Positions 1 to 64,000 of a DNA stretch of 64,000 bases are shown piece by piece (position 1 is the stretch's first letter; the number at the start of each line of letters is the position of its first letter). Below the pieces are notes generated by a model that saw only the letters and a list, made by a program, of their open reading frames with translations, was not told where the DNA came from and made no database searches. The position numbers and the translations under genes are program-made. This DNA is from Eledone cirrhosa (taxonomy: Eukaryota): NCBI GenBank assembly GCA_964016885.1, contig OZ024743.1, positions 147,436,001-147,500,000 of the forward strand, in the 5' to 3' direction.

Positions 1-1118
1 CGGTTCGGACCTCCAGATGGAGAAGAACTTGAGTGAGGTAACGAGCAGGGTGGCCTCTCTCACCCAGAAATGGGCCGAGAGGAGGCTGTCTCTGTAAGGT
101 CGGGCGGAGGTGGCGAATGCGTACATAGCGTCCGTCATCTGCTACCGCCTGACATTCGTACCTTGCCCCCGCCCAACTCTGACCAAAATGGAGCGGCTTC
201 TCTTCCGCTTTTTGTGGAAGGGACGTGCTCCCATGGTCAGACTATCCATTTGCCGTCAACACCCGTTGCGTGAAGAACTAGGCATGCCGTGGCTGATGAT
301 GCGCAAACATGCGCTGAGGCTGCGACATCTCTGGTGCTTCCTTGACGGTGAACAGGTGTGGTCGCCTTTTGCCAGACACGCAGAGCGAGCCAGTCCGAGA
401 TGCGCGCAGACCGACGAAACCGTCCTGCACGCACTCGTTCATTGTCCGAGCATTGCTGACTTGTGGATCTATGTCGAACAGTTGCTATCGCGTGTAGGAC
501 TGATCCGGTTATCGACTGAGTCCATTGTGCAGATGGTCTCACCGTCTTCCTTCGAGGAGGACGGGCAGGCGGTTTTCATCTGCCTGGTGGCAATGGCGAA
601 AGAGATTGTGAGGTGGACAAGCTTGAAAGGGTTAAAGACAGATACTTTCCTCTTCGGCGAATCCCTAATTAACTTTTTCAAGTTTCACTTGAAGAGCAAA
701 ATCAGGGTGGAGATGCATGCTGACTTCTAGCAAGTTTGTTGAAAGGTGGCTGAATGTAGCGAGAATGGTCGGAGTGAACGGAACTGTTCTGAATATACGC
801 CTGTAGTTAGAGAGATGGAAAAATTGAGAGCGGGCGCTTGCCCTGGTGGTCAGGGTGGCCGTGGTCTTTTGTGTGGTTTTCGCCACAAGTAACCCTCGGA
901 GGCCCCCTCCCCCTATTGGGTAATTTTTCATTGTTTCAATTTTCATTTTTATTGTTTATATATATATGTTTCTATGTCCTTTTTTTTCTTTTCTTATATA
1001 AATAATAAAAATCTTTACACGCACAAAACCCACATCGTACCGTCCTGTACCGTCCTGTACCGTCCTGTGCCGTCTGTAATGTTTTTCTTGATGTCAGTCC
1101 TTGTGGCCAATAAAGAAA

Positions 1119-1120
<2 letters not shown>
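1..1120 (+). mobile_element. 3' part of a Tx1/L1-type non-LTR retrotransposon (RT C-terminal region, zf-RVT-like CCHC remnant, 3'UTR)
   Basis: ORF 110-730 reads ..FRFLWKGRAPMV..GMPWL..LRLRHLW and CxxxxET..H....C (RCAQTDETVLHALVHC), with an apparent internal deletion near 375. It ends in AATAAA (1108-1113) and an (ATT)n tail. A homologous fragment lies at 48600-49110. Confidence 0.8.
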
Positions 1121-1158
<38 letters not shown>

Positions 1159-1160
<2 letters not shown>

Positions 1161-3061
1161 CTTGAATCTCAGTCATTGATGTTAGTTAATTGGAAAGTCC
1201 GTTGGAATGAATATCAAGCCACTACCTGCAGCCTCAGATATTCAGGATGTATCGGAGGGTTCTTGCTGTTCCCAGCAAGCATGCCTTTTGAAGCGTTCCA
1301 AAAAGCGCGAAGGGGCCGATTTTCTTTAACCATCCCTGGAAACTTTTGGAGATAGTCCCCAGTGCGCCTATGACAATCGGGATCACTTTGACTTCATGGC
1401 AGTTCCAAATCCTTTTTACCTCCCACTTTAAGTCCTGGTATCGGTTAATTTTCTCCCTCTCATTCTCTTGCACTCTCGTGTCGAATGGGCAGGCCACATC
1501 CACAATCAGACACTTTTTTCTTTGTCCACAACCACCAGGTCAGGTCTATTGTGTTCCAGTTTCTTGTCTGTCTGTATCCTAAAATCCCACAGCAACTTCA
1601 CCTGATCGTTCTCCAGCACCGCCTCTGGCTTATGCTCATACCATTTCTCAGAATGTGGTAAATTGTTTACTTTGCACAGGTGCCAGTGGTCACCCTGCCC
1701 ATCACATCATGTCTCCAGCCCTTATAGTGGGTCTGGGCTAGGTGTTTACACTCGGATACAATGTGAGCCACAGTCTCTTCTCTCCCTCCACAGATCCTGC
1801 ACAGTGGGCTAGCCTCCTCCTTGTAAATATGGTGTTTCAACCACTTCGTTTTGAGGGCCTGCTCCTGCGCAGCCATTAACATTCCTTCTGTAGCCTTTTT
1901 GAGGTCTCCTCTTCTCAACCAGTTCCATGTCTGTGGATCTCTAAATTCAGTTTTCTCAAAGAAGGTACTATGAAGGGATTTTCCCTGAAGGGTGCTCTTT
2001 CTCCTTGATGTTATTTCCTCCTTGGACATCCCCTGGCCTATTGTCCCCTCCTTCAGTACAGTTCTGAGCATTGGCTCCTGACTATCAGTCACGTATTTGT
2101 GTAGGTTGTTTTTCTCCATCTGAACACAGTCCTCTATGCTGATAAGACCTTTTCCACCCTCAGATCTCCTTAGGCAGAGTCTATCGACATCACTCCTCTT
2201 GTGGAACATGTTGTAGATAGTCAATAGCTTCCTAGTCTTCCTATCCATTTCTTTTTGTTCAGCAACATTCCATCTCAGAATTCCCGCACTGTACCTAATA
2301 ATAGACACAGCTCGGGAATTTACTGCGCTTATGGCATTTCTGCTGTTCAGATGTGACTTCAATACGCTCCTTACTCTCCGAATGTATTCAGTTCTTAACA
2401 ATTCCTTCATTTTTTTGTTCTTTATGCCATCAGCCTCCAGAACGCCCAAATACTTGTATCCTTCCTCAGAGTCAATTTCCTTTATCATCTCACCTGTTGG
2501 TATCTGGATTCCGTTACTTCTGCTCAACCTCCACTCCCCATCACAATGACTCCACACTTACTAATACCAAACTGCATACATATATCACTGCTGAAAATAC
2601 GGACAGTGTCAACAAGCACATCCAACTCCTTCTCACTCTTCCCGAAAAGCTTAAGATCGTCCATGAAGAGGAGGTGATTGATGGTAAGCTCTCCCTTTCC
2701 CAACTTGTATCCTGCTCTCACTTTTCGCAGCATAATGGTCAGGGGCATCAGGGCAAGGACAAACAACAGAGGGGACAGGCTATCTCCCTGGAAGATACCT
2801 CTCTTGATCTTCACGCTTCCCTAGGATTCTCCAGTTGATGTCAACTCTGTTTCCCAGGACCTCATACTCCTGCCCAGCAACTGTCTGATGTTATCTGCCA
2901 CCTTGAAGATCTCCAGGCTTTTGGTGATCCAAGAATGAGGCACCATGTCAAATGCCTTTCTGTAGTCTATCCATCCCATGGCAAGACCAGTGTGTCTCCT
3001 CCTGCAATTCCCCATTACCATCTTATCAATAAGTAACTGGTCCTTTGTAGCACGTGACTTC

Positions 3062-3065
<4 letters not shown>
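1159..3065 (-). mobile_element. 5'-truncated R4/Dong-like non-LTR retrotransposon (RT + CCHC finger + restriction-like endonuclease), frameshifted
   Basis: Minus-strand ORFs give [62 protein letters not shown], and the RLE region DVACPFD..EKINRYQDLK..IVIGALG..LQKACLLGT. Flanked on both sides by (ATT)n. Confidence 0.9.
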
Positions 3066-3135
<70 letters not shown>

Positions 3136-3210
3136 TATAAGATCCCTTTAAGGGTGAAAGCAGCGATTCTTTGCTTAAACTTTAATCTATTATTTTAATA
3201 TATATATATA

Positions 3211-3297
<87 letters not shown>

Positions 3298-3381
3298 AGT
3301 ATTTCCGTAGACAAGGTAAAGGAAAGAAGACTGCTGTATGCATTGTACAGAGCTATTTAATTACATAATAAACAACACAAT

Positions 3382-3465
3382 ATAATTATTCCATTACCAA
3401 AGATTTCAAGAAACTGGACGATTCTTACAAAAACGTCCATTTCGTTCATCAGACGAAATAATTAT
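3382..3465 (-). ncRNA. Type I hammerhead ribozyme
   Basis: Reverse strand: ataattatttcgt-CTGATGA-[long stem II gaaatggacg..cgtccagtttc]-GAAA-tc ttt gg-TA-atggaataattat. Stem I is 13 bp (2 G-U); GUA cleavage triplet. Confidence 0.85.
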
Positions 3466-3693
3466 GTTTTGGATATAAATCATTTGAAATAAATCATTTG
3501 GATATAAATCATTTGAAAATGGAAAAGAATGAAACGAAATTTCATTTCTCACTCTTAGTACGGCTGATACCTAAATATAAGTATTTATACGTACATACAT
3601 ATATGTGTACAGACGTACAGTAGTATGTATATATATACATACATGCACACATATATATATATGTACGTATGGGTTTAACGAACATTATTATAA

Positions 3694-3886
3694 TGGTGGT
3701 GACTTGGCAGTATCGGTAGAGTGTTGGACGCTATGCTTTGACGCATTGAGTTACGGCCGTTGCCATTCTGAGTTAAAATCCCGCCGAAGTTAACTTTGCC
3801 TTTCATCCTTACGGGGTCGATAAAATAAAAGTACCAGTAATGTACTGGGTAATTACTGGCTTTGTGCCAATAGTAGAAACAATTAT
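3694..3886 (+). mobile_element. tRNA-derived SINE inserted in the left arm of element A
   Basis: A-box-like TGGCAGTATCGG, B-box-like GAGTTAAAATCC, body ..CATCCTTACGGGGTCGATAAAATAAAAGTACCAG... TSD attattataatg. Absent from the inverted arm (near 4530). Confidence 0.85.
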
Positions 3887-3981
3887 TATAATGTTCGGTT
3901 TGTTTGTAAACAAACAGCCCGAATTACGCCGTACAGTGCTCGGCAACCATCGTCGCCCTTTTGTTCAACACTGACACAGGA

Positions 3982-4024
3982 ACGATGTACTAGTTTCAAG
4001 CTTATTGGCTATCGTCAGCATCGT
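3982..4024 (-). ncRNA. Minimal type I hammerhead ribozyme (family A, left arm)
   Basis: Reverse strand: acgatg-CTGACGA-tagccaataagctt-GAAA-ctag-TA-catcgt. Confidence 0.8.
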
Positions 4025-4399
4025 ATACCATCCTGTCAGATGATTGAACGTTTGAAAGTATATACTTTCCTTATGCATATTAACAGCCTAGCAGCCTAAT
4101 TTGCATAGCGAGTGAGTTAGTCGGCCGGGCGCACCGAAAACGATAAATGGAAAATAATGAAACGAAATTTCATTCTCACTCTTAGTACGTCTGATACCTA
4201 AATATAAGTATTTATACGCACATACATATATGTGTAAAGACGTACAAGAGTATAAATTTGGTTTCATTCTTTTCCATTTATCGTTTTAGGTGCGCCCGGC
4301 CGACTAACTCACTCGAAATGCAAATTATGCTGCTCAGCCGTTAATATGCATAAGGAATATATATACTTTCAAACGTTCAATCATCTGACAGGATGGTAT

Positions 4400-4442
4400 A
4401 CGATGCTGACGATAGCTAATAAGCTTGAAACTAGTACATCGT
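4400..4442 (+). ncRNA. Minimal type I hammerhead ribozyme (family A, right arm)
   Basis: acgatg-CTGACGA-t agct aata agct t-GAAA-ctag-TA-catcgt; 6-bp stem I; palindromic stem III ACTAGT. Confidence 0.85.
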
Positions 4443-4649
4443 TCCTGTGTCAGTGCTGAACAAAAGGGCGACGATGGTTGCCGAGCACTGTACGGCTTAA
4501 TTCGGGCTGTTTGTTTACAAACAAACCGAACATTATAATAAATGTTCGGTAAACCCTTATTTACATATATATATGTGCATGTATGTATATATATATACAT
4601 ACTACTGTACGTATGTGTACATATATGTATGTACGTATACAAACATTAC

Positions 4650-4652
<3 letters not shown>

Positions 4653-4704
<52 letters not shown>

Positions 4705-4733
4705 CATACATATGTATATATATATATACATAC

Positions 4734-4780
<47 letters not shown>

Positions 4781-4781
4781 C

Positions 4782-4838
<57 letters not shown>

Positions 4839-4839
4839 C

Positions 4840-4876
<37 letters not shown>

Positions 4877-4877
4877 C

Positions 4878-4918
<41 letters not shown>

Positions 4919-4956
4919 CATATGTATATATATATATATATATAGATAGATATATG

Positions 4957-4990
<34 letters not shown>

Positions 4991-5044
4991 GATAGATATA
5001 TGTATATATATATATCTATAGATATATGTATATATAGATATATG

Positions 5045-5096
<52 letters not shown>

Positions 5097-5118
5097 TATA
5101 TGTATATATATATATATG

Positions 5119-5164
<46 letters not shown>

Positions 5165-5278
5165 TATGTATATATTTATATATACATATATATGTATATA
5201 TATATATATACATATATATGTATATATATATATATATACATATATATGTATATATATATATATATATACATATATATG

Positions 5279-5309
<31 letters not shown>

Positions 5310-5407
5310 ATATATATATATATATATACATGTATATATATATATATACATGTATATATATATATATATACATGTATATATATATATATACATTTATATA
5401 CATATAT

Positions 5408-5445
<38 letters not shown>

Positions 5446-5533
5446 ATATATATATACATGTATATATATATATATATACATGTATATATATATATACATT
5501 TATATATATATATATACATGTATATATATATAT

Positions 5534-5583
<50 letters not shown>

Positions 5584-5586
5584 GTG

Positions 5587-5648
<62 letters not shown>

Positions 5649-5727
5649 CATATATATATACATATATATATATACATATATATATATACATATATATATT
5701 TATTAAAATAATAGATTTTATTATTAT

Positions 5728-5800
<73 letters not shown>
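4653..5800. repeat. Long compound (TA)n/(TACA)/(CATG) microsatellite
   Basis: About 1.1 kb of TA repeats with interspersed variants; source of the YI-rich pseudo-ORFs. Confidence 0.95.
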
Positions 5801-5801
<1 letters not shown>

Positions 5802-6252
5802 GCAGACTAAAAGTATAAGCCGTGAATTTCGGCTTTCACTCTTAACCAGTATAAAACAACACTTCCTATCCGGACATCTGAATGATCGTGAAACTAATTT
5901 AATATGCTTTAATAAATGATAAAGATTAAAGAAAAGAACAACAAACTATATTATAATGATTATTAACTTAGGAGACAAGTACATAAGCAAGTACTATATT
6001 TCCGTACTGCAGCATGTATCACAATCATTATAAGCCTCCGTGTAAAATATTATTTCTAGTATACTCGACATAATACACACATTGTTAAATAAGTAATCAT
6101 CGTATGAAGGAATGTTATATGTAGGCTATGCGTCATTGAGCTGCATTTAATTGATTGAACTAAGCTAAATATTTATGTTACAGGAACGATTGGGATACTC
6201 CATCCTTATTTCAGTAACAATAAATTTACACAAACTAACATCGCCGACAAAA

Positions 6253-6435
6253 ATAATTGTTTCTATTTTAGGCACAAGGCCAGCAAATACCCAGTACATT
6301 ACTGGTACTTTATTTTATCGACCCCGTAAGGATGAAAGGCAAAGTTAACCTCGGCGGGATTTGAACTCAGATCATAAAGGGACGTAACTCTATGCTTCAA
6401 AGCATGGTGTCCGACTCTCTACCGATAATGACAAC
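6253..6435 (-). mobile_element. tRNA-derived SINE (same family as 3694-3886)
   Basis: Reverse complement of the SINE body (..atcgaccccgtaaggatgaaaggcaaagttaacctcggcgggatttgaactcag..). Confidence 0.85.
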
Positions 6436-8164
6436 ACGAGTTAATGTGGAGATCAGCGTCCTCCAGAATATGTGTCTCAACCTATGGGTCCCAAATTATG
6501 GGTTGTGGAACTGTTCTATATATTTCGGGAACGCAGAAGTCAATATGCATGAAGGCAAACGATTAACCATTTTTTACAATAAGAAAAAAAAAAAAATCAA
6601 AATAACAAATGGTAAATATTTCCCCAAGAAAAATATCAAATGTTACGTTTAATTGTTTGCTTTATTCAAATATTAAAAAGGCGTCGCAGAGGATAGTTGG
6701 TTTGTCAAAATGGGAGGCGATGGTAAAATATTGAAAACGGTTCCAGTACGCAATGGCTTCTCCTATTACATATAGCCGTCATATCTCCCTAGAAACACAT
6801 CCTGCTGTTGCAAAGCAGGAAATATATATTGGATAACGTGGTTCTAAATATCATCTCTGATTAAAAAAATAAGGATTGGTCAAACCTTTCGTTCAAATAT
6901 AAATTACGTCTAAATAACGAAATCAAATGAACGTCGCTGTTAAGGAACTTCAAGCAACTTAATGTAATAGCTACCCTTTCCAGCAAATTCCCTATTATAG
7001 TTATTACTGAATTAACAGCTCAAGCATGGGTGTTTATATATTCACACACACACACGCACAAACTGACACACACACATACACACGCACGCATATAGGCACA
7101 AACACACACACACACAAACACACTGACACATACACACATACATAGAAAAAAATATATACTGTATGTGTGTGTGTGACACACACCGACAACCACGCATGCA
7201 CACACATACATATCATCAGAGACATATTGTATAATGAACCTTCGATTCGATTTTCAAAATAGGGACCAGTTATGCATATTCGACTGGAAAATTGTTTCAT
7301 TACGAATAGAAATTTGATCGCCCAATTTATTTTGTGCTAAAGTTGAAGATCTTATTTTGGCTTTTGTTGCCGTTGGATTGTTCAAGTGAACTCTGCTCAA
7401 ATTGATCTATGAAAAAAATAGCAACAAATAGATCCTAAATTTCGAAGAAAAAGTGATGCGATCTGCGTTGAGAATACTCATTAAATATAGTTTGAAAATT
7501 TGAATAAGTTTCTATCAAAAGAGAAGTGTGTTATTTTGAGCAGAGATCTTCCCTGGGAAGATAAATTGTTTTTTCAGATAGGACTGGGCAAATAAATTCA
7601 AAAATTCAAAAATACAAGGTATCTCTAGTTTTAAGCGTACTTGCTCAGTGCTATCCGAAACACCGATCTTCTCTGTCTCTCTCACTTAGCCCACCCCTTC
7701 TCTCTCTCTCTCTCTCTCTAAAAGGGTTTAAAGCTAGACATCTCCTAATAGTATGGCAATATATTTAACTCTATACAGTAAAATTCTAATTGCTGGATTT
7801 ATTCTTATTAATGCTGGGTTTGCAGCAGTTGTTATCATAAGATAGTTTTTGTGATTGATGTAGTAAATGTTGCTGGTTGTTGTTGTAATTAGACATCTCA
7901 CTGCGGATGATGATCATTTTTTTCTTGTTATTTTTATTATTGTTCTTGCTGCTGCAGTTATAACTCTTCTTCTTGTTCTTGTTATAGTTCAGCTTACTCT
8001 TCAATTTTCAGCAAGTAAGCTGTCATAGGACCTTTGCAGCAAATATTTCTCAACGATGACAAGATGATGAAGATGGAGGAGGAGACGGCAATGAAATACA
8101 TAAGACAAATCTTTAAAATTTACATACATACATACGTATATATATATATAAATAAATACACGCG

Positions 8165-8293
<129 letters not shown>

Positions 8294-8354
8294 GTATATA
8301 TGTATATATAAATATAAATATATATATATATTTATATATAAATATCTCTCTTCC

Positions 8355-8461
<107 letters not shown>

Positions 8462-9316
8462 TTTTTTGCGTGTGTATATGTATGAATGTATGTATTTATA
8501 TTTTCAAGATTTGTTGAAGGCATTTCATTACCGCCTCATCCACCATCAAGAACGTATATATTTATAATATTGAAATAACTTTTCACAAACTTTTAAAATA
8601 AAACAAAAATGAAGACTATAAATGAAACTTCTTCAACGAGGAGCAAAATAAAACATAAATTCCTTCTTTATTTACACTGTTTCTTTTATAAATATTTATT
8701 CATTGAATGCTTTAAATCCTGCTAGTCCTATCTTCTCTTCTTCAAATTCATATTCCAATAAATACTTAACGAAAATTGCCAAATATACATATAATAAAAT
8801 AACATAAACAAAACATAAAAACAAAATATATAAGCCAATCAAAAACACCTGAAACCTAGAAAAGTAAGAATGACAGCAACAACAGAATGACTAGTACAAA
8901 ACATACACAGCAACAGGCATAGATTATGAGTAGTTTGGATAAGGTTACGCCAAAATAAGAGGTGTCTTTTGACGGCAAAGCTGACACCTGTAAAATAATT
9001 ATGTATTATGGAACACAAACCGAGTCACTTGTGTATCTGTGAAATGGGAATATATATTTGTGATGGAGGCTATTTAGACATGCCTCTATATATACTAATT
9101 ATACAAGTATCAGAGTTCTCCTAAACATAATCACATATAGACTGGTATACGAATATGTACTTAGTATTTATTTATCTATAGACAAACACAAATACATACA
9201 CATATATACATGTATATATATGTATATATATGTATATATATATATGTATATATTTATATATGTATATATATATATATATATATGTGTATATATTTATATT
9301 TATGTATTTATATATA

Positions 9317-9366
<50 letters not shown>

Positions 9367-9466
9367 TGCATGTATGTATGAGTTGGAAATGGAATGGAAT
9401 TCCAGTTCTTATATGGGAATATACATACATAGATGACACACACACACACTTATATACATATATAAC

Positions 9467-9522
<56 letters not shown>

Positions 9523-9534
9523 TGTTCATTTATG

Positions 9535-9668
<134 letters not shown>

Positions 9669-10271
9669 CATAAATGAACACGCGTATGTATGTGTGCATG
9701 TGTAAGTTACATGATTGAGAATTTTTCAAGAAACATCACTGTTGAAGAAGAGATGTCAGATCTGGCAGAGAAGGTTTCTAATAATGTGAAACCTTGTTAA
9801 ATAAATTAGTTAGCTTCACTTTAGGTGACATGTATACAAAACAATGGCAATTAATGTGTAATAAAATGTAGATGTCAAATAGAGATGTTGTGATGAGGAA
9901 CTTGTTGTCATGAGACACAACGGTATTTACCTCTCTCTCTCTTCTCTTCCAGCCCACTTCTTTCGCTCTCCTTCATATCTCTCTGTGTCTCTCAGTGATT
10001 GGTCTGAACATTCCATTTGTGTGTGGTGTACGTATATATATATATACATATAAGAACATTATATTTGTATACATACACACACATATACATACATACAAAC
10101 ATACATGTATACATACATAAATACAAACATACATATATACATACATAAATACCAACATACATATATACATACATAAATACAAACATACATACATACTTAG
10201 ATACATACTTACATGCATATATATTTATATATATCTATCTATATACATACATACTTACATGCATATCTATA

Positions 10272-10373
<102 letters not shown>

Positions 10374-10981
10374 CATACATATATATATATATATAGATAT
10401 ATAAAAATTGTCAGCTAATAAATGTTCTAAAATGTGATCGTTTCATCACTTTGTATATATATATATATGTGCATGCGTGTATATGTGTGTATGTGTGCTT
10501 GCATGTTTACATATATGCTTATTTTTATGCACTTATGTACATTCAATATATTTTTGCAGCATTCATATGTATTAAAATATAGTATAATTTCTTATGTATG
10601 TTTATGAATGGATATGTATGTCTGTGTGATCGTGAGTGCGTGTGTAACTGTTTATGTATACATCTAAGTGTATATATATGTAGGATAGAGTGTATCTTAG
10701 AAAATTAAGCAACGTAATCGAGATTTGTATTGGGTTAAAATAAAACATATATTTTGTAAGTATATTTTGTATTTCAATATCATATGTTTGAATATATACA
10801 ACTACGCATAAAACATGTTGGAGGTCACAATGTGAAGTAAGAACATTATATTTCTATTTATTTCACTTGCTACAGACTTCGAGTACATTTAAAATCCTTG
10901 TTTTCATCCTAAAAACTCAAAGAAAAAAGTACGTTCGACTGTCTATATACAAGTGTTGTACTTGTTTGTACTTAATCAAAA

Positions 10982-11042
<61 letters not shown>

Positions 11043-11193
11043 GTATATATATATGTATGTATGTATATATATATATATTAATAAGAGGAATTCCAACTTT
11101 GTCTGATTTACTCGTTTTATTTACAATCCTTTAAAATTTATAATGGTATTATAATGAAATAGTATGATAGAATATTAAATTCTAAGTGTTAAT

Positions 11194-11232
11194 TGAACAA
11201 GTACTTTCATGCTTTCGCAATCTTCAGGTTCA
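11194..11232 (-). ncRNA. Minimal type I hammerhead ribozyme (family B, left arm)
   Basis: Reverse complement of 11289-11327. Confidence 0.8.
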
Positions 11233-11288
11233 TAATATGTGGTGACAGTCAAGTTTAAAATTGTAAACTTGACTGTCACCACATATTA

Positions 11289-11327
11289 TGAACCTGAAGA
11301 TTGCGAAAGCATGAAAGTACTTGTTCA
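11289..11327 (+). ncRNA. Minimal type I hammerhead ribozyme (family B, right arm)
   Basis: tgaac-CTGAAGA-t tgc gaaa gca t-GAAA-gtac-TT-gttca; GNRA-capped stem II; palindromic stem III AGTACT. Confidence 0.8.
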
Positions 11328-11486
11328 ATTAACACTTAGAATTTAATATTCTATCATACTATTTCATTATAATACCATTATAAATTTTAAAGGATTGTAA
11401 ATAAAACGAGTAAATCAGACAAAGTTGGAATTCCTCTTATTAATATAATCTTCTATACACAATCATACAGACCCGTGTATATTTAC

Positions 11487-11572
<86 letters not shown>

Positions 11573-11575
<3 letters not shown>

Positions 11576-11725
11576 AACAAGTAGGACCCCGACGACTGAG
11601 CTCAAGCCGTTTCGACGGCTAATTATTGAGTAAATGAACATTTTTATCCTGGTAAATGAATAGCCGAGTTTCTCAGGGGTAATTCCATATATGGTAAAAG
11701 TGTTTGCACAAGGATTGGTCAAAGT
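11573..11725 (-). mobile_element. pLTR-like fragment with a damaged hammerhead-like fold (family H)
   Basis: Reverse strand: acccc-TGAGAA..cggcta...tagccg tc-GAAA-cggct..agtcg-TC-ggggt. Diverged copy at 39900-40055; flanked by (TA)n. Confidence 0.55.
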
Positions 11726-11782
11726 ATGTATATATATTTATATATATATATAAATATATATTCATATACAAACATGTATACA

Positions 11783-11881
<99 letters not shown>

Positions 11882-11997
11882 ATAATAATAAATTTGAAGA
11901 CTAAAATCGAAAGAAGGCTCGATAAGGATAAATATATATCAAATATATAAGAACCGTAGAGCAAATATTTATTAATCTGTTATTTTAATAAATATAT

Positions 11998-12393
11998 ATA
12001 TAATATAATATAAGATCAAAAGATGGTTAAAAGAGTTCCAAGTATTTTATTATGCGCATTTCAAAAACAAATATCATCATGGGATGATATCTGAGTTCTC
12101 ATCAGATAAAATAGGGATACATGATATGAAGCTTAAAAAATACTTGTGAATAATGAAGTTTTAAATCAACATAAGTTTTAAATCAACATAAGTTTTAAAT
12201 CAACATAAGTTTTAAATCAACATAAGTTTTAAATCAACATTTGTTTTGGAAATGCGCATAATAAAATACTTGGAACTCTTTTAAACATCTTTTGATCTTA
12301 AATTATTTATACTCCAGTCCCACAAATTGTAGAGTGGTACTTATCCGATATTTGCATTGCTGTATTTTGCTACAATAAAACTCACCTCCTACA
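11998..12393. mobile_element. HHR-bearing fold-back element, family C
   Basis: 12009-12071 is inverted at 12240-12300. Five copies of a 17-mer sit at the junction. The 3' end acAATAAAactcacctcctaca(TA)n also occurs at 59134-59288. Confidence 0.75.
12043..12113 (-). ncRNA. Type I hammerhead ribozyme (family C)
   Basis: Reverse strand: tattttat-CTGATGA-gaactcagatatcatc ccat gatgatatttgttttt-GAAA-tgcgca-TA-ataaaata; 8-bp stem I. Confidence 0.85.
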
Positions 12394-12423
12394 TATATAT
12401 ATATATATGTAGGAGGTGAGTTT

Positions 12424-13118
12424 TACTAACATATATACACAGATGCATACCTATGCCAGCAAATATATAGGTTTTGTCTTAGTAACTTTGTGGTTCAATG
12501 CATGGGGATGCAGAACAATAATATGAAAGACGTAAAATAAGAAAATTATAAAAATTAACTTACTTACTAAAATTTCACTCCAACTAATTAGTTTCTGAAA
12601 GGGAATAAACATGGTTTCCGAAGAAACGCACGGAGAAGACCTTTCGTCATCGGGGAAGTCTATTCTCAGCTAAGTTTCCAGGCAATGCGTGGATACAGGG
12701 AACTTATACAAAAATAATTCAGTGGATGGAAAAAAGCAAAGCGTGGACTAAGTTCCAAGACCTTGAAAAAATCACTGCCTACTCGGTCGGTGGCAAATTC
12801 AAAAGAATCAATCATGTGACATCGACGTTAATCAGTGAGGAGTGGTTTGTTAAGAAGACAGCAGCCGAACCATTACTATGAACTATAGTAGCAGTTTTGG
12901 CAAATTTTGGCTCAACAAAATAATTTGGAGATAATTATAAAGAATTAGTATATCTACTAACATATATATACAGATGCATACCTATGCCAGCACATATATA
13001 GGTTTTGTCTTAGTAACTGTGTGGTTCAATGCATGGGGATGCAGAACAATAATATGAAAGACGTAAATTTTAGTAAGTAAGTTAATTTTTATAATTTTCT
13101 TATTTTACGTCTTTCATA
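12424..13118. mobile_element. HHR fold-back element, family D, diverged subfamily (~531 bp unit plus partial repeat plus short inversion)
   Basis: 12424-12538 is repeated at 12955-13068, and 13064-13118 is inverted. Homologous to 34938-36400. Confidence 0.75.
12577..12659 (-). ncRNA. Hammerhead ribozyme, probably inactivated (CCGATGA core), family D
   Basis: Reverse strand: acttcc-CCGATGA-c gaaagg...cctttc a-GAAA-ctaattag-TT-ggagt. Confidence 0.65.
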
Positions 13119-13176
13119 TATATATATAACTTTCTGTATATATAAATATATATGTATATATATATAAATATATATG

Positions 13177-13277
<101 letters not shown>

Positions 13278-13665
13278 GTGTGCGTCTGTGTATGCATCTG
13301 CGTGTGTGTGTACGTGTTTATACGATGCACCTATATATAAATGTTTTAAATGGATGAGATTATATTCATTCATCCCATATTTCTATTTCTATACAGGACT
13401 ATACTAAACGATTCAAATGGACTCAGCTCTGAATCACTACAGACACTGTCCCCTATTTGAACTCTAAAACATAATACTATGTAAAATCTGAATAATATAT
13501 TACGAATATATATTTAGAAGGGAGTAAACCGAAACGAATGGACAGATCGTAACAATGACGACGGAGAGACGGGATAATAATTATTGACCGTTGAATGAAT
13601 GACAAGAAAGGAAATGAGAATACTGAAACTTAAATGTATAAGATATCAATGTTAACTGATGCATG

Positions 13666-13768
13666 TCTTCTTCTTCTTCTTCTTCTTCTTCTTCTTCTTC
13701 TTCTTCTTCTTCTTCTTCTTCTTCTTCTTCTTCTTCTTCTTCTTCTTCTTCTTCTTCTTCTTCTTCTC
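13666..13768. repeat. (CTT)n microsatellite
   Basis: Pure CTT tract; another at 45000-45127. Confidence 0.95.
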
Positions 13769-14741
13769 AGGATCGAGAGTACAGAGTCCTCAGTCACGTT
13801 CTCTCAGTATCTCCACTTGAACCAACCGCCACATCAAACATTAATTTGATGCCAAATGACTAAGTTCAACATTACTGAGATGGTTTCTTGTGTTTCCTGG
13901 TATTCTTACAGCAGTTCGTTTGGGTGTTATGTTGCCTCCATTCCTGTTGTTTAACGATAACATTTACTGATATTCAACTAGATAAATTAATGAAGAGATA
14001 ATCGCTTAAATCATTGGATACTGTGAAACTACCACAGATGCTTATATATACATATATATATCTACGCTATTGCTTCATCTGGGATGGTTAGGGTGGCTTA
14101 GATTGTTTTTCGCTTAATCAGTTTCCACGCCTGGGCCAACTGTTTCTCCTTTTCTTGGCTTTTGCAGCAGCAGCTGCAAATGTGTTGTTGCTGTTGCTGC
14201 TTTCACAAACGCTCTTATTGGTGTTCTTATTGCAGTTGGTGTTATTCTTGGTGCAGTTGTTGTTGTTTTTGTTGTTGCAATTGGTGTTGGTGTTTTTGTT
14301 TATAATTATTTATTTGCTCTTGGAGTTGTTGTTGCCATATTTTTCTTCACTTGTTTCGTTGTGGCTGGTGGAGCTGTCGTTGTTCCTGCTGTTGTTGCTG
14401 TTGTTGTCGTTATTGTTTTCACTTGTTTTCTCAGCTTTCTTGGTGCTGTTGTTGCAGTTGTTGTTGGTGTTATTGTCATTATGCCGGTTTATGCTCTCAT
14501 TTGTTGGCCCTGTTGTCAGACAGAACGTTTTCAAAAGATATATATAATGTTTAAATATTTGGGCCCAAGATCCACATATTATGAGGAGTCCCTTGAAGAC
14601 CAAGACTAAAGTCTTATTCCCCAATTGAAACTAAAATATTAACAACAAATGTATTTAAACAAGTTTAAATAACAAACCTACACGAAATCACAATCCTACG
14701 TCTTTTCCCTTCAAACACCAGGCATGTATTAGAAATAATAA

Positions 14742-14870
14742 CGTTTTCTACTTACGATCCCGTAAGGATGAAAGGCAAAGCTAACTTTGGCGGGGTTTGA
14801 ACTCAGAACGTAAATGGCCGTAACTCTATACCACGAAACATTGTTTCCAACGCTCTAGTGGTATTGTCAA
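14742..14870 (-). mobile_element. SINE copy with internal deletion
   Basis: ..gatcccgtaaggatgaaaggcaaagctaactttggcggggtttgaactcag.. Confidence 0.75.
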
Positions 14871-15283
14871 CCAACCCCCTTGAATAATAATAAAATGACC
14901 GCCCAAGTTGTAACAATGCAACCCTTCTACGCATTAGGGAGCATAGAGACTGGTAATGCCTGATGGCTGTCAGAACGTCAATAATAGCATCCAACGACTT
15001 ACCTCACATTTACTGGAAGATGAAGATAAAGATGATTATATGCTAATATGTTTATGCATATTATATCACATGATAATTCTCCCCCTCAAAACATTTTCAC
15101 TGGTAGCGGTCAGTTCTGGAAATTGTCCTTTCATTGAGGGCGTCTCTTGACAAGCCGATATCCTCACAACCCGAGGCCCGAGTGCATTTTAGTTGCACTT
15201 TCGCTGTATACCAACTGTGCAGTCGGGACTTCGAAGAAAAATTATGTATATTTTTGTGTATTTGCTCTTCACACTTATAATTG

Positions 15284-15353
<70 letters not shown>

Positions 15354-15422
15354 TATGAAGAGAGAAGAAACATTTAGATATAATTAGTAATAAAATGTAT
15401 CATACCTAAACTGCTCCTAGAT

Positions 15423-15512
15423 TCCTCGACTACGTAGTTTCGTGGCATAAACAAAAACAATACATCATAAAGATATAGAGTCCTTGCGAGGTCTGCCGAC
15501 TTATCAAGAGGA
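15423..15512 (-). ncRNA. Hammerhead ribozyme, U3-A8 core variant (family E, left arm)
   Basis: Reverse complement of 16114-16203. Confidence 0.75.
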
Positions 15513-16113
15513 TACCTCATTTTACTAGTCTCAAGAACGCGTCTACACGACGTGAGAAAGAATCCCAAAAGGCGGAGGGGGAGATAGTCACGCGATATAA
15601 CGGTCGAGAAACAGAACTAAGCCTCTTATAACCCCGAAGAAAATACCACGAAGGCGGAGGGGGTATTTATATCGAAGCCGTAGAAGAGGTGGTGAAGGGG
15701 GCGAGAAGTATGAGTAATGGAAGCTTTCCAGCAGTCCCCACACTTCAAAGATTGCTCGAGCAGAGGGAGTTATTAACAATATATTTAGAAACACACAGAT
15801 ACATGCGGACACACACATATACATGAATGCATCCGCACCCAACCGTGAGTTAAGGGTGCCAACTTCACCGATGTTGCTCAATGAATGACTGGGACAGACC
15901 AATCCGGTTGAACTAGACTGAACCAGTATCAGAGTTAAAAATACATTATGAAAAGAGAAGAAACATTTAGATATAATTAGTAATAAAATGTATCATACCT
16001 AAACTGCTCCTAGATTCCTCGACTACGTAGTTTCGTGACTATCTCCCCCTCCGCCTTTTGGGATTCTTTCTCACGTCGTCTAGACGCGTTCTTGAGACTA
16101 GTAAAATGAGGTA

Positions 16114-16203
16114 TCCTCTTGATAAGTCGGCAGACCTCGCAAGGACTCTATATCTTTATGATGTATTGTTTTTGTTTATGCCACGAAACTACGTAGTCGA
16201 GGA
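16114..16203 (+). ncRNA. Hammerhead ribozyme, U3-A8 core variant (family E)
   Basis: tcctc-TTGATAA-gt(c)ggca...tgccac-GAAA-ctacgtag-TC-gagga; GUC site; palindromic stem III. Confidence 0.75.
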
Positions 16204-16706
16204 ATCTAGGAGCAGTTTAGGTATGATACATTTTATTACTAATTATATCTAAATTTTTGTTCTCTCTTCATAATGTATTTTTAACTCTGATACTGGTTCA
16301 GTCTAGTTCAACCGGATTGGTCTGTCCCAGTCATTCATTGAGCAACATCGGTGAAGTTGGCACCCTTAACTCACGGTTGGGTGCGGATGCATTCATGTAT
16401 ATGTGTGTGTCCGCATGTATCTGTGTGTTTCTAAATATATTGTTAATAACTCCCTCTGCTCGAGCAATCTTTGAAGTGTGGGGACTGCTGGAAAGCTTCC
16501 ATTACTCATACTTCTCTCCTCCTTCACCACTTCTTCTACGGCTTCGATATAAATACCCCCTCCGCCTTCGTGGTATTTTCGTCGGGGTTATAAGAGGCTT
16601 AGCTCTGTTTCTCGACCGTTATATCGCGTGACTATCTCCCCCTCCGCCTTTTGGGATTCTTTCTCACGTCGTGTAGACGCGTTCTTGAGACTAGTAAAAT
16701 GAGGTA

Positions 16707-16789
16707 TCCTCTTGATAAGACCTCGCAAGGACTCTATATCTTTATGATGTATTGTTTTTGTTTATGCCACGAAACTACGTAGTCGAGGA
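16707..16789 (+). ncRNA. Family E hammerhead copy with a 7-nt deletion in stem II
   Basis: TTGATAAgacctc versus TTGATAAgtcggcagacctc in the other copies. Confidence 0.55.
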
Positions 16790-17020
16790 ATCTAGGAGCA
16801 GTTTAGGTATGATACATTTTATTACTAATTATATCTAAATGTTTCTTCTCTCTTCATAATGTATTTTTAACTCTGATACTGGTTCAGTCTAGTTCAATCG
16901 GATTGGTCTGTCCCAGTCATTCATTGAGCAACATCGGTGAAGTTGGCACCCTTAACTCACGGTTGGGTGCGGATGCATTCATGTATATGTGTGTGTCCGC
17001 ATGTATCTGTGTGTTTCTAA

Positions 17021-17097
<77 letters not shown>

Positions 17098-17099
<2 letters not shown>

Positions 17100-17420
17100 G
17101 ATATTAAACAAATGGAAACTATATTTATAAAACCATATTTATTTCATTATACATATTTCGGGGATACCATATTAAAAATATGGCATGCCTTCTACAGATA
17201 AATACAATATATAAACAGTTCTATAAATAATTTTGACGTACCATAAATATTGACCAACCGTTATGTAAGAAGCTGGTTTGGTAGTATAATGAAATAAATA
17301 TGGTTTTATAAATATAGTTTCCATTTGTTTAATATCGTATATCTACTCCAAAACTTGTCGAGTGCTTTATATCAGTTATAAAATATTTACTTGTCACCCA
17401 ACAATTTTATATAAAACTTT

Positions 17421-17423
<3 letters not shown>
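17098..17423. mobile_element. Degenerate pLTR-like fold-back with a damaged HHR (17143-17204, minus)
   Basis: 17098-17152 is inverted at 17284-17340. Reverse strand: atttat-CTGTAGA-..stem II..-GAAA-tatgta-TA-atgaa. Flanked by (TA)n. Confidence 0.6.
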
Positions 17424-17486
<63 letters not shown>

Positions 17487-17631
17487 ACCAAATGTTAAAC
17501 AAGATTCATTGATTATTCAATGAATGTAGTTTTACAATAGATTAAAAGCACTCAACAAAGAAGTTTTCTGGAGTTATTAATATTATTCAAAATATTAATA
17601 AATGGAGACATTCACGTAATCAAAATATATG

Positions 17632-17693
17632 TTTTATTATATATATTTCGGAGGTACTGTGCTGTTTCTTCAGTACGTCCTCATCAGATAAAA
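17632..17693 (-). ncRNA. Type I hammerhead ribozyme in the inverted pLTR
   Basis: Reverse-complement copy of 19710-19771. Confidence 0.8.
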
Positions 17694-18066
17694 TACATAA
17701 ATTGATGTATGACATACCTCAACTGTGCTGATAGTTCAATTCCAATCTTGGCAGTGTTTTATTACAATAAAACTCAATATTTATATACCACAAGTAATAA
17801 CATGACAAACTAAATCTGATGGAGAGGGATATGTAGCGAAAGCTTTCTTACTCAACAACCATGAATGTGGCTCAAAATATTGCAAAAATTAATAACGGTA
17901 TTATTAATTCAAACCAACATATAATTAGCGATAATATCAATAATAATAATAATAATACAATAGTTATTGAGAATAACAATAACAATAATTTAAACACATA
18001 TTGTAGAACACCTACAAATATTAACAATGATAGTATGAACAGTTTAGATTATAGAAATAGCATGAA

Positions 18067-18500
18067 TTGAACTGTAACTGTAGAAGGAAATCTGAATGCC
18101 ATTTACAAAATAACTGCCTTGATAAGAATTTAGTATATAAATGTACCATTAAAACAGATAATAATATTACTTATAACTACATAGGTGCAACTTCATCGAA
18201 CTTTAAACTTTGCTTTTCCAATCATAAACATTCATTTTCTAATCCAGATAAAAAAAATTTTCTACTTCATTATCACAATTAATATGGTCTTTAAAAGAGA
18301 AAAGTATGAAATACTCAATTTCTTGGATTAAACTTAGAAACTCTGAATCGTATCGGAACGATTCCATTTCACCAAACTGCAATCTTTGCAATTTAGAGAT
18401 TAATAATTGCTAATTATGGTAATTCTTTTAATAAAAAAAGTGAGTTATTTTCAAATTGCCTCCATAAATCTGCAAAAACATTTCAAGCATCATATAAATT
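18067..18500 (+). pseudogene. Penelope-type GIY-YIG endonuclease remnant
   Basis: CNCRRKSECHLQNNCL..LVYKC..YIGATSSNFK..NHKHSF. After a frameshift it continues with LIWSLKEK..YSISW..CNLCNLE. Confidence 0.8.
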
Positions 18501-19709
18501 TAGGAAAAAACCATTGACTGAGTGAGAAAAGATATTGACTTTTATTAATAATTCTTGTTATTATTAGTATTATGTAAAATGTTTTACCTCACCTTAGGAA
18601 ATGCATATCGTTTCTTTTATATAGTAAGTTATTTCTTGATTGACTAAATACGTTTAGTTTGGTTTTAGAATCATCTTTTTATGACTTGAATTTTCTAAAT
18701 TTGAGGTCTGAAATACCTTCAGGCTTTCAAACCTTTTAGTTAATTTAAATGTTTAGATATGTTGTACGGAGCTCATTTGTTTACATTTATCGTGTATAAT
18801 TTTCGTTTTATCCAAATTGATTAATAATCTGTATTTAACTTGATCTATATTATTGAATACAGTAAGATTTGGTTGAATCGAAATAATAATACTTTCAAGA
18901 GTAAATATAACTAATAATTAATCCTATATGTAATTGACAACTATTGATTTAAATAGTATTGTTTATAATATTTATAATTCTAAACATTATATAAAATGCA
19001 TATACAGATGTTGATATGCAATTAAGTTATGATAAATACTCTCATACTTATTTACTATATTTGTAAACATCATTGGTACTTAATAATGTTTCTGAATTTG
19101 AATTTTGTAACTAAATATTGAATATATTTATTAATTTATCATTGATCATCATTGAAACTATTTTATATTGTTTAATTTTGATATAATATAATAGTATAAT
19201 TTTCTCAAATATAACCAAATACAATAGATTAAAAATTTCACGATATTTAATTGATCGCTTCTACCTAACTTAATATTTGATAAAAAAACAAACGGCCACG
19301 CATCATGTCCCTTTCTTCTTTCTTTCTTCTTTATCTCTTTTCCTTATGCAGTTATATATTCTTATATCTCTATCTCCCTCCTTTTTATCTTCATCTTTTT
19401 CTCTTTTTCTCTTTTCTCTTCTATTTAGCACTCTCTCTCTTTTGTCTTTTTCTCTAACACGGATATTTACATATTTAAATATTTAATATTTATGTACTTA
19501 TGTGTTTATTTTTTTTGTTTATTCTATACTTTCTCCTACTCGCCCCCTCCTAATACTTATATCTCGCTACATATCCCTCTCCATCATATTTAGTTTGTCA
19601 TGTTATTACTTGTGGTATATAAATATTAAGTTTTGTTGTAATAAATCACTGCCAAGACTGGAATTGAACCATCAGAACAGTTGAGGTATGTCATACATCA
19701 ATTTATGTA

Positions 19710-19771
19710 TTTTATCTGATGAGGACGTACTGAAAAAACAGCACAGTACCTCCGAAATATATATAATAAAA
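19710..19771 (+). ncRNA. Type I hammerhead ribozyme in the PLE 3' pLTR
   Basis: ttttat-CTGATGA-gga c gtactg..cagtac c tcc-GAAA-tatata-TA-ataaaa. Confidence 0.85.
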
Positions 19772-20199
19772 CATATATTTTGATTACGTGAATGTCTCCA
19801 TTTATTAATATTTTGAATAATATTATATATATATATATAAGTATCCACATACAACTATCTATTTATGAAATTTATTCAGACATACACAAAATATGCTGAT
19901 ATAAAGAGCATTGTGTGCATGTAGGTACATAATCTTATATGCATAGAAGAATCAAATTGTGTTCTTCCGTAAAAAGTAATAATTGTTATTGTATGTGCCT
20001 TACAATTATGTCGATTGTGGTCTTACATATTGAGAATACTCTAGAGGTTTTAGTTTTTCAAAGGTCCTCAGTGGAAATTCATTTTCAGGGCTCATATTTG
20101 ATAATTTATAAGAGATAACTAAGAATATCTAATCGATCCGCGGGTTCGAATGGTCGCTCGTTTGTTCCAACTACCCTTCAACGGATAAGGAATAGAGAG

Positions 20200-20520
20200 A
20201 GGCAAGGCTTGAAATATGATGTGCTTTGGAGTACTTTGAAGAAGTGATCAGTACTATGGATCTTGAACACGAGAGCTCATTTCACTAGCAGCAAGTGCAA
20301 CATACCGCAGAAACGTTGTGTTCTAAACATATTTGGAAACTGGGCGTCAAAAGAGAGACCAGCAACATCTCATTAGCAATGTTAGATAAAGTACAGCCAT
20401 TCACGGAACAATCAGACTGCTACGAACGCTGTTCGACGGCGAAACTTCACATCCACTACCACTCTATTTTTATCGTGATTATAAACAACGAATTAATTTT
20501 GAGTTCATATCACTTACACA
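20200..20520 (+). pseudogene. Highly degenerate second PLE GIY-YIG C-terminal remnant
   Basis: ETLCSKHIWKL..ISLAMLDKVQPF..CYERCSTAKLHI resembles the PLE motif T.LSKHIW.L..I.W.IL..C.LC..EK..I. Confidence 0.5.
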
Positions 20521-21001
20521 AATCCATTTCCAATAATTTCAGAAATGGAGCCACAGAAGGCAAACAAAAGCCGACGAACTACATCGCTTATACAGTCAAT
20601 AGATTATATGCTGCATAGGTATATCAATACACCCTGTATTTGTTACCAGTAGTATGGTCGAGAGCCACATACGGAAAATGGGAAATTTAAATTATTAACG
20701 TTTTGCATTACAAAATTGCAGAATTAAAACATAATATTCAAATATGATATATTTACCTTCTGGCATATATGTTTTTACCTCCAGAGGGTAAATGTTATTC
20801 TGCTTATGAATTCTTGGCCTGCAGTTATTCTTTTCCTACAGTACATTTGGCTATTGGACTGACTAAAGAAAATCATGCACACTCTCACGTACTTACACAT
20901 ATATGAATATATATATATATATGTATGATATATATAAAGTTTAAATATTTGGGCCCAAGATATATATATATATGTATAGTGAAATAAGATATATATATAT
21001 G

Positions 21002-21079
<78 letters not shown>

Positions 21080-22605
21080 AAGGAAACACGAAACGAACGA
21101 AGAAGAGGATGCTATAGCATGAAGTGTATTAGTTTCACGCTTGGAGGAAACCGAATGAGTTAGGTAATCAGGGTATTGGTCATTTGTCTTTCATCAGGAA
21201 TAACAAAATAGGAAAATTGCAAACAAAATAACTTTAAGGAATAAAAAAAATACAAATAATAGTTTGTTAAAATGAAGTTATAAAGAAAAATACAAAGATA
21301 AAAATATAAAAAAGAAGAGGGTGTAGTGATGTGGGGTGGAGATGAGTTTGGCAGACGTGCTGTGGGTGGGCGGGTGTATGGAGTACACATTAAGATGCGT
21401 TTGCGTATGTGTGGGTGTTAAATGTGTTGTTGGTGGACGTATGTGTTCATACATAAGTGTGAGCGTGTATATATGCTGGTATGTGTGTTTGGCAGAGATG
21501 TGTGATTGTTGGTGTATATAGTGTGTGCGTGTGCGTATGTAAGTGTGTATTGTGTGGTTAAATTTATAGTTGTATGCGTGTACGCGTATGTACGAGTAAG
21601 TAGTTGTGTGAGTTTACGAGTCTAGTAAGATCTAAGATTGGTAGAATCGAGATAGGTTCATGGTTGGTTAAGGTAGGTTCAAGGTTGGTAAGTCAAAAGT
21701 CAAGAAGGCCGTAGTAAAATGGAATAGAGAAAGGAATTGTGGGTAGTTGTTGGGTGTGTGTGTGTGGGGGAGAAGAGATAGGTGCTAGGGGTGTGTTATA
21801 TACAGCGGTCAGAAAGAGTCTAAGGGACGGAGGTTGAAAGAGTATGTGGTTGGTACGGGAGGAAGTGGTGTGAGCGAGTCAATATCGTATGGAGTAGGGG
21901 TGGTGATGGTAGTGCATATGTATATGTATATTTGTATATATATAAACATATGCATTATCATCTTATAGGCTGACCCAGATAGAATATACAAAACGAATGG
22001 ATTGATAAACTATTTCTATATTTCCAACAAGCCCATCTGCGATCACATTGTGATACACTTAATGATGAATTAGGACTTATATGGGCTTAATATATTTGTT
22101 ATTGCATTTAATATAAAATGAAAAACAATCCACATAGGGAGATTTCACTTCTTTTCAAGTCTAGAACATGTGAAACTGTATAAATATGTTTATCATGCTT
22201 TTGGGAGGAACTTGAATATTCTCTGCATACCTTTTCTTTTTAAACATACTTTTATTTGTATGTGTGCGACATTTTGAATTGTCCCATTAGTGTAATTTCG
22301 ATATTTCCGTATTCTAAACTCTATTTGAATTTTTCTCCGTATTTTAAAGGTTTGCTTTGAAGATTCTTGCTTTCAAGAATTCTATATTATTTTCACAGTT
22401 GGTGATACTTGTAGGGTTGTATAAATAATGTCCCTATGATATCTGTTCTTAAATCTCATTATACAAAATAGGAGTAGATGAGAGAGAAAGAAAAGCTTGG
22501 ATGAAAACAACTAAAACAAATGTTAGTTCTACTGTGTAACTTAATTTCATAAATAATATTTATGGAATAATGTTTTATGCAAACATATTGGTAATAATTA
22601 TGTGA

Positions 22606-22755
22606 TAATTGTTTCTACTTTTGGCACAAGGCCAGCAATTACTCAGCGCATTACTGGTGCTTTATTTTATCGATCCCGTAAGGATGAAAGGCAAAGCTAA
22701 CCTCGGCGAGATTTGAACTAAGAACGTAAAGGGACATAACTCTATGCGGTAAGCA
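22606..22755 (-). mobile_element. SINE copy (5' truncated)
   Basis: Same family body as 6253-6435. Confidence 0.8.
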
Positions 22756-22764
22756 TGCATACAA

Positions 22765-23245
22765 TGTTTGCTGCAACTGTGGTGCTACTGGGAGTCGTGA
22801 AGAACGAGGGAGACGTCATGCCTCCTCGCTTCTTTCCTCAGAGCTTCAGGGCCAATGCTTCTGACTATAAGGAGGTGTTGGGATGGTTGTGAGGCCTTTC
22901 AAAGAGACAGGAAGTATCGGAAAACCGTACCCATACCAACAAAATTCTGTGCTGTATCATAAGGTCAAAACGACTCTATTATGGATGAATTAAAATCCCC
23001 ATCAACATGTCACCCCAAATATTTGTCCTCCTAGCTCACCAGAAATAAGTCCGTTGAACTACTACGTATGAGTCGTAGTCGAGAGGGAAGCCAATCTACG
23101 TCCCCAAAACACTATAACATTTCTGTAATTTGCCATTTCTAGCCCAATGTCCAAAATAGTGAAATATCGTCTGGTTCGGGCATATCCTCATTTCAGATCT
23201 CATTTGGAAGCACTCATGGAAGCTAACGGCGGATTCTTTGCGTAG
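22765..23245 (+). mobile_element. Degenerate Tc1/mariner-superfamily transposase fragment (DD37D/maT-like)
   Basis: Manual translation: VLLGVVKNEGDVMPPRFF..YQQNS..H..CPPSSPEISPLNYYV (WPPSSPDLNPLDY-like), with stops and frameshifts. Confidence 0.7.
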
Positions 23246-24015
23246 ATGCTTTGAGAAGATGCTAATTTCTTAACATGCTAATTTGATTTCTAATAAAGCT
23301 CTTTTTGATGGCATATGTGTCTTTTATATTCATGCATATCTCCTCAAAGAACTAAGCAACCCTGTATATGTTTATATATTTTGTGAGGAAGTAAAGCGAG
23401 AAAGAATTTGAAGGTTCCGTTAGAGATAACATTATTATTATTAAAACAAAATAACAAACAATAGGAATAAATATATAAGTAGATAAATAAATTATGTTCT
23501 GTAGAAATTAAACAGAAATTCAGAGAAAACTGAAGGAAATTTGAAAAAAAGTGAAGCAGAATTCTGCTAAATTTTGTCTGCTGCATTTGCTTTGGGAAGT
23601 TAAATTCAAATTTTAGAATTGTGTGTGCGCGCGTATGTGTGTGTGTATGTGTGTGCGCGTGACCGTGTGTGTGTGCGCGTGTGCGTGGGTGAGCGTGTGT
23701 GTGTATGTGTGCGTGTGTGTGTGTGGGTGTATGTTTGTATGTGTGAATATTTCTTGACGTGAATGTATTAGTATGTATGAAATTCTCTCTTTCTCTCTCT
23801 CTCTATATATATATATCTGTGTGTGTGTTTAGGGAACGTACAAATATTCAGTTGCATCTAATGCCAATAGCCATTCAAGGTATATGTATATAAATAAAAC
23901 GCACACACACATACACACACATTTATGAATGCAGACAGAGATATCTTCATACAAAAGTACAACACATGCATTCATACATATACATACATACACACATACA
24001 TACATACGTACGTAC

Positions 24016-24436
24016 ATGGTGGCTGCCAACTCGTTTTCGAGTACGGCCACTACTTTATATCCATATAGGAGAACCCCTACCAATGCGCTGAACGAGTGTG
24101 ACTTTTTAGTCCAGCCAGTGACTTGAAAACTCTGGTACAAACACTACACCTGTGACAATTATTGACACATAGTGCTGGGCCCAAGGTACCACGTGACGAC
24201 AAGTACAGAGAGATCAGAGATCTCCAGATATAAAGCAATGCCTGTGCCGTGAAGCTTTTATAGTGAGCAAAGGCACTGCACAAAGCCAGTCCCACTGTCT
24301 TAACCAAGATAATATTTACCAAAAAGAAGAACAAGTCAACATCATTGGATACCATCAGGGTTGCAGGTGTTATATCAGAGTTTTCCTTCTCCTAGAATTC
24401 TGCCTTGACAAAGGCTAAGGGGTCATCTCTCCCAGT
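24016..24436 (-). mobile_element. Non-autonomous RTE-derived (bipartite) retroelement with (TATG)n tail
   Basis: RTE 5'UTR-like AGAAGGAAAACTCTGATATAA plus a 3' part encoding CSVCTRVFKSLAGLKSHTR. Other copies at 24948-25120, 25215-25277 and 28215-28680; diverged relatives at 33988-34505 and 55503-55745. Most are set in (TACA)n. Confidence 0.75.
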
Positions 24437-25977
24437 ACATACATATATACATACACACATACATATAAAAACGCATACATACGTACATACATACACATAC
24501 ATATATACGTACGTACATACATACATTCATACATACGTACGTACATACATATATACATACATACCTACATACAGGAACAGAAAGAACACAACTAGTTAGG
24601 AAATTACAAGTACAATCCATTAATGGAACAGTAAAATATGTAAAACATTCCAAAAATGTTGCATCTAATACTGCATACACTAGTACAGATTCAAAGCATA
24701 TGCACATGCACAGATACAATAACATCCATATCTACACATGCATACATGCATACATATCTACTTAGTTGATGTGTAAATTCCAATGAGAGACTCTTGTGTC
24801 TATGTTAGAAACCGATTCTCTCTCTATTGGCAAACATTTGTGAAATTATAAACCCAGAAGAACATTCATACATACATACATGCATACATACATAGCTACA
24901 TACATACATACATACATACATACATACATACATACATACATACATACATGGTGGCTGCCAACTTGTTTTCGAGTACGGCCACTACTTTATATCCATGTAG
25001 GAGAACTCCTACGGATGCGCTGAACGAGTGTGAATTTTTAGTCCAGCCGGCGACTTGAAAACTCTGGTACAAACACTACACTTGTGACAATTATTGACAC
25101 ATAGTGCTGGGCCCATGGTACATACATACATACATACATACAATCATACATACATATATACATACATACCGGGCAGATTTATTTTATTCGTTCAGGAAAT
25201 TTAAGAGTATTATGAAAACTCTGGTACAAACACTACACTTGTGACAATTACTGACACATAGTGCTGGGCCCATGGTACATACATACATACATACATACAT
25301 ACATACATACATACGTACATACATACATACATACATACATACATACATACATACATACATACATACATACATACATACATACATACATACATACATACAT
25401 ACATACCGGGCAGATTTATTTTATTCCTTCAGGAAATTTAAGAGTATTATAAAAAGGTCAAATTATATAATTATTTTTCACTTAGTGTTTATCTTCTTTT
25501 TGTCCCCTGAAACAATAGGTACCTAAAAATCTACAAGAGTGACACTGCAACAGCAGAAACAATAACTGCATGCTCACAGACACAGTGAACAAAGCATCAA
25601 GAAGGGATAAAATACAACAGTAAGATCTATATTTGGTAAACGTGTATTAATGTGAGAGATGTGTGCTTGTACAATGTTTTCACGTTAGGAAGCTTGAGAA
25701 GATCACACATAAAGGTAGTAATCGATGTAGAAATGAATTACGACATCACTGGTGCCAAGCTGTATCGACCATTGCCTTTCGCTTCGACAACATCAGTGGC
25801 GTGGAGAGCGGAGAAAATAGTGCCTCAAAGGGGAACTTTCTAGGTGCAAATCCCATGGCCAATCGTGACTGAAGGGGTTCTTTACCCTTTATCCTATATA
25901 TATATATAAGTATATATATACTCTTTTACTCTTTTACCTGTTCCACAGCCATCCGGCTGAGGCCATGCTGGGGCACC

Positions 25978-26038
<61 letters not shown>

Positions 26039-26099
26039 TATGTTTTGAAACAGTGAGCAAGTTTGAAATTAGAAAATAGAATAGCTTTCACCGTATTTT

Positions 26100-26240
26100 T
26101 TTTACTAAATAAATTTTAGCCTGATAGTGGGGTTTAGAACACTCAGAGAAGTGGAAAAAGATGAGTATTGACGTACTCATCTTTTTCCATTTCTCTGAGG
26201 GTTCTAAACCCCACTATCAGGCTAAAATTTATTTAGTAAA
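26100..26240. repeat. ~140 bp hairpin/palindrome
   Basis: About 68-bp arms with 2 mismatches and a 6-nt loop (26168-26173), between TA tracts. Confidence 0.85.
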
Positions 26241-26268
26241 AGAAAAAAAAATATATATATATATATAT

Positions 26269-26789
26269 GGTAAATTTCTTTAAGTAGTTTGGAAGCCTCG
26301 ACAATGCAAATGAGTAAATCTCCGGGTAACAAGATCCGGTGGTGGAGAGAGAGAGATGTAAGTGGGTGTATGTTGAGATGCGTAGCGTGTATAAGACGTG
26401 TAGAGGAATGAAGGAAAGAGCATAAAGGATAAAATAAAATAACAACACGAGAGAGAGTTACCTTGGGAGAGATTTAATTGTCCCTATAAATTTCGGATTT
26501 ACATCCATCAACTGGGGATTTTTTTCCGGGGTGGGGGAAAGGTTGTCTGTCGGAAAGGTGCGAAACGCGTCCTCCGCTGTTCGTTGTTTTGAATATCTTA
26601 GGTATTCAGCAGAGCGGGCGTGCGCGTGAAATGGGGTCGGTCGGGCATAGGTCAGCGGCCGAAGTAGTTCTTTCAATTGTGGGAGTGAGGTGGCGCTATT
26701 ACCCATTTGCATTGTCGAGGCTTCCAAACGACTTAAAGAAATTTACCTTATTATTCCACAATGCTTCAAGCAAACTTCAATACTCTCAT
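26269..26789. mobile_element. GC-rich fold-back-type element between (TA)n tracts, possibly PLE pLTR-derived
   Basis: 26269-26318 is inverted at 26699-26747. Contains GAAACGCGTC (26562-26571), the 3' half of a PLE-type HHR core. Confidence 0.5.
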
Positions 26790-27019
26790 ATATATATATA
26801 TATTTCTGTAAAGCGAAACCGCCTGTAATAGCATTACGAACAGGTAGATATTTAAATATTTTTTTTATTTTTTTAAAGAATTGTTTAATGTTTGTTTGTT
26901 CTGCTCATCTCAATTTTTATAGTTCTGGTATCTCAAATTAGTACCATCGAACAACAATTATATTATAGACACCCTACATATGTCTATGGGTACTTAGTAC
27001 TCAGAGAGATATTTACCTC

Positions 27020-27057
<38 letters not shown>

Positions 27058-27234
27058 TATGTATACGTACATACAGTAGTATGTATATATATATATATAC
27101 ATACATGCACACATATATATATGTACGTATGGGATTACCGAACATTTATTATAATGCTCGGTCTGTTTGTAAACAAACAGCCCGAATTGCGCCGTACAGT
27201 TTTCATACATACATACATACATACATACATACAT

Positions 27235-28200
27235 GATGATGGCTGCCCCCTCGTTATCGAGTATGGCCATAGCACGAGAAAAAAAATATATATACATATA
27301 TATATATACATATATATTAATAACAATAATAATAACAAAAATAATAATAACGACAACAACAACAATAATAATATACATATACATATATATATATATGCAC
27401 ACACACGCACACACATAAACATTTCTATACACACACACACACGATAGCAACTAACAGCGCTGCGATCGAATGTGGCTTTTTAGCCCAGCCAATGATCTAA
27501 AATGTCTTGCACAGAGTCGGCAACCAAAACATTCACTGGGAATAGTCGGCTGTGGTTGGAGTTCGTGTACTTTTGCATGTCGCTTGAGCCCTCCTGCTGA
27601 TTTACATTCTCTAGCACATGCTTGGCAAGCATGATGAGTAGCATCTCCAAAAGCAGCCTGGTAGTCAACCACTGGTCTTACTTTATGACTGCGAAGATGA
27701 CCTTCGAGTCCAGCTTTGCCTAGGCAGAGTCTCGCACAGACGCTGCATGTCAGCACCATAGGGGGACCCTCTCCGCCTGGAAGTGCAACAGCAATGCCCT
27801 TCCTCACATCCCGTTTTACTTTCTCGTATGCGATTCGAGATGCCTCAAAGGCAACATTTCCCTCATATACAGTCTTTCTCCATTTATTACGATCAGCAGC
27901 AATATTTTCCCATGTATCAGCAGAGAGGTTAGCGTCTTTCAAAGAGGCTTTCAAGGAATCCTTATACCTCTTTTTTGGTTTATGTGGCGGTCGTTTTCCT
28001 TTAACTAACTCTCTCCATAAAAGAGTGGTTTGGTATTCTATAATCCTTCATCCTGGCAAGGTGACCACACCAACGGAGTCGTTGCTTAAGCACAAGAGCT
28101 TCTATACTGTCACACATAGAGCTTTCCAAAATCTCGATATCACTGATGTGGTCCCTCCAGTGAACGCCATGGATCCGTCTGAGACACATCTGATGGAAAT
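27235..28200 (-). mobile_element. 3' end of an RTE-clade LINE with C-terminal C2H2 zinc fingers
   Basis: FHQMCLRRI..QRLRWCGHLARM..GKRPPHKPKKRYKD..WENIAADRNKWR, followed by three CxxC..H fingers; (TATG)n tail. Confidence 0.85.
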
Positions 28201-28214
28201 ACATACATACATAC

Positions 28215-28680
28215 ATGGTGCTGCCAACTCGTTTTCGAGTACGGCCACTACTTTATATCCATGTAGGTTAACCCCTACCGAACCCCAACGAGTGTGACTT
28301 TTTAGTCCAGCCATTGACTTGAAAACCCTGGTACAAACACTACGCTTGTGACAATTATTGACACATAGTGCTGGGCCCATGGTACCATGTGACGACAAGT
28401 AAAGGGAGATTTCCAGATATAAAGCAATGCCTGTGCCGTGAAGCTTTTATAGTGAGCAAAGCACTGCACAAAGCCAGTCCCACTCTCTTAACCCAGATGA
28501 TATTAAAGAAGAACAAGTCAACATGATTGGATACCATCAGGGTTGCAGGTCTTATATCAGAGTTTTCCTTCTCCTAGAATTCTGCCTTGACAAAGGCTAA
28601 GGGGTCATTTCTCCCGGTGATTTTGGATGGCCATTGACTCTTAAGAGCTCCTTTGCGCTTTGGACATCCTGCAGGACTAA
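28215..28680 (-). mobile_element. Near full-length non-autonomous RTE-derived element
   Basis: Close match to 24016-24436, with a longer 5' end; flanked by (TACA)n. Confidence 0.75.
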
Positions 28681-29089
28681 AAACATACATACATACATAC
28701 ATACATACATACATACATACATACATACATACATACATACATACATACTTATATTTAGGTATCAGCCGTACTAAGAGTGAGCAATGAAATTTCATTTAAT
28801 TCTTTTCCTTTTATATATATACATATATATATATATATGACCAGGAATGCTTTTTGTGAAAATCAGTCATATGGAACTATTGTCATCTTACCTGACGGTT
28901 TGAACTTTACAACACCACCTGCCTCTTTGAGGTCAAATACCAACCCTACTACCATTTACAAACTGACCAATGAGAATCAAGACTATTCCTGCTGACAACA
29001 TTAAATTATTCCTAACAAGCTCATATGTCCTAAGGCTGTGATACCATCAACACTATAAACATAGAGCTGGCATATCTAAGAACTGACTA

Positions 29090-29145
29090 ACTGCTTGATG
29101 AGGTCATAGCCATTCAATGGCTATCATCGAAATATATATAGCAGT
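29090..29145 (+). ncRNA. Hammerhead ribozyme with a C3U change (family G), in a pLTR-like fragment ~28840-29190
   Basis: actgc-TTGATGA-ggtc atagcca ttcaa tggctat catc-GAAA-tatata-TA-gcagt; homologous to 55364-55418. Confidence 0.65.
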
Positions 29146-29186
29146 AAATAAAGGATTATGAGTTCATGCAATTGACTTATGTTTCG

Positions 29187-29252
<66 letters not shown>

Positions 29253-29382
29253 TAACTGATTTAATTTCTATAGTTCATGACATTTCCAATTGCCCATCTA
29301 ACAAAACAGTTGAAGAATTTGTTCCAATTTTAAAGATTTTATAATTTCTCAGGGTTAGTTTCGATTTTACTACTACTATTAG

Positions 29383-29459
<77 letters not shown>

Positions 29460-30345
29460 TTGTTGTTATTTTTGTTGTTGTTGATGTTGCTGTTGCTGCA
29501 GATGATGATGATGACATGATTGATGCTGATTGAATGATAATGGTGATGATGGCTGATAAATTTGAGAATATTGATGATAAGTGAGAAGGTATCAATGCTG
29601 GGAAATCAGTGATACTGACGACTAGGGCACTTCCATTTGCACGCACCTATATGCACACTTTCTCGGAGACACACAGAAATATATATAAATCACACACACA
29701 TATACATACAAACGCACTCGCCTTATCCACATACATTCACCTACTAATAAACACTTACACACATACGCGTGCGCAAGTCAAAACAGAACAAACAACAAAA
29801 AATGTACTGTCAAAAGTGAAATTCTAGGAATTTTTCACGGAAGCATTTGCGAAACTGTAAAGTTTAAACATAGATTTTTAAGGAGTAAATATGTAGTGAG
29901 ATTTCGAATTCGGTATTTTTTCTGATAGGAAAAGTTTTATGTATAAAATAGTTTTGCTTATATTCAATTATTACTTTTTATTCTGAAAATAGAAAAAGAA
30001 CAGAATTTTGCTTTAAACAACACATTTAACAAGGTTTATTACTTAGTTTGGTTTATTTTAAAGTGCAGTATTTTTATTAGGATTTAAAGCGAGTGCACTT
30101 TTACTGATGGCTAATATGTGGTTGTAGTCTTAATTTTAGTTTCATTATATAGGTGTTAAAAATCACTTATTACGCAATGTTTATTGCATCTTTATGTACT
30201 CCTCAACTTCTCATACAACTTTGAAAAAAAAGACTCCATCCTCCCCAAAAGATCTTGAATGGAAACTACTGTCCATTTGTTGACTGGAATATAACTGAAA
30301 ACGTTGTGTTTGTATAGGGTGTCTAAAACACACGTTAGCCTGGTG

Positions 30346-30412
<67 letters not shown>

Positions 30413-32039
30413 TCACTACCATAACCACTATTACACCATCACCACCATCACCATCATCACTACTAATATAACTGCTAATACTACTACTATGAAGTAATTA
30501 TGACTGAATGCTAAATGAAAACACTATGTAGAACCCTACTTCATATGAGCAAAGCATTGATTATTAATATAAGCACAAGGCAACACTGTTTGTGTTTTTT
30601 GTTTTTTTTTTAGAAATGAAGGAGTAATAGGAGAGCATCTTGACTGTACTGGGATACAACTATCCTATTTACTCATCTAATCTTCCCCCCAAAGTTGAAA
30701 ATCAACTTCAACGTAAAGGGGTGTAATGAAAAAGCATAAAGTATTTTGCCAACGATACAATGGATTGGCAAAATTTGACTAAAGAATTAAATTGGCTGTT
30801 TTCAGTTGCAATCATGTCTTAGCTATTGATTATTGTATAAGTTTAGTGACGAGACATAGCTGAAGTATAATTGCTCCAATAAAAAATTGATACTAAACAG
30901 AACTAAAACCGTAAAATTTTAAAGTCGAACGATTCCCAATGATCCCTCATAATGGACATAAGATATATCACATTACAGAACATGTATTCTAAAAATGTCA
31001 GCATGCACATTAGCTTTGATTATTTCCTGGCCCTAAACAAAGGTCAAGTGGAGCGAATATTAATGTACACATCGATTATATTGAATGGTGTAGCTGCTTC
31101 TCAGCCAAAGGTCAAAAGTCCAATATCTAAATCATTGATAAAGACTAATGCACTAATATACTACAACACACATATATATTAGTTCATCTCTTTACTTTTT
31201 ATACCACTAATATAACTGCCACGAACCCTTTGAACTAGCAAACGTCACATCCTGCATACGCTTTCAAAATATCCCCCCCCCCCCCAATTATGTCACCCCT
31301 ACATCAATTTAACTAGCAGATTTCGCATATTTACATTTTCTCTAACTATCAACGCGTTCGATACTTGGCAACAGGCATCAACGCTTAGTTCAAATTGAAC
31401 ATCAACCACACTAGTCTCGCCAATTTGGGAACACCTGCAAATTGCACTCTTTCACCTTCCCTTCCTTTTCCTCGTCCAATCCTTATAAAATAAAATAGAA
31501 TGTGTGATGTGAGCTAAACAGTATTCATACATTTATGATTATATATTCACTACTGCCAAAAAGTTATTTAAGCCTGCGTTTTCTTCATGAATGCAAAGAC
31601 ATAATTAGAAGACATTTGACTCGTACTGAATTATCAATAACATTATATTTCTTTGGTGGTTGATAACCCTTTTCCATAAAGGCTACAGAAATTATAGCCA
31701 ATTTAACCACCTCATATTAATCTTTAATATATAGATACATTATGTGGTGAAATTCTGACCTGTACAACATTTAATTAACGATATTATGTTCAATCGATTG
31801 GAATTTTTGCATGTATATTGACTTGTTGGACTTTGTTATCGTGTCATACTTTTAGCTATTTTTACATCCACGATGTATTAAACCGGGTAGAGTAATTTGT
31901 GTAGCGTTTGTCTGTAGACCGTTTATCTCGGTAGTTTCTGCTCCAGCTGTTACATTCTATAAACGAAAGCAGCTTGATGTGCCCTGGAAATAAGTCCTCC
32001 TTGCACAAAGGCATCCAAAATTATGGGACTTTCGGTTTA

Positions 32040-33170
32040 AGTTATAATCCAACTTCAGATCAGTAAAAAAAAGTCTCATTCCATGACCGAGGAACGCATC
32101 AAGGCTTCTTCTCTTTTCCGAGAAGTGCAGCCTCGTGAGGTAAGAAGAATACTTTGTTGAACTCCTAAACTTGGTCACAACGACATCTGTTGATGTACAT
32201 GAGGTAGTTCCCGGAGCGATGTCTAACCTTTTGGAGTTTGAGGTCACTATAGCAATTAAAGACCTCAAATATGTCAAAGTTCTGGGGAAGATGAAATTCT
32301 GCGCAACATGTTAATCTCTAAAATAATGAAGGCATTCTCTGGCTGACGTATGCATGTCGGGTGACCTGGATCTCCGGAAATACACCTAAACAATGGCAAT
32401 CGGGAGCGATAATCTCAATTTTTAAAACGGGAGACAAGAGAGATTGCTCTAATTACAGAGGGATCTCCTCGTTAAATCTCCTCAGGAAAGTCTGTGCTAA
32501 ATGTCTAGCAAAGAGATATTATTGTCGACTCCAATCTAGCTGAAGAACAGTGTGGCTTTTTCCCCGAACGCAGCACAGCTGCTGCTATTCAAGAAATTGT
32601 GCGAGTATCACCAAGGGATGTAAGCGTGTTCACGAGCGATAGAAGGTAGAATGCTGAACTACGAGCAAGTATTGCTGGAGCTAGAGCAGCAATGTGCCAG
32701 CTTAAGCATTCGGACACCAGATGAAGGGAGGTAAGTGTAAAAGCCAAACTCCAATGTTGTATTTTTGACAACTCTTACCTATGGTCATGAATATTGGGGA
32801 ATGACCGAAAAAATACAATCGGGAATACAAGCGGCCGAAATGGGGTTTCCCCGAAGTGTCTTTGGAGTAACGTTACTCGATACAGTGCATAGCTCAGAGA
32901 TCAGGGAGTCGTTCTAGGCAGGGCCACTACCTTCCGAATTGAGAGCTATGTACATGTGGACAGAATACCTCAGTAAAGAATCACTGGACAAATATTACGA
33001 GCAAAACTGCTAAATGACAGCAATCATCTCAGTAATGTTGATCTTAGAGTCGGTTGGCATTATGTATTTTCGAGGACACAGTCGGAACAATTAGTGGCGG
33101 TTGCTTCTGACTGAACTCTCTGCAAGGCGTTACTGAGGACTCTGCCCTCACCTCCCTCCTAATAAGAGGA
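32040..33170 (+). mobile_element. Degenerate RTE-type LINE RT fragment
   Basis: TPKQWQSGAIISIFKTGDKRDCSNYRGISSLN, then EEQCGF..RST, and later TYGHE..IQAAEM; many stops. Confidence 0.75.
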
Positions 33171-34906
33171 CAAAGAAATGGAATTGTTTATTTATCATTG
33201 TGTGAAGTATAAAATATGAATTCTGTTAATGTTACTGAATTCATAAATCTATGAATATTCAATATTTTCATCTATTTCATTTTGAAAATTGCAATATGTT
33301 TTCGTAAAATTACTGTTTCATTGCTAGGAAATTATTCCAAATTAAATTTAATATATATTAGAGTAATTTACTCAGCAAAAAAGGAAGCTAGTACGTGGTG
33401 TCTTATTCTACGAGATATAGCAGTCAAATCCCACTGAAACCATAACTTATTTTGATAGATATATCTCTAGATATGCATTGACTATAATCAAAATGGAAGC
33501 GTTCTGGCTGGAATGCATTTGACTGGCGCTTACTTGATTTTAATCTTGCATAACAACAGTAATATTATATTTGTAGTTTCCTTCAATATTTCTCTATCAC
33601 TTGCATATTTCTGTATCACTTGGGCCAAATTTCGCTCTCAGACTTAATCTCCCAGCACGGATATAGAGTTTGAATCTTCTTTCGTCTGAGTCAATTGAAG
33701 CAAACTGAGTAATGTGAGATAAAACTAAAAGAGCACAACCTAGCAATCCGAGTATTATGGTTTAAGCAGATGTAGAAGGAAATTAGATTTCAATATTTTA
33801 ACCTCACAGCCATTTTACATCTGACAAAAATACAAAATATACTGGACATCCTTCTCATTTAAATACACACCCGCATCTGCTTTTGTTACCAATTTTACAA
33901 AATCCTTTTATCCAACCTTCATACATACATTCATAATATAAACATACATATATACATGCATACATAAATACACACACATACGTACATAATTGCTGCAAAC
34001 TCTGCTAAGAGTACTGCAATCGCTTGTAAGTTTATAGAGTTTGGTGGACTTTTAGGCTACGGCCAGTCACACAAACCTGTAACAGACCCTGAACTAGCAA
34101 TGCCTGTGGTTTGAAGGTTTTTTTAAGTGGGGAAAGGCCTTGCACTCGACCAATCCCATTCTCTGGGCATCGCGAACACTACCCGAAAAGGAGAACTGGT
34201 CAACATCATCGGATGCTTCCGAAGCCGCAGGTCATTTAACAGAATTTCTCTCTCCTAGAAAGGTGTTGTGGCAACAACTGAGGGCCTTTCACTCGCAGGT
34301 GAAAAAAAAGCGTTCTATTTCGATGGACATTGACTCAGCTAAGTTCCTTCGCCATTTGCCTAGTCTTGTATTTCATCTTGCAGGGTGTCCAAATATCCCC
34401 CACCTTACCAAGCTAGCTTGGTGGGGTTGCCGGTGTAGTCGCCGACGATCCGACCAAGAGACAGCTTGTACTGGATTACCAGTAGCACCAGAGAGCGACC
34501 TGGCACATACATAATTACATACATACATACTTAAATCGCGCCTCTCTGAGTGTTATTGTTGATCTGTCACTTTTAAGATGTAAGCTCAATAATCATTATC
34601 AGATTGTCTGTTATCACTTAATCCAAAACTGAAGCCGTTGCCAGCTGTCTTCTCAATCGTCTTGCAGTTCTATTTTCATTGTTCTATTTTCTCAAACATG
34701 TCTGCAACGTTCTCATTATCATGACCTTTGATCAACAGCTCTCACTAGAAAGGTTAACAGTAACCTCCCCGAGCCTTTCCTTCGCATTCACGTATGCACG
34801 CACATGAATTTGGTGTGTGAATACACACACACACACATATATATATATATAAACATATATATACATATATATATATACATATATATACATATATATACAT
34901 ATATAC

Positions 34907-34939
<33 letters not shown>

Positions 34940-35128
34940 GATAATTTAATATATCAACTAACATAAGCGCACAGATGCACGCCCATGCCAGCAAATACAC
35001 AGGTTATGTCATAGTACCTAGGTGGTTCAATGCAGGAGAATGCAGAACAATAATATAAAGGACGTAAAATAAAAAAATATTTTTTTAAAAAAAAATTTAA
35101 AAAAAATTTTTTTCTTACTTAAATTTTC

Positions 35129-35210
35129 ACTCCAACTAATTAGTTTCTGCAATGGGATAAAGACAGTTACGTAATTCAACTGTCGAGAATTCATTGCGTC
35201 ATCAGGAAGT
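35129..35210 (-). ncRNA. Type I hammerhead ribozyme (family D, unit 1)
   Basis: Reverse complement of 36247-36328. Confidence 0.8.
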
Positions 35211-35688
35211 CTATTCTCAGTTAAGTCTCCAGGCAATGCGCGGACACTGGCGGCTCATATAAAAATAATAATAATTCGGTAGATCGAACAGCTTGCGAGG
35301 ACTGAATTCTATGTACCGAAATTCTCACTGCTTCAAGTCAAATGGCCGATTCTAAAGAATCAATCACGTGACACAGAGGCTAGTTAGAAGGAATGGGATG
35401 GTAAGATGACTGACGCCTACTAACACCCCAAAAAAAAATTTTTTTTAGAAGTGGTTTTGACAAGTTTGCTCGACAAATCAGTGATTTGGAGATAAATATA
35501 GATAATTTAATATATCAACTAACATAAGCGCACAGATGCACGCCCATGCCAGCAAATACACAGGTTATGTCATAGTACCTAGGTGGTTCAATGCAGGAGA
35601 ATGCAGAACAATAATATAAAGGACGTAAAATAAAAAAATATTTTTTTAAAAAAAATTAAAAAAAAATTTTTTTCTTACTTAAATTTTC

Positions 35689-35770
35689 ACTCCAACTAAT
35701 TAGTTTCTGCAATGGGATAAAGACAGTTACGTAATTCAACTGTCGAGAATTCATTGCGTCATCAGGAAGT
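35689..35770 (-). ncRNA. Type I hammerhead ribozyme (family D, unit 2)
   Basis: Identical copy exactly 560 bp from 35129-35210. Confidence 0.8.
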
Positions 35771-36246
35771 CTATTCTCAGTTTTTAAAATTTTTTTTAAA
35801 TTTTTTTTAAAAAAATATTTTTTTATTTTACGTCCTTTATATTATTGTTCTGCATTCTCCTGCATTGAACCACCTAGGTACTATGACATAACCTGTGTAT
35901 TTGCTGGCATGGGCGTGCATCTGTGCGCTTATGTTAGTTGATATATTAAATTATCTATATTTATCTCCAAATCACTGATTTGTCGAGCAAACTTGTCAAA
36001 ACCACTTCTAAAAAAAATTTTTTTTTTGGGGTGTTAGTAGGCGTCAGTCATCTTACCATCCCATTCCTTCTAACTAGCCTCTGTGTCACGTGATTGATTC
36101 TTTAGAATCGGCCATTTGACTTGAAGCAGTGAGAATTTCGGTACATAGAATTCAGTCCTCGCAAGCTGTTCGATCTACCGAATTATTATTATTTTTATAT
36201 GAGCCGCCAGTGTCCGCGCATTGCCTGGAGACTTAACTGAGAATAG

Positions 36247-36328
36247 ACTTCCTGATGACGCAATGAATTCTCGACAGTTGAATTACGTAACTGTCTTTAT
36301 CCCATTGCAGAAACTAATTAGTTGGAGT
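36247..36328 (+). ncRNA. Type I hammerhead ribozyme (family D, right arm)
   Basis: acttc-CTGATGA-c gcaatg..[branched insert]..cattgc a-GAAA-ctaattag-TT-ggagt. Confidence 0.82.
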
Positions 36329-36395
36329 GAAAATTTAAGTAAGAAAAAAATTTTTTTTAAATTTTTTTTAAAAAAATATTTTTTTATTTTACGTC

Positions 36396-36505
<110 letters not shown>

Positions 36506-38789
36506 ATGTGTGCAGTATACGTTTCTGTATATATATATAAGAATATACCAGATATAAAAGACAAGAAATAAGGAAGAACATGCAAATACGTTAGAAATTA
36601 CAATCAGATTATCCGCGAGGAAAAGAAGAAACGTTCAGTGGGGCAAATCCATATCAGTGAAGAGATTATGATTCTAAGCTTTTCACATTAGCTGCAAGCA
36701 TTTCAGTGCTATGTCTGGTTATATGACACTGAAAGATTCAGCCACCTTACTTAGTTGACTGACTGATCTGTCACAATATTATTGTCTGATTGTCACCTCA
36801 ACGGATAGATTTACATTATATTTCAACCTTAACACTTTCGGGATTTCCTTTTTGTCTTTTACTCTATTTATTCATTCATTTTTGTTGTACTATTCAGTTT
36901 ATATTCGCTATGAAATGGTCACTAAATAATAGGCTATCGATATCTTCTATCTTTTATATTTTATTTATATTTGATAAATATGTTTTTCAAGTGCGTATGA
37001 CCTTACACATAACCTTATGAATAATATCATCAACTTTTCTACTCTTTTAAAATATATTATTTCAGTTGATATGTTGAATGTAGCGGAGGCTTAAAACCAG
37101 TATTTCTAATACGATATTGAAGTATCAATTTTCTCGACAACAACCAGAGTTGGTGTCTATATTTCAGTTCATAATTATTGGCTCTGGTAAAATTTGACAA
37201 ATAAAAGTAAGTATATACGAATTTACAACATTTCATTGATGTAAACTAATTGAGTTGTTCTGAGTTTCTCACTATATAATATATTCTTGCTAATTTCATA
37301 TATCATACTTTGAAAGAGAATAATCCAATCACTCAAAAACACCCTCGCACACATCTGTGCGACGGTCACATGCACCGTGGCCATGCTCTTTGCTGTTACA
37401 TATGTCTCAGTTATGTTCTTGAAGCAGACCTGGCAATCTCTAAAAGCCCAAACAGGGAGTACCATGAAAAGGAGAGCCCCAAATCGAGAAGAAATGAGGC
37501 AAAATGGAGAGAGTTTACATAATGAAATGTATACCGATTTTCACAAGAGAAGACATCTCTCACTCACCCCAAATTGGTTGAGAAATCTCCCCGTTGTACG
37601 AGGAGAGTTGACAGGTCTGTTGAAGTAATGAAGATAACTAACCAGGGAAGGCCTTAACGTTTGTTTGATAAACTAAATAAAGGATAGGAGAAATCAATCA
37701 AGTTATTAAAATATTCAACAAGTATTTAAACGATTGAATAATTGATAAGAATGAGATTTAATATTTGAAAAGTAGAAAAAAGCTGAAATCATAATGATCA
37801 CTTTTTATAAAATTTGATATTTAGAAAAAACAGCCTGAAAAAATAGCTCGTTATTATTCAAAACTTCGTCATTTTGACAAAAACGATTTCATAGGGAATG
37901 CACGTTAATCCACATGGCTGTGGGTCTCTCGTTTGCCTGCAATGCTGAATTTAATTAATCTTTTATATATAGCCAAGTGATGGGGGGGGGGGGGGGGTCG
38001 AGATGAGATTCACTATATTTAAATCAAATGTTCAAGGGTTTTTATATGACTTATACATTGTGTGTGTGAAACCAATGGTAGGTTTGAAAATCTCAGACAA
38101 ATTTTCGAATGAAACTTGAAAAATACTAGAACTCATCGGATGGTATAAGAAATGGTAGAAACAATGATTGCCGAAATAAAACACAGACATACCCTACTCT
38201 AGATGTTTACGACACACAAATTCATTAATTATCTTTAGTTTTTTCTTGCGTAAACAGACATGAAAAGCAAATTGTCTGGAGAGGGAAGTGAATCAGCGTT
38301 GCATACTAGACAGACACACATCAATTTACCGGTGATTATGTTGCTTACAGAAGTGATGTATGACATTATGTTTTCAAACCAATGATGAATCCTTTGCATG
38401 GACACCCGACTTGCACAGCTATATCTGTCTCGAATCACATCTTACTTCTTTAGATAAGGAAATTACACAATATAGTCTTGCATGCACCATGTGAAGATGA
38501 TGGTAACACGTGTAACTTTGACAATAGGTCTACTCGATCAAGAAACAAACAAGAACTAGAAATAAAGCTTGGTGCACTCGGGCGCCGCAGGTTCAGTCTC
38601 TTGAACTGTCACAGAGAGGACGCAATATGGATTTCGGCTCGACATGCTAGGAATATAATGGTTTGAATTATAATTAATCAATTCATTATACACGGAATCC
38701 TTGAAATAATACCAATAACGCAATAAAAATTAAATAAAATAGAATAAGGAAGATAATAGAGAATGGAATACTCACTCATATCAGTTAGT

Positions 38790-39045
38790 TAATACGTGGA
38801 CCGAGACTCAGATTTGCTGGCCACTGTTGGCGCAGCAAGGAAGGAATTGCAGGTGATGTGTTGTTATGGAGTCCATCTCATGGAGCAAGAAACGCTGGTC
38901 GTCCCAAGAAGACATACGTCAAGCAAGTTGAGGACGATGCTGGATGCACTGCGGAAGAACTGGCAATCGCTATGAGAGACAGAGATGGATGGAGGAAACG
39001 TGTCGTAGAAAGCCAAGCCAGCTCGACCTGATGATGATATCAGTT
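38790..39045 (+). mobile_element. Degenerate LINE (RTE/RTE-X-like) 3' fragment
   Basis: RLRFAGHCWRS..GRPKKTYVKQVEDDAGC..AMRDR..W, with a (TGA)n-like tail. Confidence 0.65.
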
Positions 39046-39899
39046 AGTAAATATATGCTCCGCTTGATGTTTGATTTATCAACATTAGATCTTTGCCAAA
39101 ACACGCGAATGGTTTTGGGGAAGACGGTTAGATTGTTCTGGAATATCGGCAATGGAAATAGGCAGTGAAGTAACGACTACCCCTTGTTTGATCATTCGAT
39201 TTAACAGGATCAATAACCCTCCGAAATGATCGTAAAACAATGAAGTATTCTTAACCTATATCTGAGTTTTGTTTTGTTTTCATTGTTAAAATTCCACGTA
39301 TTCTTTAATAACTCTGTAGCCTGTTTACATTCTTCGAAGATACCCTATACAAACATTAAAACTCTAAAACCATTACCTAGGTCAAAGGTTCTCAACAGGG
39401 GGCATAGATACAATTGGTCGAAAACGCAATACCAACTAATTATAGCAGCTGTTTTGACCCCAGAGATTTTGTATTACTTTTTACTACCCAATTCTATAAT
39501 TTTATAAATTTTTTATTTATTTAGTATCTTCTATTCTCAACTTATTAACCTATTCTATAGCAATGGCCGAAAACGCAATACCAACTAAATATAGCAACTG
39601 TTTTAGACTCTAGATATTTTTTATCACTTCTTACTATCCAATTTTATATTTTTATATATTTTCTTCTTATTTATTTATTATCTTCTAATCTCAATTGATT
39701 TACCTTCTATTTTCTCCAGAATCCTTTTTCGCCTGCTTCCTCTAGCCTAGTTTCATATACAATCCTTAGAATTTGCTGTATAGAATTCACTTTCAACGCT
39801 TGACCGGCTCCACCCACTCCCTCATTGTTCTACAGGCAAGTTCAGCCACCACCGCCTCCCACCCACTGCCATGATAGACTTAATTGTATTTACAAGAAA

Positions 39900-40055
39900 T
39901 TTTGACCAATCCTCTTGACAACTACAATCTTTCCATATAAGGAATTACCACTTGAAATGTTCGGCTATTTATTTACCACACTAAAGATTCTAATTTAGTC
40001 CAGAAATAGCCGTCGAAACGGCTTGAGCTCTGCCTTTTGGGTCAAATATTTTCCT
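39900..40055 (+). mobile_element. Diverged copy of the family H pLTR-like fragment
   Basis: Reverse-complement similarity to 11573-11725 (gaccaatcct, cggctat, tagccgtcgaaacggcttgagctc); ends at (TA)n. Confidence 0.55.
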
Positions 40056-40382
40056 ATATATATATATCCTACTATGACTACGACCACTAACAACAACAAC
40101 AACAACAACAATAATAATAATAATAATAAAAGTGATGTTGATGGTGATGATTACTAGAAAATGCTATTTTCATCATTTCTAAAAATAGCAAAACAGTTGA
40201 TGCTTTGGATAGGGTCAAATAGTAGTCGTTAGACATGCTCAACCAACCGTGACGCCTAAACCAATCAGCTTTATTAATCCAGTGAAACTACACACCGATT
40301 GGTCGAAATACAGTTTGCAAGATTTAGCATTCTGGAGACACTTTTCCCTGTATATAAGAATTTACCCATCTCATTACAGTTG

Positions 40383-40572
40383 AAAATTGCAAACTTGATT
40401 GTCACCACACATTATGAACCTGAAGATTGCGAAAGCATGAAAGTACTTGTTCAATTAACACTTAACATTTAATATTCTACCATACTATTTCATTCTAATA
40501 CCATTATAAATTTTAAAGGATTGTAAATAAAACGAGTAAATCAGACAAAGTTGGAATTCCTTTTATTAATAT
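40383..40572 (+). mobile_element. Solo arm of family B, with intact HHR at 40415-40453
   Basis: Closely matches 11258-11447 with scattered substitutions, while the HHR itself is unchanged; ends at (TA)n. Confidence 0.8.
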
Positions 40573-41122
40573 ATATATATATGAAACTTTGATTTTATAC
40601 CTAATTGTGTATGGTTGACGATATATTTAATCGATTTCCACGTGCTATTAGAAATGCTGGGTAAATATTCTACAGCTGTTGATCGCGGATAGATAGCTGT
40701 CGTTTATTTATCTATTGTTTCTTCATAGGTGCCTTTTAATCTTATAGCCTTGTTTAATTGATTTTTTGTGTGGTTGATTATGCTGATTGGGAGAGGAAAA
40801 AATGTATATATTTTATCAAATTATTCTATGGACATACTTTATTGTATATATATATATATATATATAATACACACACACACACGTACACAGACATACACAT
40901 ATATATATATATATATTTTTTCTTTTTTCAGTCTGGTCTACCTCTGGATAGAACTCAATGTAATCTTGTAAAATCCATAGAGAAGTTCTGTGTTTCGCTG
41001 AATTAATTCTTTAGATACACAGTCAGATATTAAGTATGAATCTACCAACTACAACGCTGCATTGAGTTTTATCAACATTATTTTCCCCGCCTTAAATAGC
41101 TGAATACCAATTGCATATAATA

Positions 41123-41312
41123 AATTGTTTCTACGTTTGGCACAAGGCCAGCAATTACCCAGAGCATCACTGGTACTTTATTTTATCGACCCCGTAAGGA
41201 TGAAAGGCAAAGTTAACCTCGGCGGGATTTGAACTCAGAATGACAAGGGCCGTAACTCTATACGTCAAAGCATAGCGTCCGACCCTCTACCGATACTGCC
41301 AATCCACGCCCT
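41123..41312 (-). mobile_element. Full-length SINE with TSD
   Basis: TSD ttgYatataataaat at 41111 and 41312. Confidence 0.88.
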
Positions 41313-42098
41313 TGTATATAATAAATGAAAAATAACTATATTAGATTTTGCGCATTTTTGACTGACTAAATGATTCTTCCGTAATATAACTGCATCAGTT
41401 ATAGTACGCAGTCTCAGATAAATTCGATTTATCTGAACTAAACAAGTACGACATATTTATTGCATATTCAGAAGTCCATAGGAGAGTTGAGTTCAGCTCT
41501 ACAAGTTATCAAAGCAAACGTCGTCAATGATAGATGCAGGTCACTTACTGAGTCATTATTCATTTAGTGTTTCATCGGATGGAACATTTAGCAATTAAAT
41601 GTAATTATCAGTGAAAACAAATCATTGCGACTGTTGGAAGGCGAAACCGCGATGTTTTTGATAGAAAAGATGTAGACAGACAGAGTGATACACCGTTAAA
41701 TTAACATGAAGGAAACCAGTACAGACTACTCGTTAGTATCCTATTTTAAGGTTTGAAACTATTGCAAGCATGTGACCAAGTAAAACCTCCAGAGTAAAGT
41801 TTTATGACAAATGACAAATAGAAAAAAATAATTATGATCTGAAATCTGTCATCACCTTTTTATGAAGTCCATTTCATCTAAACTCCAGAGAAAAACCACC
41901 TGATTCTACAATTTTTTTGTTCTTTCTTTTCCCTTCTCTCTTTAATTTTCAATTTTTGTCTCTTATTTTTTCACCTTTAAAAATTGTTGTTCGTCTTATT
42001 TTTTCCATTTTTTCAATTTCTCTTTCGGTCTGCCTCATAATTTTTTCTTTTTACTAAATATTCTTGATTTCATCTTTCAATGGTTGTATTCTTTCTTT

Positions 42099-42138
<40 letters not shown>

Positions 42139-44961
42139 TCCTTTTTCGTTATTTATTTGTTTATTTATTTATTTATGTATCCATTTATTTATTTAATATT
42201 AACTTAAATATAGTGGGTTGAAACAAATAGGAAAATACCATACAACGTTTAGTTACAATTCTCTGTATGAAGTGATGCTGTTATTAGGATTATACAATGA
42301 TAATTTTAATCGTATATAGTTCCCGCTGTAAATCATGTTAATTTTTCTCTTTTTCATTTTAATTTTCACCATAGGATATTAATTCTTTCATTCTCTCATC
42401 CCCCCACCCTCTCTCTCTCTTGTTTTCGTAAACAGAAAACAGTAAAATATTGTCCATTTAAACCCTTTCTTAGTTTCGCTTTTCATCCTTGCTCGTTTTT
42501 TTTTGTTCAAAAGGAACCGGTGTGCTGTCAGTTGTTGGACATAGTCATCACGACCTTTAATGAGTACGCCATAATGTGAAAACTTCTTCCATGGAACCTT
42601 CAACATGGGACCTTCAACATAGCCGATTCCGAGTGCTCGAGAGAGATAGACAAAGAGAATGGGATAAAGGAAGGAGAGAGATAAACTGAAATAGAGGAAG
42701 AGAGGGGGAAAAGGGATCGAGAAACAGACCCAGTAATTGACTGGTATTTTATCAACAAAAAAAAAAATAAAGGACAAAGTCAACAACGGTGGGATCTGAA
42801 CCCAGAATACTCTAGCAAATAAAAGTCATTCTATCTGACCCTCTAATAATGTGCCAATCTGCCACCGCTTATCAAGCATATCTATAGTAAGAAGGTAATC
42901 AATCAATCGTATGACTAAATATTGTTGTTTAGATTCAGGTCAGTTCTGAACGAGTTCAGCTATTTAGAAAGACGGCTCAACAGTGATAATTAAATATTTT
43001 TGAGACATGAATACACTATAAAGTGTTGCCAGTTTTGATTTCAAGATGGTCGAGCGATCACATATCGATACCTTCGTTGGTTCATACAAGATGTAATCCA
43101 CAAATACAGTGTTTCAGTTATACAGAAAAGAATATGCCTCTTACTTAGTAAGGTCCACACTGTCTGTTGACTATCAGAGATATATGTTACAAATCGTACA
43201 TGTATTTCCATCATTGTCTAGTCTGTTCTACTATGTCTGTTGTTTCTGTGAAGCTCTATGATAAATAGCTAGCCAATCGTGAGCAACCCGTCTCTTTAAA
43301 GAATAATACTAAATATTTTGTCCAATGTGATAGTACAGTGTGATTTGAATAATTGTATTGCGTTTAAGCGACAAAGTAAATGATTTCTTTCTTGCTGGCT
43401 GTATCCCATTAGGTGCTGGTAGTGATAAGTTCGAAGGTTGAAAACGGGATCTCAGAGAGTAACAGCTGTTGTGCTTTATCTCTGATGGTTTGATTCCAAG
43501 TACAGTGTGGCTATTAAGATTATTGATGTAACTGATATTTGTGTGTTTTATAAAGTGAATGGAAGGAATTATATTTTAAATGACAGCGATCCTTGTATTG
43601 CTATTCTACTCTACATTGTCATTGTGACATGATAGATACATTGGCCAGCCAGAATTTTCTGCTGTTGTTGTTGGGTAGTCACAGATAAGACTTGATTGAC
43701 AAAATCTTTTACAAACATTTTCCCTCCGTGTCCATCCCTGTTTCTTTCAGATAAAGTATAGATAGAACTAACGTATACAGTGTGTTATCCTTTTTTTAGA
43801 TATTAGTGTACAATGCCGGAGAATTGGCTTCTGTTTTTAGCATATCGATGAACAGCGTAGAGATTACCCTGTTGGTGCAATGTTTAAATGTTTTTAGGGA
43901 GGTGTTTAATATTTTCTTTACAAGAGAGTAACTAACATATTTGCTGATGTCGCTGTTGTCTGTTGGATAGAATGAAGCCGTTATATAACCTTTGTCTAAG
44001 ATTTGTGACTAGTTTAGAGGTTAGGTGTGATAGTCTGAATCCATATTTCAATTTGGAAATACGTATGTTTGATTTCCCGAGCGAATTATTATTCCTTTAG
44101 TAGTTTCCTTTAGTGTTTTTATTCTGGTGTCAGGTAGATGAAAGGTATGAAGGCTTCGTGATTTTTAGTATTGCGTCTCTCTGTCTCTCTGTTTGCCTCA
44201 TGTTTTCTTTTTCTTTTTCCTTTTTTATGTTTTTAGGACTGATTTTGGGAAAAGAGCTTACTGCAGGATTTTTAACGGTTATTCGTGAAGGAGAAAAACA
44301 GGTCAGAATAATTGAAAATTCATTCAATGGCCATGTGGTAGCGTTAAACCGAATGAGTGATAGAATGCCGCAATTGGACTTGAACTCAAAATGTAAAGAG
44401 CCACAAAATACAAAATACAAGGTTCCGCTATTCTACATCCCTAAAATGGTGCTTTATTCATCAACCCTAGAAGAATGAAATGCAAAATTGTTATCAGTGA
44501 GATTAGAACACAAAATGCAAAAATCTAGAATAATTGCCGAAGGAAACCGTCGCCTTGGGTGCGTATATTACTTGAAGCAGTTATTGTGACATATGATGTG
44601 GTTTTGTCATTACTGGAATTATTGCTGCTAAAGATAACTAAACACTGCAGGGCATTTATTACGCTACAATTCTTTTCCTAGTACCATGCCACTTTACAAT
44701 TTACATATATTAAAATATATTGAAGTCTGCCGTCTAGAAAATTGTGTTTCGAAACTTTATTTCGCGAAGGAACACATCTAACAACATATATACCGTAATT
44801 TTGGCTGGTCTTTTCCTTTGTGTTATTACAACTTATTTTCTATTTATTATTAGAGTCGTTGTTATTGCTATTATTTTCCTTATTACAACTATTCCTATAG
44901 AAAAATATCCCCTTCTCATTGTCATCAGCACCTTCATAATCATTTTTTTTTCTTTCCTTCT

Positions 44962-44998
<37 letters not shown>

Positions 44999-45098
44999 CC
45001 TTCTTCTTCTTCTTCTTCTTCTTCTTCTTCTTCTTCTTCTTCTTCTTCTTCTTCTTCTTCTTCTTCTTCTTCTTCTTCTTCTTCTTCTTCTTCTTCTT

Positions 45099-45129
<31 letters not shown>

Positions 45130-46181
45130 ACGATACATGGATTCATAGCGCATTTGCACTAAACAGTTAATTCTTTTCGTTTCTGATCATATCCCTATAA
45201 GGTGTCAGATACTCTGAAAATACCACCAGATGCATACTGATGTTCTGGACAAAAACAATACATTTATTTAACTAATTTGTTTGGGTTGTAAGAATCAAAA
45301 CAGCAGGAATTTGAGACAAGTTTCGTGTTATAGTTTATACTACATTACATGTTATTGAGTATGTACATTGTATCACGAACTAGAACCTAAATATTTAGGT
45401 TCCAATTTATGTTGAGATGCGTTTCACATTACTATAGCTTAGTGGCAGACGGATTGCAAGGTTCTAAGACTGGTGGCAGAACTGCATGAAAAACCTAGAT
45501 ATCATGTGTCATCAATTGAGTTCCGCTAAATGTATTCAAAGTCTAGGTTTTGGTGGCAAACCATGTGATGGATTAAGTCTATCACTCTTACATGAAATAG
45601 ATTGTGTAACGAGGTAGACGCTCAAGCGTCATACCTAATATCCATGATATAAGAAGTGGCAACTAGGATGCATGGGCTAGTGTTACATTCCCTCTTTAGC
45701 ACCGAACGAACTGTCAAATGCATATATTCACTAAGAGTCAGAGTTCATAAGCAACCTCAGACAAATATAAGCTGACACACTCGCGTATACACACACGCAC
45801 GAACATACACAGTAGCCTCTTGAATAAATTCACGGACCAATTCACAACACCTATCATCTAACGATAACCACTATGGACAAACAAACACAATTACAATTTT
45901 GTTTACCTCCATCATTACCTCTCCAGAAACATAGTCACATTTTCATTATATTTTCCAAAATGGCTGAATGACAACATGCATTTCTCTCCCCTCTACTCTT
46001 TTCTCTGTTTTTCTTCTACTGATGCCTGCCTTCCTCTTTATTTTTGTCTACAAAACATTCTCTCTTTTCTCTATGGGAAACGTTCTGATACTTTTCGACT
46101 ACATCCAGCGTTAAACTATTATATACTCAATGTACTCTATTTGTGCTGTTTTGTTTTTCCTTGTTGACTGACTGTTCGTAC

Positions 46182-46218
<37 letters not shown>

Positions 46219-46356
46219 ATTATATGTGTGTGTGTGTATGTATGTATGTATGTATGTATGTATGTATGTATGTATGTATGTATGTATGTATGTATATAAA
46301 CAAATATATATATATATATGTACACACACATACATATATATATATAAATATATGTG

Positions 46357-46411
<55 letters not shown>

Positions 46412-47516
46412 AGTGTGTGTGTGTGTGTATATATATGTATATCATCAATATTTGATTGCGTTGGGTTTGGAAGGGGCTTGTGTATGTTGTCGCTTAGTAA
46501 AATTTGGATAAATAAGACCCACATTGCTATTGTCACCATCCATGCTCACTCTCACAAAAACAATTATTCAATCAAGAAATTTAAAAGCAATATATTTAAA
46601 AATTATAGATAAATGTTTAGCAGCAACAAAAACAAGAGAAACAAACAAACAAACAAATAAACAAAAACACAAACAAAAAGAAAATATAGTTTAAAAATAA
46701 AAACATCAAATAAAATAAAAGATAATTCAGCTTGGAGCAAAGAATAACGAAAAGAATAGCTGGCAGACATGTTTCCAATAGTTTTTCTTCTGGAAGGCAA
46801 ACTGAAATTTAATTGTTTTACGTGAATTGTTATTGTATTTGTACTTGTTATTGTTGATGATGATGACGACTATAATGAGGGTGATAATGACAATGATGAC
46901 GACAATGATGATGATAATGATGATGATAATGATTACAACAATACCAATGACGGTGATGTTGAATCTATTGATGCAGTGGGGTTGTTTGTTGTTTACATCT
47001 ATTTAGAATTGTATGGCACTGGGTTTATTGCTATTGTTATGTATTGTTGTTGCTACTCTTATTCACGTTTATTTATATGTATTTAGAAATGCATATTTCC
47101 ATATTGTATACAAATTAGTATTGATCAATAAAGCTGATGAAAGCACTTTTTTCTTTGTGCTATTATTATTCATGCACTAGTTGTTAGTGTTATTTTATTA
47201 TTGCTATTATTATTGTCCCCTACATGTCGGCCCTTGTGGCTAATAAATGAAATCATTATTGTTATTTTGTTCACTTTGCTTTTCATCCTTACGGAGTCGA
47301 TAAAATAAAATACCAGTAATGCACTGGGTATTTTGCTGGCCTTGTGCCAATAGTAGAAACAATTATTATTATTATAATTATTATTATTATTATTATTGTT
47401 ATTGTTGTTGTTGTTGTTGTTCTTGTTCTTGTTATTGTTGTTATTATTATTATTTATACATTATACATACATTCACACTCAGACACACATACAAACAAAC
47501 GCATATATATCTATAT

Positions 47517-47607
<91 letters not shown>

Positions 47608-48288
47608 GACCCTGTTCCTGGTATTTCAAGCGTTAAACTAATATATTCCTTCCATATACTGTACCTATTGTGTTGTTACTTCTGTTTACCTTTTACATAT
47701 ATATATATACATATATATACATATATTTCATTTCGTTGAGTTTGGAAGCAACCGATAAACACTAAAGCACCAGTGAACCACTGGGTTCGATTCAATCGAC
47801 TTTCCCCACCCATAAATGTGTTGGTCTCGTGCCTAAATCCGAAACCATTATCATTATCTTTGTTTTTGTGTCTTTGGAGAGGTGGTTCGCATCGCTTCTG
47901 TAAGTTTGTTCTATTTTCCAAGTTATTTAACATATTCTATTCAACATTTGCTACTCTTATGTAGTTAAGCTAACCAGTATCTTCATGAACTTCTTAGTTT
48001 ATTTCTACCGGCAGACGTTAGGGGTTAAAACGAGCTTTGTTTATTAAATACGCCCCTCAATATGTGTTAAAAAATGAAAGATGGCGGACGAAGAATGTTC
48101 GTCTGTTTAAAACAAGTTCCAGCTATCCGCAAGACACAAGAGCAAAATTGTAAAAACCCGTGACGGTAGAAGCCAGAACAGTAACAACAAAAGAAGCAGA
48201 AGAAACACCACCAATGGCGACAACTACAAAAACAACAATAGCGGCAATGGCAACGACAATAGCATCTACAACAACAACAGCGGCAACA

Positions 48289-48472
48289 ATAATTGTTTCT
48301 ACTTTTGGCACAAGGCCGACAATTATCTCAGTGTATTACTGGTGTTTTATTTCATCGACCTCGTAAGGATGAAAGGCAAAGTTAACCTTGGCAGGATTTG
48401 AACTCAGACCATAAAGGGCCGTAACTCTTTGCAGCAAAGCTTGGTATCAGACCCTCTACCGATACTGCCAAT
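48289..48472 (-). mobile_element. SINE copy
   Basis: Same family body; a partial plus-strand copy is at 47272-47365. Confidence 0.8.
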
Positions 48473-48599
48473 CTAGCAGCAACAATAATGACAAGAAAAG
48501 GAGCAGCAATAATGACAACAACAACAGCTGCCACATCAACAACAGCAATACCACAAACAACAAACCCACGACAATATGAAAACATACAACACGAAAAGA

Positions 48600-49110
48600 C
48601 AAAGGAAATCAAGTTCCTCGGTAACTTCTTAAGGGAATATGAAACGGAAAGCCTGTGGGTTTGCAGATCTGCACCAGGAGAGCCAAATCCATGCCATTTA
48701 ACAGTGTCGTCGGATGTGAGACGGACCAAGCAGTGAAGTTGCTCGGGTCTGGCTTGGTTCAGATTTCCAGAAGGATAAGAACTAGGTGGCCACTCTTACC
48801 CAAGAAATGGACCGAGAGGAAGCTGTACCTGAGAGGTCGCGCAGACGTGGTGAACGCATACATTGCGGCTCTCATCTATTACCGCATAACCGTCGTGCTT
48901 TTCATACCTCACCATACTGGAGTTCTTGCAAAGGGACAGGTTCCAATAGTGAGGAGGCACATCTGCTGCCAGCTCCCCCTACATTAAGGGCTGGGCATGC
49001 CGTGGCTGATGATGCACAGACATCCGCTGAGGCTATGGCATCTCCAGATACTACTAAACGGTGAAAGGTGTGGTTGCCGTTTGTGAGATGGGTCTTCCCG
49101 CAGATCGTCT
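48600..49110 (+). mobile_element. Degenerate Tx1/L1-type LINE fragment
   Basis: KWTERKLYLRGRADVVNAYIAALIYYR; homologous to 1-370. Confidence 0.75.
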
Positions 49111-49766
49111 CATTGATTGCTCTAGCTATATGCTAAATATATTGCTCTTTCTCACTTAATTTGTGATGCTACATCTGACAGTCTCGAAATTTTGCTGTTC
49201 CATTTTGTGGATAGCCCACTTATCAATTCAATGAAGGAATTTTAGTTTTCCGCCATGTCTAATTTTTAAAAATGCGCGCGTGTTTGTGGAAAGAATCTCA
49301 AAAACGTAGGCCTCAAGTGAGCTACAGGGAAACCAACAACCCCAAGAAGATGGTTGGCCCAGCTACAAGGCTATATAACGTTCAAACAAAAATATTTTAA
49401 TAACACGTTAATAAACAATGAATGTACTTCGCCGATGTGTACCACGTCTCGAGAGACTCAACAACAATAACAATAATAATAATACAAATTCTCCCCTTAA
49501 TCCAAATAATTCTCCTCCCAATGAAGGAAATGTAATTCATCCAATGTCTCTGAATGATTAAAATTGTTTTTTGAGTTCCAAAACCAATGGTCGGGGAACT
49601 GTATAATTAAAACCGACTTATATTAGCCAGTCTAGGTAATATCCCCGCAACTTGATATTTTGTCATAAGTTTATTATATTTTATTACTTCTCTGAGTAGA
49701 TAATTTATTAATATATCTTATCTTTTCATTGAGATGTCTACATATTAGAGACAGTTAATTCTCTCT

Positions 49767-49845
<79 letters not shown>

Positions 49846-50065
49846 CTCGCTCTCTCTCTCTCTCCCTCTCTCTCTCTCCCTCTCTCTCTCTCTCTCGATC
49901 TCTCTTTTCCCGCTATTTCAAGCATTAAACTAATATATGTCTTCAATGTATTGTGTCGTGTGCTCTGTTGCTTTGTTTGTAATTTCTATTTACCGTTTAC
50001 ACAAACACACTCACATACGCACACACACACACATACACCGCACCCCCCATATATATATATATATA

Positions 50066-50104
<39 letters not shown>

Positions 50105-50226
50105 GCCGTATCACATATCAAAAACGCAAATTTATTCCTTTGTTAAGTTGTAGATATAAAGTTGTTCATATCATGACCGAAATATGGAAGAATCATTTAC
50201 GCCCTCACAAACACAATCACCCACCT

Positions 50227-50259
<33 letters not shown>

Positions 50260-50370
50260 TACAAACATATGGTTGTATGTTTTGTACATTCAAATAATAA
50301 TAAATTCATAAATATGTTCGTTCATATACACGTATGTGATTTACCTAATCACATTCAAGCAGGAACATTC

Positions 50371-50418
<48 letters not shown>

Positions 50419-50431
50419 TGTGTGTGTGTAA

Positions 50432-50475
<44 letters not shown>

Positions 50476-51406
50476 AAAGAGTATGTGCAAATAGATATGT
50501 ACACAGATCTCATGACCAGTGGAATGTGGTTTAGGCAGAGAAGATACGTTCTAGGTAATGTTAGGTTAGGTGACGAAGAATCTGGTGTGAGGACGAGTAT
50601 CTTTACCTCACCCACAACAACAACAACTACTACTACTACTGCTGCTGCAGATCATAACACAATGTTCCACTTGTGTTTTTACTACAGTTCGGCCGCGCTC
50701 TCAAGCATATTATCTTCATATTTCAAAAATGAAACTACAAAATACTCTGAATCAAAAGAAAATAGAAAAAAAAATGTTTTTTTTTTGCGTTATGGTCGGT
50801 TAAACGTGCGCCAGGTTGAATTTAAGAACCCAATGTACCAGCCTTCGAAGATATGATTGTGTTGCAATTCTAAAATAAACACAATTTGTGTAATTTAGTA
50901 ACTTTACTTGTGAATTTATTTATTTACAGGATCAGATAACATTTTGAAATAAGAAGCTTCTTTTTTTTTTTCAAATGGGAACACTACCTTCTTAAGTAAG
51001 ATAGTTGCATTCAACAATTTAGTCTCTAATATACACAAAGACTGAAAAAAGACAGAAAAAAAATGATTATCGAGTAATCTTTCGACATAGATTTACAAAA
51101 TTCGGGCTAACCTGGTGTTAACATTTTTCAACTGCAAGCCTTCAAGCGAGCTAACTAGAAATCGTTTATACAGTCATATGTCCCTCAAATCACATTTTAC
51201 CATCTTGAAAAAAGGAAGCAGTAAATTATGAAATTTTTTTATATATATTATGACGATGGAATAGTCATAAGTAGAACACGTTTGACATAAATCTATTCGA
51301 TGAAAGCTGGGCTGGACCTATTAATCTATCAACAATGTTAGCATCATCACCATATAAAAGAAAATCAGACGAACTTTAACAACAATATAACAGCAACAAC
51401 AATAGC

Positions 51407-51501
<95 letters not shown>

Positions 51502-52048
51502 TGGACAGCATAATGTTACTCAAATGACCTTCTAGAAATAGCGGCCAAATCTCTTGGCTAACACACATTTCCCGTCTCCCTTGCCGTCGACCGGGGAAAC
51601 GCCTTCTCCATTCTGTCCGTCGGGGGTGTGGGTGGGCTCCATCGCATACCGTTGTAGTTGTTGTATACAGATATTAACTCATCAATCCCATTGTCCTAAT
51701 AATATATATATATATATATATATTTAAATGTTTTAACTAAACGCATTCAGTTATTTTCTCAATAAATCATCAGTATTAAAGGAAGGATATATTGGATGAA
51801 TTAGTCCTCAATATTTCATTCATGAAAACAAAGCTATATCATCATCCTCATCATTCTTCGACTACTGTCGAGATGATGGATCTCACTCTCATGCCCCAGA
51901 ACTCCCTGTCCCCCATATAGTGCGGTTCCCTGAGGAACAGGAACCCTGGTGCAGTCAGTTGCGAAATCCATCATCTTTTCAAATAGCTAATAATGTGTGT
52001 GGGCGCCACTACTACACACATGTGAAAGAATTTGACAAAGCTATATAG

Positions 52049-52214
52049 AGTAGACAATAGTAGACAATAGTACTGACAATAGTAGACAATAGTAGACAAT
52101 AGTAGACAATAGTACTGACAATAGTAGACAATAGTAGACAATAGTAGACAATAGTACTGACAATAGTAGACAATAGTAGACAATAGTACTGACAATAGTA
52201 GACAATAGTACTGA
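52049..52214. repeat. Minisatellite (tagacaatag / tactgacaatag)
   Basis: Mixed 10- and 12-bp units. Confidence 0.9.
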
Positions 52215-52308
52215 TCAATCATTTGTGAGCATGAGACTGGATAATTTTATAAGTATAGATAAGGGGAATAGTGACCATTATTGTTCGCGTTCTATCAAGA
52301 AGTGCGAT

Positions 52309-53547
52309 ATTATAACATAAATGGTGCGGTGGATTGGCAGTATCGGTAGAGGGTCGGACGCTATGCTTTCACGCATAGAGTTACGCCCCTTTGCAGTCTG
52401 AGTTCAAATCTCGCCGAGGTTAACTTTGCCTTACATCCTTACGGGGCCGATAAAATAATGTACCAGTAATGCACTCGGATAAATTGCTGGCCTTGTGCCA
52501 AAAGTAGAAACAATTATAACATAAATGGTGCGGTGGATTGGCAGTATCGGTAGAGGGTCGGACGCCATGCTTTCACGCATAGAGTTACGCGCCTTCGCAG
52601 TCTGGGTTCAAATCTCGCCGAGGTTAACTTTGCCTTACATCCTTACGGGGCCGATAAAATAATGTACCAGTAATGCACTCGGATAAATTGCTGGCCTTGT
52701 GCCAAAAGTAGAAACAATTATAACATAAATGGTGCGGTGGATTGGCAGTATCGGTAGAGGGTCGGACGCTATGCTTTCACGCATAGAGTTACGCCCCTTT
52801 GCAGTCTGAGTTCAAATCTCGCCGAGGTTAACTTTGCCTTACATCCTTACGGGGCCGATAAAATAATGTACCAGTAATGCACTCGGATAAATTGCTGGCC
52901 TTGTGCCAAAAGTAGAAACAATTATAACATAAATGGTGCGGTGGATTGGCAGTATCGGTAGAGGGTCGGACGTCATGCTTTCACGCATAGAGTTACGCGC
53001 CTTTGCAGTCTGAGTTCAAATCTCGCCGAGGTTAACTTTGCCTTACATCCTTACGGGGCCGATAAAATAATGTACCAGTAATGCACTCGGATAAATTGCT
53101 GGCCTTGTGCCAAAAGTAGAAACAATTATAACATAAATGGTGCGGTGGATTGGCAGTATCGGTAGAGGGTCGGACGCCATGCTTTCACGCATAGAGTTAC
53201 GCGCCTTCGCAGTCTGGGTTCAAATCTCGCCGAGGTTAACTTTGCCTTACATCCTTACGGGGCCGATAAAATAATGTACCAGTAATGCACTCGGATAAAT
53301 TGCTGGCCTTGTGCCAAAAGTAGAAACAATTATAACATAAATGGTGCGGTGGATTGGCAGTATCGGTAGAGGGTCGGACGTCATGCTTTCACGCATAGAG
53401 TTACGCGCCTTTGCAGTCTGGGTTCAAATCTCGCCGAGGTTAACTTTGCCTTACATCCTTACGGGGCCGATAAAATAATGTACCAGTAATGCACTCGGAT
53501 AAATTGCTGGCCTTGTGCCCAAAGTAGAAACAATTATAACATAAATG
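52309..53547 (+). repeat. Tandem array of six full-length SINEs (204 bp period)
   Basis: Unit starts at 52323, 52527, 52731, 52935, 53139 and 53343. The 15-mer attataacataaatg occurs seven times. Confidence 0.95.
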
Positions 53548-53758
53548 AAGTGAATTAATTTCGAATCGAAATCTTATTGCTGACTTGATTTGTTGGTAGT
53601 TTACCTATGGACTCTATGGTGTTCACCATAAATTTCAAGTACAGTGGAAACTACGACAATGACAATGTCAACAATAACAACCATAATATGAACATCATCA
53701 ACAACGATAACAAAAACAACAATAACAATAGTCAAACAGACACGTGCATGAACACAAG

Positions 53759-53838
<80 letters not shown>

Positions 53839-55275
53839 CACGCACACTCATAAACATTGCATGAATAGCAAGTTAGAAATATAAATGAAAATAAAAGGAC
53901 GCAGGGAAGCTTCTAGAAACAGCAATGAGGTGATGGCAAGTCACAGAAGGAAGCTCTCTTCACATCCTGATATAAATGACACTGCAATTTCAGATCGCAG
54001 CATGGAACTCAACATTCTCTTTCCGTCTTCTCGCATCTCTCACAACTACACACGTAGATATTTATTCCCCATTAAATCCCCGTACACCAACCCCTGGAAA
54101 GTCGTGTCATCGTGTATTATATGATTCGATTCGATTCAGTTCCGTTCTACCTGGCTGCTTTTAGCAAGTTCGTGGATGGGGTGGTGCCTTTTACAGGGAG
54201 CTGCGAGCTAGGTGAAAGAGAGGAAAGCTCCCTTATTTCTTCCTTTCATTCGACGCTAGGTGTAGGAAATAATAAATATCAACAACTTTTAACACAAGCG
54301 GATCAAATTGATTAAACTTCCCGCCTACTCACTAAGCAGTGTGGTGTCTAAATATAGGGGCCATTCTAACCTTAAATCAGTCAACTCCTCATTCACACCT
54401 TCTATATATCTCCCCCCTCACACTTTCTCTTTTTACTACCTCACAATTTATTTTAGCTTCTTCCATTCTGTTTTCACCAGCCTTCCCGTCACCTTCCAAA
54501 CAACTGACATTTCCATTTGAACAATCTTTACCTCTCTGCTATCTGTTAACTGGCAGCTTCTCTCTCTCTCTCTCTCTCCCTCTCTCTCTCTCTAGACGTG
54601 CAAACAGAAAGCTTTTATATGACAGGTTTCTTCAATATGATTATATTCTATTTCATCTTTCGAACAAAAGATGGCATCAGTTTACTGATACGTCTAGACA
54701 AAACTAAATACATACTACTAGATATAGAATGATAAAGAGACTGAGAAGGTGTGCTAACATATATTGAGTTGGAGAATAAATGATAGAGAGAAAAGGAGAG
54801 AGATAGTCAATGACCCAGAAATAAATAAATATCATACATATAGGTAATATATATATGATTGAGTAGGTACGGTAGAGTAAATAGCAACTAAATATCTAAA
54901 TACACCATATCATTTCATCTCTTTGTGTTATTTAGTGTTTAAATTTTATCGAGGACGATAAAATAAATACCAGTTGTATCCTGCTCACTTCACTAGCTTA
55001 TAGAGTTTCCCCCCTTCAAAAATAGTTTTGTATCTTATTTTGAAATTAAATCAATATCAATATATATATATATCAATATCAATATATATATATCAATATC
55101 AATATATATATATATATATACATATGGACACACACACACTCACACACACACATACATACATATATATATATAGTAATAATAATAAATTAGAAGACTAAAA
55201 TCCAAAGAGGGCTCGATAAGGATAAATATATATCAAATATATAAGAACCGTAGAATCTGTTATTTTAATAAATAA

Positions 55276-55306
<31 letters not shown>

Positions 55307-55363
55307 AATTTTGAGTATATGTTGGTTGTATACCAACACCTTGTCTATACCACACTAATTTGG

Positions 55364-55418
55364 ACTGCCTGAAGAGGTCACAGCCAAAGATGGCTGTCAC
55401 TGAAATATATATAGCAGT
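55364..55418 (+). ncRNA. Type I hammerhead ribozyme (family G)
   Basis: actgc-CTGAAGA-ggtc acagcca aaga tggctgt cact-GAAA-tatata-TA-gcagt, then AATAAA and (TA)n. Confidence 0.85.
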
Positions 55419-55463
55419 AATAAACGAAGTTAAATTTGAAACATTTAACTTTTTATTTAACTT

Positions 55464-55508
<45 letters not shown>

Positions 55509-56089
55509 TTGCCTCCTCGTTATCGAGTATGTCCATTGCACGATATACCATTATTAATAATTATTTATTAATTCTATCGTGCAATGCCTGTGCGTGAAGA
55601 TATTTTTTAAAGTGAGGAAAAACTGTGCACTGAGCCAATCCCACTCTCTGAGCGACAGTAGCTATAACCCGAAAAGAAGAAAAGATCAACATCATTGGTA
55701 ATTACTGAGCCGCAGCTTTTATATCGGAGTTATCCCAGTTTCCTAGCGATGTATATATGAATGTGCATATAGTATATTTAATAATATACTGTATGTTTAT
55801 TTAAAAACATGTTGAAGGCCATTCGCTATGAATTTTAAAGTGGCGATTAACACTCACATACATAGTCTCGGCATAAGCCGAGCGGAGTAATCGACAATCA
55901 CCGCTTCTCAGTTGTAAGTGGTTGTCAAGACTACATACCCCCTTCGCTTCCGCCGAGAGTTATAGAAGCTGAGCTGGATTCTTATAAAATTCCAGTTATG
56001 TTTATGAGCTGTTTAAACTCGATACTATAGATGAGGTTTATTGAAAATTACAAGCAGAATGAAAAGCAGCAGCAGCGTAGAAGCTGTAT

Positions 56090-56960
56090 TAAAAGCAATA
56101 TATCATCAGTAGAACAAAATGAAAGAAAAGGTCCTCATAACATCTTTTTAAAGAAAACGGACTCCAGATCGGCAGACATAGATCTGGTTAAAGAAAGGGG
56201 ACCTTAAGAAAGCCACAGATGGAATGCTATTGGCTGCACATCAGCATGCCCTTAGAACGAAGTGGATGAAATACCATATTAAAAGGGGGAGGCTAGTCCA
56301 CTCTGTAGGATATGGGAAGAGAGAGAGGTAACTGTGGTTCACCTCGTATCTGAGTGTCAACATCTATCCCAGACTCACTTTAATGGATGGAGGCATGACA
56401 TCATAGGAAAAGTGGTTAACTGGCATTTATGCAAACTGAACTAATTACATCATTCTGATAAATGGTATGAGGATAAGCCAGAATCAGTGATAGAAAAAGA
56501 CCGGGTGAAGATTCTGAGGGATTTTAGGATAGAAACGGGCAAAGGTTTTTAGGATAGAAACGGGCAAAGGTTTTTAGGATAGAAACCGGCAATAGGTTTG
56601 TCCTGGTGGTTTTTGACAAGGAAAAAAAGGTTTTGCTTGAATATAGATGTATCTTGCCCCTTAGACACAAGAGTCCAGGGAAAGGAGAAGGAGAAAATTA
56701 ACCGGTGCCAATATTTAAATTGGGAACTGAAAAGCATTTGGAACTGTCATGAGATCAAGGTCATTACCATCGTCATAGGAGCACTAGAGCTTCCAAGGCT
56801 GGTTAAAGAACATTTGCCCAGACTCCTTTTTGGAACACTACAAAAGGCATGCCTACTGGGAACAGCAAGGGCTCTCCGATATGTCCTGAATATCTGAGAC
56901 TCACTCTTCTGGTATAATGTCAGTATAATATCTAGCAAAGCAAAAGCGTTATGAATGATG
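56090..56960 (+). mobile_element. Older degenerate R4/Dong-like LINE 3' fragment
   Basis: WLKKGDLKKATDGMLLAA..IDVSCPLDTRVQGKEKEKINRCQYL..LQKACLLGTARALRYVLNI; homologous to 1159-2000. Confidence 0.85.
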
Positions 56961-57416
56961 ATAATAAGAATATGAATGCTAACGACAGCAATAACAACAT
57001 GCTTGCATGTGATTTTGTGTGTGTGTTATTGTGTGTGTTTGCGTGTAAGAGTGTGCATAAGTGTACATATGTGTAATTGTATGCAGCAAGATGTAGTGCA
57101 ACTTCACGTCAAACCCAGCATCGGTAGATATCAGAGTTAATGAGCGAGCCTATTGCATTTTTGCAAAACTTTCGTTATTTAAATCAAAATCACTTCGAAA
57201 ACTTTCTTATACTGCATGATGAACATATAAGGATTTTCTAGTGTTGTCTATCAGATATGCTTTAAAAAGACGAATATAATCAACTCACAGTATATAAATA
57301 TATGAATACATAATGTATACGTCCAGACATGCATACATACATACTATATTCACACACATATATATATAGAGAGAAACACATAGAGAAAGAGGGAGGATAC
57401 ACACACACACACACAT

Positions 57417-57457
<41 letters not shown>

Positions 57458-57458
<1 letters not shown>

Positions 57459-58616
57459 CTGTATATATATATAAAATTAACTATGTATGTGTGTGTGTGT
57501 GTGTGTGACTGTGTATTACCTATAGAGGCCTACATCTTACGACCGATTTTCATGAAACTTTACAGGCTCATAGATTAGTCATCCTTTTTTATATTCCGGG
57601 GTCATTCTGCAGATAAAAATCGATAGCGAGTTGGGGGGGGGGGGGGGGTCACATTTTTTTAGGTATCGAAAAATAAGATTTTTGGCTCTAGCTCCCACAT
57701 TTTGCCACCGATTTCGTTCAGATTTTAAAGCAAAATAGAATTTATCATAGCACATCCTGTACTGTTTTATATTTTGCATTTGTTGTTCAGGGACGGCGTG
57801 GAAGCCACTTAAATATCGCAAAATACCACTTTTAGACTCTAATTTCCACTTCTTCGGCTCTAGCTCCCACATTAATCAACCTACTTTGTTTAAATTTTAC
57901 ACTACGCTAGATCTGATTATTTCACGTTTTAAAGTGGCTTTACATTTTAGATGTTTTGTCCAGGAACGGCGTGGCAGCCGCTTAAATATTCGAAAATACC
58001 ACCTTTTCGGGTCTAGTGCCCACATTTTTCAACCGATTTCGTTCAAATTCGAAACTTCGGCTCCATCTAACACATAAATCAATTTATTTGGTTCAACTTT
58101 TATACTACGATAGAACCTATTATTGCACATCTTATAGTAGCTTTACACTTTGGTTTTTTTGTTCAGGGACGGCGAACTATCACTAGCTTCCACATTTTTC
58201 AACCGATTTCATTCAAATTCGAAACTTCGGCTCTACCTCACAGTTAAATCAATTTAATTGGTTTAACTTTTATACTTCGATTGAATATCATTGCACATCT
58301 TATAGACGGTCAAAGGCAAAATGATGGCCACTGACATCGTCTGAGCTTTTAGTTGTGTATTTGAGAATTCATCGGTTTCCAATCAAGTAGCGTGAGGAAA
58401 TTTGGCTTAGTGTTAGAGGTCATTACCTCCCTCCCCCAGCATGCTCCTTCGCCAGTCACCCGCGTTTCTCAGTAATAGCGGTCATCACCACCCTCCCCCG
58501 CATGGCCCGTGTGTGGCCATAGATGAGTCATCTAGAAGCAGTCGCTAAGATCAACACCTTTTCATCAAAGCAGATATTATTTTACCTACCAAGGCAACGC
58601 TGGGTACTGCTGCTAG
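57458..58616 (+). mobile_element. Probable non-autonomous Helitron
   Basis: TC start, subterminal (TG)n, CCGATTTTCATGAAACT motif, internal ~180-bp repeats, subterminal hairpin (58587-58606) and CTAG end, between A and T in a TA tract. Confidence 0.65.
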
Positions 58617-58643
58617 TATATATATATATATATATAATATATT

Positions 58644-58978
58644 AAGGAAAACTATGAAATGTCGTTTACATGTAATGAGTATTTTATTGTTTATGAACTT
58701 ATGCGCGCTTGACAGAGAATTGGCTGACATTTACCCATAGAATTTATGACAAGACTCCATTATCGATCTGCTCATTCCACAAAAGATTCAAAAGTTGAAC
58801 ATCCGTCAAACACTGCATTTTTGTCGAATCAATAGTCAGACGAGTAGCTCGATAAAGGAGTCATGTCCCTAATTTATATGAGGAACCTAGGGCCAATTCT
58901 CTGCGAAACGCACGTGACAGGTAAATACACATAAAAATAAAAGTCACTAGATTTAAACGAAACTTCATAGTTTTCTTT
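58644..58978. mobile_element. MITE-like element with long imperfect TIRs
   Basis: aaggaaaactatgaaatgtcgtttaca.. versus ..tttaaacgaaacttcatagttttcttt; inner pair gagaattggc/gccaattctc. Confidence 0.6.
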
Positions 58979-59049
58979 CATATATACACTCATCCTGTGC
59001 ATCGAGTACTTCATTTGTTACCACCACCAGGAATTCACTGATTCACAAA

Positions 59050-59133
<84 letters not shown>

Positions 59134-59141
<8 letters not shown>

Positions 59142-59283
59142 ATATAAGATCAAAAGAGTTCCATGTATTTTAACCATCTTTTGATCTTATATATTATTAT
59201 TTATACTCCAGTCCTACAAACTGTAGAGTGCTACTTATCCGATATCTGCATTGCTTTATTGTACTACAATAAAACTCACCTCC

Positions 59284-59288
<5 letters not shown>
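59134..59288 (+). mobile_element. Family C 3'-end fragment with a short 5' inversion
   Basis: Matches 12283-12393. ataatatataagatcaaaaga is inverted at the left end. (TA)n on both flanks. Confidence 0.7.
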
Positions 59289-59366
<78 letters not shown>

Positions 59367-61091
59367 GGTACTCTTATACGTATATGTTTATATAAATGCG
59401 TGATTACTCAGTTTGCGTTTGAATATGAAAACAGCAGTAATGTTTGTTTAGACAGCTCCTGTCGCTCTCATGTTTATTGTAAAGATGTGAAATTATAGGT
59501 TCAAATTCATATAAAGTATATGCTAACATTTGCAACCACTAACCAAATATTCATATTGGCCAGAATGACAAAGGGAAATTTAAACATTGAGTGTCTCACC
59601 TCCTACTAAATATACATAATAGATTCATTCTGAAAATATGTTTGTTGATCTGATCCTTGTGACATTATCTAGTAATTTGACCTTTACATTCGCCAGATGA
59701 TATCGTAAATGAGCAGCTACAAACGTGTTATACACAAATATATACACACGCATACATTTACTCATCGACGGATATATTTTATCTTGGGTACACATATATA
59801 TATTTTTACGTATTTTATATTTTATATAGATTTTAACATGTATTTATCTATTTATTTAATTCGATGTAAAAGCCCTGCTGGGTTTGCAGCTTGTCTTTGG
59901 AATGTCTTCCACCGTTACGCCTGAAGAAAATAGGAATCAGTATTGTTATAATTGTTTTTCTTGTAAAAGGTCACATTTACTAGAGTTATTTCTAGCATTA
60001 TCTCATAACAAAAAAGTGCTTTAGTTGTATTTTTAAACGAAAGACAAACAAAAGACATTTAAACATCTTTCCATTACACTAGGATAGCAACGATTGGTTA
60101 CCCTTAGATATTTTTAATACATATTTTCTGTACAAAGATGTGATTCAATATGGCCACTTTTGTCGTAGTAAGCTAAAAAGCTAAATTAAACATCATTAAC
60201 AAAAGCACCGATAGTAAAATTTGAAGCTCATACTTCCTGGTGTTGCAAGTGTTGTATTCATTGCCTAGCCGTGCGAACATGTAGGGCGCATAGCGGTAAA
60301 CCACAACAATATGAAGTTCAGTGGCATCAGTAAAGAACTCGTGTTTAAGATGATTGCCGACAGCACATCGGCATTGCGGAACTGTAGTGGAAGGTGGCCA
60401 ATTAGCCTTATAATGCAGAGCAGGATGCTCACTTGCTACACATTACTACTCCTTATCAATAGTAAATGTCACTTGAATTCCTTTATCTTAAAAGTAAAAG
60501 TAAAGAAAAAGAAGGAAAGCGACAGAAAACAGTGAAACCATTATTAACAATACCAACCAAAGGAAAAGTCAGGACAACACAAACGGTATCTCCAACGATA
60601 GACAGAATAGAACTAAACGGAATTGCTTGATCCCCGGTGAAATCAACACATGGAAAGATACAGATGTGTACTCTGCTAGAAATGGAGATACTTCGTTTCT
60701 AGGTCATCAGCATCCATATGATAAGTTCATGAGTTGTAAACAGGATTGCGTGTGATATTTTTTGGGGAAAGTTAATATCAGATTTTGGTTTATTATAGAG
60801 TTTAGCTTGCCGTTTCTGGAGTTATATTAGTGTTCTGATCTGTAGGGTATGTGTTTTATCAGTTTTGTTATGTTTTGAATATGTTCGCTACGTCTTTTGT
60901 AACCGGATGTGTGTTGTGTGGCTTTTGTAGTGTTACTATGTTGAGCCAATGTCGAATGTTGACTGTTATTTGTGCTGCAGTGTCGGGTATCGGTTACGTA
61001 AAGGTATACATAGAGCTAAATAATTGGGTATTAGTTTTGTTGAATATACGTTGTGTGAGTTCTGTTATTTTACTAGGCACTTATTGTATAC

Positions 61092-61335
61092 AGTGGTGGT
61101 GCGTGGCTTAGTGGGTAGGGTAAGGTCATGTGTTCGATTCCCAGCGGTTTGTTCGGTCCTATACACTTTATTTCATGTTGCTCCAGTCCACACAGCTGGC
61201 AAAATGGAGTTGTATTTGTAATTCGAAGAGCCAGCCGTTTCCCACTCTGTGTCACACTGAATCTCCCTGAGGCATGTCTGTAGAATGTTCAGCCACTTGC
61301 ACGGTAATTTCTCGAGCCGGCTATTCCGTTAATCT
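61092..61335 (+). mobile_element. Second tRNA-derived SINE family
   Basis: A box TGGCTTAGTGG and B box GTTCGATTCC, followed by a body typical of core-type SINEs (..ttgctccagtccacacagctggcaaaatg..). Confidence 0.65.
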
Positions 61336-62220
61336 AGCTTTCATTTAGCTGCTGCAAATAGATTTCTTTAAAGAGTTACAGAATCGAAAAAATATAGTAG
61401 CAATCATGTGTTGTCAGTTTAATGAATAAACATACAAGTGACGTTGCGCCGATGTAAGAATTCCTGATTGTTTGCATATTCTTCTTGTTATCCTTATTCA
61501 AATAAGGATCATAGATAAGAAAAAAATGTTTACAAACAATAAAACATCTTGTAGGTTGAAAGCTTCGTGGCTAAAAAGAAGTCAAAATATTTATGCATAA
61601 ATCTGATTGAAATAGAACATCTTTAGAATGTGAAGAGAGGTGATGATATTTAGAAGATTTGTTATGTGCACTATGTCATAATTCAAAATGGCAATGAAAT
61701 ATACATACATATATCACTCGTTCGTTCATTACGCATAGACCATACATACATTACGAATATACACAGGAAATACTGAAAGGAATTAAGGATCCAATCCAAA
61801 GTGTCAAACATCATGTTAGTTCGAAGCAAGTGGTGGGGGAATGACCCATTTATATTTCTGCGTGTATATGTGTTTAAGCGAATGTGTGTAATGTGTGTAA
61901 ATTCGATTGTGTGTAAAATACAAATGTATTCGTGTGATTTTGCTTGGTCGTATTTTGACTGGATATATGTTTGTGTGTATTTGTGTGTATTTGTGTAAGG
62001 AATGATCAAGAATGAGAGACATTTCAAGATGATGTTAAACGATAGTAAATAGACACGCAAAGAGGAAAGGAGACACAAAACGAGACAGAAATGTGGAAGA
62101 AAATTACTACTACAACTACTACTACTACTACTACTACTACTATTACTACTACTACTGCTACTACTACTGCTGTTGCTGCTGCTGCTGCTACTACTACTAC
62201 TACTACTACTGCTGCTGTTG

Positions 62221-62280
<60 letters not shown>

Positions 62281-62550
62281 GCAACAACAACAACATTAAC
62301 AACAACAAAAATAATAATAATAATAATAGTTATAGTTTGATCAGCTCGTAGCTTAGTTACATGTGGTTAGGGTTGAAGGTTATGTGTGTCTATCATTGAT
62401 TAGTCTGATTGGAGCAGTTGCCAGTGAATAATATAAAGGAAAAGACTGACTGTCTAACTAGACGGGCAGATACACGAACACACACACACACACACATACA
62501 TACATGCATACATACATATATATATGCATGCATACATACATATATATATG

Positions 62551-62592
<42 letters not shown>

Positions 62593-62616
62593 TGTATGTA
62601 TATATATATATTTATG

Positions 62617-62680
<64 letters not shown>

Positions 62681-63424
62681 TCCTCACACACGCAAGCACA
62701 CACATATGCGTATACATACATATTTGAGGATGTGTGTGTATGTATGGGTATATGTTTCTGTACATATAATTTCGTTGGTTTCAAGAGTAGCAGCATAATA
62801 AATACATTAACCACATGTCCACCCCTTCGTCTTTACTTTTAACAGCTGTAGTGATGATGTTCTGTTAGGGTACATGTTTATGGTTATGGTTTTCTTTTGT
62901 ATACAAATATATCAAGAAAATCACCCTGTATGTTTTAACACTTTGCTGATTAAGAGAAAATATCTTGTGAGTCGAGAACCTACACCTGCTATACATGTTG
63001 CCAGCACTCTATCACACTATCTTTACCACTGTAATCAAAACTTATCGGAACTATTATCATCACCACAACCACTACTTTAAGAGACAAAACTACCAACGAA
63101 GATGTCCGTACGTGGCCGTTCGACCTGATAGAAATAACTGATAAATCTCCATTAAATCACACAAAATCATTCTAGAAAAGGACATGTTGGATAAAGTGGC
63201 CCCGAGTTTCCTGGGCATTGGAAAATGTTGGGAAGGTTACAAATGGTATATATTTGATCAGGGTTTGTCTAGAGCTAAACAACAATAACAACAAGAACGT
63301 CAACAAATGAGGAGATTCTATTGCTCCATTCGACGTGCTAGAAATAACATCTAAAAGCTTTCGACACATAAATTTTGTCCCAAATAAGAATATATTTCTC
63401 ACTCTCTCTCTCTCTGTCTCTCTC

Positions 63425-63473
<49 letters not shown>

Positions 63474-64000
63474 AATCGCCTTCACTCAGTGTACACAATT
63501 ACACACATCCTTATCAGCAACATTACCAACACAATCACAACAACGACAGCTGTAAAATATAACGACCTGCTATACGAGAATATTCACTGTTGTCCAATAA
63601 TTATCCTGAAGAAAGTGGTAAATCATAACTGATGACAGAATAAATTCTGGCTTCTTAGCAGATGACTGTTTTATACAAACGACCCTTGCACTATAAACAA
63701 GGCGTTAGTAATAGGTTGGTAAGGTATCTCTGTGTGTGTGTATCTGATTAGGAAAGTAGAATCATATATACATAATATATGAAACACAGCTATATATATA
63801 TATATATATATACACAGTTACACATATACCCACATATACATATATATTTACTCATACATAACACCAAGAATTTTGTGGTATTATGCTTCAGATTAGATCG
63901 GTCGGAATGTGTTACTCTCAAATTTCTTATTAAATATTTCTGGCAATTTTTTCACTGTATAGTTGAGTTCACTGGAAATTATTTAACCTTAATAAAGCGA

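Follow-up and report, generated by a model that had tools for sequence, protein, structure and literature searches.

A tailed fold-back of a 593-bp hammerhead-bearing unit inside a (TA)n microsatellite, probably a non-autonomous PLE insertion

Introduction

Which enzyme mobilises animal retrozymes, and how the tandem, inverted and tailed insertions of PLEs originate, are questions called open in passages of PMC7229834, PMC7761336, PMC8557442 and 10.64898/2026.07.22.740005, and the published link between retrozymes and PLEs consists, in the passages that treat it, of co-occurrence and pLTR similarity. In the window, by which we mean the whole stretch of 64,000 nucleotides that was analysed, a sequence with a repeat period of 593 bp occurs as an inverted head-to-head pair inside (TA)n. 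What is this unit, and how did its two unequal arms come to be copied and joined?

Results

Anatomy of the fold-back element

The element and its flanks are made up as follows.

15285 to 15350: left (TA)n tract, the target microsatellite (TRF, 33 copies)
15351 to 16037, minus strand: left arm, 1.16 units, 687 nt, running from unit position 149 to 593 and on from 1 to 245
16034 to 16037: head-to-head junction with the 4-nt microhomology CGTG, exactly 4 nt being common to the arms
16034 to 16626, plus strand: first, complete 593-bp unit of the right arm, from the period and the unit alignment
16279 to 16441, plus strand: "tail" segment, unit 246 to 408, between the fixed 3' end sites, its limits matching contig loose ends
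16627 to 17027, plus strand: second, partial unit of the right arm, unit 1 to 408, with a 7-nt deletion at 16717
17028 to 17098: right (TA)n tract (TRF)

The arms meet 5' end to 5' end, and their 3' ends point outward into (TA)n. The right arm as a whole (16034-17027, plus strand) runs through unit 1-593 and then 1-408, which makes 1.69 units if the 7-nt deletion is counted, and the left arm is wholly nested within it. Identity between arm pairs is 97.3-99.2%, with about six private changes in the first right-arm unit besides the 7-nt deletion in the second. The left arm ends at a site 77 nt beyond the predicted ribozyme cut (the "short" site) and the right arm at one 242 nt beyond it (the "long" site). 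The earlier note had put the fold-back at about 1.15 units on the minus and 1.7 on the plus strand, which the measured 1.16 and 1.69 bear out; its placing of the CGTG junction at 16034-16037 inside stem II of the left-arm ribozyme was confirmed by alignment and motif scan, and in the left-arm reading the four letters belong to the 3' strand of that stem. Opposite-strand joins of the unit that share at least 4 nt make up 1.5% of all those possible, and the 4-nt overlap is mildly unusual for one junction. Both flanks are (TA)n, a microsatellite target preference, and a TSD is unreadable in such a tract. The element combines a partial tandem with an adjacent inverted, 5'-truncated copy, the structure by which an EN+ PLE-type insertion is recognised.

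The 593-nt unit and its hammerhead

Each arm carries one intact type I hammerhead motif, supported by motif scan and constrained fold.

15422 to 15513, minus strand: intact type I hammerhead motif of the left arm, predicted cut after 15428
16113 to 16204, plus strand: intact type I hammerhead motif of the right arm, predicted cut after 16198

In our custom scan the motif has a 5-bp stem I, U3-A8 replacing C3-G8, a stem II span of 59 nt and a palindromic stem III, for which the predicted pairing as a dimer is -12.9 kcal/mol. U3-A8 is a known natural covariation (PMC3088659), and hammerheads of this kind occur in Schistosoma PLEs (PMC4209133). A third copy is disabled by the 7-nt deletion, which takes out the 5' strand of stem II, and a fourth is truncated by the junction; two consecutive complete ribozymes, the "active" copy of Li et al., are absent here, which is a property of the window copy and not of the family. 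Against the predicted ribozyme, the catalytic fold lies about 1.1 kcal/mol above the unconstrained MFE, and the MFE fold is not catalytic. Rfam gave no match at the gathering threshold over the entire window, and its 14 sub-threshold matches in 15200-20000 were microsatellite- or hairpin-driven and included no hammerhead. This silence is uninformative, because the canonical hammerhead in the neighbouring element E (described below) was missed too.

The unit has a GC content of 42%. Folded as a circle, it reaches -170.5 vs -137.3 ± 5.7 in 30 shuffles (z -5.8), the predicted structure being concentrated in roughly 300 nt downstream of the cut. The tail segment is predicted to form three hairpins (MFE -56.5 vs -38.8 ± 4.1 in shuffles, z -4.4). 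Unpaired probability averages 0.58 and 0.72 at the two end sites, as compared with 0.12-0.50 at the six other TA-like sites checked. Stop-to-stop frames of more than 100 codons are only 134 codons long and none has a credible Pfam match (best E 0.6); common variants of the unit hold 1-3-nt indels that would shift the frame, and no RT or GIY-YIG endonuclease ORF, the mark of an autonomous PLE, was found in 15351-17027. The unit is non-coding, as non-LTR retrozymes are, and it shares with them the head-to-tail repeat, a GC content below 50% and the lack of an LTR. The unit holds two copies of a 13-nt GC-box-like word (16044-16056 and 16558-16570), one of them directly after a TATA-like word; a possible reading is an internal promoter. 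A bacterial promoter scan stayed at chance level and is not relevant to this element.

Other copies in public sequencing runs

Element words were found in 20 of the 24 public runs listed, which bear 17 organism labels and none of which is recorded as RNA. The contigs of four runs (X1, X4, X5 and X6) were aligned on 15960-16700. In X1, 1328 contigs match the unit with all 30 bins covered, many variants and several different flanks, a figure that is not a copy number and that describes X1, not the window's own assembly. The family is multicopy and dispersed in X1, rather than single-copy, the finding that the earlier note had named as fatal to its reading.

Among the 16 loose ends listed of 92, (AT)n ends lay only behind 16278, which is unit 245 (four X1 contigs), and behind 16440, which is unit 407 (three X1 contigs and one X4 contig); no loose ends at the six other TA-like words of the unit were among these 16. 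The outer ends are two fixed sites 162 nt apart (unit 245 and 407/408) that are used again by other copies. The long ends of X1 and X4 join (AT)n one base before the window copy does, and thus probably belong to other loci. Of the earlier description of both ends as merging into (TA)n at TA-like positions, the location in (TA)n stands, whereas the opportunistic use of such positions does not, since two fixed sites recur in other copies.

A joint that steps back 593 nt was found in three of the four runs (X4, X5 and X6). Like the predicted circular fold, this joint is compatible with a circular RNA, but it cannot discriminate a circle from a tandem, because a tandem yields the identical joint. 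X5 holds a 621-nt self-overlapping contig that comprises the entire unit plus the overlap at a depth of 7.8, and one X1 contig joins at least 255 nt of other sequence ahead of 16606. No strand-change joint was listed, and no contig bridged 16034-16037 among the 26 of 1382 pieces shown. At all 14 population-variable sites checked, every window copy that covers the site holds the same letter, and two of these shared letters have a frequency of about 0.1% or less in X1. The agreement suggests a single template haplotype for both arms; the argument from allele frequencies is weakened in that X1 may come from a different individual or species.

A single variant set, a minority of 35-45% in X1, is common to X4, X5 and X6, which carry three organism labels; contamination, a related species or an expressed master variant could account for it. 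An exact-pattern scan of metagenomes gave no match and a later one a single match (L001), which was rejected as a relative, being a chance 20-mer in an unrelated coding sequence without a BLAST match to the window. The exact-pattern scan of viral contigs and the phage BLAST gave no match.

Fold-backs across the window

Masked self-BLAST of the window returned 30 local inverted rows, 20 of which belong to 11 elements; the remaining 10 comprise a SINE pair, six that are trinucleotide rows, and three that lie at 8072, 47385 and 58637. In 10 of the 11 fold-backs, which sit at microsatellites, one arm has a tail and the other has none, and the tail-less arm enters the microsatellite within 0-5 nt of the end of arm similarity. 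Besides the 593 element, the 11 include the following.

3517-4680, 11078-11489, 12003-12393, 17099-17423, 26037-26250, 26269-26787 and 59137-59286: small fold-backs at microsatellites
12424-13115: fold-back C, an older relative of family D, 531-bp period, about 72% identical
34940-36398: fold-back of family D, 561-bp unit, hammerhead with an extra base on each side of stem II, 118-nt tail
17482-19823, plus strand: element E, a decayed, 5'-truncated Hydra-type PLE with inverted 260-bp pLTRs, canonical hammerheads and (TA)n at both ends
18061-18465, plus strand: broken GIY-YIG endonuclease remnant of E, with a CxCX5C linker and later CxxC and CxH

The tails measure 40 nt in K, 46 in B, 59 in G, 86 in F and in H, 89 in F', 98 in E, about 100 in C, 118 in D and, by unit position, 162 in the 593 element. 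Six of the seven small fold-backs have a one-sided tail of 40-89 nt; the exception is A, the eleventh fold-back, whose left end is obscured by a SINE that seems to have a target duplication. The distance from cut to short end is 77 nt in the 593 element, 75 in D, 58 in E and 48 in F. The arms are nested in the 593 element, D, C, B and G. Those of E, H and F each contain sequence missing from the partner arm, so that neither can be a simple copy of the other; K and F' could not be placed in either group. Junction overlaps of the neighbours are mixed (3 nt in C, at least 1 in B, none in D), and in A an overlap of about 7 nt adjoins a deletion.

A shared insertion mechanism across families, as proposed in the earlier note, is well supported, the anatomy being common to 10 of the 11 fold-backs including the decayed Hydra-type PLE. 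To call the families independent was too strong in view of the in-phase alignment of the 593 unit with family D, given below. The ten fold-backs do not stand for ten independent families, with F/F' and D/C forming pairs and the tails of E, H and F alike. The shared mechanism is the known PLE one and not a new one.

Several further features of the window were noted on the way. A word ending in CTCC, noticed post hoc, lies within about 15 nt 3' of an end site in five families; it follows the short site in E (17579), H (17338) and F (12307) and the long site in the 593 element (16442) and D. Five perfect 17-bp repeats at the junction of fold-back F (12156-12240) perhaps reflect end-joining slippage. 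Further solitary hammerhead-bearing ends lie beside microsatellites at 55340-55468, 29090-29233 and 3345-3445, one of them having a CUGAAGA core. A tRNA-like SINE that is scattered over the window also forms a tandem array of six 204-bp copies, 98% alike, at 52309-53547; by resemblance of the SINE sequences the host may be a cephalopod. An old imperfect palindrome with 67% identity occupies 58637-58985.

The neighbouring Hydra-type PLE

Element E lies 450 bp from the 593 element, is alike in fold-back anatomy and has its 98-nt tail on one side. Its broken endonuclease is preceded by an Asn-rich stretch, and the CxCX5C, CxxC and CxH motifs are those that define the Hydra clade, whose members carry hammerheads, target (TA)n and occur in hosts that include molluscs (PMC8557442 section 11). 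A full HMMER search with the endonuclease fragment gave 1306 relatives; the CxCX5C motif was present in 137 of the 150 homologues listed, and two long homologues have RT-like motifs upstream, as judged by eye. Among 12 relatives scanned, the Pfam GIY-YIG cut-off was passed by one (the best match), two more matched weakly and nine did not match at all. An atlas look-alike of the fragment is named GIY-YIG, with the Pfam family in 12% of its members. A word-based protein search with the fragment found nothing, and Pfam did not recognise the fragment.

Between the 593 unit and the pLTR and interior of E, we found no similarity above shuffles (27 vs 22.1 ± 2.5, null maximum 30), a comparison with the Hydra pLTR that is confined to E, the one remnant in the window. 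No autonomous element with 593-unit sequence was found in this comparison with E.

Relation to family D

The earlier note had called the 593 element unrelated to family D. Under strict scoring this stands, since local alignment gives 23 vs a null of 22.5 ± 2.8 (D vs C as a control: 401); under lenient in-phase alignment it does not, since the global alignment phased at the cut scores 72 vs at most 33 in controls, which comprised 230 natural windows (all 230 beaten), all rotations tested, the reverse and the reverse complement. The phased score exceeds 197-200 of 200 local shuffles, depending on scoring. With the ribozyme removed, the 593-D score is reached by 15 of 200 composition-preserving shuffles in global and 53 of 200 in local alignment, and the older relative C gives weaker signals than D throughout. 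The two units share a colinear layout (size, long stem II, similar stem III and cut-to-end distance), and both tails end in a purine-pyrimidine hairpin. Judged from such alignments, common ancestry of 593 and D outside the ribozyme is possible, and convergence would account for the shared layout as well.

Discussion

Proposed mechanism

We read the element, with fair confidence, as one young insertion of a multicopy, non-coding 593-nt hammerhead unit, probably a non-autonomous PLE (non-LTR retrozyme), that was probably copied by a borrowed PLE enzyme from both strands of cut (TA)n. The parts of this reading differ in strength: we are highly confident that the family is non-coding and PLE-mobilised and fairly confident that double priming rather than snap-back joined the arms, a Hydra-clade partner enzyme is somewhat favoured, and a circular template has a slight edge. 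From the anatomy, the fixed ends, the multicopy status, the shared alleles and the neighbouring Hydra-type remnant we infer the following course for the enzymatic steps, the circle and the partner. The unit RNA would be transcribed, would cleave itself and would probably be circularised, and a PLE RT-endonuclease, most plausibly of the Hydra clade, would nick both (TA)n strands. The two 3'-OH ends would then prime at different places on one RNA haplotype, the first at the short site (245) and the second at the long site (408), perhaps aided by TA-like pairing over 3-6 nt where the RNA is predicted to be unpaired. Both cDNAs would exceed one unit and run through the ribozyme cut site without a scar, the template being a circle or an uncut multimer. 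Finally, the 4-nt overlap would let the 3' ends of the two nascent cDNAs anneal, each then priming the second strand of the other, and the expected outcome would be a head-to-head fold-back in which a single arm is tailed.

Published work agrees with much of this. A partial tandem, an inverted 5'-truncated copy and a one-sided tail form the PLE pattern (PMC8557442; PMC3846280), and researchers have found that purified Poseidon PLE cleaves AT-rich DNA and extends both strands, starting at two internal RNA sites that delimit the tail, the main one 85-92 nt past the hammerhead cut (PMC11167929). Copying beyond unit length from a circle has also been proposed before (PMC4209133; PMC7761336). Nevertheless, some observations speak against our reading. 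The ends of the 593 element show 1-6 nt of TA-like overlap, unlike the start sites of Frangieh et al., which have no homology to the cut DNA (PMC11167929), and the 162-nt tail is four to five times the published 30-40 nt. On a tandem unit the tail can also be read the other way round (430 nt). Moreover, junction overlaps vary among the neighbours, no contig among those listed bridges the 593 junction, and the comparison with E brought up no autonomous element with this sequence.

A bolder version is put forward tentatively, and we would not rate its chances as high as even: a Hydra-type PLE dimer may prime the short and long sites of a single circular retrozyme RNA, both cDNAs may roll past unit length, and their ends may anneal, so that priming would be double and coordinated, while 593 and 561 (D) would be diverged sister circles that keep only the layout read by the enzyme. 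Coordinated double priming, if true, would identify the enzyme that moves animal retrozymes, and one rule (always one short and one long end) would explain the inverted and tail structures of PLEs.

Alternative explanations

The arms could instead have arisen by snap-back, in which a PLE-primed cDNA (the right arm) folds at the 4-nt overlap, copies itself into the left arm and is then cut or joined at the short site. We regard this as unlikely, if still worth serious attention. The left arm does lie fully inside the right arm, and the nested arms taken alone are compatible with snap-back too; self-priming is favoured for PLE inverted junctions by Arkhipova et al. (PMC3846280), and Craig et al. 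attribute the tail to endonuclease resolution (PMC8557442). The rare letters at unit 426 and 535, common to both arms, fit snap-back or double priming. However, the right-arm private changes (47, 222, 226, the 7-nt deletion, 484, 498 and 548; those at 484, 498 and 548 being private by comparison with the run contigs) are all absent from the left arm, so that under snap-back every one of them must postdate the insertion; moreover, the pairing would be merely 4 bp over a 144-nt loop, and the arms of the neighbours E, H and F are not nested. The reverse, with the left arm as template, fails because that arm is too short to give the right one. L1-type twin priming on one linear RNA was rejected, as the arms overlap rather than abut.

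The nature of the template could also be read differently, with the unit as the pLTR/3'-UTR end of a long autonomous PLE in partial tandem, or copied only from uncut multimers of a genomic tandem, with no circular RNA and no self-standing retrozyme; this we hold to be improbable. PLEs do make partial tandems and are heavily 5'-truncated (PMC8557442), hammerhead cleavage is dispensable for Poseidon insertion in vitro (PMC11167929), and the X1 contig with at least 255 nt of other sequence before 16606 would suit an autonomous element. Yet each arm passes from the end of one unit into the start of the next and contains no ORF sequence, the 593-nt wrap joint recurs in X4, X5 and X6 with a 621-nt X5 contig holding the whole unit plus overlap, and the frames of more than 100 codons lack a credible Pfam match while common variants carry 1-3-nt indels. 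The multimer version stays compatible with the joint, since it is the same for circle and tandem. That two independent insertions of opposite orientation in one TA tract were later fused by microhomology-mediated deletion seems very improbable: (TA)n tracts are insertion hotspots with stacked elements (17099-17423 adjoins 17482-19823) and a 4-nt microhomology is typical of end joining, but the alleles are identical in both arms at 14 of 14 variable sites and the head-to-head short/long pattern occurs in 10 of 11 elements. Least credible of all, to the point of being nearly negligible, is a fold-back chimera made by assembly or library preparation. The junction is indeed absent from the contigs listed, and PLE inverted structures are known to trouble assemblies (PMC8557442); against this, the arms differ by 1-2%, are asymmetric and have different unique flanks, they end where copies in other runs also end, and many unrelated window families show the same ordered pattern.

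Significance

The fold-back and tail architecture, retrozymes, the proposed PLE link and the U3-A8 core are all in print. In full-text literature searches we found no description of retrozyme-type units as tailed fold-backs or of tails this long, although the supplements of PMC8557442 and 10.64898/2026.07.22.740005 may list such elements. Word searches of the main text of PMC7229834, PMC7761336, PMC11722881 and 10.64898/2026.07.22.740005 brought up no retrozyme-type tailed fold-back; in the searched text, "inverted" is absent from PMC7229834, and the preprint 10.64898/2026.07.22.740005 has no "tail" and has "inverted" only in a reference title. To the published link the 593 element adds anatomical evidence, namely a retrozyme-type unit that bears the full PLE insertion signature. 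As a small, young, very abundant and ORF-free unit with two mapped start sites, it would be convenient for a genome-wide census and an in vitro PLE assay.

Comparison with known systems

Animal non-LTR retrozymes (PMC7229834; 10.64898/2026.07.22.740005) carry a single type I hammerhead with a palindromic stem III in each non-coding tandem unit, as does the 593 unit, which resembles them also in its GC content of 42%, its self-paired predicted circle, its multicopy status and its co-occurrence with a PLE. Its length of 593 nt exceeds the 170-400 nt and 150-450 bp of PMC7229834 and lies inside the 51-972 of 10.64898/2026.07.22.740005. Unlike these retrozymes, it has a U3-A8 core, a 59-nt stem II region and a fold-back form with two fixed ends in (TA)n. 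The same core covariation is found in the hammerheads of Schistosoma Cercyon PLEs (PMC4209133; PMC3088659), from which the 593 unit differs in its 3-bp stem III with a palindromic tetraloop, its long stem II and its tandem non-coding unit; opposite-strand hammerhead pairs 100-700 bp apart were noted earlier (PMC4209133).

EN+ PLE insertions (PMC8557442; PMC3846280; PMC2377424) have, as here, a microsatellite target, a one-sided tail and a hammerhead just upstream of the end. The 593 element differs from them in having no ORF, in that both arms exceed one unit, and in a tail of 162 nt vs 30-40 nt; the tails of the neighbouring window families are 40-118 nt long. The Hydra clade (PMC8557442 section 11) likewise has a (TA)n target and hammerheads, and its hosts are aquatic invertebrates; the comparison with E gave no sequence link to the 593 unit, and a partnership is putative. 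With Poseidon PAc (PMC11167929), which cuts and extends both AT-rich strands, the element has in common two start sites at a similar distance past the hammerhead cut; Poseidon PAc starts in an AC-rich stem loop, whereas the proposed starts on the non-coding 593 RNA are 162 nt apart and fall where the sequence is U/A-rich and predicted to be unpaired. The element is real and well explained as a non-autonomous PLE/retrozyme with PLE insertion marks and an unusually long tail, and not as a new class.
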